Shown here: positions 1-64,000 of the stretch, piece by piece
How the letters are laid out: each line of letters begins with the position of its first letter
Position numbering within the stretch: position 1 is the stretch's first letter
DNA from: an uncultured Methanoregulaceae archaeon
Lineage (GTDB): Archaea > Halobacteriota > Methanomicrobia > Methanomicrobiales > Methanospirillaceae
DNA length: 64,000 bases
Direction of reading: 5' to 3'
Assembly: GCA_963701095.1 (NCBI GenBank)
Contig: OY969564.1
Coordinates: forward strand, 1,728,001 to 1,792,000
Position numbers and translations under genes: made by a program
Notes under the pieces: model-generated
Told to the model about the DNA's origin: nothing
The model's database searches: none
What the model saw: only the letters and a program-made list of their open reading frames with translations

Positions 1-55
1 GGCTGTTCTCCTCAAGAATCCGGAGGAGTTCGAGATCCTTGTCATCCATCTTTCA

Positions 56-1349
56 TCACCTGAACCACGTTTTTAACCATTTGGCTTCCATCTGATTTAT
101 ATCGAGATCTTTTAGTCCGTTAAGCCGGGGGTCTTTGAGAACGACTTCACGGATCTTTCCGGTGTTTGTATCAAACCACATTTCCTTAGTTCTTCCATAC
201 CTCCCTCGGCTCACAACACGGGTATTAATAACACCAAGCATGTTGAGTTCTGAGATCAAATCTGTTATTCGGCGGTGAGTCAGAATATCCAGCTGAATAT
301 CAGGAGCAATATCCTGATAGACGCGGGAGACTTCTCCGCTTGTAAAAATATTCTGGCCAAGCTGTTCCAGCGTCAGCATTGAGTAAAGAATGAGCTTACT
401 TTGTGTGGGGAGTGTCGCAATGCACTCAATCATGCTGTCAGTTTCAATTTTTGCCTGAGCCTGTTTCACATGGACTTCAGACTACCTGTTTGGACTCGTC
501 ACGGTCTGCGAGTTCGCCGGAGATCCTGAGAAGATCCAGAGCGCGACGTGCATCGCCGTGCTCCTGAGCGGCAAGGGCTGCGCAGAGAGGGATAACTCCT
601 TCTGCAATCGCGCCATCGAGAAATGCCCCTGCGGCACGTTGAGTGAGAATGTCTACCAGTTGTGGTGCGTTATATGGTGGAAAGACAATTTCTTCTTCTG
701 ACAGCGAAGAAAGGACACGCGGATCCAGGAAATCCTTAAAACTGAGATCATTGGAAATACCGATAATACTGACTTTGGAGTTTTTGAGATCAGAATTTAT
801 CCTGGTCAGATTATAAAGCGTGTCATCGCCACTCTTTTTTACCAGTTTATCAATTTCGTCAAGGACAATTACAAGCACACCGCCGCCTGCTTCCAGCTGG
901 TTTTTGAGTTCAGAATAAACCTGATCTGTCGGCCACCCGGTCATGGGAATATGAATGCGGGTTTTGTCACTTGATGCTTCTTCAAATCCGTCAATACATT
1001 TGGCAATCTGCGCTAAGACCCGGTATTGTGTGTCTATTACTTCGCAATTGAGATGAACAATACGACAAGTAGTCCCCATCGAACTACTGGCTCTTTCCAG
1101 CTCCGAACCTACATACCGGACACTAGCAGTTTTACCTGTTCCTGTTTTCCCGTAGATAAGAATGTTTGAAGGAGTTTCATTCCTGAGGGATGGGGCCAGA
1201 ATGGATGCTATTGTATCGATCTGGGGCTGACGGTGTGGGAGGATTTGTGGACGATACGAGTGCCGGAGGACTTCACGGTCACGGAATATCCGGTTATTAG
1301 ATAGATATTTTATAAATAAGCCGGTTGAGGGATCTACAGGTTCTGGCAT
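56..1349 (-). CDS. cdc6: Orc1/Cdc6 replication initiator, split by a 1-nt insertion near 482 (probably a sequence error)
   Basis: ORF 477-1349 has Walker A GKTGTGKT, Walker B VLDEID and GDARRALDLL. ORF 56-469 is the C-terminal wHTH (SRGRYGRT). Removing one G at CAG GTA [G]TCT GAA joins them as ...KQVSEVHVKQAQAKIE. Confidence 0.93.
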
Positions 1350-1410
1350 GATGACTCGCGGACGTGATCCTTAGTGTGCAGAATTAAAAAAGTACTTGGT
1401 TTATTTCCTT

Positions 1411-1800
1411 TATAAACCCCCTTGCTTCCCGTGGAAAAACCAATTAATCGGGCGGAAATTAGGATCCGGGGCCATATATAAAAATTAAGATTTTATTATT
1501 TTTCTTTTTTATTCACGTTTATCTAATGTTAATACTTATACATTGTGTTCTTTTGTTGTGGAGAGGGACCCCTTTGTTTCGTGTGGAAACTCAAAAGAAG
1601 TATCTCTTCAATTTGAAGTTATTCAAAAGAAATAGCCAATTATACTATAATTTTAATCCTATTTATGATAATCGAAATGCTTCTCCGGAAGGTGCAGAAA
1701 CAGGTGAAAAGCTATTACCGTAAAAATTTCTGGTACTCTGGATTTGCATCTGGTATTACTCGACATGAAATCTCCAATAGAAACAAAGGGGTCCCTCTTG
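1411..1800. promoter_or_regulatory. Probable replication origin (oriC) with three ORB-like boxes around an AT-rich segment
   Basis: Directly upstream of cdc6. ORB-like boxes at 1415-1440 (-), 1563-1590 (-; GTTTCCACACGAAACAAAGGGGTCCCTC) and 1771-1798 (+; TCTCCAATAGAAACAAAGGGGTCCCTCT). 1562-1580 and 1780-1798 form a perfect 19-bp inverted repeat. Confidence 0.85.
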
Positions 1801-1883
1801 TTTTAAAAAGAAAGGGAAGAAAAACGAGAAGAATGTGAATCGTATATGTTAATTAACGAGCAATCATCAATATCTTTAATAAT

Positions 1884-2372
1884 ATGAATAGGGAACACGT
1901 CAAACCCATTGCGATAGTTGGTGGAATAATCACTGTGTCTACTACCAGAAACAAAGAATCAGATACGAGTGGTAAAACCATCCAGGCGCTCTTTGCCGGA
2001 GCGAAAATCCCAATTAAACATTACGTGGTGATTCCCGATACTATTGAAGATATTCGGTTTGAATTGTCCAAAGCCCTCAAAATCTGTAACTGTATCATTC
2101 TTGATGGGGGAACCGGATTGACACCAGACGATGTAACTATTGAAGCTGTTTCACCACTTCTTGAAAAAAAGATCGACGGTTTTGGCGAACTATTCCGGAT
2201 GAAAAGCTATGACGAGATCGGTACATCTGCGATGTTATCCCGGGCGGTCGCTGGAACGATCCAAGGTAAAGCAGTATTCTGCATACCGGGATCTACTGCG
2301 GCGGTAATCCTTGCAACAAAGACTCTCATTATCCCTGAGATCTCGCATATCCTCTCTCACGCAAACAAATGA
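1884..2372 (+). CDS. moaB: MoaB/MogA-family molybdopterin adenylyltransferase-like protein
   Basis: DTSG, GGTGLTPDDVTIEA, GFGELFR, AMLSRA and PGS motifs. Confidence 0.85.
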   Translation: MNREHVKPIAIVGGIITVSTTRNKESDTSGKTIQALFAGAKIPIKHYVVIPDTIEDIRFELSKALKICNCIILDGGTGLTPDDVTIEAVSPLLEKKIDGFGELFRMKSYDEIGTSAMLSRAVAGTIQGKAVFCIPGSTAAVILATKTLIIPEISHILSHANK

Positions 2373-2420
2373 TTTCCTGTTTTTATATGTGTCATCAGAG
2401 AGAAACTGATACCGACGTAT

Positions 2421-2942
2421 CTATTTGCAGACATTTAGGAGTGCAACCCGTTCAAGCACAAGATCCCTGATCCGGTCTCTTCCTGCAGCTGCAAGCTCTT
2501 CGGGAGAAATGCCAAAAAGGTCTGCAAGCTTTGCAGATTTTTCTGAAGAGATGTCATCGCCGGGATCACCGTAAAATTCAAGAATGTCAGAGAGCTGGTC
2601 CCATATCCCCATCGGCGTCGGGCAGCAGCAGATATACAGGTTATTCTTCCCCTCATGGAGTCCAAAAGAGACAGCAACGCTACATTGCCGGGTTCCAGCT
2701 GCATAGAGAAGTGCCTCCATCTCAAACGAATTGGAGATTGCACAATCCGAGGAAAAGGATCGTTGCGCGTACCGGAGTGCCATATGTGCATGTTCCCGGC
2801 CAGCCAGTTTATCAGCGTCAAAACAGACGATACTGGTGCCAGATTGTCCTGCAATTGTACGTATTTTGTTAAGAAGGGAAGGAATATCGTGGACGGTTAC
2901 TTCGGCGTAACGGATTTGACACGATACATCTGACTCAATCAT
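2421..2942 (-). CDS. cgi121: KEOPS complex subunit Cgi121
   Basis: MEALLYAAGTRQC motif and C-terminal LVLERVALL. Confidence 0.85.
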   Translation of the reverse strand: MIESDVSCQIRYAEVTVHDIPSLLNKIRTIAGQSGTSIVCFDADKLAGREHAHMALRYAQRSFSSDCAISNSFEMEALLYAAGTRQCSVAVSFGLHEGKNNLYICCCPTPMGIWDQLSDILEFYGDPGDDISSEKSAKLADLFGISPEELAAAGRDRIRDLVLERVALLNVCK

Positions 2943-2945
2943 GGC

Positions 2946-5120
2946 TCACCCGAACCGTAACAGGGTAGACTGGTCGGACTTGCCGTTATTATCACCGTTT
3001 TCTGCCTCTTTTGCTTTCTCTCTCCTTTTTGGCATGAGCTGAGAAAGAATCTGTTCTGTGATAGCTGCGCCAAGGATTTTTACTAGATCTTCTTTTTTAT
3101 GATGGATAATTTCATCGGGAGATGTGATGCCATTGTTGAATAGACGGCGAGCTCGTACCCGGCCGATGCCACGTATCCGTATTAAGGGGAGCAGCTCACG
3201 ACGGATACCGTTTTTCATGCAGATCTCATAATCGTCTATCTGGGGATAAAATGCAGGCGCAACCATCCTGGCCAGACGGGATGTGGCGTGGAGCAACCAG
3301 TTGATATTCTCTACCATTCCATACACATCGCCGGGACCAACTGCATACCGTTCACAAATTTTCTCCTCCGCAAGTTCGTCGGTCCAGTCAGACAGAAGCA
3401 TGGCAGTCTTTACTGCCCGGTAAAAATTCTCTGCCTCCTCTTCATCTTGAGGGAAGGGGAGCCAGAGATCGCATCCTTTTTGTTCTATCATGCGTGAAAG
3501 TGCGGGCAGGTCCGAATTTTTTGCATAAAGTGTTGGCATGTCTGGTGTAGCACATATGAGCTGGAGAAGGCCGATGTCGGTATAGGTATCTCTTTCCCGC
3601 AACGTAGTCACGATCATTGAGGCACTTCGCGGGTCAATATACATCCGGGAAACAAGCATACCAAGCTCAGTCGCTCCGAGGTGCTCTCCTATTTCCAGGA
3701 TCATTTCTGCAGAGATTAGAAATTCAAGGGCAGCATCAACCGCTCGGTGCATGAGTCTGCCCTGCCTGTGTTCATGGACGTAATATGAACGGTTCATGAA
3801 AGCGGACAATTCACTGCGGTTTGTTGCAAAACCCGAAGCCACAAGAGAAAGGACATGGGTATAGAGAGCGGTTGGCTCCGCCAGACGTGAAGTGACATCC
3901 TCTGCTGCCGCATCAATATAACATGCGAACAATTCCGGGACCTGTTCGGCATCTTTTGCGATCAGCACTGCTTCACCATATGGATCGAGGTGGGGTCTTC
4001 CAGCCCGTCCAGCCATCTGCCGGTACTCGCTGACCGGGATTGGCTGCATCCCCTCACCAGCAGAGAACCGGAGGTAATCCCTGATAATAACCCGGCGTGC
4101 AGGAAGGTTCAGGCCTGCTGCTAATGTCGGTGTCGAAGAAATGCATTTGATCAACCCCTTGCGGAAGGCATCTTCCACAACCAGGCGCTCGTTCCGGCCC
4201 AGTCCGGCGTGATGAAACGCGGCGCCCTTTGCCACACACAGAGCAAGCGTTTTTACCATCTCGGTAGGTGTACCGGAAAGAAGATGTTCGGCGCATTCTG
4301 CAAGAGTAGGGTCCTCACTTTTAATTGCAGATGCCGCTCTCTTTGCAAATGCCTCGGCATTTCGGCGCGATGATACAAAGACTAAACACTGCCCCCCCTC
4401 TGCAATGGTATCAAGGCAGAGGTTAAGGTCATCGTAATTTTTTGATACCTGCTTGATATCCCGCGCTTTCCCCTCACCAAACCGGATCCGGTTGTTATAG
4501 AAGACACCCTGGCGAAGATCGACCGGCCGCCACGAGCTCGTGACCATTTCAGCATCCAGCCACCCTGCAAGCATATTAGGGTTACCAATGGTCGCCGAAA
4601 GCCCGATGATCTGTATGGCCGGGTTCCGGTACCGCATTTTAGCGATCACCATCTCAAGCGTGGGACCCCTATCCGGCGAATCAATCAGGTGAACTTCGTC
4701 TACAACAAGAAGGGTGATTTCCTGTAGCCATCGGGCCGCATTCCTGAGCAGGGAATCAACTTTCTCACTAGTAGCGACGATAATGTCGTTCTTTCCCAGA
4801 TTTTCATCCTGCCGGTCGAGATCGCCGGTTGAGATACCGACCCGGACACCCTTCCCGGAAAATTCTTCGAATTTTTCTGAGGCCAGCGCCTTAAGCGGGA
4901 CAATATACAGGCATTTTCCCCCGGCGGCGATAGTGCGGTGCATAGCCATCTCCGCGATAAGTGTTTTACCGCTCGCTGTAGGAATTGCCACAAGGAGATT
5001 TTTGCCATCCAGCAACCCCTTCTCTACACATGCGGTCTGTGGGGGATAAAGATCTCTTATTCCCGATTTGGAGTACTGCTGCCTGAGGTTTTCGGGTATG
5101 GCGAGATCCTGTACCTGCAT
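2946..5120 (-). CDS. hel308: Ski2-like ATP-dependent DNA helicase Hel308
   Basis: [23 protein letters not shown] and C-terminal Hh[14 protein letters not shown] at 5120 preferred. Confidence 0.93.
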
Positions 5121-5300
5121 GACACTTCCCACGTTATCGTGAATTGTTACAACATATTTCCAAAAAGATCCATCACAAAACTTCCAGCGAACATGCCTGT
5201 ATTTCGTTTTTCCAGGTATGGCAAAAAACAGGCATAAAAGTTTGGTTCAACAAGGTGTTTAGGAACTATCCGTAATTGTAACTTAGGATATCCTGACAAT

Positions 5301-5846
5301 TTAATAGTAGTAACTGATCATATCCTGTTTGGCCTCTTTCTTCTTCTTGTCGAGGAATGCAAAGACGTTTTCGTGAGGAACTCCCTCGATAAGCATATCA
5401 ATAGCTGCTCTTGCGATCTTCATCTGTTCGGGATAGCCAATCAATGCTACAGTATGGCCGAAAACTGAGATATCGACGTCAGTCATATTCTCTATCTGCT
5501 CGCGGGCACGGCCATCTTTGCCGATTATTCGTCCCCTCAGCCGGTCAAGCTGCCGGGGATTATCTGCTACACGGGATAGATCGATAATGTCGAGAAGAAG
5601 GTCCTCGTCTTCGATCATCTCAAACGCACGCTCAGGTGAGAACCCGGCATTTATAGCGTTGATTATCTCTACAGCCCGAAGGAGGGGGATTGCATTTTCT
5701 TCAGATCCTTCAACCTTCACCAATCCTTCCTTGCTATCGATAGAGATGGTAGTGTGCGTCTTCGATTCGAGCTCTTTTTTAATCGCTCCGCCTTTTCCGA
5801 TTAGTACGCCCACTCTGGTCGTTGCAACCTTTAGTTCCTGTATCAT
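5301..5846 (-). CDS. KH-domain pre-rRNA processing protein (Dim2/Pno1 family)
   Basis: Two KH GxxG motifs (LIGKGG, IIGKDG); conserved position downstream of rio1. Confidence 0.9.
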   Translation of the reverse strand: MIQELKVATTRVGVLIGKGGAIKKELESKTHTTISIDSKEGLVKVEGSEENAIPLLRAVEIINAINAGFSPERAFEMIEDEDLLLDIIDLSRVADNPRQLDRLRGRIIGKDGRAREQIENMTDVDISVFGHTVALIGYPEQMKIARAAIDMLIEGVPHENVFAFLDKKKKEAKQDMISYYY

Positions 5847-5920
5847 CGTTCATTCACCTGTCTGGGAATTTACATCGGTATAGTGTCGTTTTGGGGTATT
5901 ACCGCTGCATTCCATGTTTA

Positions 5921-6700
5921 TCATGGCTTGGTAACTTCAAGGCCGGTTATTGAGTTGAAAACATCATACTCTGAAGTTATAGCGCAGCCTCTCTTTTTAA
6001 AGAATCTGTTCACATTACGAATATCCCGCATGAGGAACTGGAGGGCACGAGGGTGATCGCGGGTTACAGACTGCCCCATATCGATGAGATATGGTTGGTC
6101 ATGGTATAATATATTAAACTCACTTAAGTCACCATGTACCAATTCTGCTTTTGCATATAATGTTTTGATCATATCGATAATACACTCGTATACCCGTTGG
6201 GGGTCCTCTATATCTACTGATCGTATCTGGGGATATGGAGTCTCGCCTTCGCCAAGAAAGGACATTATGAGAATGTTCCGGTCCCATACAAACGGTTCAG
6301 GAACGGGAATTCCTGCCTCCCGTGCCCTTACGAGATTGGAAAACTCCTTTTTTGTCCAGGCAAAGATAAGTTCTTTTTTGGATTTCTTAACGTGGGAAAA
6401 CCTGCGGTCACCCGTGATATAGGAGCTCATGGTAGTAAAATTCGCTGACTGGACCCGGTAAATCTTGATGGCCACATTTACCTCCCCCCGTTCGCCGAGG
6501 AAAACGTTCGCCTCTTTACCGGTACTAATCGATCCGCCTATCGCAGTGAGCCATTTTTTGTGCACGAGCTTGTATAATGCAAGAAGAGTAACCTCGTCAA
6601 ATACATTCTCGCTGACTTTAAAGTTGTCCGCATCTTTAATGCGAATACCCATTTCAGCAAGTCGCTGATCGAATGCCTCTTCTCTCTCTTCAATCTTCAA
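5921..6700 (-). CDS. rio1: RIO1-family serine protein kinase
   Basis: ISTGKEANVF, LVHGDLSEFNIL and IDMGQSV motifs. Confidence 0.92.
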   Translation of the reverse strand: MKIEEREEAFDQRLAEMGIRIKDADNFKVSENVFDEVTLLALYKLVHKKWLTAIGGSISTGKEANVFLGERGEVNVAIKIYRVQSANFTTMSSYITGDRRFSHVKKSKKELIFAWTKKEFSNLVRAREAGIPVPEPFVWDRNILIMSFLGEGETPYPQIRSVDIEDPQRVYECIIDMIKTLYAKAELVHGDLSEFNILYHDQPYLIDMGQSVTRDHPRALQFLMRDIRNVNRFFKKRGCAITSEYDVFNSITGLEVTKP

Positions 6701-6741
6701 GGGCAGTCCCCGAACCGGTCCAATCTGATATTCTTTTTATG

Positions 6742-7683
6742 TCACCGTATATAGTCGCGCACCGTGGCAAGGATCTCCACAAGGCCATCACCACAGGCTT
6801 TTTTGAGATCAAGCGGATGAACCTCTCCTTTGGCGTAGGCAGTTTCAAGATCTGTGTAATCGGTGAATATCCGGTTTCCGCCGAATTTTTCCGGCCTTTT
6901 CAGGACGATTTCCGGTAGTCGGGGGAAAATATGGTACTGGAAGATTTGGAGGACCGGGTTTTCGGCCGTCTCCGGCGGGCAGAATGCCCTCTGGCATTTT
7001 TTCCTGATCTCTTCTTCGCTATCAGCGACTGAAATATAGTTTCCCTGTGATGATGACATCTTCTTACCATCAAGACCGTTGAGAATTGGTGTATGGATAC
7101 AGACCGGAGAAGGAAAGCCGAAATTTGGCAGGTGTTCCCGGGCGAGCATATGGATCTTCCTCTGGTCTATCCCGCCGACGGCGGCGTCAACCCCCAGCAT
7201 AGCGATATCGGCCATCTGCATGATCGGATATATCATCTGTGAAACAGTCGGATGATCCATCTGCCTGCCAACTTCGTCCATGCTCCGTGTTGCCCGGGCA
7301 AGAGTGATCTGCTGGGACAGCTGGTGCACAAGCAGCTCATATTCACGGTTGAGCTGGAGATCGGAGCCAAGCACGTATTTCACATTCTTGAGACCAAGCC
7401 CCTCAAAACACCGGCGATTGTATTCGGCGAGCTTCCCCACTTTTTCCATGGTTCCTTTCCGGTTAAGGAACGCATGCAAATCGGCAAGAAGAACGGTAAC
7501 TTCAAAACCAGCTGCTTGGAGATCGACGAGTTTGTTCACCGTAACGAGGTGACCGAGGTGTATTTCACCGCTCGGTTCGTACCCGGCATAAACCTTCTTT
7601 GTTGTTCGGGATAGAAGAGTGCGGATTTCGTCTTCGGTTACAATTTCAACGGTGTTCCGGGTAACCCGTTCGAATGTTTCCAT
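6742..7683 (-). CDS. tyrS: Tyrosine-tRNA ligase
   Basis: YAGYEPSGEIHLGH (HIGH), YPIMQ, GGIDQ and KMSSS; ATG at 7683 avoids overlap with gap. Confidence 0.95.
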   Translation of the reverse strand: METFERVTRNTVEIVTEDEIRTLLSRTTKKVYAGYEPSGEIHLGHLVTVNKLVDLQAAGFEVTVLLADLHAFLNRKGTMEKVGKLAEYNRRCFEGLGLKNVKYVLGSDLQLNREYELLVHQLSQQITLARATRSMDEVGRQMDHPTVSQMIYPIMQMADIAMLGVDAAVGGIDQRKIHMLAREHLPNFGFPSPVCIHTPILNGLDGKKMSSSQGNYISVADSEEEIRKKCQRAFCPPETAENPVLQIFQYHIFPRLPEIVLKRPEKFGGNRIFTDYTDLETAYAKGEVHPLDLKKACGDGLVEILATVRDYIR

Positions 7684-7708
7684 CAAAAATAATGGGCGAT
7701 TGGTGGAG

Positions 7709-8740
7709 TTAATGGTTATTCTGGATGGGGGTAAAGCCGAGTGCATCGTTGGTGAGTTTTATGGAAGCTGCCGCATCCTTAGAAAGTCCGGTCATAGCCC
7801 GTATCGCATCAACATTCTCCACGACAACATCTGCCTCCTGGTGTATGGCCTGGAAGAAGCAGAGTTCGTTTTTAGTTGCGTATACTGACTCCTCGAAAAT
7901 GCAATTTTCATAGAGGTCCGCCCTCTGACGACCGAGATCTGAGGCAAATTCTTTGAGTTCTGCTGTGCTTTTGATAGCAGCGGTCTTCTTTACAAGACCC
8001 ATGCGAGGATGGGTTTTGATGAGCTCAATAACTCTCTCCCGGTTCACTTCTTTTTTTGTAGTGATCCGGATTGCGTGCATATGCATCATTGTCGTCGGGA
8101 CAATCATGGCCATAGTCGTAATGGAAATATGGGGAAGAACGGTCTGGACATCAGGACCGTGGTGGCTGGGGACAGTCACCGGGTCGAGAACAACAGCGTC
8201 GATCGGTCCCTTCTTGATCTCTCCGGGATCGGATCCCCTGCGGACCATAATCGCGTGAACGTGAGCTACGCCGAATTCTTTGTCAACTTCATGGATAATC
8301 CTACAGAGCCCGGTAGTGTTACAGGAAACGACTCGAACGAATTGCCGGCCTATAGCATCGGAAAAATTACAGGACGAGTTAAACGAAAACCCAGCCACTT
8401 CATGTTCTTCGCCGCCCTGCCAGATTGCTTTCTTTCCCAGTTTTTCGTAGAGCGGTTTGTTGGTTGCTCCCACATCTCCAGGTGTTGCATCCACGATCAC
8501 ATCGGCCGCTTTACACATATCTTCTACCGAGCCTGCGACCACAAGCCCTGCTTTTTCAAAAGCCGGTTTTTTTGAAAGATCTGCGATAAAAAGCGGGTAT
8601 CCCCGCTGTTTTGCTATGAATGCCTCGGCGTTAGGGCGGGTTTTTGAGACACCGATTACCTTCATGTCCTTCTGGGCAGCAACTGCATCGGCAACCCGCT
8701 TTCCGATAGTACCGTACCCGTTGATGGCAACCTTGATCAT
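7709..8740 (-). CDS. gap: Archaeal type II glyceraldehyde-3-phosphate dehydrogenase
   Basis: NGYGTIGKRVADA, VVSCNTTGL and SHHGPDV motifs. Confidence 0.95.
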   Translation of the reverse strand: MIKVAINGYGTIGKRVADAVAAQKDMKVIGVSKTRPNAEAFIAKQRGYPLFIADLSKKPAFEKAGLVVAGSVEDMCKAADVIVDATPGDVGATNKPLYEKLGKKAIWQGGEEHEVAGFSFNSSCNFSDAIGRQFVRVVSCNTTGLCRIIHEVDKEFGVAHVHAIMVRRGSDPGEIKKGPIDAVVLDPVTVPSHHGPDVQTVLPHISITTMAMIVPTTMMHMHAIRITTKKEVNRERVIELIKTHPRMGLVKKTAAIKSTAELKEFASDLGRQRADLYENCIFEESVYATKNELCFFQAIHQEADVVVENVDAIRAMTGLSKDAAASIKLTNDALGFTPIQNNH

Positions 8741-8845
8741 ACAATCAACCTGTATGAACGAGATAAGATAAAGATTGCCTCTTTTATCCCTTAGGGAAAA
8801 TCAAATCTCACTGCCCGGCCAGATAATCCCTTGGTAACGGTGCCA

Positions 8846-9337
8846 TCATAAGAAAAGTGCCTGGAATTTTACGATCTCGGTGCTGTCTTTCGCAGTTACA
8901 TACAGCTCCAGCGGCTCCTTGTCGACTTCTAAAAATCGTTTGCCCCAGCTGACACATCTGAGAATCTCTGCCGCACGATCAGATTCACCAAGAATGTAAA
9001 GGGAAGCAGCGAGCGCTTCTACAGAGGTTAATTTGCAGGGCCTGCCGAAATTGACCGGGTTAGCCGCCATAAGAAAAGGCAGTGCCCTCCGGATTCTCCA
9101 CGATTTGACCAACCCGGTATCTAGAACTTCCCATGAGCAGTCCAGGGCGGTAATGGATTTAACGGATTTATCAGCCGGTGAGAGTGCCTGCTCTGCAGTG
9201 GGATCCAGGAGGAGGGTGTTCCTTGGGATTTGGGAAATTTTTTTAACGATCCGCAAATGACCGGCCCGCTCAAGTTTTTTTACCGTACACTTACGGGGAT
9301 CGCAGCTGTTATCGCGGTACGCAACAAGCGGGATCAT
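8846..9337 (-). CDS. tsr3: 16S rRNA aminocarboxypropyltransferase Tsr3 (DUF367)
   Basis: CDPRKCT, LDCSW and RALPFLMAANPVNFG motifs. Confidence 0.9.
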   Translation of the reverse strand: MIPLVAYRDNSCDPRKCTVKKLERAGHLRIVKKISQIPRNTLLLDPTAEQALSPADKSVKSITALDCSWEVLDTGLVKSWRIRRALPFLMAANPVNFGRPCKLTSVEALAASLYILGESDRAAEILRCVSWGKRFLEVDKEPLELYVTAKDSTEIVKFQALFL

Positions 9338-9446
9338 TGATTATTCTGTGCGTCCGCAACGGTATCAATGTACTTATTTTCAGGTTAGTATACATTTTCG
9401 GCTTTTCGAGGATAGGTTTGAAACCCGCCATTCTGGCGACGCAAGG

Positions 9447-9767
9447 CTAATCATTCATCGTGATCTTTCTCGCTGAAATAACCTCATAGATCATCAGTTC
9501 TGTCGGCGCTGCGTGCCATTTCGCTGTTTTTGCAAAAAATTCCTGCATATGGGGCTGTGTGAGATGTTCGTCAAGATGACGTTGGGATCCCCATTCCTCA
9601 AGAAAATGAATCACCGTCGGAGAGGTTGCACTCGTAAAAAGTTCGTACCGGTTGCAGCCCGCCTCGCTACGAACTAATGGCATAACCTTTTGCACTTCAG
9701 CAATAAAGTCACGACGCATTTCCGGCACAAGCACAATCCGTGCATCAACCAATATCAAAATCAACAT
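9447..9767 (-). CDS. ABM-family putative quinol monooxygenase
   Basis: VRSEAGC and FLEEW...HLTQPHM pattern; start uncertain. Confidence 0.75.
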   Translation of the reverse strand: MLILILVDARIVLVPEMRRDFIAEVQKVMPLVRSEAGCNRYELFTSATSPTVIHFLEEWGSQRHLDEHLTQPHMQEFFAKTAKWHAAPTELMIYEVISARKITMND

Positions 9768-9938
9768 CCCCAAATAAGAATTAAATTATTGTTAGATGTT
9801 TCGGCATTTTTCTTTTTCGTTGGAAACAGAGTAAAAGGTAGGAGAGCTCCAGCCTTTTATGGTACTGGGGAACAGAGTACATAATATCAGATTATTGAAA
9901 AGGAACGAAAAATGATTCCTGCGGATAGATGATAATCA

Positions 9939-10811
9939 ATGTACATTCTTTGTTCTCCCTGCATTCTATCGCCGTCGCTCCGTGCCAAAGGTATAACACA
10001 TCCTTCGGATATTGCGGCTTTTGCCCGCTCTATAGGGCGTTGTAAGAAATTCGGCATAGATGTCGTGCCACTACCATGCCCGGAAACCCTGTATCTTGGC
10101 AATGACCGACATCCTGGCACATTCCTGGAACGGCTTAATACGCCGGAATTTACCGTGCTCCTCGAAAATCAGGTCCAGCAGGTGAACGCAATTATTGAGG
10201 AAAGGGGCCCTCCCCTTTGTATTCTTGGAGTGAACTCCTCACCGACCTGCGGGGTAACCAGTACGTATTATGGAGCAGAGGGGGATATGCCAGCTAAACG
10301 ATCCGGCCGCGGTGTATTTTATGCAAAATTTCCAGATATCCCGGCACAGGATGTTTTCGATTTCTCAAGATACCGGATCTACCTTGCTGCGCCTTTGTTT
10401 TCGGAAGCTGAGCGAACGTACAATGCAGTAATCTCCGATCTCCTCAGATCTCATTATTATGAAGTATATCTCCCACAGGAAACCGGTGACGATCATGCGG
10501 AAAGAGGTAAAAAAGAACATGCCCAAATTTTCCGCCGCAATAAAAGAGCGATTAAAGATGCGGATTTCGTTGTCGCTATCATTGACGGGGCAGATGCGGA
10601 TTCAGGGACCTCATGGGAGATTGGCTATGCTACAGGGCTTAATAAAAAAGTTATTGCTCTCAGGACAGATTTCCGGGTGGCAGGGAGCCATGAACGGGTG
10701 AATCTTATGCTTGAGCAGTCAACAAGTGTAGTTACTGATAAATTCAAACTTCTCGCTGAACTTGGCGCCTTTCCAACCGATATTCAGACCCCGGGAAAAA
10801 AATCTCCATAA
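9939..10811 (+). CDS. DUF523 (TudS-like Fe-S) domain fused to a nucleoside 2-deoxyribosyltransferase-family domain
   Basis: N-terminal CSPC, LPCPE and SPTCG; C-terminal IYLAAPLFS, YLPQE, DSGTSWEIGYA and NLML. Confidence 0.8.
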   Translation: MYILCSPCILSPSLRAKGITHPSDIAAFARSIGRCKKFGIDVVPLPCPETLYLGNDRHPGTFLERLNTPEFTVLLENQVQQVNAIIEERGPPLCILGVNSSPTCGVTSTYYGAEGDMPAKRSGRGVFYAKFPDIPAQDVFDFSRYRIYLAAPLFSEAERTYNAVISDLLRSHYYEVYLPQETGDDHAERGKKEHAQIFRRNKRAIKDADFVVAIIDGADADSGTSWEIGYATGLNKKVIALRTDFRVAGSHERVNLMLEQSTSVVTDKFKLLAELGAFPTDIQTPGKKSP

Positions 10812-10909
10812 TCTTCGATTATCGCCTCCTTTTTTAAAGAAGACTCACTTTTTCCGAGGAAGTGACAGACAAGATATATCTGAATCCAGACAAATATCTA
10901 CTAAGAATT

Positions 10910-12436
10910 ATGGCAAAGAAAAAAGAGAGATGGGGCCCTGAAAAAAAACGGGAAAATACCAGCGAGTGCGATCTTGACGGAGGTTTTGAATCTCCCGTAA
11001 AAACGTTCCGCGATATCTCTCGAAAAAATATACAATCACTTATTGTCAAAAGCCGGTACTTTCAGGCACTTATTGTTGTTACGGTAATTGGTATTTTCCT
11101 GAGATTCTATGACATCGGATACAATTCTATCTGGCTGGATGAAGCCACCACATATTTCACCTCAATAAAATCTCTTGCCGATATCTGGCAGGCAACTACC
11201 GCTGGAGAATTCAGCCCGCCGCTCTTTATGTGGGGTGAACATTTCATGCTCGTGCTCGGTAATAACGAGACGATCCTGCGCTTCATCCCCGCCGTTCTGG
11301 GTGTCCTTACGATACCTCTTTTTTATGTCATTGGAAAGGAATTCCTCGACAGGAATGCAGGTATTATAGCAGCCACTGCTTGTGCAGTCTCTCCATTTTT
11401 AATCTATTACTCGCAGGAAGCACGCGCATATTCAATGATGCTCTTTTTTTTGGCACTGGCAACGATTTTTTTCCTTAAGGCAATAAAATCCGGCAGTCTT
11501 ATCCATTGGGCACTTTTCGGAATCTTTTCGGCACTGGCCTTCTGGTCACACTTTTATGCTATCGTAATGATAGTGGCACTGGTATTCTTTGCTTTTGTTG
11601 AGTTGGTTCCAGGGATGCGTACCGATCTCAAAAACATGAAAATGCTGATACTGGGCATTGCTTTTTTCGTAATACTTTCGTTACCTCTGTTACTGCTTTC
11701 CGTTCAGTCTTTTGCCTCGAGGACGGCATCTGCACCCACGTACGGGATCCAGGGCTTGGGAATAATTGTAGAAACATTCAACGAGATTTCGGGGTCTAAC
11801 GATCTCGCGATGTTTCTCCTGGTAGCGCTTTTTATCATAGGGATTGTGCAGGCATTTATTATCAACAAAAATAAAGCGGCATTCCTTGTTCTGATCACTG
11901 TTATCTCGGTTATTGTAAGCTATTTCCTTTCATTCAAAATGCCGGAGCTCCCCCGGTATCTAATATTTTTAAGCATCGTCTTTTTTATTGGCATAGCAGT
12001 ATCCTACCGATTTTTTTATTCCCTTTGGAGGAGTGAGGCAGTGGTGTATGGATTTATAATCCTCCTTTTCATCGTCAGTGCACCGATGTTATCCATGTAT
12101 TATTCCGGTTATTCCAAGCCGGATTGGAGAGGTTTTTCAGAAACACTTCAGGAAAAAGTCAGTCCCGGTGATGCAGTCGTTTCCGTTCCCGGGTACATAA
12201 GCCAGCCCCTCGATTATTATTTCTCGTCAGCAAAGAGTGACACAAGAGAATATGGCGCAACAACGAGTCAGGATCTCGAAAAAATCTATTCTCAAAAAGG
12301 GAATGGTACCCTGTATTTTGTCGTAACTGATGATATCAGTGCCGCAGACCCGAATGGTGATGCAGTGGCTTGGCTCAAAAACAATACCTCTTTTGCAGGT
12401 CAGGATACAGGGATTTATCTCTTCACTTCAAACTGA
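10910..12436 (+). CDS. GT-C fold membrane glycosyltransferase (GT39/PMT_2-like)
   Basis: SIWLDEA, PPLF, YYSQEARAYS and many transmembrane segments. Confidence 0.82.
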   Translation: MAKKKERWGPEKKRENTSECDLDGGFESPVKTFRDISRKNIQSLIVKSRYFQALIVVTVIGIFLRFYDIGYNSIWLDEATTYFTSIKSLADIWQATTAGEFSPPLFMWGEHFMLVLGNNETILRFIPAVLGVLTIPLFYVIGKEFLDRNAGIIAATACAVSPFLIYYSQEARAYSMMLFFLALATIFFLKAIKSGSLIHWALFGIFSALAFWSHFYAIVMIVALVFFAFVELVPGMRTDLKNMKMLILGIAFFVILSLPLLLLSVQSFASRTASAPTYGIQGLGIIVETFNEISGSNDLAMFLLVALFIIGIVQAFIINKNKAAFLVLITVISVIVSYFLSFKMPELPRYLIFLSIVFFIGIAVSYRFFYSLWRSEAVVYGFIILLFIVSAPMLSMYYSGYSKPDWRGFSETLQEKVSPGDAVVSVPGYISQPLDYYFSSAKSDTREYGATTSQDLEKIYSQKGNGTLYFVVTDDISAADPNGDAVAWLKNNTSFAGQDTGIYLFTSN

Positions 12437-12579
12437 TACAATTTTAATCGCGGAAGGAAAAATTAGAGAAATATAGGGATTCCAATATCAGAATTGCAAA
12501 TAAACGATGTAGAGAGGACAAATTTCTGAATTGTGGGATTCTTATTTTTTTTAGAAGGTAGTCTGGCCTTTGGCCTGCG

Positions 12580-13893
12580 TCAGCCTTTTAATGTTTTGGA
12601 AATTGTTTCAATTATAAATTGAACCATGTCGCTTGTCAGTCCGGGATATACCCCAATCCAGAACAGGTTATTCATTACGAGATCGGTATTTTCTAATGTT
12701 CCAATCTGCCGGTAATTCATATTTGAATAGGCAGGTTGTTTAATCAGGTTCCCTCCGAACAGCATGCGCGTTGCAATTTTATTCTTCTCAAGAGATTCGA
12801 CGATTTCGCCTCGATTGAACGGGGCATCTTCTTTAACAAGAATCGGGAAACCAAACCAGCTTGGTTCCGAATTTGTTGTTGCCTGGGGAAGTATCACGTT
12901 TGTATTTCTTTTTTTCAGGCCCTGGTATAATAAATTGAAATTCTTTTTTCTTTTCTCAATAAACGCTGGTAGTTTTTTTAACTGTGCCACTCCGATTGCT
13001 GCCTGCAAATCGGTCACCTTGAGATTGTAACCGATATGGGAATACACGTACTTGTGGTCATATCCTTGGGGGAGTTCACCAAACTGCCAGTTAAATCTTT
13101 TTTTGCACGAGTTGTCGTGTCCGGGATCGCACCAACAATCCCTTCCCCAGTCGCGAAACGAAGCGATAATTTTTTTCAGTATTGGATCATTAGTGAGGAC
13201 CGCACCTCCCTCTCCCATCGTCATATGATGTGCCGGATAGAAACTAAACGTAGAAATTTGGCCAAATGTCCCCGTAAACTTCCCCCGGTACCGGGATCCA
13301 AGGGCGTCGCAATTATCTTCTATATACCACAGGTTGTATTTCCTGACTAATTTCATAATGGTGTCGAGATTGGCAGGATTTCCGAGTGTATGAGGAATAA
13401 AAATTGCTTTTGTTTTATCAGAAATGGCCTCTTCAATCAGATCTGCCTGGATATTGTAGGTTCCAAGTTCCACGTCCAGAAAAACAGGGATAAGATTATT
13501 TTGAAGTATCGGATTGAGGGTCGTTGGAAACCCGCAGGCAGTGGTGATAACTTCGTCTCCTGTTTTTAATGCCCGATGACCCAGTTTGGATGACGTAAGT
13601 GCTGAAACCGCAAGAAGATTTGCCGATGATCCGGAATTTGTCAGAAGACAATGTTCCATGCCAAGAAATGCTGCAAATTCGCGTTCAAATTGTTCTGCGA
13701 AGCGTCCGGAAGTGAGCCAGAAGTCGAGTGATGCATCAACAAGAGCAATCATTTCATCGGCATCATAAATCCTGCCGGCATATGGTATCGGTGAAGTCCC
13801 CGGAACAAATGCGGGCTGCTGTTCACGCAATTTGAATAACTCGGAAACGTTTTGAAAAATTTTTTCACGTATTTTTTTTTCATTTTCATCCAT
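12580..13893 (-). CDS. rfbH: CDP-4-keto-6-deoxyglucose 3-dehydrase (E1, RfbH/DdhC)
   Basis: [27 protein letters not shown] (His in place of the PLP Lys) and RDCWC...C Fe-S motif. Confidence 0.93.
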
Positions 13894-14000
13894 AATTTAT
13901 TCCCAGACTAAGAACTCCTTTAAATCTTCCACTCGTTTAATTATCAAGGTTATTGATCATTAATACTATTAGGGAATAACTTCCAATAGCTTTGAACAGG

Positions 14001-14891
14001 ATGAAAAGGATTTTGCTCACCGGTGGCACCGGGTATCTTGGCAGTAAAATACTCGTTCAGCTGGTAGACGAAGGTTATTGTATCATACTTCTGAAAAGAT
14101 CTTTTTCAAACACGGAACGAATTAAAGAATACATAAAAAAGATTATTGTTTATGATATCGATCGTGTCTCTTTGGAGAATGTTTTTAATGAAAATACGAT
14201 CGATATAATAATTCACTGCGCAACAGATTACGGAAGATCAGAAAATGATCCACTCCACGTCGTAGATACAAATTTAATATTTCCGCTAAAATTACTCGAG
14301 CTGGGTAAAAAAAACCATGTAAAATGCTTCATTAATGCGGATACTGTCTTAGACAAGCAGACCGACAAATACTCCCTTTCAAAAAAACAATTTAAAGAGT
14401 GGTTATACACCTATCGAAAAAGATTTAGCTGCATTAATGTTGCACTGGAGCATTTTTACGGGCCCGGGGATAACCCGACTAAGTTTGTTACCTATCTCCT
14501 GCACAATTTAATGAAAAATGCAGAAAGGATTGATTTGACAAAGGGCGAACAAAAAAGAGATTTTATTTATATAGATGACGTAGTCGACGCTTTCGAAAAA
14601 ATAATAAAATCATCAGACAATTTTTTAAAGGATTTTTATGAATTCGAAGTAGGTTCCAACCAATCGCTTTCTATCAGGGAATTCGTCGAACTGGCAAAAA
14701 ATATATCCGGAAACACGGTGACGGCTCTCAATTTTGGGGTAATACCCTATCGGGAAAATGAAATAATGGATCACAAGGCTGATACCTCTGGAATCTCCAG
14801 TTTAGGATGGAAATGCACTATTTCCCCAGCGGAGGGATTACGTAAAATGTTTGAGTCAGAAAAGCGATCCATAATCCAAGATCGATCATGA
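14001..14891 (+). CDS. NAD-dependent CDP-3,6-dideoxyhexose 4-reductase (paratose/abequose synthase-like)
   Basis: [26 protein letters not shown] and QKRDFIY; located between rfbH and the tyvelose epimerase gene. Confidence 0.72.
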
Positions 14892-15910
14892 GAATATTAA
14901 TCACCGGTGGTTGCGGTTTCCTTGGATGCAATATCGCCCGGAAAATTTTAGAAACGGGGGACGAGCTTTTCATCTTTGATAATTTGTCAAGGGTGGGGTC
15001 AGAAAAAAACCTGGGATGGTTAAAGGAAAAAGGAAATTTCGAATTCATTAATGGCGATATCCGGGATAAAAACACGGTTTTTGATATCATAAAGAAAGCA
15101 ACACCGGATGTCGTTTTCCACTTAGCCGGTCAAGTGGCAATGACAACATCTATCAGTAATCCCCGGCTGGATTTTGAAATAAACGCTTTAGGATCCTTCA
15201 ACGTGCTGGAATCTGTAAAAAATTATTCTCCAGATACCATCGTGGTCTATTCGTCAACAAATAAGGTATATGGGGACCTTGAATGGGTACACTATGATGA
15301 AACGGAGAAAAGGTACATTGCACGGGAATTTCCCGAGGGGTTCTCGGAGACAATTCGCCTGGATTTCCATTCGCCGTACGGGTGCTCCAAAGGATGTGCA
15401 GACCAGTACATGCTGGATTTTTACCGGATCTTTGGTATTAATACCGTCGTTTTCCGGCATTCCTCTATGTTTGGTGGAAGACAGTTTTCGACTATAGATC
15501 AGGGATGGATAGGCTGGTTCTGCCAAAAAGCTCTTGAAACAAAAAAAGGCACGTTAAAAGAGCCTTTTACCATTTCAGGTGACGGAAAACAGGTCAGGGA
15601 TGTGTTATACGCCGATGATATGGTTGACCTTTATCTTGGCGTAATAAAAAATATTGATAAAGCGAAGGGACAGGTTTTTAATATTGGCGGGGGGATGCAA
15701 AACAGCTTATCCCTGCTGGAGCTTTTTGACATTCTTGAAACCCGGCTCAATATTCAATTAACCTATGACAAAATCCCTGCCAGAATGAGCGATCAAAAAA
15801 TATTCGTTGCTGATATTCGTAAAATTAAGCAATTTATTGGCTGGGAACCAAAAACGGATAAAATATCCGGCATAGAAAAGATGCTTCAATGGATCGATTT
15901 GAATGAATAA
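14888..15910 (+). CDS. rfbE: CDP-paratose 2-epimerase (CDP-tyvelose epimerase)
   Basis: [34 protein letters not shown] and DQGWIGWF. Confidence 0.85.
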
Positions 15911-16601
15911 TTCAATAAAATTAAGCGTGATAATGCCATGTTATCTGGAAGAAGAAAATTTGCGTTTACTGCTCCCGCGATTAGTACATGAAGTTGAGAT
16001 GATCGGGGACCCGTTTGAGATATTAATCATCGATACAATACAGGCAATGGACAATACCAAAGAAGTCTGCGAAGCAAACAATGCCACTTATATCGCAAGG
16101 GAAGGGGGAAATAACTACGGTGACGCGATAAGGACAGGTATTACCCGGGCCCGTGGTGAGTTCACCATTTTTATGGACGCCGACGGGTCCCATTCCCCCG
16201 AATTCATCAGTAACCTGTACAGGCACAGAAATGAATACGATGTCGTCATTGCTTCAAGATACGTAGAAGGAGGATCTACAGATAACACGTGGTTATTGGT
16301 ACTGATGAGTTATATAACCAATAAGACGTATTCGATAATTTTAAATTTACAATATAAAGACATCTCTAACAGTTTTAAATTGTACAAAACAGTATGGCTG
16401 AAAGACCTGACGTTAAGATGTAAAAATTTTGACATTGTTGAAGAGATTTTATACAAAATTAAAAAAAACCATAAGGAATTGACTGTTCTGGAAATCCCGT
16501 ATTCTTTTAAACAAAGGCTCTTTGGCCATACAAAAAGAAATTTGTTTGTTTTCATCCTTACCTATATTGTAACCATTCTCAGACTGAGGTTTGATTTTTA
16601 A
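15903..16601 (+). CDS. GT2 polyprenol-phosphate glycosyltransferase (DPM1/GtrB-like)
   Basis: [15 protein letters not shown] and VIASRY. Confidence 0.85.
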
Positions 16602-16648
16602 TGCATCCTTGGTGTAACTGTTGTTTTTTTCAGAACTGCCGTGAAAAA

Positions 16649-17050
16649 ATGAGAGAATTATATGAGAACAGTTTTTTGAGATTTTTATTTGTTGGTGGAC
16701 TCGGTACTGTCGTTAATATTCTGATTTTTTTTATATTCGCTGATACCCTGCATTTTGACCCCACATTTTCATCGGTTATTGCATTTTTATTTGCCGTAAC
16801 ACAAAATTATATCCTGAATCATGTGTGGAGTTTTAAAAACATTGTAAACTTTCAGTTGAACAAAAAAAGTTATTTCAAATACGTCTGCGTTAATATTTTT
16901 GGCTTGGTAATCAATCTATTAGTACTCAATATGATTCTCCTTTGGCTCAATCCCGCAATTAAAACGGAAGCCCAATTATTCGGGGTGCTGTCTGGTACGA
17001 TTTTCAATTTTATCTTGTCCAGAATGTATGTTTTCAAAGAAAATCCGTAA
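16649..17050 (+). CDS. GtrA-family flippase-like membrane protein
   Basis: RFLFVGGLGT, NYILNHVWSF and NFILSRMYVF; about 4 transmembrane helices. Confidence 0.85.
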   Translation: MRELYENSFLRFLFVGGLGTVVNILIFFIFADTLHFDPTFSSVIAFLFAVTQNYILNHVWSFKNIVNFQLNKKSYFKYVCVNIFGLVINLLVLNMILLWLNPAIKTEAQLFGVLSGTIFNFILSRMYVFKENP

Positions 17051-17143
17051 TTCTTTATTGAGAAAAAGAAGAGGGATTAAAAAACCCATTGTAGTATTAA
17101 AGCAGTTTCATTGAGTTCAGGTCTGATAATATATCCCTGTTTT

Positions 17144-18259
17144 TCAAATCCTGTCTAAATTATACATTTTTTCTGCACAATCGGTAAATTCATGGATCTG
17201 ATCCAATGAAGTTTCAATCATACTCCTGTTTCCGGAATTGTTTTGTTTATACCATTCCACGGTTTTCTGTATTGTCCTATCAATGCCATACACCGGTTTC
17301 CATTCAAGTTTCGTCATCGCTTTTGCGATATCCAGCTTAAGGTAACCTGCTTCATGCACCGGATTTTCCTCATCTAAGGTAATTTCCCATTTTCCCGAAC
17401 CCCATTTGCCAATGACTTTTTCGGCAATTTCCCGGACCGTAATATTACTTGAATAATGCGGCCCGAAATTCCATGCATCAGCATAAACACTAGGATTTTC
17501 TCTCATCCGAAGTCCGAGAAGAAGGTAACCGGATAAGGGATCCAGTACAAATTGCCATGGACGAACGGCTTCGGGGTTGCGGATTCTGATCGGATCGTCT
17601 TTTATGAGGGATCGTATGCAATCGGGAACAATTCTGTTCGCTGCCCAATCCCCCCCGCCAATAATATTGCCCGCCCGTGCGGACGAGATTGAGTGAATCG
17701 GTGCTTTTTCGTTCGGATTAAAAAAACTTTTCCTATACGATGCAATCGCAATTTCAGCAGCACCTTTGCTTGCGCTGTAGGGATCATAGCCTCCGAGGGA
17801 ATCGTTTTCACGGTAGGCATAAATCCATTCCCTGTTCTCATAACATTTATCGCTGGTGATGCAAACACATGTCGTCGGACGCCGGCACAACCTGATAGCC
17901 TCAAGAATATTGACGGTTCCCATTACGTTAACATTAAACGTATCACATGGATTCTTGTACGAATCCCGGACCAATGGCTGGGCAGCAAGATGGAAAATAA
18001 AATCCGGATGGAATTTCTTTACGACCTCAATCAGTTTTTCCCTCTCTAAAATATCTCCCCGGATATCTGTTATGAGGTTTTTTAGTCCTGTCTCATGGAA
18101 GAAGGAAGGATTTGTAGGGGTATTAAGGCTGTACCCAACAATTTTTGCCCCTAACGAGTGCAGCCACAATGCGAGCCACCCGCCTTTAAAACCGGTATGT
18201 CCGGTTATGAGAACGGTTTTACCCTTATAGGCGTCCGAGAGTCTATCCTTGAAATTCAT
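17144..18259 (-). CDS. rfbG: CDP-glucose 4,6-dehydratase
   Basis: TGHTGFKGGW, HLAAQPLV, TSDKCY, DPYSASK and RAGNIIGGGDW. Confidence 0.95.
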   Translation of the reverse strand: MNFKDRLSDAYKGKTVLITGHTGFKGGWLALWLHSLGAKIVGYSLNTPTNPSFFHETGLKNLITDIRGDILEREKLIEVVKKFHPDFIFHLAAQPLVRDSYKNPCDTFNVNVMGTVNILEAIRLCRRPTTCVCITSDKCYENREWIYAYRENDSLGGYDPYSASKGAAEIAIASYRKSFFNPNEKAPIHSISSARAGNIIGGGDWAANRIVPDCIRSLIKDDPIRIRNPEAVRPWQFVLDPLSGYLLLGLRMRENPSVYADAWNFGPHYSSNITVREIAEKVIGKWGSGKWEITLDEENPVHEAGYLKLDIAKAMTKLEWKPVYGIDRTIQKTVEWYKQNNSGNRSMIETSLDQIHEFTDCAEKMYNLDRI

Positions 18260-19023
18260 CTGTCCCACACGTTCCAAGGTGCTTTTCCTGTGCTCCAAAC
18301 ATTTTCGAGGTAGTTTTTATCTCTTAGGGTATCCATTGGATACCAGAATCCCTCGTGTTTGTACGCATTGAGCTGTCCCTCCTTTGCCAGTTCCTCCAAA
18401 GGAGCTCTCTCGAGGGTAGTTGTATCATCCTCCAAGTAATCGAACAATTGCGGTTCGAATACAAAAAATCCTCCATTTATATATCCGCTTCCTGGTTTTT
18501 CCAAAAATGTAGTTACGTTTGACCCGTTTAATTTTAAAACGCCGAATCTTCCTACAGGACGAATGGCAGTTAAGGTTGCAGTTTGACCTTGTTTTTTATG
18601 AAACTTTATTAAATTAGGAATATTAACGTCGGACAGGCCATCACCGTACGTGAGCATAAAAGGTTCATCTCCAATATATGACTGGATTCTTTTTACCCGG
18701 CCACCAGTCATAGTATTATCCCCGGTATCAATGAGCGAAATTTTCCAGGGTTCTGAGAAATTCTGATGAATTTCTGTTTTGTTGTTTTTTATATCGATAG
18801 TAACATCGGACATATGGAGGAAATAATTGGCAAAATATTCCTTTATGATATACCCTTTATACCCCAGACAAATTATGAAATCATTATAGCCATAGTGAGA
18901 AAAAATTTTCATAATATGCCATAAAATGGGTTTTCCTCCAATCTCCACCATTGGTTTGGGTTTGACAACCGTCTCTTCACTAAGGCGAGTACCCAGCCCC
19001 CCGGCGAGAAGTACTACTTTCAT
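18256..19023 (-). CDS. rfbF: Glucose-1-phosphate cytidylyltransferase
   Basis: LAGGLGTRLSEET, KPKPMVEIG, TGGR and MDTLRD. Confidence 0.95.
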   Translation of the reverse strand: MKVVLLAGGLGTRLSEETVVKPKPMVEIGGKPILWHIMKIFSHYGYNDFIICLGYKGYIIKEYFANYFLHMSDVTIDIKNNKTEIHQNFSEPWKISLIDTGDNTMTGGRVKRIQSYIGDEPFMLTYGDGLSDVNIPNLIKFHKKQGQTATLTAIRPVGRFGVLKLNGSNVTTFLEKPGSGYINGGFFVFEPQLFDYLEDDTTTLERAPLEELAKEGQLNAYKHEGFWYPMDTLRDKNYLENVWSTGKAPWNVWDR

Positions 19024-19309
19024 GGATTCGGTTTTCGTAATTTCTCACCTCTAACAAACAAGTATACTTATACATAATTGCTTTTAAACCAATAGCACAA
19101 AAATATCTCTTCATTTATGTCAATTAATTGGTGCATTTCATAATTAATTTCCGTTGTGATAAAGATTATATTTTTTTTGGAATTGTAACACTTGCAATTA
19201 TTAACCTAATCGTTTTTATCTGAAATCACAAAAACGTGGTACTTTACATTCGCATTGCAATCATATCATAAAAAATCCTCATATCCTTCAAGATCCAATA
19301 TAATTGCTC

Positions 19310-20281
19310 ATGTCTAATATCACCGTCGCTGTCCTTGCCCCGAATGGCTTTGCAGAAGAGTTGGGAAAAAAAGGGACGACAAGCGATATCACTTTTTACA
19401 ACCTCAAGAGGGGTGAATCCACTGTCACTCTCATCGAACCTACACGATATCCCGAAAAACTTTCCTCACTCTTTTATACAATCTCTCTTGCCGATCGTGT
19501 CATTCTTGTTGTCGATGAAATCACGGCAACGTTTGGTGAAACGGTTCTTATGCTCCAGAGTGCTGGAAAAGCACAGGGGTATATTATCTTCCGGAATTAC
19601 CTGACACCGGATCAGGTTGCACCGCTCATCAAAGGAACGGTTCTTGAGCACTACGAGGCTATTGAACATGATCCTATTGGTTTACGGGAGAAATTGCTTG
19701 ATGCCGCGGCAAAGTTGACTTCACACCAGAAGATAAAGGAAGGCGTCGGCAATGGAACAGTTCCTGTTGATCATCATTTCAATGTCAAAGGAGTCGGCAT
19801 TGTCGTTTTGGGATGCGTTACCCATGGTCTCATCAAAAAACACGATTCCCTCAAGGTTCTCCCAACAACTAAAGTTGCGCAGGTCCGTTCTATCCAGAAG
19901 CACGATGATGACGCGGAAACTGCAGTTACCGGCGACCGGGTGGGACTTTCACTCAAGGGTATCGAAGCAGAAGACCTTGATCGGGGCTATGTCCTCACGA
20001 ACGATCCTGCAATTAAAAGTTCTCTTACCGTGACCGGCAGAGCGCAGCTTGTCAAATACTGGCCCGCCCCTTTAAAGGAAGGGATGGTAATCTACCTTGG
20101 CCATTGGATGCAATTTTTGCCTTCACGTGTCACCGGGGTATCGGCTGAAGGAGATTGGAGAATGCCCGAACTTTCATTTACCGTTGATAAAGAACTGGTC
20201 TATCCTCCCGGAGCCCACGTGGTGTTGCATTACCTGGAGGGCGGCAAACTCAGGGTTGTAGGATCCCTGACCCTTTCCTAA
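19310..20281 (+). CDS. Archaeal SelB/EF-Tu-like protein with degenerate GTPase domain
   Basis: LGKKGTTSD, VDHHFNVKGVG and GDRVG (EF-Tu domain II); no intact P-loop. Confidence 0.78.
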   Translation: MSNITVAVLAPNGFAEELGKKGTTSDITFYNLKRGESTVTLIEPTRYPEKLSSLFYTISLADRVILVVDEITATFGETVLMLQSAGKAQGYIIFRNYLTPDQVAPLIKGTVLEHYEAIEHDPIGLREKLLDAAAKLTSHQKIKEGVGNGTVPVDHHFNVKGVGIVVLGCVTHGLIKKHDSLKVLPTTKVAQVRSIQKHDDDAETAVTGDRVGLSLKGIEAEDLDRGYVLTNDPAIKSSLTVTGRAQLVKYWPAPLKEGMVIYLGHWMQFLPSRVTGVSAEGDWRMPELSFTVDKELVYPPGAHVVLHYLEGGKLRVVGSLTLS

Positions 20282-20388
20282 ACCGGTTCGTTTTTTCTTT
20301 CTTTTAACCGAATTGTACCCAAAGTGCCATTATCCCGGCTTACCTCACCTATTATCTTGTACCGAATGCATCAATGTACTGATAACTC

Positions 20389-20958
20389 ATGTTCGATGAT
20401 ATCATCGGTTGGATAATTCTTGCCGTAATTGTTGTCATTATTATCGGCCTCATCTTATGGATAGTCGGCATTTACAACAGGTTCCAGTCCCTGAAAAATT
20501 CGTCTGAAGCGACTCTCGGGCAGATCCGGGTTGCAATGAAGAAACGTCTGGATATGATAGAACAGCTGCTAGGTGCAGTGAAAAGCTATGCAAAGTTCGA
20601 GCAGGAGACGTTTACCAAAGTTACTGCCATGCGATCAGTGGTCGCGACTGCAGGGCCCGGGGACCTTAATAAAGTCGAGGCCGAATCCCGCTCCATTTTC
20701 GGACGTCTTCTGGCGGTGGCAGAAAACTACCCGGAGTTAAAAACTTCGCAGACGGTCTCTTCCCTTATGGACGCAGTAAAAAACCTTGAGGACGAAATCT
20801 CTCGCCACAGGTATACATATAACAATATCTCACAGGAATTCAACACAATGATGGATACTATCCCCTCCAAATTTGTCGGGAGTATGACTCATCTGCCAAA
20901 GCTTGAATATCTCCAGTTCGAAGATGAAATCAAGACGCCACCAAAAATCGAGTTCTAA
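20389..20958 (+). CDS. lemA: LemA family protein
   Basis: N-terminal TM helix, [13 protein letters not shown] and YN...FN...P pattern. Confidence 0.9.
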
Positions 20959-21051
20959 AAAAGTCAGATCCTTTTTCCAACAAGGAGAAAAGAGATATAA
21001 ATCCGCATCAATTTATTGAATACCTAAGAAATGTAATAAAAGAGGGCGTTT

Positions 21052-21639
21052 ATGGAGTATTCGGAAGGCCGGCTCGGTCGGGTATTTGTCCTCAGGATCG
21101 ATGACGGCGAGGATCTCCTGGCAGTCACGCAAAAGTTCCTCCAGGATAAATCTGTCAGATCCGGCACTATTCTTTTTCTTGGTGCTCTCAGGAAGGGACG
21201 GATGGTTACCGGTCCTGAAGAACCTACTATTCCGCCAGAACCACATTATATCATGTTCGAAGGTGGCTGGGAGATGGTTGGACTTGGTACGATTAGCCAG
21301 GGAGATGACGCTCCTGCCATTCATTTCCATGCATCGGTGGGACGGGCGGGGCATGCTCTGACAGGGTGCCTCCGGGATATGGCAATCACTTATATTGTTG
21401 CGGAGGTGGTAATTCTCGAATTTTCCGGTTGTAATATACATCGCCGCCTCGATGAAAAAATGGGCGTACCCCTTCCGGTCCATACAAAAACCGGCGAATC
21501 TGCACAACAGTCTCTTCCAAATACTGAACCAGATGCAGCGTCAGAAAAATCGGCCATTTCTGCCGGGAAAAAGGAAGAAGATATGCCAGGAGGCCTCGCT
21601 GAAATTATCCGTGATCTTACCCGGCGCCCGCGAGCTTGA
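21052..21639 (+). CDS. PPC domain (DUF296) protein
   Basis: GRVFVLRIDDGEDL, IHFHASVG and GCL. Confidence 0.85.
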   Translation: MEYSEGRLGRVFVLRIDDGEDLLAVTQKFLQDKSVRSGTILFLGALRKGRMVTGPEEPTIPPEPHYIMFEGGWEMVGLGTISQGDDAPAIHFHASVGRAGHALTGCLRDMAITYIVAEVVILEFSGCNIHRRLDEKMGVPLPVHTKTGESAQQSLPNTEPDAASEKSAISAGKKEEDMPGGLAEIIRDLTRRPRA

Positions 21640-21659
21640 CCAGCATCACAACACACAAT

Positions 21660-23543
21660 ATGAGACCTCAACCACTATTCCTTCCACTTTCTTCGGTCGA
21701 AGCCAAAGATCTAGGTATCGAACAATTTGACATAATCCTCGTCACGGGCGATGCCTACATCGATCATCCATCATTTGGTACAGCACTTATTGGCCGGGTT
21801 CTTTGGGACGCCGGTTTTTCTGTGGGTATTATCGCACAACCGGATATAAAGTCAGAACTGGATTTTAAGGCTCTTGGGCGACCCCGGCTTTTCTTTGGTA
21901 TTTCTTCCGGTAATGTCGACTCGATGGTCAATAACTATACACCCAACCTAAAACGCCGGAGTTCTGATGTATACTCCCCCGGGGGAATCTTAAAGCGCCC
22001 GGATAGAGCTACGATTGTCTATACAAATCGGATCCACAGTGCGTATCCAGATGTACCTATAATCCTTGGTGGGATCGAAGCAAGCTTGCGCAGGTTCGCG
22101 CATTACGATTACTGGCAGGACCGGGTACGCCAGTCCATTCTTGCCGATGCACCGGCCACTCTTCTTGCTTATGGTATGGCAGAAAGGCAGATGGTTGAAA
22201 TTGCCCTGAGGTTAGATGCCGGAGAACCTGCACGATCACTTAGGGATATACATGGGACTATGTATACTATGGAGGTGGCAGAATGGCGAACAGCACGGTC
22301 AAAATATATTGTTGAAATTCCAAGTTTTTCCGAGGTCGCTTCAGATACTACAGCATATGCAAAAGCGTTTTCCATCCATTACAAAGAACAGGATCCGGTG
22401 CATGGGAGAGCGGTAGCTCAGCCTCACCCAAAAACTGTAGTAATTCAGAACCCTCCGGCCAAGCCACTTTCTTCCACCGCACTCGACCATGTGTACGAAC
22501 TGCCATTCACACGACAGGCCCACCCCACTTACCATGAGCCAATCCCTGCACTTCTTCCGGTACAATTCTCAGTCGTAAGCCACCGGGGTTGTTTTGGAAG
22601 CTGTTCGTTTTGCGCTCTTACCCATCACCAAGGGCGGATTGTCCAGAGCAGAAGTCCCGCATCAATTATCCATGAGGTGACCCGGATTGCAGCAATGCCG
22701 GAGTTCCGGGGAATTGTGCAGGATGTGGGAGGTCCCACAGCCAATATGTATGGGATGGCATGTGACAAGTGGGCTATTGTCGGGGCATGCCAGGACAAAT
22801 TCTGCACTCCCGCCTGCAAAAACCTCCAGATGAATCACCGGAAAATCAGGGAACTTCTTGAAAAAATACGAGAAGTGCCCGGTGTGAAAAAAGTGTTTGT
22901 CGGCTCGGGTATACGGTACGACCTTGTTCTCGCTGATAATGAAGGATCCCATTACCTTGAAGATCTTTGCGGACACCACATTTCAGGACATCTCAAAGTC
23001 GCTCCTGAACATATCTCGCCAAAAGTAACTGTCGTAATGAATAAACCGGATGGTGTGGTATTTGATCGTTTTCTCACTCTTTTCATGTCGTTCCAGAAAA
23101 GCAAACCAAAACGTCAGTACCTGGTTCCCTATTTCATGTCCGGTCACCCGGGCTGCACAATAAAAGATATGATTGCACTTGCGGAATACATTCGGGATCA
23201 TAATCTCTATACTGAGCAGGTCCAGGATTTTACCCCAACTCCAATGAGTGTCTCAACATGTATGTACTATACGGGCCTCAATCCTTTTAGTCTCGAACCG
23301 GTGCATGTTCCCAAAGGGAATGAAAAGAAAATCCAGCGTGCGCTCATGCAGTATAAGGAATCGCAGAACAGGGATTTCATCATTGAAGGACTCCACATGG
23401 CAGGCAGGACCGATCTTATTGGGGCCGGAGATAAATGCCTTATTTCAGGAAAAGATCCCCAAGTTAGGTTGAAGACGGTGCCAGCCTTCCGGCGAAAACA
23501 CGCTGGACGAAAAGATCGTGATCCGCCTCAGGATCAAAAATGA
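21660..23543 (+). CDS. YgiQ/UPF0313-family radical SAM protein
   Basis: VTGDAYIDHPSFG, RGCFGSCSFC, GGPTANMY and QVQDFTPTPM. Confidence 0.92.
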   Translation: MRPQPLFLPLSSVEAKDLGIEQFDIILVTGDAYIDHPSFGTALIGRVLWDAGFSVGIIAQPDIKSELDFKALGRPRLFFGISSGNVDSMVNNYTPNLKRRSSDVYSPGGILKRPDRATIVYTNRIHSAYPDVPIILGGIEASLRRFAHYDYWQDRVRQSILADAPATLLAYGMAERQMVEIALRLDAGEPARSLRDIHGTMYTMEVAEWRTARSKYIVEIPSFSEVASDTTAYAKAFSIHYKEQDPVHGRAVAQPHPKTVVIQNPPAKPLSSTALDHVYELPFTRQAHPTYHEPIPALLPVQFSVVSHRGCFGSCSFCALTHHQGRIVQSRSPASIIHEVTRIAAMPEFRGIVQDVGGPTANMYGMACDKWAIVGACQDKFCTPACKNLQMNHRKIRELLEKIREVPGVKKVFVGSGIRYDLVLADNEGSHYLEDLCGHHISGHLKVAPEHISPKVTVVMNKPDGVVFDRFLTLFMSFQKSKPKRQYLVPYFMSGHPGCTIKDMIALAEYIRDHNLYTEQVQDFTPTPMSVSTCMYYTGLNPFSLEPVHVPKGNEKKIQRALMQYKESQNRDFIIEGLHMAGRTDLIGAGDKCLISGKDPQVRLKTVPAFRRKHAGRKDRDPPQDQK

Positions 23544-23558
23544 ATAGAAAAAAGGCGT

Positions 23559-24908
23559 TTATTTCCTTCCATAATCATCTTCAAACCGTACGATATCATC
23601 TTCTTGGAGATACTCTCCCAATTGCACTTCGATCACTTCGAGAGGGATTACCCCTGGATTTTTAAGCCGATGCTGAACCCCGCTCCGCACAAATGTGCTT
23701 TCTCCCTGCCTGAGCAATATTGTCTCGCCATCGAGCTGCACTTCGGCAGTCCCACTGGCAACTACCCAGTGTTCGCTCCGGTGATGATGGAGCTGAAGGG
23801 AGAGCTTTTGTCCTGGTTTTACTGTAACACGCTTGATCTTGTGCCCTTTTAACTCCTCGAGAATAGTATATGACCCCCAAGGTCGGTGAACCTGCCGGTG
23901 GAACCGGGTAATTTGGTCGTTCTTCTCCTTAAACCGGTGAACTAAAGTCTTGACTTGTTCTGTTTGTCGGCTATCACAGATAAGAAGTGCATCAGCAGTA
24001 TCCACTACGACGAGGTTATCAACACCGATCATACCAACGTGCTTGCCCGGGGCATGCACATAATTATCCCGCGCTGATAGATACTCTGCCATTCCTACAT
24101 TTCCCTCATCATCATGAGGATTTATCTGATATAATGCCGCAAATGTCCCAAGATCGCTCCAATCAGCGTCGAGTGGCACAACAGCAACCATCTTTGACGG
24201 CTCAAGTAGGCCATAATCGATAGATGTGGCATCCAGCTTTCCGAAATCCGGTACTTTATTCCCGTTAAATGCTGCAAAAAGGCCGCGCTGATATTTTTTG
24301 AGTTCTCTGAAAAATACGGGGATAGAAAGAAGGAATATCCCGCTGTTCCAGAGATATCCGTTTTTTAGGTAAATAGCGGCAGTCTTCTTATCGGGTTTTT
24401 CTCTGAATTGTTCGACGACAAAACCTACTGGCAATGCTTTTCCAGGTTTAATATATCCATACCCGGAATGGGGAGAAGACGGTTTAACACCGAAAGTAAC
24501 AAGGTATTTCTTCGAGAGTGGTTCTGCAGCTTTAATCTGATCGATAGCAACGTCCCCAAGGAGGTGATCGCTCGGGAATACAACCGCAGTGGCGGCTTTG
24601 TCTTCTTTTCTAATCTCTTGTAAAGCCCATGCAATGGCTGGCAAAGTGTTTTTTTGCTCAGGTTCTGCAAGAATATGGCCTTCAGGTACCCCATAACCCA
24701 TATCTTCCATCTGATTTCGGACAAGATACTGATGGATCTCGTTTGTTACTACCCAAATCTCGTCCTCCCGGGAGAATTTTCTCGCCCTGTCACAGGTTTT
24801 CTGGAACAAGGATTTCCCCTCCATAGGAATGAACTGTTTGGGGAAATATTCGCGAGATAAGGGCCAAAGCCTAGTCCCCACGCCGCCGGCAAGAATAATG
24901 GTTTTCAT
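23559..24908 (-). CDS. manC: Mannose-1-phosphate guanylyltransferase/mannose-6-phosphate isomerase
   Basis: LAGGVGTRLWPLSR, WNSGIF, WSDLG, RPWG and cupin HHHRSEHW. Confidence 0.93.
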   Translation of the reverse strand: MKTIILAGGVGTRLWPLSREYFPKQFIPMEGKSLFQKTCDRARKFSREDEIWVVTNEIHQYLVRNQMEDMGYGVPEGHILAEPEQKNTLPAIAWALQEIRKEDKAATAVVFPSDHLLGDVAIDQIKAAEPLSKKYLVTFGVKPSSPHSGYGYIKPGKALPVGFVVEQFREKPDKKTAAIYLKNGYLWNSGIFLLSIPVFFRELKKYQRGLFAAFNGNKVPDFGKLDATSIDYGLLEPSKMVAVVPLDADWSDLGTFAALYQINPHDDEGNVGMAEYLSARDNYVHAPGKHVGMIGVDNLVVVDTADALLICDSRQTEQVKTLVHRFKEKNDQITRFHRQVHRPWGSYTILEELKGHKIKRVTVKPGQKLSLQLHHHRSEHWVVASGTAEVQLDGETILLRQGESTFVRSGVQHRLKNPGVIPLEVIEVQLGEYLQEDDIVRFEDDYGRK

Positions 24909-25008
24909 GGATCCTCTTGGAATCTTTTCCGGGATTTGCTCTCGGTCATGTTCTTAGTACTCAGTCGGGGATTATCCCTAATAAAAGTCGATCTTTACAA
25001 CATCGTCG

Positions 25009-26830
25009 TCATATAACCGGGACATCGATAAATTTCCTTAACCAAAGCTCGGTACATGCAATTCGCCAGATCTCAGGAGAATAAACAGAAGTACCCTCAA
25101 GGAATGCCTGATAATCCTGTACTACCGCAGCGGCATCCCAGTAAGGTCGGGATCTAAAACTTTGCGATGTGAAAATCTCCAGCATAAAAGACCGAAGCTC
25201 GTTTTTCATCCAGCACTCTTCTGGGGTAACAAAGCCCATCTTATCGCTGCGGCAACGCACTGTTTCCGGGATCTTTCCCCGGATAGCGGAGCGCAGGACA
25301 AATTTTGTTGAACCCTTCCGGATCTTTTGGGAGAGTGGGAGCGATGCAATATATTCCACCAGTCGTACATCAAGGAAGGGAACCCGGGATTCCAGGGAAA
25401 ACGCCATCGAGTTCCGGTCCTCGTAATGAAGGAGCGCTGGAAGATTCGTGGAAAGGAGCTCGCGGTGCAGGACTTCATCGAGCGTATCCTTGTACCGGTC
25501 GACGGATTTTGGATTATTTTTTAGGAGCTTCCTCCTCTTCTTACGGACATGTATTTGATCCCTTGCAGCAAGAAAGAAATTCCGATGTCGCCGGATACTG
25601 CCAAAAATCTCCGTAAGTGCTGTCCGCCAGTGAAATGTGCGGATAAGCCCCCTGATATAACTTCCCTGATATCCAAGGTAACCTGCCAGAAGTTCGTCAG
25701 CCCCTTGTCCGTCTAACACTACGATTACCTTTTTTTTTGCAAGCCTCATCACGCAGGTACTGGGCGTAAATGGAGAGTGAACCAAAAGGTTCGTCCTGTA
25801 TGTATATCAATCGGTCAATATCCTCACGGAGCTGGCTTGGTTTGGGTTCCGTTTTGTCTGCATCGACTCCGGTTGCAGCAACAATCTCGTCAATATACTT
25901 GCTCTCATCAAATTTTTTATCTGAGAACACAACAGAAAACGTTTTCTGCCTCAAACCGACACTTTCCGGGGCCTCATTTTTAATGAGCGAATTGATCATA
26001 ACCGTCAGAGTCGAGGAGTCGATCCCTCCGGAGAGACAGGTGCCCACAGCTGACATCGCTTCTCAGATGGATCCTAATCGCTTCCATGAGATGTGTATCA
26101 AGAGCGGCTGCAACCTCGTAATCGTCTTCACATCCCCGTATTTCCGGGTTCACTTTTACATCCCAATACTGGAACGGGAACTGGATTCCCTCTACGGTAA
26201 CGACAAGCGCATGGGCCGGTTCGATCTGGAAAATATCTTCGAACATAGTGTGGCTGCAATGGTCGTGTACTCCCCATGCGAGATAGGTGCCAAGCATATC
26301 TTCATCTGGGCCTTTTTTAACACCTGAGTGAACCAGCAGTGCTTTGATTTCGGATGCGAACAGAAACGATCCATCGACAATTGTGTAATAAAATGGTTTA
26401 ATGCCGAACCGGTCCGGGCGCAGAAGAGTTCCTGTTTCTTTTCATCCCACAGTGCAAACGCCCACATGCCATTAAACCGGGTCAGGCAGTCATAGCCCCA
26501 TTCCTCATAGGCATGAAGAATCACTTCAGTATCTGATTTAGAGTAAAATGTGTGCCCTTTTTCCACGAGTTCTTTGCGGAGTTCGATGAAATTGTAGATC
26601 TCGCCATTGAAGACCAGCCAGAGCGAATTATCTTCGTTTGTCATTGGCTGGAGGCCGTCGGGAGAAAGATCGATTATAGCGAGCCGCCGGTGGACGAGGC
26701 CAGCACTACCGTTTATGTGCAACCCCTCGCCATCAGGACCGCGATGGAAAAGCCGTTCAGACATGGCTGCGAGGAGTTGGCGATCAGGTTTTCCACCGTT
26801 ATAGCAATACTGACCTGCGATCCCGCACAT
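25009..26830 (-). pseudogene. asnB: Asparagine synthase (glutamine-hydrolysing)-family amidotransferase with three 1-nt frameshifts (decay or sequence error)
   Basis: MCGIAG, HRGPD and NGEIYN; then LSGGIDSS; then DGQGADE, ESRVPFLD and KMGF, spread over four ORFs. Breaks near 26415, 26052 and 25757. Confidence 0.85.
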
Positions 26831-26905
26831 TCACCAGATCGTTAGTCGTTGTGGGGATTAAAATATGGTATAAGTATAAAGGATGCTAGCCGTTGATAAT
26901 AGAAA

Positions 26906-27394
26906 TTACCCGGGGTTTCTTCCGGTTTTAATGCCCTTTCGTGGCGACTTTTCCTTTACCGCTATTACCTCACAGGGAAAACATTTCTCCAGTTTGTCAT
27001 CTATAACCCGGTAGGCATTGGCAAGGACCGAGGAGTTTGAGATCATTCCTGAAAGCAGGATCACTTCGAGGATTTCCTCACGTGTTGCACCCATTTTGAT
27101 CGCGGCCTGCATATGGTAGCTGGTACAATACTGGCATTTCAGAGCCGCGCCCACTGCCATACTGATCAGCTCCACATATTTGGGGTCAAGCCGGCTGGTC
27201 TCAGCAACAGTTCCTTTGTAGAGCAGATGGGAAATGAGAACTTCGGGGCGTTCTCCCATTCGTTTAAAAATAAGCGGGACTTTCCCGTATTCCCGTTCAA
27301 TGACTTTTAGCCATTCTTCAGCTGTTGCTTCGGCTCCCTGTTCTACAATCTGCTTGAGCCGGTCCTCAAACTCGACTTCTTGTTTGCGTCCCAT
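26906..27394 (-). CDS. Carboxymuconolactone decarboxylase/AhpD-like protein
   Basis: ELISMAVG...CQYCTSYH...GATREEI. Confidence 0.85.
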   Translation of the reverse strand: MGRKQEVEFEDRLKQIVEQGAEATAEEWLKVIEREYGKVPLIFKRMGERPEVLISHLLYKGTVAETSRLDPKYVELISMAVGAALKCQYCTSYHMQAAIKMGATREEILEVILLSGMISNSSVLANAYRVIDDKLEKCFPCEVIAVKEKSPRKGIKTGRNPG

Positions 27395-27403
27395 GTTTTT
27401 CTC

Positions 27404-28342
27404 CTAAATCACTGTGTTGGTTTCTGAAAATGGCCTGACTCTTACTATAATGTAATCACGCATACGCGAAGGTTCAATGTCTGCGATGTCCCCGATTTTT
27501 ATTCCATCTTCAATCTCAACCTTCCGGAGCACTTCTGCATAGCTATCATATGGCAGTTTTACCCGAAGACCTGACATCTGCACCGTGAGCGGGGTTGGTG
27601 ACGTTACTGCGAGAATAGCTGGCACATGCTCACGAATAACGTCCATAAGTCTGGCCGGGGAAACCGAGAGAGGGTCTTTTGCAAGTTCCTCCCGCCGCTT
27701 TTCGAGGACCCGTGTGATTTCAGCAACAATTTCATCGAGTTTGGTGAGTTCCTCGGATTCTTTGGTCCGGTGCATGAACCGGCCGACATTTCCCACATAG
27801 CCATCTACCGCAGGTTCAACGATGCGCTGAAGCGTTTCCTTGTCCGGGCCGCCACAAAGAACGACCGGTACTTCCACCCCCCGGAGAAGTAATGGCATCT
27901 TATGCTCGATACAGGTCTCGAAATTGCCAAGAAGGTATACGGCAATGTCGTGCTCGTTTATGACGTCGCGTTCTTCATCATTTATACCTGCTATCCGCTT
28001 TCCCGGGCCACGTGCCAGGCTTACCATATTACTTTTGGCACCTATCCGGCGTACATACTCAGCGATATCGCATGAGGGGTGCGGTAAGTGGTGGATCTCA
28101 AGGCTCATGCTGACAATCGCAATCTCTGTCCCCACCAGTGGCGAATCGATCACCTCCCCAGCAAGCGGTTTTCCGATTGCCCGGATTAGTTCTACGTCAT
28201 CCTTTGGCACAAAGCACTGGAGGACCACTTCTTGGGCAATCATATGTTTCTGGACGATATACCCGCCAAGATCTTCGATGAGATCGATAATCTCGTTATG
28301 CCGGTACACACCGCCTTTGTAGGTGATCGGTACCAGGATCAT
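27404..28342 (-). CDS. mmp7: Methanogenesis marker protein 7
   Basis: YKGGVYRH, HHLPHPSCDIAEY and LARGPG; position in the marker cluster. Confidence 0.9.
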   Translation of the reverse strand: MILVPITYKGGVYRHNEIIDLIEDLGGYIVQKHMIAQEVVLQCFVPKDDVELIRAIGKPLAGEVIDSPLVGTEIAIVSMSLEIHHLPHPSCDIAEYVRRIGAKSNMVSLARGPGKRIAGINDEERDVINEHDIAVYLLGNFETCIEHKMPLLLRGVEVPVVLCGGPDKETLQRIVEPAVDGYVGNVGRFMHRTKESEELTKLDEIVAEITRVLEKRREELAKDPLSVSPARLMDVIREHVPAILAVTSPTPLTVQMSGLRVKLPYDSYAEVLRKVEIEDGIKIGDIADIEPSRMRDYIIVRVRPFSETNTVI

Positions 28343-28920
28343 GGCGTCTCCCCCATGAGTGCGAATTTCTCTTTTATCAGCGAGAGGCCAGTGTCAGTCA
28401 GGGTGTCTTCGCTCGCGACAAACGAGAATTTTTCAGCCCCATAGTTTTCGCTTCTGACGCGGAACCCCTCGGGGCAGATGCAACGGAAGGCGTAGACAAG
28501 ATCCTTATACAAAGCTTCGCTGGGATCGGCGATCGCCATCTCTTCTATTTCCCGGGAACTGGCCGTGATTCCTGTCAGGATAACAGTGAACCGGTCCGGC
28601 TGGTCAACATGGTCTTTGCCGAACCGGTCCCAGAACAGCTTGAGCATCGGTGCAAGATAGGTCTCGTCCGATATTGCAAGCGTCATCTTGCCTTCCTGGG
28701 GGTTAACATTGGCGATGTCGCTTACCCGCACCAGAGTTGTAACTTTTTTAAGGATTCCTACGGCTACAAAAATAGGGATTCTGGGGTCAATGTAGACATG
28801 GAGTCTGTGGATCACGCGGAGGAGATTGTGGTCAAGAAGGACGTCGTTTGTGATCTGCCGGTAGTATTCCCCGCCGAGTTTTTCCGTGCATTCCACTTCA
28901 AAATATTCAATGGCCTGCAT
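28339..28920 (-). CDS. mmp17: Methanogenesis marker protein 17
   Basis: DETYL, QPDRF and PEGFRVR; synteny. Confidence 0.87.
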
Positions 28921-30160
28921 CTGCCCCGTCCCTGATAAATCCTGATGCCAATAGCGCCGAACCTACTGCACCTATATATTGCGAGTTTGGCGGAACGACA
29001 ATTTTTGTCTTAAGGAGTTTTCCCATCGCATATACCAGACCTTCGATGAGTGAGGTGCCGCCCACCATGATCACCGGTTCCTTAATGTCCACTTCCTGGA
29101 GCTGCTGTTCGAAGACCTGTTCGGCAACGCTGTGACAGGCCGCGGCGGCCACATCCTCTCGTGTACTTCCGGCAGCAAGGGCGTTGACAAGGCTCTGGGT
29201 GCCAAATACGATACAATAACTGTTCATGGGAACCCGGGCACCCATACCTTTCATGGCAAGCGGCCCCAGTTCAGTGATCTCGATACCGAGGCGCTTGGAG
29301 GTCATTTCAAGGAACCTGCCACTGGCACCTGCGCAGATGCCGCCCATGGTAAAAGTACCGGGAATACCATCCATAACCGAAATGGCTTTATTGTCCATTC
29401 CACCGATATCGATAACCGTTGCAGGCCCGTGCTGCCGATCCGCGAGGTAAACTGCGCCCTTCGAGTTTACGGTCAATTCTTCTTGAATCAGATCGGCATT
29501 GAAATCTTTTCCGACAAGGAACCTTCCATAGCCGGTTGTCCCAATCGCTTCGACATCTTCAAGTTTCATCCCCGCTTCGCCAAGAGCATGAGTTGCTACA
29601 TCCCGGGCGCTCTTGAGCACTTCAGTCGTCGGTTGCCAGCCTCTGCCGATGATTTTATTATCCTTCATTAATATGGCCTTTGTCGTCGATGAGCCGGAAT
29701 CGATGCCAAGTGTAATCCCCTCCTGGACCTCACGGGCCAGAAGTGCCCTTCTCCTGGCAATCGTTGTGAGTGCCTCCATCCGGGTGAGAAGTGTTCCTGC
29801 GGTTGTGCGTTCCGTAAACGAGTAGCTGACTACAGGAAGCCGCGAGTGCTCGTGAATATACCGCCGCAGCTCGTTTCTGACTATTGCGGCTTCGGCACAG
29901 CGAAAGCAGGTTGCAATAAAAACCGCGTCGGCTTCCACTCTGCCATCGATAAGCGCCATTGCCCGTGAAATGGCAAGTCTCAGGTCAGGACTCCTGACTT
30001 CAAGGCCGAATGATTCAAAATCCCGCATTATGTCTTTAAGGGCAACATCCGGGAAAAAGATCTCGCCGTTCACCGCTTTTGCTGCTTGGTTAATCTCTTC
30101 CTGAACCCCTGAATAATCCGGGCCGCAGGAAAGCTGGGCGATACGTACCGGCGCTGTCAT
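28907..30160 (-). CDS. mmp15: Methanogenesis marker protein 15 (acyl-CoA dehydratase activase-like ATPase)
   Basis: [26 protein letters not shown] and [10 protein letters not shown]. Confidence 0.9.
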
Positions 30161-30603
30161 GATTTTTCTCCCAGATCGGAAAGGAATCGTTTAAGGGCTG
30201 CAACAAATTGTGTTCCCTCGTCCTCATTTTTCGGGTATTCCAGCTCGAGCTTTGGCATATTCTTTTGACGGATTAGAAACTTCAACAGCTCGTTTGTCCG
30301 TGCACAGCCCATGCAGCCGAATGCGAAATCGGAATTATTGATAATTATCGCAGCATCACACATCTCTATCATCGGGCCATACAAGGCCATGCGTCCTCTG
30401 ACCCCGCTTGGGACTTCAACTGCCGCCCACCGGAGCCCCTTCTTGGGCTCTTCAGGTGTTATCTGGAGCGGCATGGATTCAAGCCCGGCGGTCTGAACGC
30501 GCTCCCGGATTGCGATTGCTGAACCAAGGGGTGTGTGGCCAAAGCGTGTCACCATATCAGAAAGAATCAGGCTTGTTGCAGGGTAAATGAATATTTTTGC
30601 CAT
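30157..30603 (-). CDS. mmp5: Methanogenesis marker protein 5
   Basis: VPSGVRGR and [11 protein letters not shown]. Confidence 0.9.
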
Positions 30604-30605
30604 GG

Positions 30606-31065
30606 TCAGGGCTCCTGTGCATCGATCATTTTCTTTAACCGGTAAATGTCAAGGCGTGACGATGTCAGCTGGGGTTTCGGAGCCGGCACAGTTGAGGCGT
30701 CGCGGTGTTCAAGTTCTTCGATGGCGTGAGAAATATAAGGGAGAATGGTCATTTCAAACTCAATCCCGTGGAAACCCGGCCGGGCTCCGCCAAGTGTTGC
30801 CCGGCATCTCCGGGCATCCCCTGGTGGGAACCCGCGGTCTTTTACAAAAATATGGGCCGGATCCATTTTCCGGACTTCGGCGATCACCCGGTTAACCTCG
30901 TCTTCTTTTCCCATTACAACAAGGCCAAAACAGTTCTCCTTGATCATTACACCTTTTGCTACCTCGTATGCCCGGATGGCTACATCAGACCGGCGTTAAG
31001 GTATACGATTCCACCACTACATACCGGGTCACTGTTCCAACGTTTGCCGGCGTATAATCAGTCAC
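30606..31065 (-). CDS. mmp6: Methanogenesis marker protein 6, with a 1-nt insertion near 30990
   Basis: A GTG start overlapping the mmp3 stop gives MTDYTPANVGTVTRYVVVESYTLTP. Removing one G joins it to SDVAIRAYEV...KENCFG...KDRGFPPGDARRCRA. Confidence 0.85.
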
Positions 31066-32588
31066 TGTTTCACCTCGCGGATATAGACAATCTGCCGTTC
31101 TTTTACGTTCTTTAGTTTATCCGTGTCGATCACTCTTCCGATAACATTAGTGCCTTCAAACGGTTCGGAAGTCGGGCCAAACTCGCGGTTCGCCGATAAC
31201 CTCACTCCAACAAGGCCAGAACCTTTACGGGAATCATTGGTAATTGCAAGGGCCGCAGCAGGTGCTTCGCCGACCGGACAATTCTCGGGATAGATCTTTA
31301 CTGTTGTCGGGATTTTTGGCTTGAAGAGATACACGTCATCAAAGATGAAGAATGCCGGCATCATACCGGCATCATGCTCGTGCAGCCCGGTAATACGACG
31401 GAATGTATCGCAGCTCATGGGGGCAAGGGCATCGTCAAGAACGATATCAATAACCTGATCGAATGGCGCCGTAGTAACTTTTACCGATCGCTCACTGAGT
31501 ACATCAAGGGTCGTCCCCGGCTCCTGTGAGACAACAATCCGGTCTTTTTTGTCGCTATCAACGATCAGGGAAACTTCCCGGTCTGCTACGACTTTTTTAG
31601 CCTCTTCCAGGGGCAGGCCGAGGAGATCAATGCGTGGCGGAACAACCCGAATCGAGAGGACATCGCTTTCTTTTGCAAGCTTTACCAGTTCGATGCCGTG
31701 AACTACCTGTCCGACAACACTGTGAGCCGGGCTGCTGGGAACATCGGCCCGGTAGATGTACACCCCTCCGACAGAGGGTCCTTGGGTTCGTACGGTAACC
31801 GTACCTTCGCGACGGGGACGCTTGAATTGTGCCGGGACATCGGTGCCGACAAGTTTCCGGTCAAGGATATGGGTGCTTGTTGCACGGTCAACAACAAATT
31901 TCCCGGATTCAAGAGCCACAAGCAGGTGTTCAACACTGCCTGCGGCCTCAGTGGTAATCCGGTCCGGGAAATAACCCTGCCCCGTTACCCTGACATGGGT
32001 CACAATAAGCATGCCATCTTCCACTATAAGACCCGGGTCTGTCGTGGTAAACGAACGACTGGTGTCGGCCCAGCTGATTACCGGCTCTACTTTTGTAACC
32101 TTATCCCCGGATTCCCAACGGTCGAGTACAGCTTTCCCGCTTACGACACGGCCTACAACACCCCCGGTATCGTCAGCGCCGTGGTCTGCAATATGACGGC
32201 TTTTTGAGAAGATGAGGTACGAGGTTTTCGGATCGTATCCCCCGCAACCGAGAATAACATCTCCTCTTTCGTAAAGACGAGGTTTGCGCAAAGGGTGGAT
32301 ATCGGAAGGAAACGGCCCGAATGCAGCAGCGTATCGGTCGGTCCAGTGCAGGGCAAGCCTGCCAATGCTATCCTTCCGTCCGAGTACATCGACTTCAGTT
32401 CCCGCAAGCTCAATGGTAATCTCTCCGGCAGTGGTCGTTACTGTGACGTTTTCGGTTTTTTCCTGTTCCTTAGTAGCAGGTCGGATAACAGCAACAGCAC
32501 ATTCGCGGGGTTGGTCCGGAATGAGAGAAAGAAGTGTGCTTTGCTCGCCTACTTCGCGAGGTTCCCCATCGAGATAGACATGGATCAT
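31062..32588 (-). CDS. mmp3: Methanogenesis marker protein 3
   Basis: AAFGPF, YIYRADVPSSPAHSVVG and FGPTSEPFEGTN; between atwA and mmp6. Confidence 0.88.
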   Translation of the reverse strand: MIHVYLDGEPREVGEQSTLLSLIPDQPRECAVAVIRPATKEQEKTENVTVTTTAGEITIELAGTEVDVLGRKDSIGRLALHWTDRYAAAFGPFPSDIHPLRKPRLYERGDVILGCGGYDPKTSYLIFSKSRHIADHGADDTGGVVGRVVSGKAVLDRWESGDKVTKVEPVISWADTSRSFTTTDPGLIVEDGMLIVTHVRVTGQGYFPDRITTEAAGSVEHLLVALESGKFVVDRATSTHILDRKLVGTDVPAQFKRPRREGTVTVRTQGPSVGGVYIYRADVPSSPAHSVVGQVVHGIELVKLAKESDVLSIRVVPPRIDLLGLPLEEAKKVVADREVSLIVDSDKKDRIVVSQEPGTTLDVLSERSVKVTTAPFDQVIDIVLDDALAPMSCDTFRRITGLHEHDAGMMPAFFIFDDVYLFKPKIPTTVKIYPENCPVGEAPAAALAITNDSRKGSGLVGVRLSANREFGPTSEPFEGTNVIGRVIDTDKLKNVKERQIVYIREVKQ

Positions 32589-32597
32589 GTATATCTC

Positions 32598-34217
32598 TCA
32601 GGCGGGTGGTATGGCCTGGGTCATGATCTTACGTTCATCCTCGGTCAGGTGTGCGAGCACATCGGCAGTCTTTCCAATCTCTACAATCTTTCCGCCTCGC
32701 ATCAGTGCAATCCGGTCACATATTTCGCGCACGAATTCCATGTCATGCGAGACCACGATGAAGGTTTCATCGATGTCGTCGCGCGAATGCATTATGGAAT
32801 GTTTGACATCGATCTTGGTAATCGGATCCATTGTGCCTGTAGGCTCGTCAAGGATTACAATTTTGGGTTCCCGGATTAGAACCTGTGCGAGTGCGACCCG
32901 GTGGCGTTCCCCTTCCGAGAGTTGCCCTGGCAACCTTTCAAGAATCTCTTTACTCTTCTCCTCAGTAAATCCGGCCATTTTCAAGGTGACAATAGCCTTT
33001 CGCATGGCCAGCTCCTTGGGGAATTCAAGGCCGATTGCATCCGTGAGATTATCAAGCACGTTACGATGGGGATAGAGGTCGTATTCCTGATGAAGCAGTC
33101 CGATATACTCTTTGGCTCGGCCCCGCTGTTCAACACCCGGCTTGGTCATATCAACCCAATCATCACCAATCTTGATGTTGATTTCTCCGCTTGTAGGCTC
33201 GATGAGTCCGGCTATGATCCGCGAAAGCGTTGTTTTCCCAGCTCCGCTTTTTCCGATGATGCCAAAGATCTCTTTTGTGTATACGTCGAAACTGACGCCA
33301 TTAACGGCTCTGACAACACCCCTGTCGACAGATATATATCGCTTGACAAGGTCCCGGGCAACGACTATCTTTTCTCCTGTCTCTGCATGTTCGAAGACCT
33401 CAGTATCGTCGCAGCCGGCCATAAATTCACTTATCACTTCTTTTGGCGAACCGATTTTTGCGATGGCACCGTCGACAAGCAGGATAGCGCGGCTGGCTAC
33501 ATCTTCTATCACCTGCGAGAAGTGGGATGTTACGACCATGCCCATATTGTTGGTTTTTGCCGCTTCAGTGAGCATTGAATGGACAATCTTTGCGGTTCCT
33601 GGATCCAGCGTACCGGTCGGTTCATCTGCAAAGAGTAAAAACGGCTCTTTTGCGAGTTGCCGGGCAAGCACGACACGTTGCTTTTCTCCCCCAGAAAGAT
33701 CTCGAGCTATATGCATCATCCGGTGAGAGAGCCGCACCTGGTCGATTAGGTCGGCTGCACGATTGATGGCTTTCTCCTGAGGGTAATCAATATCATCGAG
33801 AGCATGAAGGACGTTCTCGATTACCCGGTCATCACCATACAGGGCAAAGGTCCGCTGGAACATTATCGCTGTTCGCCGCATCACCCTTCGTTTTAGTGCA
33901 TCGTTTGTTTCATTCCAGAGATCCACATCGAGTGGCGCGAGCGTTCCGCCGCATTGCGGGCAAGGTTTCCCGGTGGAGCTCGCAACGTCTATGTAATCGC
34001 ACGAGGGACAAGCCGAAACATGGTAGATTATTCTGCCACTCGTTGGCGGTTGTTCCACACCTCTCATGAGGTGCATCAGCACGGTCTTACCGGCGCCGCT
34101 CCTGCCAATGATCCCCAGAATCTCACCTTCGGCGATTTCAAATGAGATATTTCTGAGGGCATGCGAGCCATCAAAATCCATACAGATGTTGTCGACCGTG
34201 ATCAATGGAGCCTTCAT
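32598..34217 (-). CDS. atwA: Methyl-coenzyme M reductase system component A2 (dual ABC ATPase)
   Basis: Two Walker A motifs (GRSGAGKT, GKSGAGKT), CPSC...CPQC zinc insert and MFQRTFALY. Confidence 0.95.
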   Translation of the reverse strand: MKAPLITVDNICMDFDGSHALRNISFEIAEGEILGIIGRSGAGKTVLMHLMRGVEQPPTSGRIIYHVSACPSCDYIDVASSTGKPCPQCGGTLAPLDVDLWNETNDALKRRVMRRTAIMFQRTFALYGDDRVIENVLHALDDIDYPQEKAINRAADLIDQVRLSHRMMHIARDLSGGEKQRVVLARQLAKEPFLLFADEPTGTLDPGTAKIVHSMLTEAAKTNNMGMVVTSHFSQVIEDVASRAILLVDGAIAKIGSPKEVISEFMAGCDDTEVFEHAETGEKIVVARDLVKRYISVDRGVVRAVNGVSFDVYTKEIFGIIGKSGAGKTTLSRIIAGLIEPTSGEINIKIGDDWVDMTKPGVEQRGRAKEYIGLLHQEYDLYPHRNVLDNLTDAIGLEFPKELAMRKAIVTLKMAGFTEEKSKEILERLPGQLSEGERHRVALAQVLIREPKIVILDEPTGTMDPITKIDVKHSIMHSRDDIDETFIVVSHDMEFVREICDRIALMRGGKIVEIGKTADVLAHLTEDERKIMTQAIPPA

Positions 34218-34317
34218 AATTCCCTTGTATCTAATCTGGAAGTGGTGTCATATTACCTTTTATATGCTGCCCGCGATAGTCACGATCGGGAATTAGCGTA
34301 TAGTGCAAAAATTTTCT

Positions 34318-35124
34318 CTATAATAAATTCTTAATGATAGGTAGCACATCTCTCACGTGGCTGATGACATGATCGGCCACATCGAAAAGTTCACCCGGTC
34401 GGTTACCTGTCTGCTGCACGGTGAGAATTGCGGTATCAGCTTTTGTAAACGCACCCAGATCGTTTATTCCGTCACCGACCATGACCACGTGATCGTACTC
34501 GTTTTTCAGGTCCGTGATGATCTGCGCTTTGATGGTCGGCGTTGCTACACCGTAAACCCGGTCACGGGGAATGCCGAGATGATCAGCCATGATCTCCAAT
34601 TTTGTCGAGCGGTCTCCCGAAGCGATAAAGGTGGGCACACCCATACGGTGGAGGGCGGTGATAGTCTCTTTTGCGCCCTCAAATGGCCAGCCTCCCGCTG
34701 TTACCGTAAATTCTATAGACTTGTGTGCCATGTTGAGAATTGCCCCACTGTTGAGCGTCAGCATAGTCTCGCATCTGCAGACTCCCCAGACGTCCCGGAT
34801 ACATTCCTGAAGATCACTAACACGTGCTTGAGTATCAGCATACAGCATATCGCCGATCTCTTCTGCAGTTGTGATTTTTCTGGTGCAGCTGATGCCAAAA
34901 CCTACCTGATTTTCTGATAGGTATTCAGAAAGGAGCATATCCGGCGGGGCAGCGATAATATGTTTGGAGTGGACTGGTATGACGATCAATACGCGTTCCA
35001 GCGAGGCGAAGGTAAGTGTGGTGGTCTCTATCCCGGGCATCAGTACCTTCTTCCTGATATTCTTTGCGACCCGGTATGTGTTCAGAAGTGTTCCGGCACT
35101 GTCAAAAACCACGGCTACGGTCAT
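34318..35124 (-). CDS. HAD-superfamily hydrolase (soluble P-type ATPase-like)
   Basis: VFDSAGTL, ASGDR and MVGDGIND. Confidence 0.85.
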   Translation of the reverse strand: MTVAVVFDSAGTLLNTYRVAKNIRKKVLMPGIETTTLTFASLERVLIVIPVHSKHIIAAPPDMLLSEYLSENQVGFGISCTRKITTAEEIGDMLYADTQARVSDLQECIRDVWGVCRCETMLTLNSGAILNMAHKSIEFTVTAGGWPFEGAKETITALHRMGVPTFIASGDRSTKLEIMADHLGIPRDRVYGVATPTIKAQIITDLKNEYDHVVMVGDGINDLGAFTKADTAILTVQQTGNRPGELFDVADHVISHVRDVLPIIKNLL

Positions 35125-35174
35125 TGTTTCACCCGGTAATAAACTCTATGTAGATTCCCCTCTCTATTGAAAGG

Positions 35175-36143
35175 ATGATGCTGATGATCGTACCTGAAAC
35201 TGCGGAGAAGATAAAGAGCATGGAGATCCGGGGGGCGGGAAGAATTGCAAGGGCTGTTGCCGTAGCTCTCCGGGATCATGCACGTTCGCTCCAGGTTCAG
35301 ACTCCAGATGCCTTCAGGCAGGAAATGGAGCATGCCGCAAAACTGCTCCTCGCTACCCGGCCGACAGCGGTATCCCTGCCAAATGCAGTCCATATGGTCA
35401 TGGCCGGTCTAAATCATGCCAAGACAACCGATGAAGCAAAGTCCGGCGTAATCAGACGCGCAGATGAATTCATTACATCGTCGCAGCATGCAGTAGAACA
35501 GATCGCGCAATTCGGGGCTAGTCACATACGAGACGGTGATACCATCCTGACGCATTGCAACTCTGAGGTTGCACTCGGATGTATTATCGAGGCCCACCGG
35601 CAGGGAAAAAAGATCGAGGTTTTTGCTACTGAAGTGCGGCCAAGAAACCAGGGGCTTATCACAATCCGGACATTAAACGATGCAGGTATAAAAACAAACT
35701 TTATCGTGGATTCTGCGGTCAGAACGTTCATCAACGATGTAGATCTGGTTATTGTAGGAGCCGACGCAGTAACCGTGAACGGAGCTGTAGTGAATAAGAT
35801 CGGGACGGCGCAGGTTGCCCATTCTGCCCGCGAGGCGCGGGTAAACCTGATGGTAGCTGCCGAGACCTATAAGTTTGCACCTCGAACAATCCTTGGTGAG
35901 TTCATCCGGATCGAAGAAAGAGCCGGAAACGAAGTTCTTGCCGATGATATCGCCCGGGCCCTTCCGTATGTTACTGTGAGAAATCCGGCTTTTGATGTTA
36001 CTCCCTCAGAATACATTGACCTGATCGTCACTGAGAAAGGTGCAATCCCGCCCCAGATGGCCTATGTAATCATCCGGGATTATCTTGGATGGGGAATTGA
36101 CGAATTTCACCTGGCGTTCGGGCCCGGTCTTAATGGAGAATAA
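35175..36143 (+). CDS. Ribose-1,5-bisphosphate isomerase (eIF-2B family)
   Basis: IRGAGRIA, TRPTAVSL, THCNS, EVRP, GAD, NKIGT and NPAFDVTP. Confidence 0.88.
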   Translation: MMLMIVPETAEKIKSMEIRGAGRIARAVAVALRDHARSLQVQTPDAFRQEMEHAAKLLLATRPTAVSLPNAVHMVMAGLNHAKTTDEAKSGVIRRADEFITSSQHAVEQIAQFGASHIRDGDTILTHCNSEVALGCIIEAHRQGKKIEVFATEVRPRNQGLITIRTLNDAGIKTNFIVDSAVRTFINDVDLVIVGADAVTVNGAVVNKIGTAQVAHSAREARVNLMVAAETYKFAPRTILGEFIRIEERAGNEVLADDIARALPYVTVRNPAFDVTPSEYIDLIVTEKGAIPPQMAYVIIRDYLGWGIDEFHLAFGPGLNGE

Positions 36144-36270
36144 GTCAAAACCCTCCTGCACTGTAAACCAGAGCGATGTTTTTATTGAACAACACATCTC
36201 AGGAATAATTCAACCGGCAACCCGGCGTTTTATATGTTCGAGGATACGCTGGACTGCCAGGGGCACCATA

Positions 36271-37089
36271 ATGGAAATACCCTTTACTAAATTACACGGA
36301 AACGGTAACGATTTCATCCTTATCGATGAATATGAGGAAACGGTCATCCCCGATGATCTGAAGGCGCACTTTGCTGCACTTTACTGCGACCGGAGGTTCG
36401 GGATCGGTGCTGACGGGATTCTCTACCTCTTAAAGTCGGTTGATAATGATATCAGGATGAGAATTTTCCAGCCTGACGAAAGTGAGGCCGAGATGTGCGG
36501 CAACGGTGTCCGCTGCATTGCCAAGTATGCGCTTGATGCAGGGTATGTAGGAGAAACCTTCACCGTCGAAACTGCCGCAGGGCAGGTCGGAGTTACGGCA
36601 AAATACGCGGGTGAGGAGTTTACTGCGATCATCAATATGCCCACGCCCGGATTCACCCGCGGGGACATTCCGGCATCCGGCGATGGTGAATATAACGAAC
36701 ATATCGGAGGGTTAGAGGTCTATGCCGTAAATACCGGAGTACCCCACGCAGTAATCCTTATCGATGCAGTCGACACGGTAGACATTACTGCAGATGCCCC
36801 GGCAATACGGCACCATCCCTCATTTCCCGAGGGTGCAAACGTGAACTTTGTGGAAAAGACCGGCGATGATTCCCTGAAAATACGCACATTCGAACGTGGC
36901 GTTGAAGAGGAAACTCTTTCCTGCGGGACTGGAGCGACCGCAGCAGCCGCAGTCGTGCGCCGGCTCGGATACATGGGCGATACGATCCATGTTGAAACGA
37001 AGGGGGGACCTCTCACGATTCATTTCAATGATGGGGTAAAAATGGAAGGCCCGGCAGTCACGGTTTACACGGGCTTTATCAGCTACTAA
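36271..37089 (+). CDS. dapF: Diaminopimelate epimerase
   Basis: KLHGNGNDF, EMCGNG, GVPH, ERG and SCGTG. Confidence 0.95.
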   Translation: MEIPFTKLHGNGNDFILIDEYEETVIPDDLKAHFAALYCDRRFGIGADGILYLLKSVDNDIRMRIFQPDESEAEMCGNGVRCIAKYALDAGYVGETFTVETAAGQVGVTAKYAGEEFTAIINMPTPGFTRGDIPASGDGEYNEHIGGLEVYAVNTGVPHAVILIDAVDTVDITADAPAIRHHPSFPEGANVNFVEKTGDDSLKIRTFERGVEEETLSCGTGATAAAAVVRRLGYMGDTIHVETKGGPLTIHFNDGVKMEGPAVTVYTGFISY

Positions 37090-37128
37090 TTTTTTAGCAG
37101 ATTTTCCCGGTATCATCGAAGGAGAAGG

Positions 37129-37806
37129 CTACTCTCGTGCCCTGATTCCATCCTGAACCAGCTCAAAATCAAACCAAGCGCCTTCGGGTCGTGACCGGTG
37201 CTTGACAAGGGTCGCCCGCCGCCATCCGGCCCCCTCGAGCCTGTCCAGCCGGACGATAGCCTTTGATATATGTTCGAGCGATGTCCCACCCAATCCGGCA
37301 AACGTGTTCCTCGTCGTATCCATGTAGACCTGATTGGTTATGAGTACAGCCGGCTCGTACCTTTTTGCATATCCGAGAAGCTGGAGCATCTGCCGGGTAA
37401 GCATCTGCATGGCGTCACGGCCTTTCTCCAGATCGGTCCGGTAGAGCGCGGTTGCCGAGTCCAGTACAATAAGGCCGGGCTGGTGCTGACGGAGGACTTT
37501 GTCGGCTTCCACAATCATACTACCCTGTTGTTCGAAGTCTATAGGTTCGAAGAGGAAAAGCCGGTCTGCTATAGCCGCGGAATCGTTATCCGCGATCTGC
37601 CGGAACCGCTCTGTCGAGAAACCCTCGGAATCGATGAACACAACAGAATCCCCGGCCCGCAGGCAGGAGATGGCGGCAACCATGGACAGCGTACTTTTGC
37701 CGCTTGCCGGACCTCCAAAAATCTGGGTTATGGTGCGTAATTCAAGTCCTCCCCCCAGCAGACGGTCAAGGGCAGGATTCCCGCTGCTGCGCCGGTCGGC
37801 CTTCAT
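37129..37806 (-). CDS. radB: DNA repair protein RadB
   Basis: GGPASGKS, LDSAT, TNQV and KHRS. Confidence 0.9.
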   Translation of the reverse strand: MKADRRSSGNPALDRLLGGGLELRTITQIFGGPASGKSTLSMVAAISCLRAGDSVVFIDSEGFSTERFRQIADNDSAAIADRLFLFEPIDFEQQGSMIVEADKVLRQHQPGLIVLDSATALYRTDLEKGRDAMQMLTRQMLQLLGYAKRYEPAVLITNQVYMDTTRNTFAGLGGTSLEHISKAIVRLDRLEGAGWRRATLVKHRSRPEGAWFDFELVQDGIRARE

Positions 37807-39023
37807 TTGCCACCCGGAACTTTCCGGTGCTTTTTTTCGCTGGTCATCATTTCTGCCGCAATCTGTGCAGCGGAGAGTACGTCCCGCACCGGTACACCCA
37901 GCTCTTCAGCGATACTCCTCGCTGCATCAAATTCCGGCTTGCATGTGTATACTATCCCATCCATCCACCCGCATTTCACCGGAAGATGTTTTTTATGTCC
38001 GCTTATAACAACGTCCACTTCTGTAAATGTCCGGTCTGCAGTGAAGCGGTGGATAGCGGGAATACACCTTATGCCAAGTGTTCCCAGTTCGCGTGCCATG
38101 AGTCTGGCAAAAGTCGCGGATAATGCTGGTTGTACGATAACTGTTACAAGGTATCCCGGCCGCCCTTTTTTCATGAGAATGGGTGTTGCACTCGCATCCC
38201 GGGCCCCGGCGGCCATGAACCGTGCCAGCGCCTCTCCGATCACCTCACCGTTAACATCATCAACGTTCGTTTCGAGGATATCAACAATATCCCGGGGCAT
38301 AGCTGCTACGGCATCAAAAGTCTCCACTACCATTGCCCGCAAGACGTTCGGTGTATGCTCTGGGTTTCTGCTCCCGGCGCCGTAACCGGAAGTGAGTATC
38401 GTATTTGCACCAAGATTGGCAGGTGCCATAGTAGTAAACTCGGCGAGGAGAGCGGCACCGGTAGGTGTGCAAAGCTCGGAATCATCCCCTCCATGAAGTG
38501 TTGAGAGCCCGGATCCTGTGAGTATCGCGACGGTAGCGGGCGCTGGAACCGGGAAGCGACCGTGGGACCCTGTTGCTGTACCGGATCCGAGTGCAATTGG
38601 CAGGACCGTGACGCCATCAACCCCAAGCGAGGAAAGTGCAGTACAGGCACCAATTACGTCAGCGACAGCATCGTCAGCACCGACTTCATGGAAGTGGACA
38701 TGCTTTCCGTGCACCATTTCTTCTGCCGCGTTGAGCCGTAAAAAGACACGGCGTGCCATGGCTCGTGCATCTTCCGGAACCTGCAAAGCCGCAGCATCCA
38801 ACCGTTTTTCCACTTCTGTGAATGTCCTGTGTTCCATCGTTGCATGGGTATTAACTTTCACAGCCCGGATACCGGCACGGTCGACGATTTCCACGGTTGG
38901 ATCTGGGACTATGGCCCGCATTGCGGTTATAACCCGCTCCTGGTCCGCTCCGCAGGCTATAAGGGCGGCTGTGATCATATCCCCTGCTGCGCCATGGAAC
39001 GGATCAAAAACAAGAATGCGCAT
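37803..39023 (-). CDS. larC: Nickel insertion protein LarC family
   Basis: GAAGDM, VHFHEVG, TPTGAA, ETNVDD and MKKGRPG. Confidence 0.9.
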   Translation of the reverse strand: MRILVFDPFHGAAGDMITAALIACGADQERVITAMRAIVPDPTVEIVDRAGIRAVKVNTHATMEHRTFTEVEKRLDAAALQVPEDARAMARRVFLRLNAAEEMVHGKHVHFHEVGADDAVADVIGACTALSSLGVDGVTVLPIALGSGTATGSHGRFPVPAPATVAILTGSGLSTLHGGDDSELCTPTGAALLAEFTTMAPANLGANTILTSGYGAGSRNPEHTPNVLRAMVVETFDAVAAMPRDIVDILETNVDDVNGEVIGEALARFMAAGARDASATPILMKKGRPGYLVTVIVQPALSATFARLMARELGTLGIRCIPAIHRFTADRTFTEVDVVISGHKKHLPVKCGWMDGIVYTCKPEFDAARSIAEELGVPVRDVLSAAQIAAEMMTSEKKHRKVPGGK

Positions 39024-39065
39024 TTACAGTACCTATAAATCCCTGCGTATATGACCTTTAAGGTA

Positions 39066-41483
39066 ATGCCCGAAGTGCAACTGAAGGTCGATTCAGCTTA
39101 TCCCGGTGACCAAGGCGGAGGGAAAGCAAGACTTGATCCTGAAACCATGCTCCTTCTGAAGATTTCACCAGGGGATCTCGTGGTAATCGAGGGAAAACGT
39201 CGGACTGTGGCAAAGGTCTGGCGTTCCCTGGTTGAGGACTGGAACCAGCGGAAGATCCGGATCGACAATTTTACCCGTCTTAATGCCGGCGTGAGTATAG
39301 GAGATGCCGTCAAGGTATCGACACTGTCGGAGGAGATCGAGGCGAAACGTGTCGTGCTTGCTCCTCCCGAAGACCTGCCAAAAAAGATGCCGATTGCAAA
39401 TAACCCTCATGTCATTAATGGTCTGCTTGATTTCCCGGTTGTGAAAAACGACTCAATCCCTATTATGCTGGGGATGCCGTTTGTCCAGCCTCAGATCGTC
39501 GCGTTCAAGGTAGTGGAGATCGAGCCTGAAGAGGCCGTGATCATCACAAAAAACACCTCGGTCGAATTCTCTGATAAACCCGCCGCAGGATTCGAAGGAT
39601 TAAAAAGATTCTCGTATGAGGATATCGGAGGCCTAAAAGATGAGCTCCAGAGACTCCGCGAGACCATTGAACTACCCCTGCGACACCCTGAGCTCTTCCA
39701 GAAACTCGGGATTGAACCCCCCAAAGGCGTCTTACTCTATGGTCCGCCGGGAACGGGTAAAACTCTTATTGCAAAAGCGGTGGCAAGCGAGAGCGGGGCG
39801 CACTTCATCTCGATTGCCGGTCCTGAAGTTATCTCAAAATATTACGGTGAAAGCGAACAACGCCTGCGTGAGGTCTTTGAGGAGGCTCGGGAAAATGCAC
39901 CTTCAATTATCTTCATCGATGAACTGGATTCAATTGCACCCCGGCGTGAGGAAGTGACCGGAGAGGTTGAGCGCCGTGTCGTTGCCCAGCTCCTTACCAT
40001 GATGGACGGTCTTGAGGAACGGGGGCAGGTCGTTGTGATCGGCGCGACAAACCGGGTCGACGCGATCGATGCAGCCCTCCGCCGGCCCGGAAGATTCGAC
40101 CGCGAGATCGAGATTGGTGTCCCGAGCGAACCGGATCGGATCGAGATCCTGAAGATCCACACCCGGGGCATGCCGCTTGCTGAAGACGTTAGTCTCGAAT
40201 CTCTCTCCCAGCAGACCCATGGGTTCGTTGGAGCCGACCTTGCAGCCCTCGCCCGTGAGGCAGCTATACGAGCCCTGCGCCGATATCTCCCCGATCTCGA
40301 TCTCGATAAAGCGGAGATCGATCAGGAGACCCTCGACAAGCTACGGGTGTATGCAAGCGACTTCAGGAGTGCCCAGCGTGACGTGGGCCCAAGTGCAATG
40401 CGCGAAGTGATGCTCGAAGTCTCACATGTGAAATGGACAACCGTTGGAGGCCTTGATGCGGCAAAAACTGAGGTCCGTGAAGCGGTCGAGTACCCCTTAA
40501 CGCACCATGACCGGTTTGAAGATCTTGGTATCGAACCCCCACGAGGCGTACTGCTTTACGGCCCTCCGGGGACAGGTAAAACACTTATCGCAAAAGCGGT
40601 GGCAAGCGAGAGCGGTGCCAACTTTATTCCGGTCCGGGGTCCGCAACTGCTCTCCAAATGGGTTGGCGAGAGTGAACGTGCGGTGCGGGAGATCTTCCGG
40701 AAGGCCCGCCAGGTATCGCCATCGATTATTTTCTTTGACGAGATTGATGCCCTTGCTCCAGCGAGAGGGACATCGAGCGATTCACATGTAATCGACAATG
40801 TCCTTAACCAGATCTTAACTGAGATGGATGGCCTTGAAGAACTCAAGGACGTCGTCGTCATGGGGGCAACTAATCGCCCGGACATTGTAGATCCGGCGCT
40901 TCTTCGGGCCGGACGATTCGACCGGCTCGTCTATATTGGTGAACCGACGCTTGCAGACCGTGTCAAGATTATCGGTATTCACTTAGCGTTTATGCCACTC
41001 GAAGGTTCAAATCTCGAAGAAATTGTCGATCTAACCGACGGGTACACTGAGGAAATGCTGGGAGATTTGATCGAGAGTCTCGGGAAAAATGCCACTATAA
41101 CAGCAGCTATGATTAAAGCCGCCATCGTACCGGCAAAAGAGTCGAGCACCGGCGTCTCCAAGGGTGCGAGGCGACGACGTCTTGTCGAGCTTATGCATGA
41201 AAAGAATCTCTCATTCGAAGACCCGGCCCGGGATAGCCAGGTTACCGCCCTGGCGCAGATAACCGAAGGGTTTGTCGGTGCAGATCTCGAATCACTCTGT
41301 CGTGAGGCCGGTATGCTTGCCCTCCGGGAGCAGGGGATTGTCGTGACGCAGAGGCATTTCGAAGAGGCACAAAAGAAGGTCCATCCGACCATGAACGACA
41401 ATCTGCGGGATTATTATAACAAAATCCAGCAGCATTTCAAAGGCGGTCTTCCTGCAAAGGTCCAGCCGCCGGAATACCAGTAA
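39066..41483 (+). CDS. cdc48: CDC48/VAT-family AAA+ ATPase
   Basis: N domain plus two AAA modules, each with [15 protein letters not shown] and RAGRFDR. Confidence 0.95.
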
Positions 41484-41545
41484 TTTCTCTCACATTTTTC
41501 CAGATACTGATCCGGAAAACTCCGGAAAAAAGATTATCTGACAGA

Positions 41546-41878
41546 TTATTCATTTATCTGGCGTTCGTTGATCTTTGCAGCCATGATAAAATCGTTGAGG
41601 GTCAGTCCGCCGGCCGGGTACGAATAATATCCAACCTCAACATACCGTCCCTCCCGCATTGCGAGATCGGGGATATGCCCCTCCTCTGTGGACAGAGTCA
41701 GTACATCATTGAGGAACGCAATGGACTGTTCGCTTTTTTCAAAGGTAAACGTCCGGGTCAGGTGACCGTTTTCAAGCAACCAACCAGGCACTTCCTTCAA
41801 AAGTTCAACGGTATCTTTTCGGGTAATAGGTGGCGAGCCGGGCTTATAGGCTGAGCATTTTCTCTCCGCGAGTTCCAT
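41546..41878 (-). CDS. Pterin-4-alpha-carbinolamine dehydratase-family protein
   Basis: LTRTFTF, EGHIPD and GGLTLNDFIMAAKI. Confidence 0.8.
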   Translation of the reverse strand: MELAERKCSAYKPGSPPITRKDTVELLKEVPGWLLENGHLTRTFTFEKSEQSIAFLNDVLTLSTEEGHIPDLAMREGRYVEVGYYSYPAGGLTLNDFIMAAKINERQINE

Positions 41879-42059
41879 GCGTATGTGTCCGTCCTGCAAC
41901 CAAAAAAGGTTTTTCTCATAAAACGCACAATTGGCTTATTTTCCTTTAACTTCAGCCGGAAAACCAAGGATCCTGCTTTTCAGGTTACCCTAAACCATCC
42001 TGTCATACCGGCTTTACGTAAACACCTTAACACACCCGGCACAACAGAATACTACGAAC

Positions 42060-44219
42060 AGGACATCTATTTTCTCTACCCTGCACGAGTCCCTGCAGGC
42101 CGTTCTTTCCGAGCGGCTGGGCTGGTGCGAACTCCGCGAGGTGCAGGAGCAGGCATACGAAGCAATCCGCGGCGGAAGCGATGTACTGGTTATCGCACCA
42201 ACTGCCGGGGGAAAATCTGAAGCCGCACTTATCCCGGTTCTTGACACTATGCTAAAATCCGGGACAAAAGGAGTGGCCTGCATCTATCTCTCTCCTTTAA
42301 AGGCGCTCATAAATGACCAGGAAGAACGGATTGCCTCATTCTGCCGGCCTATCGGCCTCTCCCTTTCCAAATGGCATGGTGATGTTCCCAAGGGAGACCG
42401 GGGATGGAACCCGGACGACGCCCCCCAGTTCCTTCTCATTACTCCCGAATCTCTTGAGGTTATCCTGCATGAAAAAAGGCATGTCGCCGCACTTGCGAAC
42501 GTACAATACGTTATTGTTGACGAACTGCATGCTTTTGTTGAATCAGAGCGGGGTGTGCAGCTCAGGATCCTGCTTGACCGGCTCGACCAGATTACCAAAT
42601 CCCCCGTCCAGCGCATAGGTCTCTCGGCGACTGTAGGAAACCCGGATGAGGTGCTTTCCTGGTTCTCCGGCGGAAGGCGCAGCCGCCATCTGGTTGCTAT
42701 ACCATCGCCTGCTGCTGAAAAAAAATTCCTGTTTGTGATCGAACCCGATCCGGATCTCCGGATCAATGCCCTTGCCGGGCTCGTGTCCGGAAAAAAAGCA
42801 CTTGTGTTTGTCAATAGTCGCACCATGGCAGAGACGATCCTGCAGGAAGCAACTGGTCGGATAAAAAATCTGCATATCCACCATTCATCGGTCGCCCCCT
42901 CAAAGAAAAAAGAAGCCGAGGAGGCGTTCCATAGCAGTGAAGGGGCATGTATCATCTGCACAAGTACACTCGAACTGGGTGTAGATATCGGTGACCTTGA
43001 TATTGTGGTTCAGGTAGGTCCTCCGGATTCGGTATCCTCGTTTCTACAGAGGATGGGCCGGAGCGGACGGAGAGATCAGGCTGCATTTGTTGCATGGTTC
43101 CTTTCCGATCCCGGAGAACTTCTTTCCTGCTGTGCAGTAATTGAATGCGCCAAAGAAAAGAAAACAGAACCACTCAAACCACTGGAAAAACCCTGGAACG
43201 TGCTTGTCCAGCAGATCTTTCTTACTGTTTTTTCAGCATCACGCATCGGCCGGGGAGTGTTAGTTCGTAAACTTCTCTCATTCTTTGTATTTTCCCAACT
43301 TTTGGTCGACGATATTGAATATGTTCTCGGATTTCTGGTTTCTGAGGGGTATCTTTCGATAGATGGGGAGATAGTTATGCTTGGACCTATCTCCGAGAAG
43401 GTATTCGGACGATCGAATTACCGGGATCTCTACTCTGTTATCAAGGGTGGAGACGAATATCGGGCGATAACCCCGGAAGGGGACATCATCGGAACCCTTG
43501 ATGCACGGTTTGCGCACCGTAGTGACCCCGTTGATTTTGCGCTCGGGGGAACGACGTGGTCAGTGGTAAAGTGCGACGAACGCCATAATCTCGTAGTGGT
43601 AGTACCAGGCGGGAACGTTAAAAACAAATGCCGGGTTTTCAGATCTTCCGGGGGAGAATCTGCACTTTCGCTGGTGATCTGCAATACTGTTCAGCGAATA
43701 ATTGCCCGGGGAGAAACTGTCCTGCCCCTGGGACCCTCCGATACAGAAACACTCCGTCAAGCGATAGGCTCATTCCCGACCGGTATTCAGGAGCGGGGTA
43801 TATTTATTCGAGCGGAACGAGGAAATGCCGGCCGGGAGGTTGTCGTATACTCTTTTTTTGGACGCCAGTTCAACCGGGTGCTGGCATTACTCCTTAAAGG
43901 ACATCTTTGCCGGGTTCAGGTAAGATATGACGATCAACGGGTTCGGGTTACCCGAACTGGAAAGACCGGTGCTGCGGAACGGGTTGCCGAGGGTATAAGG
44001 GCCATACCAGCGTTTTCCCCGGATGAGATCATTTCATATCTCCCCCTTCCTTCTCCTGATCTTTGGAAGTTTGCAACAATGCTCCCACTTCCGCTCTTCC
44101 GGGAGATGGTGTTCGCCGATTATTTTCACACAAATGACGTGATTTGGATCCTTGCACATGTACCGGTTACCATCCTGCCGGATGAAGCACCGGATGCCCC
44201 TGCTAACGTAGAGGAGTAA
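42060..44219 (+). CDS. Lhr-like DEAD/DEAH-box helicase; the expected start position reads AGG
   Basis: APTAGGKS, TPESL, DELH, SAT, TLELGVD and QRMGRSGRR. The frame is open upstream of the GTG at 42141 and reads TSIFSTLHESLQAVLSERLGWCELREVQ, a Q-motif region. Confidence 0.85.
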   Translation, partial: RTSIFSTLHESLQAVLSERLGWCELREVQEQAYEAIRGGSDVLVIAPTAGGKSEAALIPVLDTMLKSGTKGVACIYLSPLKALINDQEERIASFCRPIGLSLSKWHGDVPKGDRGWNPDDAPQFLLITPESLEVILHEKRHVAALANVQYVIVDELHAFVESERGVQLRILLDRLDQITKSPVQRIGLSATVGNPDEVLSWFSGGRRSRHLVAIPSPAAEKKFLFVIEPDPDLRINALAGLVSGKKALVFVNSRTMAETILQEATGRIKNLHIHHSSVAPSKKKEAEEAFHSSEGACIICTSTLELGVDIGDLDIVVQVGPPDSVSSFLQRMGRSGRRDQAAFVAWFLSDPGELLSCCAVIECAKEKKTEPLKPLEKPWNVLVQQIFLTVFSASRIGRGVLVRKLLSFFVFSQLLVDDIEYVLGFLVSEGYLSIDGEIVMLGPISEKVFGRSNYRDLYSVIKGGDEYRAITPEGDIIGTLDARFAHRSDPVDFALGGTTWSVVKCDERHNLVVVVPGGNVKNKCRVFRSSGGESALSLVICNTVQRIIARGETVLPLGPSDTETLRQAIGSFPTGIQERGIFIRAERGNAGREVVVYSFFGRQFNRVLALLLKGHLCRVQVRYDDQRVRVTRTGKTGAAERVAEGIRAIPAFSPDEIISYLPLPSPDLWKFATMLPLPLFREMVFADYFHTNDVIWILAHVPVTILPDEAPDAPANVEE

Positions 44220-44320
44220 GGAATCCCGTTCCGAACGTACCATTGGCCGGACATACCCGGACAGATTTAAGGAGGGCTAACAATAATTACCATGAAATAT
44301 ACTGGTGATACGTGATCCTC

Positions 44321-44743
44321 ATGAAACACCTGCTCCCACTCTTAATTCTCGTTGTGGTCTTTCTCTTTATGACCGGTTGCACCCAGATGATACCACCAGC
44401 GCCGCCTGGGGTAACTGAGACATCTGCACCTACGGTTACCTATACACCCATCATAACCACTATTCCGGCGGTTTCAACATCAGCACCGTTATATGGGAAT
44501 GTAATCGTGATCCAGAAAATGGCATTTGTCCCGGCACAAATCACCATAAGCCGTGGAACATTGGCACGTTGGGTCAACGAAGATACGGTTACGCATTCGG
44601 TGATGTTTCCCGCTGCTGACAAAATTGATTCACTGGCTTTATCGCCAGGCCAGGCATTCACCGTGAAATTTGCCAACCCCGGGGTCTACAATTACTCTGA
44701 CAGTATCTATCCGAATATGGAAGGTGCGATTATAGTGACCTAA
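44321..44743 (+). CDS. Cupredoxin/plastocyanin-like lipoprotein
   Basis: Lipobox-like MTGC, Pro/Thr linker, then AFVPAQITI, WVNED, HSV and PGVYNY. Confidence 0.75.
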   Translation: MKHLLPLLILVVVFLFMTGCTQMIPPAPPGVTETSAPTVTYTPIITTIPAVSTSAPLYGNVIVIQKMAFVPAQITISRGTLARWVNEDTVTHSVMFPAADKIDSLALSPGQAFTVKFANPGVYNYSDSIYPNMEGAIIVT

Positions 44744-44827
44744 CCGGGTCAGTGACACGGGTGTTCAGACAATACTTAAATCGCACGTTCGTTGTCCCGG
44801 ATACAAACATAAAAAGGATTTATAAAA

Positions 44828-45034
44828 TTAAAAGCCGGTCAATCGATGAAGCAATGCGCCCACAATAATACCAAACATGGAAGACGATGCTGACAGCATC
44901 CCGAGCAGGACATAGCCCGCCACGACCCCTATTTTAAGGGGCGTATACGTTCGGTTGATATTGAGGCGTCGTACTACCCGAAATGATTTGGCGTCTGCGG
45001 TAATCTTCGGTTTGTTCTTTTTGATCCGGAACAT
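44828..45034 (-). CDS. Small hypothetical membrane protein
   Basis: 68-aa ORF with basic N-terminus and hydrophobic C-terminus, preceded by GGAGG. Confidence 0.5.
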   Translation of the reverse strand: MFRIKKNKPKITADAKSFRVVRRLNINRTYTPLKIGVVAGYVLLGMLSASSSMFGIIVGALLHRLTGF

Positions 45035-45345
45035 AATCGTTTCCTCCGGGAATTGTGTTTTGATACCTGAAACAGCCGCCGTCAGGCACCTAAGGTATGT
45101 TATATTACGAACATGTTGTATTTAAAATCTTCCAATAAAAATAATAGAAAAATATCAAATAATTTTAGATTTAATTTAAATCTGGGACAAATTAGGTCAT
45201 ATTTGTGAAAATCTTCGAGGGGATTTCACAAAAAGTGATGGATACAGAAATCTCTACTGTGCTCAATAGACAATATATGCGATTCTTATTCCCTTTATGT
45301 TACAATTCGGAGAAAACAAACCTTTGAAAAAGAAAAGTGTTCAGA

Positions 45346-45430
45346 CGCCGAGGGGGAGATTTGAACTCCCGAGGCGCGAAGCGCCAGTAGCTTTCGAGGC
45401 TACCGCCTTCCCGGGCTAGACTACCTCGGC
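45346..45430 (-). tRNA. tRNA-Ser(CGA)
   Basis: Acceptor stem GCCGAGG/CCTCGGC+G, anticodon arm GTAGC-CTCGAAA-GCTAC, long variable arm GGCGC-TTC-GCGCC and T arm GGGAG-TTCAAAT-CTCCC. Confidence 0.96.
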
Positions 45431-45577
45431 ACCCGGATCAGATCATTTTCTTTGCGATTCCACTAATAGTTATCCCTGCGATGCGGCGCAGACAAAAAAA
45501 TCGTATAGATAATCAATAACCCACTATGCAGGAAAAGACCGTTTGTTAAAAAAAGGGTTGGATAATATCAGCCGGAT

Positions 45578-47176
45578 CTATCCCATCGGGGGAGCAGACG
45601 GGGCACCCTTGGACTGGGTGATCATCATGTCATCGACACGGATCAGCATAATGGCAGTTTCGGATGCACTTTGAATCGACTGGCGTTTTGAGCGGAGTGG
45701 TTCAAGCACACCCTCTTCGAACATATCGATGATTTCGCCATTGTAGACATTGAGCCCGGCATTCTTTTTCCCTTTTGCATGGGCGTTCTTGAGTGCTACC
45801 AGTTTGTCAATAGAATTGAACCCTGAATTCTCTGCAAGGGTGCGGGGGATGGTTTCATACGCTTTTGCGTATCCCTCGATTGCAAGCTGTACACGACCGC
45901 CGACAGATTCGGCGTAATCACGGATCTTCATTAAGAGCTCGGTCTCGACTGCACCGCCACCGACAACATAGGTGCCATCCTCAATAGCATCCATAACTAC
46001 ACGGGTACCATCAACGACTGCGCGCTCAAGTTCATCGAGAAGGTAATCGCTTGTGCCCCGGAGGAGGATAGTGATGGTCTTGGGATTCTTGCAACCGGAG
46101 ATCCTGGTTATGTCTGTATCGTTATCCTCTTCAACGACTTCAGCATGGCCGAGATCTTTCTTGGTCAGGTCCTCAGGTTTATTTACAATATTTGCATGCA
46201 GGGCCCGGGCGGCGTACTTGAGATCCTTTTCGGGGACATCTTCAACGGCATAGATACCGTTTTTGGCGAGGAAGAACTGGACCGAATCGGCAATGCCCTT
46301 CTGGCAGAATACCACGTTTGCGCCGGTGTCCACAATAGCGTCGGCAAGTTTCTTCAAGGTTGCATTCTCCTGTTCGGAAAATGCTGCAATCTGGTCTGCC
46401 GTGGTAATCTTTATTTTTGCCTTCACCTGGGTCTTTGTGATCTCCATTGGCATTGCAATGAGGGCTACTTTTGCCGAAGTTACCTTCTTTGGCATATCTT
46501 CGCTCACCCGTTTCTTGTCAAGGATAACGCCCCTTACAAGTTCGGCGTCGTCCATGGACCTGCCCTTCTGTTTCTTGATCATCACGTCGTCTTCATCGGC
46601 AAGGTATTTGCCGTTGACTTTCTCAGCGATGCCCATGACTGCATCGACAATAATACCGTCAAGTTTTCCCTTGACAGACTCGATTGACTTTCCGGTAATA
46701 GCGGTGTCAGCAATCTTCAACAGTGTCTTCCTGTCCTTGGGATCGACCTTGGAAGAAAGTGATTCTGTGATCTCGAGCGCTTTTAGCATGCCAAGCCGGT
46801 ATCCTTCTGCGATAACCGTCGGATGAATCCCCTGTTCAAGCAGGGATTCTGCCTGCTCCATCAGCGAACCGGCAATGACAACGGCCGTTGTGGTTCCGTC
46901 GCCGACCTCGTCATCCTGGGTATGTGCCACTTCAATGACCATCTTTGCACCGGGGTGCTGGACGGAGATTTCCTGTAATATTGTCGCCCCATCGTTGGTG
47001 ATGACGATGTCACCAGTGGAACCGACGAGCATTTTGTCCATGCCCCGCGGTCCAAGGGTAGTCCGGACCGCACCGGCAATCGCTTTTGCAGCCATGATAT
47101 TGGAGCGCTGCGCCTCCTTGCCGGTGTTCCGCTCCACATTTTCTCTTAAGATGATAATTGGTTGACCAGATAACAT
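45578..47176 (-). CDS. Thermosome (group II chaperonin) subunit
   Basis: [16 protein letters not shown] and GDGTTT. Confidence 0.96.
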
Positions 47177-47229
47177 AGGTGATCCTCTAATGCTGTAAAA
47201 GGTGGAATTGAACTTCTATATAAATCATA

Positions 47230-47237
47230 CTCTTGTT
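47230..47237. repeat. Left 8-bp target-site duplication CTCTTGTT
   Basis: Identical to 54627-54634 and abuts the left TIR. Confidence 0.9.
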
Positions 47238-47263
47238 GGTTCTGATAAGTTGGTGGGGGTTTG
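47238..47263 (+). repeat. Left terminal inverted repeat
   Basis: GGTTCTGATAAGTTGGTGGGGGTTTG. Confidence 0.9.
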
Positions 47264-47350
47264 GGTTTGCTCGCGGGTGGTGATAGGTAGCGAGTGGTAA
47301 CGCGCGAAATCTGCGTATGATTTAACTTCCCCAGAATTACACCACTCATT

Positions 47351-47554
47351 ATGCCAATGCTATCAGGAGGCCCACCTTACGAATCTCCCGAAATGAGAGA
47401 GATGGTAAAATCACTAATCCAGACCCTTAACGAGAGCAACAAAAAAGTAGAGCAATACAACAAAGCGATGCAGTACATGACTTTGACGTTAGTTGCTTTG
47501 ACAGTTGTATTGGTAATTTTAACAGTGGTTCAAGTGTTAAATCTCATTAAATAA
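47351..47554 (+). CDS. Small coiled-coil protein with C-terminal TM helix (transposon cargo)
   Basis: 67-aa ORF with amphipathic segment followed by LTLVALTVVLVILTVVQVL. Confidence 0.6.
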   Translation: MPMLSGGPPYESPEMREMVKSLIQTLNESNKKVEQYNKAMQYMTLTLVALTVVLVILTVVQVLNLIK

Positions 47555-47589
47555 GGTTCTGTTGCATCGCGGTTGATGAAGTGCGAAAA

Positions 47590-48996
47590 TTAGAGATTTT
47601 GTAAGTACATGTTTTTAGACTTCGAGAAATAGTGTTTTGCCGGATTTATTGTTCCCTCTAATATTGCTTTTCGTATGCGTCTAGCTTCTTCTATATGGAT
47701 CAATCGTAATGGTTTGGAGAATTTCGTCCGGTAGAGTACTTCGTCCATAAAATATTCCGGTCGTGGAATCGTAGGCAATCCATCCACGTGCGGGAATTCA
47801 TCCAATTCAGAAAGATGTTTTTTTACATAATCCACATCAGCATCGATACACAAATCGATTATTGGGACTCTCCCGAATCGATTGTTTGGTGAGATTGTTC
47901 CACCAGATCCTTGACTGTATTTCAGATTCCCGTTTAATAACGAACTAAATGCTTGGATGCCGTAATCGGCAAAATATAATCCATACCATGACGATCTCGG
48001 TAATACAACCGGTAACGATGGCGTCTTTTCGTGGCAGATGTTTACAATTTCCGAAATAAAGTTTCTAAGTTGAGTGGATCTATAGGACTCTATCACCTTT
48101 TCATAACCAACCAGTGTCAATGCGACTCCGGAATAATTATTGTATGTGTTGCCTTGGGTGATCCCGGCATTTAACAAAGAGAATACTGTATTTTGGTTAT
48201 TCTGATCGTCGTTATCAAAAATATTTAGATCGATGTACAGATGGAAATAAGGAAGTACCTGTTTGGAGTCCTTTTTCATGTCATTGCAAATTCTTGAAGT
48301 TGCTGCGTTGGATGAGAGTATTCTTCGTTTGATACTATCGGGAGTATCTTTTCTTAATTGCGGGACTGGAGGGATTATTGTGGTGTTCGGGGATTTTAAT
48401 GCCATATTTACATTGTTTGCAACGTACGCCGGATAAAAATCATTTATTCTTGGATCGAGCCACGCCCTGTATACATCACTATTGCGCGTTCCTATTGGGT
48501 CGACCGCTAGAGATTTACTGATGGTAAATAGTTGAGCTTCAACAAAAGGTTGGAAGAATGGGGGAATTAGGGTCATTGCCCCATTCACATCTTTATTCTT
48601 CAATTTTGCTTTAAAATTTTGTTTGTTATTAGGTTTCCCAGACAGTGCATATTCGAGTAACGTCTCCCCATAAACGCCTTTGAAAAATTCAGGCGGGTCA
48701 TAATATATTAAAGAATAATTTTGAATGAAGTCACGAATTGGCATATTACCATATAAGTTTAGTTGATATGACAATGGCTGAACCAGTTCTGACCATCGAT
48801 TTGCCGGGATTAATATTGGATTACCAGGAGGGATCGCCTGCATATTGTCTAACAGTACACTTAGATCTTCCGCTCCTTTAATTTCGGGGAGGTATGAAGG
48901 TGCCGGACAGAATGTATTACCAATTTTAAAACTGGTTGCGGTTTTTGAGGGGTTGTCGTAGCGTAAATGGGGGGTTTGAATTGCAATTTCAGCCAT
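47590..48996 (-). CDS. Hypothetical 468-aa protein, possibly a divergent TGT-like TIM barrel
   Basis: Long ORF overlapping the upstream wHTH gene; weak motif resemblance to the tRNA-guanine transglycosylase scaffold. Confidence 0.6.
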   Translation of the reverse strand: MAEIAIQTPHLRYDNPSKTATSFKIGNTFCPAPSYLPEIKGAEDLSVLLDNMQAIPPGNPILIPANRWSELVQPLSYQLNLYGNMPIRDFIQNYSLIYYDPPEFFKGVYGETLLEYALSGKPNNKQNFKAKLKNKDVNGAMTLIPPFFQPFVEAQLFTISKSLAVDPIGTRNSDVYRAWLDPRINDFYPAYVANNVNMALKSPNTTIIPPVPQLRKDTPDSIKRRILSSNAATSRICNDMKKDSKQVLPYFHLYIDLNIFDNDDQNNQNTVFSLLNAGITQGNTYNNYSGVALTLVGYEKVIESYRSTQLRNFISEIVNICHEKTPSLPVVLPRSSWYGLYFADYGIQAFSSLLNGNLKYSQGSGGTISPNNRFGRVPIIDLCIDADVDYVKKHLSELDEFPHVDGLPTIPRPEYFMDEVLYRTKFSKPLRLIHIEEARRIRKAILEGTINPAKHYFSKSKNMYLQNL

Positions 48997-49558
48997 ACTT
49001 CATCACCTCATAATTTTGTTTTAGTTCTTTCAATGCCTCGATAAAATAATCTAATTTTTCTACGGGTAACATTACAGCTCCTTCGGACACTTCACCCTCA
49101 AGGATAGAGTAACTTTTCTCTACAATATAGAAATACAATGCATCTCGTTGCCCTTGAGTGATTGTAATATCTAAAAATGGGTTCTCATCTCCCACTCGCA
49201 CCAATCCAATCTGATGAAGAGGTTTCCCGTTCGGGAAATAATGCACAATGTTCCCACTTCGTTTTTGAGAGTACACTTCCCGCAGACCATTTAATTTTTC
49301 AAGATGTTTTTGGATAGTTTTTCTATCAAGGCCTGAAACTTTTGCGATTTCTGATACGGTAATCCCATTTTGCCCAAATTTTTTAACTGTGTTTCTTATT
49401 GTATCTCTAGTGACCAACTCTCGTGCGTCCGGGCTCAAATATTTCCTTTGTTCATTGATTAATTTCAAATCACGTAGATCTGATTTATAGACATTGTCGC
49501 TCTCAAGATCGGATAGTTTAAAATGAACCAAATCATTTGTGACCGCATCTAGTGGCAT
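48989..49558 (-). CDS. Winged helix-turn-helix protein
   Basis: GITVSEIAKVSGLDRKTIQKHLEKL HTH followed by a wing. Confidence 0.75.
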   Translation of the reverse strand: MPLDAVTNDLVHFKLSDLESDNVYKSDLRDLKLINEQRKYLSPDARELVTRDTIRNTVKKFGQNGITVSEIAKVSGLDRKTIQKHLEKLNGLREVYSQKRSGNIVHYFPNGKPLHQIGLVRVGDENPFLDITITQGQRDALYFYIVEKSYSILEGEVSEGAVMLPVEKLDYFIEALKELKQNYEVMKYG

Positions 49559-49671
49559 GTCATGTACCTCATATGGTGTACATATTTACATATGTTATAT
49601 AAATAGTTATTTATGTTTTTTATGTTTTATGAGTTTTCGGAGTTTTTCAATTATCAGTTTGACGTAATCCC

Positions 49672-50259
49672 CTAGTCTCCACTCCACCGTATCAGATCGT
49701 TGACTAAATTTTCAATAGGTCTGATTTTTCCCCCAAGGTTTGTAGTGCCCTCAAATGCCCAAGTCTGCCTCAAATAAGTATTATCAATATACACGCCGTC
49801 GAGGTAAGTTTCAGCAAGGGATCTGTCTTTTGTTGGTTTAGTGTGGGAACCCCATTCCGATTTCCATACGGGTGATCCTTGTCTACCCTTGTCCGGTGTG
49901 GCAAATACCACTTTTAAATCTGGTATTTGCCCTTTGTAAACCATTGAATAAAATAGCGTTTCGCTGAATCTCCCGTGTAAACTCGTTTTACAGCTTATCA
50001 ACGCGATTGGTTGGTTGTTTTCAAGATTTTTCACTACCAGGTCAACATCCCCCCAAACACGATTGTAACCGCGAACCGGGAGCAAAAACATTCTTCCCAA
50101 ATGTGTATCGTTATTAATTTCAGTATTGTTTAATACGAGCATTCTTTGATTTTCTGCCCGCAATCTCTCATTTACGAGAGTTTGAACGTGTGATTGAAAG
50201 GCATATCCCTCAGTTGTAACATTACTTTGTCTTGATCGGACTGCTTCATGAGTGGGCAT
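49672..50259 (-). CDS. Type II restriction endonuclease-like PD-(D/E)xK nuclease (BsaWI-like)
   Basis: GDVDLVV...IALISCKTSLHGRFSE; directly downstream of a DNA methyltransferase gene. Confidence 0.7.
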   Translation of the reverse strand: MPTHEAVRSRQSNVTTEGYAFQSHVQTLVNERLRAENQRMLVLNNTEINNDTHLGRMFLLPVRGYNRVWGDVDLVVKNLENNQPIALISCKTSLHGRFSETLFYSMVYKGQIPDLKVVFATPDKGRQGSPVWKSEWGSHTKPTKDRSLAETYLDGVYIDNTYLRQTWAFEGTTNLGGKIRPIENLVNDLIRWSGD

Positions 50260-50317
50260 AATCTCAAACTGAATATTATAATGAGAGATAAAAATAGCTG
50301 CTGGCTTGATTGGCAGA

Positions 50318-51210
50318 TTATGCGGGTAACTCTTGTTTTTTGTTCTTTCGTGTTTTCGCAGGTTTTTCTTTTACATTTGCATAAGCATCAAGTTTGAATT
50401 GCCCAAGTTTCCCCTCTTTTTTCAACCGGTCCAGAGCGATTTTGCAGTACTGGGGATCAACATCAATCCCTATTCCTTTGCGATTGCAGAGGTTTGCCGC
50501 TACAAGTGTTGAACCGCTTCCTAAAAACGGATCGAGAACAACATCGTCTTTGTAACTAAACAACTGGATACACGGCGGGGGAGTTCTATTGGAAATGGTG
50601 CGGGATGGCCAATCCGTTTTTTACTCTCGCCGCTGAAAGTCCAAAGTCCGTTAGTCCAATCCATAAAATCCTGTTTTGATATATCGGACACTTTTGACCC
50701 GCTGGTTTTCTTCCATTCTTTTTTATAGAAAACGACAATTAATTCAACCGGGGCAATAACGTAAGGGGCCGAAGCACTCAGCCACGATCCCCATGCGGTC
50801 CGGCGCGATATATTTCCTTCGTTCCAGACGATTGTAGAATGATATTTGAAACCAACATTCTCTTTTGCTATTGTTGTTAAATCGGCTCCAACGCTTTGCT
50901 GGCCACCTTTGTTTTTATCAAGGGGGATGTTTAAGCAGAATCTCCCGTCGTCTTTAAGCCATTCGTAGCAACGGGACATCCATTTTCTACTGAATTCCTT
51001 ATAGTCCTCATAAGTTAATTGATCGTCATGGGAATTGTATTTTATATCGACGTTATACGGCGGTGAGGTTACTATGAGATCAACAGACCCCGGCTCAATC
51101 TGATCGGTATCAAAAACGCTATCGTTTATTATAAGAAAACTGTCGTTTTTAAAGAGGGTTTTCGGGCTCAAAGATTTCGCTTTTTTGGACTTGTTAGATG
51201 TATTTTTCAT
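50318..51210 (-). CDS. Beta-class N4-C/N6-A DNA methyltransferase, with a 1-nt frameshift near 50572
   Basis: LIVTSPPYN and HPAPFP in one frame, VLDPFLGSGST in the next; joins as ELPRR(C)IQLFSYKDD. Confidence 0.88.
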
Positions 51211-51220
51211 TGGGCCACCA

Positions 51221-51367
51221 TTATTGCAACGGCTCAATTAATACAACTTTCACTTTCTTCCCGACCCAATCAATCGGGACGTAAACCCTCCCCGAATTAC
51301 CAGACACTTTTACCACCTTCTCAACGATCTGATAACCTTCAATCTTGATCTCCATCTTGTCGCTCAT
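51221..51367 (-). CDS. DUF2080-like transposase-associated small protein (48 aa, not in the ORF track)
   Basis: Translated by hand as MSDKMEIKIEGYQIVEKVVKVSGNSGRVYVPIDWVGKKVKVVLIEPLQ; the GNSGRVYVP..WVGKKV signature is present; divergent from the transposase. Confidence 0.85.
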   Translation of the reverse strand: MSDKMEIKIEGYQIVEKVVKVSGNSGRVYVPIDWVGKKVKVVLIEPLQ

Positions 51368-51492
51368 GAAGTAGTTATATTGTAGTCTAAATGTATATAA
51401 TTTTCGCTAAAATTACAATCCTTAATGGCACTATAAGCGCATAGAAAGTATTAATACATTGTAGCTACATATTAGATATATAGTGAAATACA
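51368..51492. promoter_or_regulatory. Divergent promoter region for DUF2080 and the transposase
   Basis: BRE/TATA-like GAAAATTATATA (- strand, about 51394-51405) and GAAAGTATTAATA (+, 51444-51456), each followed by a related CATT...CTACA motif. Confidence 0.55.
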
Positions 51493-52680
51493 ATGGTACG
51501 CCAATTCACTGACCCAAGAGAATTAAGGGGACTGGCAATTCTCAGCCAGCCCGGTACGGTCATCCAGACCGGCAAGAATGTATGGGATGTTCGATCACAG
51601 AGCAAGGATGCCTATTACACCGTAGCCAGATTCTTCCCTGAGGACCGGAAGGCCAAGATCCTTTCTCAGGCAACCTGGACATGCACTTGCCCCGACTTTT
51701 TAACTCGCCATACGACGTGTAAACATCAGTACGCCGTCATGCTCTCGTTAAAACTTGCTGGTGATATAGAGGAGCACAGCACACCCGCACAGGTTGAGGA
51801 ATCTGAGCCAAATATTCTCTGCCCGGTCTGCAAGAGCGAGAATGTTATCAAGTGGGGAATCCGGAAAACAACATTCGGAGAGAACCAAAGGTTCCGCTGC
51901 CATGACTGCGGCCACAGATTTGTTATAGATAGGGGATTCTGCCGGATGAAGAACAGCCCGAAAACGATCACCCTCACCCTTGACCTCTACTTCAAAGGCG
52001 TATCACAGAGGAAAATTGCTGACCTCCTAAAACAGTTTGAGGATGTTAGCGTTTCCCAGCCCACAATCCTTGAATGGATTAAGAAATACTTGAAACTCCT
52101 TGCTAAGTATTCCGAGAAATACAAAGCCGACGTCGGTAACATTTGGCATTGTGATGAGACAACGGTGTTCATCAAGAAGGAGGGGGAAAAGAAGTATTAC
52201 CAGTGGATCTGGAACCTCATGGATGCCAAGACCCGCTACCTCCTTGCCTGCCAAGTCTCGGAAACCCGCTATGTCAAAGATGCACGCAAGCCGTTACAAA
52301 AGGCAAAAGAAGTGGCTCTAAATGTGCCGGACGCGATCGTAACCGATGGACTGCCAGCTTACCCTGAGGCAATCAAGGCAGAATATTATGGACTCGGAAG
52401 AATCCAGAACCCCCACATCCGGCTGAAAGATTTCGAGACAAAGCCAAACAACAATATCCTCGGAAGGCTTAACGGAACCTTCCGTGAGAGGACAAAGGTA
52501 GTGCGGTCATTCGATAGTGGAATTGGAGCTGAGGAGTTCGCTACTGGGATGCAAACCTATTACAATTATATCAGACCGCATCAGGGAATCGGTGGGCTTG
52601 TACCAGCTCAGCTTGCAAATATCCCAATTAATCTGACAGGGAACCGATGGGAAACGATGATCGGATTGGCAGTAAAATAA
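51493..52680 (+). CDS. IS6-family DDE transposase with N-terminal SWIM finger and zinc ribbon
   Basis: CTCPDF...CKH, CPVC...CHDC, HTH (VSQPTILEWI), WHCDET, IVTDG, NNILGRLN and YNYIRPH. Confidence 0.88.
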   Translation: MVRQFTDPRELRGLAILSQPGTVIQTGKNVWDVRSQSKDAYYTVARFFPEDRKAKILSQATWTCTCPDFLTRHTTCKHQYAVMLSLKLAGDIEEHSTPAQVEESEPNILCPVCKSENVIKWGIRKTTFGENQRFRCHDCGHRFVIDRGFCRMKNSPKTITLTLDLYFKGVSQRKIADLLKQFEDVSVSQPTILEWIKKYLKLLAKYSEKYKADVGNIWHCDETTVFIKKEGEKKYYQWIWNLMDAKTRYLLACQVSETRYVKDARKPLQKAKEVALNVPDAIVTDGLPAYPEAIKAEYYGLGRIQNPHIRLKDFETKPNNNILGRLNGTFRERTKVVRSFDSGIGAEEFATGMQTYYNYIRPHQGIGGLVPAQLANIPINLTGNRWETMIGLAVK

Positions 52681-52688
52681 TTTTTAGT

Positions 52689-53213
52689 TTAATTTGTTTT
52701 TGGAATTGGGATAATGCCTGCTCTTTTCAGAACACTTTCAACTCTGTCAGAATAATTAGGTTTTAAAGCAGTGACTATTGCTACTAATTGCTTATCATTT
52801 GATCCCACGTCTGTGTTGTCTAAAACAAAATATGCTGTGGCAATAAGAGATAATTCTACGGCATTGAATTTTCCAAATTTTGTAACAATACGATCAATTG
52901 CATCGGTTGTTGATTTTGTAAGTTCAACGCCACTTAACAATTCAGTAGAATCGATTTTGATGTCATACCCCTTGTCTTCAATCCAGTCAATTTTTAATAA
53001 TTTAGATTCTCCGGCAAAAGTAACGTCTTGCGAGACTTGATTGGAATACGGCCCATAATGGTACATTTTGTAAGTATAATCTGTAATTCCCTCTCGATTC
53101 AAAAGGAATATTATTTTTTGTATTGCCGTCGTACCAACTTGATGTTTTGTGGAAGTCAGTAATTTTTGGGTAGTATACGTTATAATTTTCAATCTATCTT
53201 TAAGTTCCGTCAT
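52689..53213 (-). CDS. YwgA/Panacea(SocA)-like protein
   Basis: GTTAIQKIIFLL, YHYGPYS and LSLIAT; ATGA overlap with the HD gene. Confidence 0.7.
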   Translation of the reverse strand: MTELKDRLKIITYTTQKLLTSTKHQVGTTAIQKIIFLLNREGITDYTYKMYHYGPYSNQVSQDVTFAGESKLLKIDWIEDKGYDIKIDSTELLSGVELTKSTTDAIDRIVTKFGKFNAVELSLIATAYFVLDNTDVGSNDKQLVAIVTALKPNYSDRVESVLKRAGIIPIPKTN

Positions 53214-54462
53214 AATCCTAACCTCGCAATTATTTTTTTTGCTTTTTCATAATCCTCAGATTTAACATAAACTCTGGTAAATTTTGTGTTCCCTAATAAA
53301 GACATAATGCGTGAGTAGTGTGAAAGTGGATGGGCATGCCCATCTTTATCAATTATCATGATTCCAGCACTAGGATCAAGATCGTACCATGTTTTTCCCG
53401 GGTCGTCTTTGATGCATTCTATACCTTTACTTCCAAATGATTTAGAAATTTGATCTAGATTTGCTTCATGGTTTTCAGATAGGTTTTCAATTTTATAAAT
53501 GCATTTTAGATGATTTCTTGAACAAATTGATTTACACCAATAATTATTACTCGTAAGAATATTCACCCACACAGAATAATCATCATATTTTACAAATTCA
53601 TTAATTTCAGATGGAGGGGGGTATTCGTTGATGATAGATTTTAGTGCCCGATGAAGCATAATGTCATAAGACCTCCGCACATCGTGAAAAATGACTTGCG
53701 AATATATCTGATAACGCGCAAGTATCATTGCCTCTGCATTTTGCCATCCGTCTTCATTTATCCCAATAACGGGATCATCGGTTTCTGGGTGTGTTCCGAT
53801 TGAAATAGTTCCAAGAATCCTCGCTAAATCATATATTCCATATTTAACACCAATATGGTAAGAATCTCGTAAAAGATAATCGGCTCTATCTGCATCCAAT
53901 TGACTTGAAATTATTGATCCCCAGAATAGTTTCGATGCCCCCGCAGTTGGATCTCTTTCTAGCACTTGCGCAATCTCATCAGAAGAAATACGAAGATTTG
54001 CTTTATTATGGGGGTTTCCTTCTATCTTCTCTTTAGTGGGCCTTTAATCAAAGCAACAGTATAATCTTCATGAGTATAACGTTTATTTCCAGATTTAATT
54101 GGAAAAAGATCCTCCCCGGAGTGCGAAAATGGGCTATGGCCTATATCGTGAAGCAATGCAGCTAATCTAATTACAAATAGCTCTCGCTCCAATCCGATAT
54201 CTTCATACTGGAATTTATCTCTCAAAATATTGTTGTTTTCTTCGTAAGATCGAATAGTGTTAAACATCGCGTCTGCGACGTGCATTACCCCCAAAGAATG
54301 TTCAAAACGCGTGTGGGTTGCTGCCGGATAGACCATCTCAGTTAATGCGAGTTGTTTGATTCGTCTTAGCCGTTGAAAAATTGGATGAGATATAATGGAT
54401 TTTTCGAAATCGGTGAACTCTATGAATCCGTGAATTGGATCGCGAACTTCATTCCAATCCAA
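53210..54462 (-). CDS. HD-domain phosphohydrolase (YwfO/SAMHD1-like dNTPase family), with a 1-nt frameshift near 54033
   Basis: RDPIHG, FQRLRRIKQL, HTRFEHSLG, LLHDIGHSPFSH, then LDADRADYLLRD and YSQVIFH. One extra A joins the frames as PLKEKIEGNPHN. TTG start follows GAGGCG. Confidence 0.85.
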
Positions 54463-54600
54463 TAGAACGCCTCTTTTTTGAATATATTTCCTGAAAGAAT
54501 ATATTTTTCTATATTGGTTTTGAAAATGTGTCAAATTTATCGGTTCATGGAAGTATGCTTGCGCGACCACCCGTGAGTTATCACTGGGGGTCAAATTTAT

Positions 54601-54626
54601 CGAACCCCCGCCAACCTATCAGAACC
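54601..54626 (-). repeat. Right terminal inverted repeat
   Basis: Reverse complement reads GGTTCTGATAGGTTGGCGGGGGTTCG. Confidence 0.9.
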
Positions 54627-54634
54627 CTCTTGTT
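54627..54634. repeat. Right 8-bp target-site duplication CTCTTGTT
   Basis: Identical to 47230-47237. Confidence 0.9.
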
Positions 54635-54655
54635 AATATGCCAGGAAAAAAAAGG

Positions 54656-55261
54656 TCAGTCAATACGGGATATTTTGAAGAGCGAATAGACCGGTACGCC
54701 ATCAATGTCCCGGATACCGCGCTTATCGAAAATAACCCATATTGCTACCGGGACTGCACCATGTTTCTTAAGGTATTTGACAACCTCACGCATCGTGTTC
54801 CCTGACGTGATAACATCATCGACAATAATGCACCGTTCCTTGGCCACAGGTGCAAAGTTCCCGCTGATTGACCCGACGGGATGGTCGCTGGCGTTCTGTT
54901 TTGAGGGATGATAGATAGCCAGCTGGGATGCTTCCTGGACTGATATAACCGTCGCTAACGGGATGCCGGAAAGAGCAATTCCCACGATAACATCTGCGGA
55001 TGCGGAAGCTGGGTCTTTCTGCGAACCATAATACCGGTTCATCAGCATTAAGGCGATCCCGTCAAGCAAAGGAGCCTGGCTGCTTACTGCCGTCCAGTCG
55101 ATGTGGACATCCTTTGGCGCTGCTGCACCACCATTTGCCTGGGTCAAAAGCCAGGTCACTGTTTCCATGGAGAGGGAAAGTTCGTCTGCAATCTGGCCGG
55201 GGCTGTGACCTTCTGATAAAAGAAGTTTAGCTCTGGCGATCAGATCGTCAAGGGAAGACAT
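54656..55261 (-). CDS. PyrE-like phosphoribosyltransferase-domain protein with N-terminal HTH (GfcR-like)
   Basis: [22 protein letters not shown] and IVDDVITSG. Confidence 0.85.
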
Positions 55262-55281
55262 GCAAAAAGGTTCGTGGTAAT

Positions 55282-55737
55282 CTATTTAAGTTTTCTTTTT
55301 ATGGCCGAACCGCAGACCGGGCATTCGCCGTCTGTTTTAAAATACCGGCCACAGCCGCTGCACCGGAATTTCCACTGGATCTTTTTTGCCTGCCGTTGCT
55401 GGAGTGACAGGACAGGAATGCCTAAGCCAGAAGCCACGTTCTGGATCGCAAAATCGTCTGTAACGATAGTTGCCCCCAGCTCTCCGGCAAGGGCAAGGAC
55501 ATCACAATCGGTACCGGAGATCACCTGGAGATCGCCGGATTTTTCTGCCGCGACCAGAATCCGGGCCCGTTCACCGGCGTCCGGGAGACGCACCTGGAGC
55601 CCGGATTCGGTCAGGAGATCGAAACGGCATTTGCTGGCAAGATCAAGGAGCTCATCCACCACAGATGGTGTTGTGTAGTATTCCCCGGTGAGCGGGTAGT
55701 TCGCAAAAAAAAACGAAGCATCGAGGATGTATTTCAT
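55282..55737 (-). CDS. nob1: Nob1-family PIN endonuclease
   Basis: [19 protein letters not shown] and CSGC...CPVCG. Confidence 0.9.
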
Positions 55738-55782
55738 GGTCCTTTCACCAAAACCGGAAAATGACCGGGCGTTTCGGCTTTT

Positions 55783-56628
55783 TCAGCCCCTGATGGCAGC
55801 AGCAATGCTTTTTGCGGCTGAGAACCTGCTACAGCTTCGTTCAATAGTGTCACTGCAGCATATATCCCGGACCTCGCCCACTTTAAGATGAGTATATGCA
55901 CCACCAATTAACACGCCGTGAACGCAGATGGCATACACATCGGTCGCTCCCTGTTTATACAACATGTTTGAAGCCGTGGCAATAGTACCTCCCGTTGAGA
56001 TAATATCGTCCACAATTACAACCGGCCGCGAAGCGGCACAGAGCTTTTTTGGTGCCATCTTTACTTCGACTCCCGATAGTCGGGTTTTTTCAAGATGATC
56101 ATAATCCCACCCCCCTTTAGATGCAACACTTTCTGCGAAAGCCAGTGCCCCGTCATCGGGGGCAAGTATCAGGGGATCGGACAGGCCCATAGATGCGATA
56201 CAGTCGCCAATATCTCCGGCGAGAGAAATATTGGTAACCGGTACTTTGAAGTAATTCAGCACTGACGGTTCGTGGATGTTGACCGTGATGCAATCCTTTA
56301 TTCCTTCCCCGAAAAGCCCCGCTATCGCCCGGGCACTTATCGGTTCGCCGTCCCTGAACCGTTTGTCCTGCCTGGCATACCCCATGTAAGGAAGCACAAG
56401 GTGATTTTTTGATCCTTCACAGGCATCGATGAGGAGGAGCAGCTGGATGAGCGCATCACTGTCTGTGATGCTTCCCACGATGACCGTTTCGTCATCCAGT
56501 TTGCCTGCGGCCAAGTATAACTCGCCATCAGGAAACCGGGAGAATTTCACATCGACCACAGTAGTATTCAACGCGGTGGCGATGCGGGCGGCAAGAATCT
56601 GGGATTTTTCCGTGCTTATCACTTTCAT
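55783..56628 (-). CDS. prs: Ribose-phosphate pyrophosphokinase
   Basis: FPDGE, PYMGYARQD, APDDG and VDDIISTGGT. Confidence 0.93.
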   Translation of the reverse strand: MKVISTEKSQILAARIATALNTTVVDVKFSRFPDGELYLAAGKLDDETVIVGSITDSDALIQLLLLIDACEGSKNHLVLPYMGYARQDKRFRDGEPISARAIAGLFGEGIKDCITVNIHEPSVLNYFKVPVTNISLAGDIGDCIASMGLSDPLILAPDDGALAFAESVASKGGWDYDHLEKTRLSGVEVKMAPKKLCAASRPVVIVDDIISTGGTIATASNMLYKQGATDVYAICVHGVLIGGAYTHLKVGEVRDICCSDTIERSCSRFSAAKSIAAAIRG

Positions 56629-56820
56629 GATACCATACCTGTTCCCGGGAAGGGTTCGGGAATTTCATTTCCCGCTTTACTATTACATTCTGCCGGTAGT
56701 ATTATTTTTGCCTAGGCTTTTGTGAGGTAATATCGGAGTGTTGCATACTGCTGAAAGTACTTAAACTATCATGCGTCAAAGTATATGCACACTAGAGGGT
56801 CAAAAAGAGGAAAATTTCCA

Positions 56821-58779
56821 ATGGAAAATTCAAAACCAGAAGGTCAAGAACAGGAAAATACTGCCGCTCCGATAGCACAGCCGGGAACGGTAGCTTCAGC
56901 ACCGGAAACGCCCGTTATTGAAGGGGCATCTTCCCAAATTCAGGTTCCGCCAAAGCTGATCGATCAGGTAATCGGCCAGGAACGCGCCGTTGAAGTAATC
57001 CGGAAAGCCTCAACCCAGCGCCGGCATGTGATGATGATCGGGAGCCCGGGCACCGGCAAATCGATGCTTGCAAAAGCAATGGCTGAGCTCCTGCCCAAAG
57101 AAGATCTTCAGGATATCCTTGTCTACCCCAACTCTGACGATCCTAACAATCCTATTATCCGGACAGTCGCCGCAGGACGAGGCAAACAGATTGTCTCCGC
57201 GCATAAGATAGAAGCCAAGAAAAAGATCCAGTTCAGGAACACTCTTCTCCTGATCCTCCTCATCGGTATTATTGGCTACGCGTTCATCACGTACCAGTGG
57301 CTCATGGGAATTATCGCGGCAGCCTTTGTATTCATGGCGCTCCGCTATACGATGCCCCGTGAAGAAGCAATGGTGCCGAAACTCCTTGTTTCAAACGACG
57401 TGAAGAGTAATCCGCCGTTTATTGACGGTACAGGGACCCATGCCGGCGCCCTTTTGGGGGATGTCAGGCATGACCCGTTCCAGAGTGGTGGACTTGAGAC
57501 GCCGGCACACGACCGGGTAGAAGCCGGCGCGATTCACCGGTCTAATGGGGGCGTGCTTTTTATTGATGAGATCAACACCCTCGATCCCCATTCCCAGCAG
57601 AACCTGCTGACCGCTCTCCAGGAAGGGGAATTCCCCATCACCGGCCAGAGTGAGCGATCCAGCGGTGCGATGGTGAGAACCGAACCGGTTCCCTGCAGGT
57701 TCGTTATGGTCGCCGCCGGAAATCTTGACGCAATCCAGGGCATGCACCCGGCACTGCGTTCCCGTATCCGCGGGTACGGGTACGAGGTCTACATGGCTGA
57801 AAGCATGGAAGACACGCCGGAGAACCAGCAGAAATATATCCGGTTCATTGCGCAGGAAGTCAAAAATGATGCGAAGATCCCGCATTTTGACAAGAGTGCC
57901 ATCGATGAGATTATCCGCGAAGCCCGCCGGCGTTCAAACCGCAAAGGGAACCTTACCCTGAAACTCCGTGATATGGGCGGTCTTATCCGGGTTGCCGGGG
58001 ATATCGCACGGCAGGAAGGTGCGACGCTGACGACAGCGGAGCATGTTATCACTGCAAAGAAGACAGCGCGATCGATTGAAGACCAGGTCTCTGATGAAGT
58101 CACCCGCCACCTGAGGGAGTACGAGATGACGGTTGTCGAAGGAACCCGGATCGGCAGGGTAAATGGCCTTGCGGTCACCGGCAGCGATGCCGGGTCCGTG
58201 CTGCCGATCATGGCAGAAGTAACACCTGCCATCGGTAAAGAGGGCGGGGAAGTTATCGCTACCGGGTTACTCAAGGAGATTGCGCAGGAATCCATCAAGA
58301 ACGTTTCCGCCATCCTGAAAAAGTTTACCGGAAAGGATGTGAAAAACATCGATATCCATATCCAGTTCATCGGTACGTATATGGGTGTCGAAGGCGATTC
58401 CGCGTCAGTCAGCGTTGCAACAGCCGTGATCAGCGCTATTGAAGGGATCCCTGTCAGGCAGGACCTGGCAATGACCGGTTCCCTTTCTGTCCGTGGGGAC
58501 GTCCTCCCGGTCGGCGGCGTGACCTACAAGATCGAGGCGGCAGCAAAAGCCGGGATAAAGACTGTGCTCATCCCCCGGATGAACATCAATGATGTGCTCA
58601 TTGAAGAGCAGTACAAGTCCATGGTGACCATTATTCCGGTCGATACCATTGATGATGTCCTCAAGCAGGCGCTTGTCCCGGAGAACATGGACGGGTTCCT
58701 TTCGAAGCTAAAACAGATGGCTGTTCGTTCGACCTCGGTTTTTGCTGATGTGCCGGCCATCAAAACAACGACGGCATGA
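56821..58779 (+). CDS. lonB: Archaeal membrane-anchored Lon protease
   Basis: [10 protein letters not shown] insert, FIDEI, EGDSAS and PVGGVTYK. Confidence 0.95.
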
Positions 58780-60115
58780 CAGAACCTCCCGGCATCCGGT
58801 ATTACGACCTGCGTCAGGTTAACGGCCAGTCTACGCATATCGATATCGATAAAGGTGTGATAGAATCTGCCGGAACCGTTTTTTTCAATAAGGCTGTAAT
58901 CCGGGTCTCGGGCCTAAAGGCTGGGGAGTACTCCAGCTCGACAATTACCATCATGAACACGGCAAAAAATTTGACGAATTATTAACATCTGCCCAAAAAC
59001 TCTCAGCCGTAGCCGATGATACGATAAACCTGGGAGATGCACCCCGCAGCCTGCGACCTGTCCCCCCGGTAAAAGAGGACTGTCGTGACGTTGATATTGA
59101 AGAAAAGGCATCACTCCTCCTTGCCATCGAGAAAGCTGCAGACCTGCCCCAGGTGACCAGCCGGCGGGCAAATTATCTTGAAAGGATCGAAAACGTCAGG
59201 TTCATAGACAGTTCCGGCAGTGAATACGGCTACGAGATCTGCCGATCCGGATTTTCGGTGATGGCTGTTGCTTCCCGCAACGGGACCGTCCAGATGGGAT
59301 ATGAACCGGATCATACTATCCGGGGGTTCAATCTCCGGCACCGGGAAGATATGGGAAGAAAAGCTGCAGAAACGGCAATTGCCCTTCTTGATGCCAGTGC
59401 TGCAAAAGGCGGAAAAATGCATGCCATCCTGGATCCGGAACTTGCAGGTGTGTTTGCCCATGAGGCAGTCGGCCACGCGAGTGAAGGTGACCTTATCGAG
59501 GAAGGTAATTCCGTCCTGAAAGGAAGGATTGGAGAGAAGATCGGGGACGCCCGCCTTACCATCGTTGATGACCCGTCCCTGCACGAATTCGGATTTGAGC
59601 CTGTAGATGCTGAAGGCATATCGGCGGACAGGACCGAAATCATCAGCGCCGGGAAGGTTAACGCATTCCTGCACAACCGTCAGACACTTGCCGCGGTGGG
59701 AAATGGCGTTGCAGGTCACGCCCGTGCCATGCCCGGGGAACCGCCGCTTGTCCGGATGAGTAATACCTTCATTGAAACGGGAGATGCCACCGACGAAGAA
59801 ATCTTTGCTGAATGCAAAGAGGGGATCTATCTTGTTGGCTCAAGAGGCGGGCAGGTAGATCCGGGCAGGGGTGTTTTCCAGTTCAACGCGGAGTACGGTT
59901 ACCTGATCGAGCATGGGGAACGGACACGGATGGTCCGCGACGTTTCGCTCTCCGGTGAGATCCTTACAACCCTTCACGGTATTTCCCTGTGTGGCAGGAA
60001 ACGGGTTATGCACTCGGGATACTGCGGAAAAGGCGGCCAGAGCGTGCCGGTGAGTGACGGAGCTCCTCTGATGTTTCTCCGTGATGCGGTGGTGGGTGGC
60101 AGTGGCGTGGATTGA
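58776..60115 (+). CDS. tldD: TldD-family metalloprotease, with a 1-nt frameshift near 58907
   Basis: HEAVGH, RMSNT and CGKGGQ; the N-terminal ORF joins as IRV(L)GPKGWG. Confidence 0.87.
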
Positions 60116-61392
60116 GGACCTGTTTAAAGAAGGTGAAAAACGGGTCGAAGAACTTGAGGTATATTGTTTTTCGGGGACTTCGGTCTCTGCCGATCTGAAA
60201 CAGAGCCACGTAAGTCTCTGCTCATCATCCGTCGAGAGCGGCCTGTGCATACGGACCATCAATAAGGGAAAGATAGGATCGTCAAGTACAAATGATCCGG
60301 GTCAGTGGCAGGCATGCCTTGACGCTGCCATTGCAGGTGGCAGAGCTCGCTACGCCGCAGGAATGGAGAGGATTACCGGATCCTGTCATACTGCCGTCGA
60401 CTCATTTAACATACGATCCCCGTATTATAGTGGAACCGGCAACGGCACAGACTCTTCTCGACGGCATGCTTGAGGGAGCTGCAACTTACCCTGATGCGAT
60501 GGTTACTTCCGGTGGCGCAGGAATTTCGGTCGGCGAAATTACCTTTGCCAACAGCCATGGTGCCCGTTATATATCCCGGCACTCGGAAGTATCAATCTCG
60601 CTTGAAGCGATCAGTGGCCAGTCTACGGGGTATGAATTCGACAATGCCTGTGTCCATGGAAGGGTTAACCCGCATCGTGTAGGGGAACAGGCCGCATTCT
60701 TTGCGTCACGGTCAGCCGGCGGAAAGGATGTTCCCTCCGGTGAATATGATGTCATCCTTTCTCCTATGGCATACGCGGACCTTCTTTCCGGGATCTTTGT
60801 GCCGGCATTAAACGGGCGAAACGTATTGCAGGGCCGCTCGAAGCTGGCAGGAAAGATTGGAGAATCTGTTACATCTCCTATACTATCCATGTTTGACGAT
60901 CCTCACTTGAAGGATACCTCCGGAAGCACGTGGTTTGATGCTGAGGGAACACCCACCCGGCGGCTGGACTTCGTTAAAAACGGGGTTCTCAACGGGTTTG
61001 CGTACGATCTCAAGACTGCCTATAAAGCCGGGAAACAGTCTACCGGGAGTGCAGTCAGGGGAGGATTTGCCGGGCTTCCCGCTATTGGGCACCATAATTT
61101 TGTTGTAGACGGGAAACGTGAAGATGTACTTGACGAACCGGCAATCTATGTGCATAGCGTCGTGGGAGCCCACACTGCAAACCCCCTGAGCGGGGACTTT
61201 TCAGTCGAGATGTCGAACCCCTTCTGGGTAAAAGATGGTGCCCTTGCAGAACCGGTCCGGGGAGCAATGCTCACGGGCAATTTCTTCGATCTCCAGTATC
61301 AGGTAACTGCCCTAGGTAAAGAGAGCCGGGCCGTTGGATCCTTTATTGTTCCCCCGGTAAAATTCAACAAGGTCAGGGTTATTGGGAAATAA
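60102..61392 (+). CDS. pmbA: PmbA/TldE-family protein, with a 1-nt frameshift near 60345
   Basis: Follows tldD; FDAEG and GAHTANPLSGDFS; N-terminal part lies in another frame. Confidence 0.85.
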
Positions 61393-61788
61393 AGATCTTT
61401 TAATCCTGTGTTCTCCGGTTCGTACCGTGATGAAGGAATCGATAAGGGTATTCTATTCTCATGGTTTGCGTGTGAACGCTCGTTCATGTGCGTTTCTCCA
61501 GAGCCCGATTTTTGCATGTCCCTATGAGAGTCTATGCGGATTTATCTGTCCGAGGTAAAAGGTATGGATATAGGCCACTTGCCCAGTCAATATTACGTCG
61601 GTGATTTTTGCATGTCCATAAAGAAGGGCACAGATCAGGTGGATAATAGGATGAAACATAAGCTTTTCAAGTGTGCAACGGGTATGGAAATTATGCAAAA
61701 AGGTCCATTGGATATTCCGATGGAATTATGAGAAAGGAAAGTATCGTTAAACACTTCCGTTCCAAACAATCTCCCTTTACTTGAGAGG

Positions 61789-62167
61789 TCATCCGGCTAA
61801 AAGATGGGGTAGAATCACAGAGGCGTTATTGAGTATAACGACGGTATACATGACGATCAGTACTGCATATAAAGCAGTACCTGATCCCTTGACCCGGGCT
61901 TCTGCAATGATAGCGACGGCGATAACAAGGATAAGAATACCGATTTTGAGGAGCATGTGCAGGAACGGCGAGTTCACTACCCCGGACATCATGGGATTGA
62001 GTCTCCATTCCTCCCAAATTAAGAATGAGCTGAGTGGTCAGAATGTCAAGCAGGAAAAGACCTGCAAGAATAGAGGGAAGGATTATCCATAGCGGGATAC
62101 TTGTTCCAGCTTTTTCGGGACGAATATGGCAGTCATTCCGAAGAACTCCCCTGCTCCTATCGGCCAT
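61789..62167 (-). CDS. Small membrane protein (DUF5658-like), with a 1-nt frameshift near 62002
   Basis: LLDILTT...GGME(L)NPMM...LLKI...VVILNN when the two ORFs are joined. Confidence 0.55.
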
Positions 62168-62426
62168 ACTTATAGTCCCTAAAATAAATACTTTCCTATG
62201 ATGATATAATTTAAATTCATAGTTTTCAAAGGAAATTCTCTGCAATTTGAAAGCTAATTGTTAATAATGTAGTTTTTTTAAACATAATTAGTTTACTTAT
62301 TCTCAATAAAATATAGTAACTCTTTAATATTCTTGGTATAACCGCCATTTTGCGAATTTGAAGTCAAAACTTCCAAAATCCATATGTTCAAATATTGGTT
62401 CCGCGTATGAAAATCTTGGTGAGTAT

Positions 62427-62636
62427 ATGAAAATCAGTGCACGAAACATGTTGAAGGGAAAAGTAAAAATGATCATACCGGGCAGTGTAAATTCGGAAAT
62501 TACGATTGAGCTCCCAGGTGGGCAGGAAATTACCTCCATCATCACGAAGAAATCTGTGGAAAATCTCGGTCTTTCTGTTGGTAAGACTGCCTATGCAGTT
62601 ATAAAATCCAGCGAAGTAATGATCGCGATAGACTAA
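62427..62636 (+). CDS. TOBE/Mop molybdate-tungstate-binding protein
   Basis: MKISARN, ITSIIT and AVIKSSEVMI. Confidence 0.9.
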   Translation: MKISARNMLKGKVKMIIPGSVNSEITIELPGGQEITSIITKKSVENLGLSVGKTAYAVIKSSEVMIAID

Positions 62637-62769
62637 TCTCAAACTCTTTTTAGGTGTCTATAAGCGAATCAATTTGGATTCTAAGTGAGTTCTAAATGCC
62701 AAACAACCAGTTCAGGTAAACGTCGAAAAGGGTGTTTAAGAGAGTTAATTGTAAGTTCTGGGAGCACTT

Positions 62770-63342
62770 TCATTCGATAACCGTATAGTACGATCCCTCG
62801 GCACAGTTCCGGCACATCACGTTGCCATCTATTACGGTATGACGGTTGTCCGATATCTGCTCCCCGCATTTACTGCATACGGCTCTCCCCACGGGAAACC
62901 CGGGCTGGTCTTCTTTTGGAATAGTAATCTGGACTTTTTCAATCTTAAGGATCTCATCTTCCGGAATTTTTGCAAGTAATTTGATAACCTCTTTTATGTC
63001 CAGCTTATCGTGTTCAGCCCGGTTCTTTTCATGGATCGATACCCGGACTGCTTTACCCGTGTCTGTGTTCACAAACGTCGCGGCGAATTTCCCGAAATCC
63101 TTGTGCTTGAGGCTGCGGTGCCCCAGAGAACAGCCGGTAATTGCCTGGACAGCATCGGTACCACACCGGTCGATCTCCATATATACAATGAGATTGTGGA
63201 TCGGTTTTTCAGGATCTATTCCCAGTTCGCGAAGACCGGCAATGGATAACCGGGTTCCTAGAACAATACCGGGGCAGACATGCCCGTGAGATGCTTTTGC
63301 TTTTTCAAACAATGTTTCGAAATCGCTCATTTCAACCATCAT
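62770..63342 (-). CDS. FmdE/FwdE-family protein with C-terminal zinc finger
   Basis: HGHVCPG, DRCGTDAVQ, GKFAATF and CSKC...CRNC. Confidence 0.88.
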   Translation of the reverse strand: MMVEMSDFETLFEKAKASHGHVCPGIVLGTRLSIAGLRELGIDPEKPIHNLIVYMEIDRCGTDAVQAITGCSLGHRSLKHKDFGKFAATFVNTDTGKAVRVSIHEKNRAEHDKLDIKEVIKLLAKIPEDEILKIEKVQITIPKEDQPGFPVGRAVCSKCGEQISDNRHTVIDGNVMCRNCAEGSYYTVIE

Positions 63343-63350
63343 CCTTTCTT

Positions 63351-64000
63351 TTATCTTCGATTATAAGGTGCGGTCACTTCGGGTAGTCCCCTGGTCCACC
63401 AGATGTGTGCTCCAAGGGTTTCTCCACCCAGCACAAATCCATCGTTTTCCTGGCGCAGGATCGACTGGAAGTAATTGCTGACCGTTTCTTTATGGGCGGC
63501 TGTGGAACACTTTAATCTCTGGGAAAAATCGTTGACCGCATCGTCGATGGAGGCATAAACTGACGGCGGGAATTTTACTTCAACCTGGAGATTTGCATGG
63601 ATTTCCATCTCGCAGAGCACCTGCCAAAGCCAGTCGGCCATGGGTTCTCCAGGGAATTCCCCTCCGTGGAGGAGCGGCCAGAGATCCTTGTTTACCTGGA
63701 CCCATGCAGGAGGTGTGAGGAACCAGAAGAGGTGAACGGTACCGGCACAGCATTCCTGCATTTTTGCAAGAGCTTTCCCGATATCCATCATCGTAAGTGA
63801 ATAAGATGCGATGACCACATCGAATTTACCGTCAAGTTCCTCTATGGTAACATCCTCCCAGCGCTTAGGGATGATCCTGATATCCCGCACTCCCTTTTCA
63901 TGCATGTTCTCCGCCAATGCCTCCCGCATGACCGGAGAGGGTTCGACGACCGTAACCTCGCACCCGTGTTCAGCAAGTGGTACTGCGTATGTTCCCGGGC
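63351..64000 (-). CDS. Class I SAM-dependent methyltransferase, truncated at the window edge
   Basis: Frame stays open to the window end (PGTYAVPLA...VTVVEPSPVM); also KRWED and FDVVIASYSL. Confidence 0.8.
   Translation of the reverse strand, partial: PGTYAVPLAEHGCEVTVVEPSPVMREALAENMHEKGVRDIRIIPKRWEDVTIEELDGKFDVVIASYSLTMMDIGKALAKMQECCAGTVHLFWFLTPPAWVQVNKDLWPLLHGGEFPGEPMADWLWQVLCEMEIHANLQVEVKFPPSVYASIDDAVNDFSQRLKCSTAAHKETVSNYFQSILRQENDGFVLGGETLGAHIWWTRGLPEVTAPYNRR

Follow-up and report, generated by a model that had tools for sequence, protein, structure and literature searches.

Tn7 and Tn7-like transposons carry their cargo alongside one transposition module and integrate at attTn7, a set distance away from a conserved essential gene that stays undamaged. 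Tn7-like elements that arrive in succession form tandem stacks there, and their cargo is rich in defence systems. The element described here lies in the window, the 64,000-nucleotide stretch of archaeal DNA that was analysed, and the family to which it is assigned appears to share the fixed-distance harmless insertion, the tandem stacking and the defence-rich cargo. However, a Pfam scan of all ORFs of the element found no TnsA, TnsB, TnsC, TnsD or TniQ; the only TnsD match, to an HTH cargo protein, was 17.7 bits versus a cut-off of 32.4. The family relies on one IS6-like DDE protein, its duplication is 8 bp whereas that of Tn7 is 5 bp, and its address appears to be the upstream edge of a promoter rather than the 3' end of a gene. 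The tIS elements, insertion sequences that carry passenger genes, and unit transposons such as the Tn3 family also have inverted repeats and one duplication that enclose a transposase and passenger genes. The window element differs from them in its transposase family, the lack of a resolvase, an apparently site-specific target, and a central transposase with cargo on both arms.

In eukaryotes, Ty3 inserts at Pol III start sites. P elements are described as inserting in Drosophila heat-shock promoters in the part of PMC1592238 that was available. Promoter architecture seems to position insertion in the archaeal family as well, again with a preference for heat-shock gene promoters, but the eukaryotic systems are a retrotransposon and a P-type transposase that depend on tethering by TFIIIB or on open chromatin. 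The literature searched yielded no promoter-positioned DDE element from archaea or bacteria.

The closest transposases belong to the IS6 family, which includes IS26. In the part of PMC7986276 that was available, IS6 elements are described with an 8-bp target duplication and with ends that start with GG and contain an internal cTGTt motif, and ISDsp3 is the only ISfinder member named with a passenger gene. The window transposase has IS6 as its best family match and its relatives keep the DDE residues with R at +7, where the IS6 family has K or R. The duplication is 8 bp in both (CTCTTGTT in the window), and the ends start with GG and have CTGTT in the family consensus GGTTCTGTTAAGTT. The nearest group is the zinc-finger clade h, where the Zn ribbon of ISCpe7 of Clostridium aligns and its end reads TCTGTTAAGTT. 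The differences are in size (0.7-0.9 kb for classical members, 1.2-1.8 kb for the longest clades and ~1.27 kb for ISCpe7, versus 7,389 bp), in an extra N-terminal SWIM module, in a score below the curated IS6 cut-off and in apparent site specificity at promoters.

The element and its empty site

The element occupies 47238-54626. Its inverted repeats are 24-26 nt long and start with GG; 22 of 24 positions are identical between 47238-47261 and 54603-54626, and a by-eye comparison extends this to 23 of 26 (47238-47263 and 54601-54626). The repeats and the flanking 8-mer reported by an earlier sequence-only reading of this DNA were thus both recovered, with CTCTTGTT at both ends (47230-47237 and 54627-54634) as a perfect, single duplication around the whole 7.4 kb. 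Each repeat continues into conserved subterminal sequence. Over 61-68 nt the left end (47238-47305, plus strand) shares 82-87% identity with two left ends at locus L048, which belong to different elements, and the right end (54558-54626, minus strand) shares 82-83% over 61-69 nt with right ends at L048 and L049. A degenerate 24-mer from both arms occurs twice in the window and 0 times in 100 dinucleotide shuffles; in the 2.63-Mb genome it finds both element ends and one solo copy with 2 mismatches. With up to 3 mismatches allowed, no further repeat copy was found in the interior of the element. When the whole genome was scanned for GG...CC inverted repeats (14 or more of 20 matching) with a perfect 8-bp duplication, the pair of the element was recovered, together with two pairs that lack the GGTTCTG start of the family.

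The element lies between a thermosome (Cpn60/TCP-1) gene (45578-47176, minus strand; PF00118, E 1.8e-168), whose promoter appears to be the insertion target, and the 3' end of an orotate-phosphoribosyltransferase-like (GfcR-like) gene (54656-55261, minus strand; NF002620, 251.5 bits). The thermosome gene adjoins this pyrE-like gene in 20 same-genus relatives. It had been proposed that removal of the element would leave a plausible intergenic region, and such an empty site exists in G003, G012, G015 and G004, where the intergenic length equals that of the window minus the element and one 8-mer. Population contigs also contain empty-site joints, and in some the site is occupied by another element whose repeat is not that of the window element. 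The element is a unit and not a composite, in agreement with the sequence-only reading: there is one transposase, no internal repeat, no IS at each end and a single duplication around 7.4 kb. On evidence that is comparative throughout, the element is confirmed as a real transposon with defence-type genes around one IS6-like transposase.

The transposase

The transposase gene (51493-52680, plus strand, 395 aa; Pfam, NCBIfam and alignment) is the only one inside the element; its distance is 4,255 nt to the left end and 1,946 nt to the right end. No second full-length copy was found in the genome. The protein has a SWIM Zn finger (residues 59-86), an IS1/IS1595-type Zn ribbon (107-144), an HTH and an IS6-type DDE core (~215-360) that matches DDE_Tnp_IS240 (PF13610) with 44.7 bits versus a cut-off of 27. 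With the ISCpe7 transposase it shares 32% identity over 234 aa across the HTH and DDE regions, the Zn ribbon aligns too, and all plasmid matches carry an IS6 annotation. The earlier assignment to the IS6 family stands as a relationship but not as membership by the NCBIfam model: the best match is IS6 (NF033587) with 112.6 bits, below the cut-off of 125, and the next best is IS1 with 78.8 bits.

Relatives keep the DDE motif NNNILERLNGTFR with R at +7 (16/16 in A1), and the motif is kept in all 28 other locus transposases where the motif pattern matched. In the window transposase D221 and D285 are kept, and codon 52462-52464 (GGA) encodes Gly (G324) at the position of the catalytic Glu of the relatives, a change that had not been noticed in the sequence-only reading. 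The window copy is probably immobile because Gly replaces the catalytic Glu, and the element is probably fixed in place because the genome has no other full-length copy of this transposase. The lack of the catalytic Glu also means that the window copy is unusable to show activity.

Cargo genes

Besides the transposase, the window element has about ten genes. A restriction-modification pair and two genes of unknown function lie on one side of the transposase, and a Panacea gene and an HD/dGTPase-like gene on the other. The leftward operon is divergent from the transposase gene and is headed by a gene for a 48-aa DUF2080 protein (51221-51367, minus strand; PF09853, E 5.2e-8, 33 bits versus a cut-off of 21.5), which bears out the earlier placement of DUF2080 beside the transposase. 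An N4/N6 type II DNA methyltransferase (50318-51237; PF01555 on both pieces; PADLOC MTase_II, 228 bits) and a BsaWI-like type II restriction endonuclease (49672-50259; PF18643, E 7.5e-11) are also on the minus strand. So are a 189-aa winged-helix/HTH protein (48989-49558) and the 468-aa protein with whose gene it pairs (47590-48996). The 189-aa protein has sub-threshold HTH matches only (HTH_29, 25.5 bits versus a cut-off of 28.1) and belongs to cluster 6, present in three elements. The 468-aa protein had no match in Pfam, NCBIfam or PADLOC and is common to elements at L058 and L069; together the two genes are 78% identical in nucleotides to L069. A 67-aa ORF near the left end (47351-47554, plus strand) has no support as a gene: it has no relative in other elements, and its Pfam and NCBIfam matches are all sub-threshold.

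On the other side, both on the minus strand, are an antitoxin-type Panacea (SocA-like) domain protein of 174 aa (52689-53213; PF13274, 27 bits versus a cut-off of 25.7), with PADLOC matches to DarG/PDC-M19A, and an HD plus HD_assoc_2 phosphohydrolase that is dGTPase-like by its profile matches (53210-54594). The methyltransferase and the phosphohydrolase appear split in the window. The methyltransferase is intact because contigs of three runs (X1, X3 and X4) have an extra C after 50572, and the phosphohydrolase is intact because contigs of three runs have one extra base after 54032. Both apparent frameshifts in the window copy are assembly errors.

A family of archaeal elements

At E <= 1e-10 there are 382 transposase homologues of ~395 aa. 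The element finder covered genomes and metagenomes and demanded a perfect 8-bp duplication. An inverted-repeat pair with such a duplication was found in 38 of 77 discovery sources and 36 of 78 hold-out loci, giving 74 related sites. No bounded element was found under the finder criteria in the other 39 and 42 sources, many of which are short contigs. Elements at the 74 sites are 1.2-11 kb long (2.6-11 kb with a full-length transposase match), and all that they have in common is the transposase and ends of ~60 bp. The family end consensus GGTTCTGTTAAGTTGACGGG was derived from 86 ends; the window end is GGTTCTGATA. The IS6 family moves through cointegrates, with cargo between IS copies in direct repeat; the elements examined here each have a single transposase copy, and no such repeats were found in them.

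The simple elements number 41 in the discovery set (median 4,453 bp) and 37 in the hold-out set (median 4,513 bp). None of these 78 is a compact IS form, and the smallest with a full-length transposase is 2,614 bp. Repeats tightly flanking a full-length transposase alone, which the sequence-only reading had considered contrary to its view, were seen in 0 of the 78 simple elements; bounded elements with a full-length match each have 1.4-9.8 kb besides the transposase gene. The proposal that cargo is interchangeable is well supported, as six elements at the orthologous thermosome promoter have the transposase gene and 50-76-bp ends in common and nothing else. It had also been proposed that the cargo consists of defence modules and that the elements move between methanogens. 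Some cargo is of defence type but not all, with a Pfam match in only 55 of 205 cargo ORFs, and the hosts include methanogens but also Bathyarchaeia, Nitrososphaerota, Thermoplasmatota and others. The window element appears to belong to a large, widespread and undescribed archaeal transposon family. The sequence-only reading knew of no account of this architecture, and no published description of such a family was found in the literature.

Target site

The thermosome promoter has a TATA box, TTTATATA on the minus strand (47217-47224), with the start codon 40 nt downstream. A 5-nt spacer in the BRE position (47225-47229, TATGA on the minus strand) separates it from the duplication. The TATA box is kept in the empty-site relatives, and empty sites argue against the TATA box and spacer as a travelling part of the element.

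The same spacing recurs across the family. At 25 of 38 discovery sites, one side has at an offset of exactly 5 an octamer that differs from TTTATATA by at most 2 mismatches (background 0.81% per position); with at most 1 mismatch the count is 18 of 38 (background 0.079% per position). The unchanged test on the hold-out sites gave 27 and 22 of 36. Combined, 52 of 74 sites have a TATA octamer at offset 5, and at offsets 4 and 6 of the same sites there are zero octamers within 2 mismatches. At 30 of 38 and 32 of 36 sites, A/T makes up 7/8 or more of the octamer at offset 5, versus 9.2% in the background. A TATA-like octamer within 2 mismatches is lacking at offset 5 at 13 of 38 and 9 of 36 sites, and a few sites (L080, L118, L187 and L194) have G+C-rich flanks. 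Many thermosome-promoter sites are orthologous across related genomes, so there are fewer independent insertion events than sites, and at least two hold-out sites (L148 and L152) duplicate discovery sites (L069 and L054).

Chaperone genes account for 28 of the 51 scanned downstream ORFs (22 Cpn60_TCP1, 4 HSP20, 1 ClpB and 1 GrpE) and ArsR-type HTH genes for 4. It is the Methanoregula-type clade that favours heat-shock genes most strongly; in distant members the adjoining promoters are those of TBP, TFB, SUI1 and metabolic genes. In the window genome, three places homologous to the transposase DDE region, the window element and two decayed fragments, adjoin the thermosome-A, thermosome-B and grpE-operon promoters, all with the geometry end|8|5|TTTATATA. 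A fourth match covers no more than the SWIM module of a different transposase. For this family the insertion point appears to be fixed, 5 bases upstream of TATA, and most of the promoters concerned belong to chaperone (heat-shock) genes. This target specificity is new; it goes beyond the observations of the sequence-only reading, which had overlooked it.

Reuse of one position and alternative explanations

Different elements appear to reuse the identical 8 bp and so to build tandem arrays. In one metagenome three different elements have the common duplication ATAGACAG at the thermosome promoter, and L046 and L129 have the same ends in opposite orientation. Another end lies at exactly 8 bp from 16 of 41 and 14 of 37 simple elements, versus 7 of 2,862 at control offsets, and among 21 pairs of ends that face each other, the gap is exactly 8 bp in 14. 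Could a resident element end be the address, as for IS26 beside IS26, with the TATA association secondary? The 30 of 78 simple elements that adjoin another end at exactly 8 bp would fit, as would a repeat-like remnant in G020 (PWM 21.6) and a 10-nt repeat-like start in G015 at the site of the window element. However, elements without a neighbour (the window element, L046, L128, L140 and L146) are still 5 nt from a TATA box, the TATA box of an array is at a fixed offset from the outermost duplication, and the empty-site congeners G003, G012 and G004 have no repeat there. Reuse of a promoter-defined site alone accounts for the arrays, and a resident-end address is considered unlikely.

Selection offers another account, in which insertion is near-random or AT-biased and only harmless copies upstream of promoters are retained. 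AT-rich intergenic DNA is a frequent transposon target and gene-breaking insertions would be purged, but a single-nucleotide register, with 52 of 74 sites at offset 5 and none at 4 or 6, is beyond selection. Different elements share an identical 8-mer, and the three family sites of the window genome are all heat-shock promoters although exact TTTATATA occurs 109 times there. This account is very unlikely. The repeats might instead be remnants of two IS copies, in a decayed composite transposon or a genomic island moved by another recombinase; the available part of PMC7986276 describes the IS6 family as classically moving cargo in pseudo-compound transposons with an IS at each end. The genome has one transposase gene and no second full-length copy, the element has no internal repeat and one 8-bp duplication around the whole, and a Pfam scan found no integrase or Cas1 among its ORFs. 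The same architecture, with a central transposase, recurs at 74 sites, and such an origin is extremely improbable.

Proposed mechanism and implications

The explanation held with considerable confidence is that of a unit transposon which is site-specific and comes from an archaeal family so far undescribed. The core is an IS6-related DDE transposase with two extra N-terminal zinc modules (SWIM and IS1-type ribbon), accompanied by a small divergent gene of DNA-binding type, DUF2080 in the window element. Conserved ends of ~60-70 bp with a GGTTCTG start bound the element, and everything between core and ends is exchangeable cargo. By comparison of the sites, integration makes an 8-bp staggered cut with its gene-proximal edge exactly 5 nt upstream of the TATA box. 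Promoters of chaperone genes are preferred, namely those of two thermosome paralogues, Hsp20, ClpB/GrpE and an ArsR-type regulator. Since BRE and TATA stay intact beside the duplication, insertion breaks neither a gene nor a core promoter. Each insertion restores the 8-mer next to the TATA box, which lets later elements enter at exactly this position, and head-to-tail arrays arise with the same 8-mer between members. What is recognised may be either the BRE-TATA sequence as such or TBP/TFB bound to heat-shock promoters that are poised, and recognition is probably through the extra N-terminal module of the transposase. Arrays and the loss of inner ends are a likely route of cargo gain and swapping.

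It is possible, though rather doubtful, that the archaeal transcription machinery itself directs the family to its sites and that chaperonin promoters are universal safe-harbour sites for stacks of defence cassettes. The SWIM/zinc module or a DUF2080/AbrB-type partner would then dock on TBP/TFB at poised heat-shock promoters, and integration would occur one helical turn upstream. If true, promoter tethering of the Ty3 or P-element type would have its first counterpart in prokaryotes, and archaea would accumulate and exchange defence-cassette stacks at chaperonin promoters.

The finding defines an archaeal transposon family of wide distribution, whose homologues number in the hundreds across Methanoregula, its relatives and several other phyla. 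Curated IS models miss this family, and genome annotation records it only as a generic DDE protein. It points to a route by which restriction-modification, toxin-antitoxin-type and nucleotide-depleting genes may be packaged and moved in archaea, with a nucleotide-precise choice of target beside the BRE/TATA core promoter and a strong bias to chaperone genes. It becomes directly testable whether a prokaryotic transposase can, like eukaryotic elements, recognise the architecture of a promoter or its transcription factors. A transposase that places kilobases at a predictable, harmless archaeal site would also be a potential genetic tool for methanogens.

The element and its empty site

The inverted repeats that bound the element lie at 47238-47261 and 54603-54626 and are identical at 22 of 24 positions (23 of 26 when the arms are compared by eye over 26 nt). 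The 8-mer CTCTTGTT stands at both flanks, at 47230-47237 and 54627-54634, and the element itself is 7,389 bp long. A degenerate 24-mer covering both arms occurs at two places in the window and at none in 100 shuffles; in the genome of 2,625,686 bp it finds both arms and one solo copy with two mismatches. A genome-wide scan for GG...CC repeats matching at 14 or more of 20 positions and flanked by a perfect 8-bp duplication returned the window's pair and two pairs without the GGTTCTG start of the family. No other bounded family copy with a perfect duplication was found in this genome, where the other repeat-like matches are solo or decayed.

The sequence-only reading had predicted that relatives would have an empty site with a single 8-mer. 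The pyrE-like protein encoded to the right of the element (54656-55261, minus strand) was used as the query for 40 relatives, and the two flanks adjoin each other in 20 loci of the same genus. The predicted site was found in four relatives (G003, G012, G015 and G004), in which the intergenic stretch is as long as the window's would be once the element and one 8-mer are taken away, and the 8-mer position is occupied once, by CCCTTGCG, CCCTTTCG or CCCTTGTG.

Contigs from public sequencing runs also bear on occupancy. A contig of run X1 joins 47222 to 54646 with 27 other letters and comes from a related strain. In run X5 a contig of depth 2 gives a weak but precise joint from 47229 to 54627, where 7,397 nt are skipped and 8 letters fit both sides. 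A contig of run X4 matches the window through the flank and 7 nt into the repeat, after which it runs into a different end (TTGCGTCTTAGG...); another element therefore occupies the same site. The summed depth of the flanks in X3 and X4 is 2-3 times that of the element, and although contig depths mix organisms, this ratio fits a presence/absence polymorphism.

A family of unit elements

The transposase has 382 homologous proteins at E <= 1e-10. Those listed are 313-409 aa long and bear generic names only, such as 'transposase-like protein' or 'DDE-type integrase/transposase/recombinase [Methanoregula sp.]'. A query alignment of 17 homologues led to 76 loci in species-representative genomes, the discovery set, and later to 78 loci in metagenomes, the hold-out set. 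The element finder took 20-nt inverted ends with at least 15 of 20 positions matching, the same first two letters and an identical flanking 8-mer. It yielded 38 sites and 41 simple elements in the discovery set with the window (2,614-10,983 bp, median 4,453 bp), and 36 sites and 37 simple elements in the hold-out set (1,233-11,015 bp, median 4,513 bp). Pairs of unrelated repeats (L102 2370, L117 3725 and L117 3533), a 91-bp mini-element in L076, a nested shifted pair in L173 and 'union' rows enclosing another listed element were left out. The finder gave no pair in 39 of the 77 discovery and 42 of the 78 hold-out sources, many of which are short contigs. For the three smallest hold-out elements, of 1,233, 2,341 and 2,374 bp, the transposase match either falls outside the element's bounds or is limited to residues 113-395. 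Repeats placed tightly around a full-length transposase were found in none of the simple elements of either set, which upholds the earlier view of a unit element rather than an insertion sequence consisting of the transposase alone.

The target site at the TATA box

Inspection of the DNA outside the duplications first revealed, on one side, an archaeal TATA box at a constant position. On the minus strand of the window the order is element, AACAAGAG, TATGA and TTTATATA, with the thermosome start codon (gene at 45578-47176) 40 nt further. At 25 of the 38 discovery sites one side of the duplication is followed, at a distance of exactly 5 nt, by an octamer with at most two mismatches to TTTATATA, and at 18 of the 38 the octamer has at most one mismatch; the per-position backgrounds in the same loci are 0.81% and 0.079%. 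The spacer reads nAAnn at the position of the BRE, with A in 21 and 20 of the 25. Because the pattern had been spotted after the fact, the test was fixed and then run on the metagenome set, where it gave 27/36 and 22/36 in unchanged form, at least two sites of this set being duplicates of discovery sites (L148 = L069 and L152 = L054). Octamers with at least seven A/T letters out of eight were found at offset 5 in 30 of 38 discovery and 32 of 36 hold-out sites, with a background of 9.2%. The TATA box, the spacer and one 8-mer are all present in the empty-site relatives and thus belong to the host and not to the element.

Promoters used by the family

Which promoters are used? At 51 of the 74 sites the TATA side has an ORF whose start is no more than 330 nt away. 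When the downstream ORFs were named by Pfam, 22 were thermosome genes (Cpn60_TCP1), and there were four Hsp20, one ClpB, one GrpE, four ArsR-type HTH proteins of about 210 aa, one each of TBP, TFIIB and SUI1, nine other named ORFs from eight families and eight without a match. The thermosome gene downstream in L045, the 23rd, is broken and was detected by clustering only. The thermosome sites fall at two paralogous Methanoregula-type promoters and at the promoters of two Thermoplasmatales contigs, whose transposases have only about 34% identity to that of the window.

The transposase search of the window's own genome gave four matches, the fourth being the SWIM module alone of an unrelated DDE_Tnp_1 transposase. 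The three places homologous to the DDE part all adjoin heat-shock promoters in an identical arrangement. They are the window's element at the thermosome A promoter, a decayed fragment at the thermosome B promoter (..CCAGAACC, then AACACAGG, TAAAT and TTTATATA) and a decayed element at the grpE operon promoter (..CAGAACC, then TACCACAC, AACAT and TTTATATA). Since exact TTTATATA occurs 109 times in this genome, the TATA sequence alone does not explain the choice of promoter.

Two further observations concern these promoters. Promoters of hsp20, clpB/grpE-operon and ArsR-type regulator genes (L054, L056, L060, L062, L070, L151, L168, L173, L175, L178 and L184, and in the window's genome at about 896690 and 2477970 of G000:C1) share a motif some 10-15 nt downstream of the TATA box, in which 4-6 nt separate ACTAAC from a subsequent GTAAA/GGTTAA. 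The motif is a candidate for a heat-shock operator in genomes of the Methanoregula type. The thermosome promoters have TATAGAA and a TTTTAG..CTAAAA palindrome in common instead. A small ORF (MTETNGVKLTIKK..GRRMATLPWQV..) lies downstream of the TATA box of the grpE operon and ahead of grpE (G000:C1, about 896720-896836), with a similar one ahead of clpB in L070; this ORF is a leader gene of the chaperone operon and is missing from the annotation.

Re-use of one position

The thermosome-A promoter holds six elements, that of the window and those of L046, L128, L129, L140 and L146, which have only the transposase gene (72-87% nucleotide identity) and short ends in common. L128, L140 and L146 come from one metagenome and carry the same duplication, ATAGACAG. 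The ends of L046 are found again in L129, oriented the opposite way. At the same place the closest complete relative (G020) has a 105-bp remnant with the family repeat at its start (PWM 21.6).

Elements also stand in arrays. Facing pairs of ends located by weight matrix are spaced by exactly 8 bp in 14 of 21 cases, by 9 bp in three and by 7 bp in one. An end abuts another end across exactly its own 8-mer in 16 of the 41 discovery and 14 of the 37 hold-out simple elements, compared with 7 of 2,862 in the control at other offsets. The junction 8-mers are identical within each array (ATTTTAGC occurs three times in L048, for example), and every relative orientation of neighbours is seen. Each duplication restores the promoter-defined site, and its renewed use explains the arrays. 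Comparable re-use of one site is known for attTn7. Arrays followed by the loss of inner ends would provide a simple route to cargo on both arms.

Many hold-out contigs, among them L121, L129, L142, L146, L151, L168, L184 and L197, stop about 100 bp beyond the ends of the element. This is the usual response of an assembler to strain-variable flanks and fits frequent presence/absence or multi-site polymorphism. Mini-elements of 77-80 bp, each a pair of family-type repeats that face each other (the GGTTCTGTCAAGTCTTCGG subtype in several), were seen at 404973-405051, 2236781-2236859, 783580-783658, 183094-183173 and 373193-373269 of G000:C1 and at 6760-6838 of L054. No matching 8-bp duplication was found at the four pairs whose flanks were examined (all but 183094-183173), and the mini-elements may be decayed MITEs or something else. 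An 857-bp element at G000:C1:2277134-2277990 has inverted ends matching at 16 of 20 positions (GGGTATAGTCCC...) and is flanked by the 8-bp duplication TAAAAAAA; it probably represents a further small IS or MITE, unrelated in type.

Cargo

The leftward series of genes in the window's element, all on the minus strand, starts from the centre with a DUF2080 gene of 48 aa (51221-51367) and continues with an N4/N6 methyltransferase, a BsaWI-like endonuclease, an HTH protein of 189 aa and, leftmost, a 468-aa protein without a family. The transposase (395 aa) is encoded at 51493-52680 on the plus strand; to its right and convergent on it are a Panacea-domain protein and an HD + HD_assoc_2 (dGTPase-like) protein. 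The 468-aa protein had no match in Pfam, NCBIfam or PADLOC, and the protein atlas gave unnamed clusters only. Likeness to other elements at the DNA level is confined to the ends of about 60-70 bp and to the module of the 468-aa and HTH genes, which recurs in L069 and L058.

The methyltransferase and HD genes each appear frameshifted in the window. Contigs of X1 (a possible source), X3 and X4 carry at full depth an additional C following each of 50572 and 54032, and each of these bases unites the two ORFs of its gene, with frames read by eye. Since the extra base is present in contigs of three runs and joins the ORFs, the frame breaks are assembly errors. The genome is a single contig with 86% marker completeness, and other apparent pseudogenes in it may be indel errors as well.

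Clustering of the ORFs of the discovery elements gave the transposase as the sole universal family, alongside a few small families that recur and numerous singletons. A Pfam match at E <= 1e-4 was obtained for 55 of the 205 non-transposase ORFs. N4/N6 methyltransferases account for 10 ORFs in nine elements besides that of the window, and Panacea-domain proteins occur in three elements besides it. The cargo further includes nucleases of the Bpu10I, MvaI/BcnI, HNH and BsaWI types, type I M and S subunits, one Eco57I/MmeI-type enzyme, GmrSD with a HEPN protein, HD/dGTPase-like proteins, a nucleoside deoxyribosyltransferase, Fic, ParB_N, a BrxC/D-like ATPase, and radical SAM, NUDIX and thymidylate kinase proteins. 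TrkH, beta-helix and PQQ/PKD proteins make up non-defence cargo. One family, cluster 3, forms its own repeat-bounded cassette beside the transposase-bearing element in L063 and lies within the element in L052, L054 and L070; the change between these forms may have gone in either direction.

Most elements have a small ORF directly upstream of the transposase, usually divergent from it. The sequence-only reading had proposed a core of transposase and DUF2080, and this pairing recurs without being universal. Pfam identified DUF2080 in three cases (window, L061 and L062) and a MazE/AbrB-type protein in eight, the other small ORFs having no assignment, and an iterative profile seeded with the DUF2080 protein of the window found the gene upstream of only four of 40 transposases.

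The transposase

The transposase contains a SWIM finger (residues 59-86), a Zn ribbon (107-144) and a DDE_Tnp_IS240 domain (218-358). It had been assigned to IS6, and this assignment is only partly borne out: the best NCBIfam model is indeed IS6, but the score of 112.6 bits is under the 125-bit cut-off. Matches were obtained in 188 plasmid records, all below 60% identity. Among the 25 listed, most are annotated as IS6 family transposases, with the clostridial ISCpe7 type at the top; another bears a generic DDE name, and five lack any annotated feature. The identity to ISCpe7 is 32% over 234 aa, and the Zn ribbon aligns too. ISCpe7 is a compact IS of about 1.27 kb with the end TCTGTTAAGTT, and residues 1-92 of the window's transposase have no counterpart in it.

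Both D221 and D285 are kept, and codon 52462-52464 at the position of the catalytic Glu is GGA (Gly). A Glu stands at this position, inside NNNILERLNGTFR, in 16/16 homologues of the transposase alignment (A1) and in each of the 28 other locus transposases that matched the motif pattern. Across the gene, contigs of X1 and X3 have no other letters, and no other full-length copy was found in the genome. The window's element is probably immobile because Gly replaces Glu and the genome has no second full-length copy.

The same N-terminal SWIM module is present in a 413-aa DDE_Tnp_1 transposase found as a single copy at G000:C1:120476-121714 (L007:1477-2718), with 38% identity over about 90 aa. Since it is common to an unrelated transposase, the module seems to have been exchanged between families. 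IS ends were searched for around the transposase of L007 and none were found.

Relation to known elements and mechanism

In the part of PMC7986276 that was available, IS6 elements are described as 0.7-0.9 kb long, apart from a few that measure 1.2-1.8 kb; a single passenger gene is noted in one member, the archaeal members are called small, and movement is given as replicative. The available part of a survey of thaumarchaeal mobile elements describes IS-like transposons of one or two genes. A term search of the accessible text of a 2026 archaeal IS census returned neither 'passenger' nor 'unit transposon', and 'cargo' twice, including in the title of a cited reference. Neither this family nor IS6-like archaeal transposons with cargo are described in the portions of the literature searched, including PMC7986276, PMC6563490, PMC13343696 and PMC5797428. 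TATA-proximal targeting is likewise not described in these portions. A composite transposon, random insertion followed by selection, and end-targeting were weighed as rivals and set aside. To our knowledge, and within the literature portions searched, the choice of target is without prokaryotic precedent.

How would such a target be recognized? The chemistry would be carried out by the IS6-like DDE protein, and the site would be read by the additional zinc module at the N terminus, by the small AbrB-type partner, or by both. Direct reading of BRE-TATA DNA is a tentative explanation, with somewhat less than an even chance. It is rather doubtful that what is read is TBP/TFB held on poised heat-shock promoters; this idea is based on Phr, the heat-shock repressor of Pyrococcus, which reportedly blocks the recruitment of polymerase but not the binding of TBP/TFB.

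Judged by its sequence, the window's element is a DDE unit transposon related to IS6. Comparison across the loci establishes the ends of the family, its 8-bp staggered target at a fixed distance of 5 nt from the TATA box and the preservation of the core promoter, as well as the repeated use of the same position, the variable cargo and the bias to chaperone promoters.
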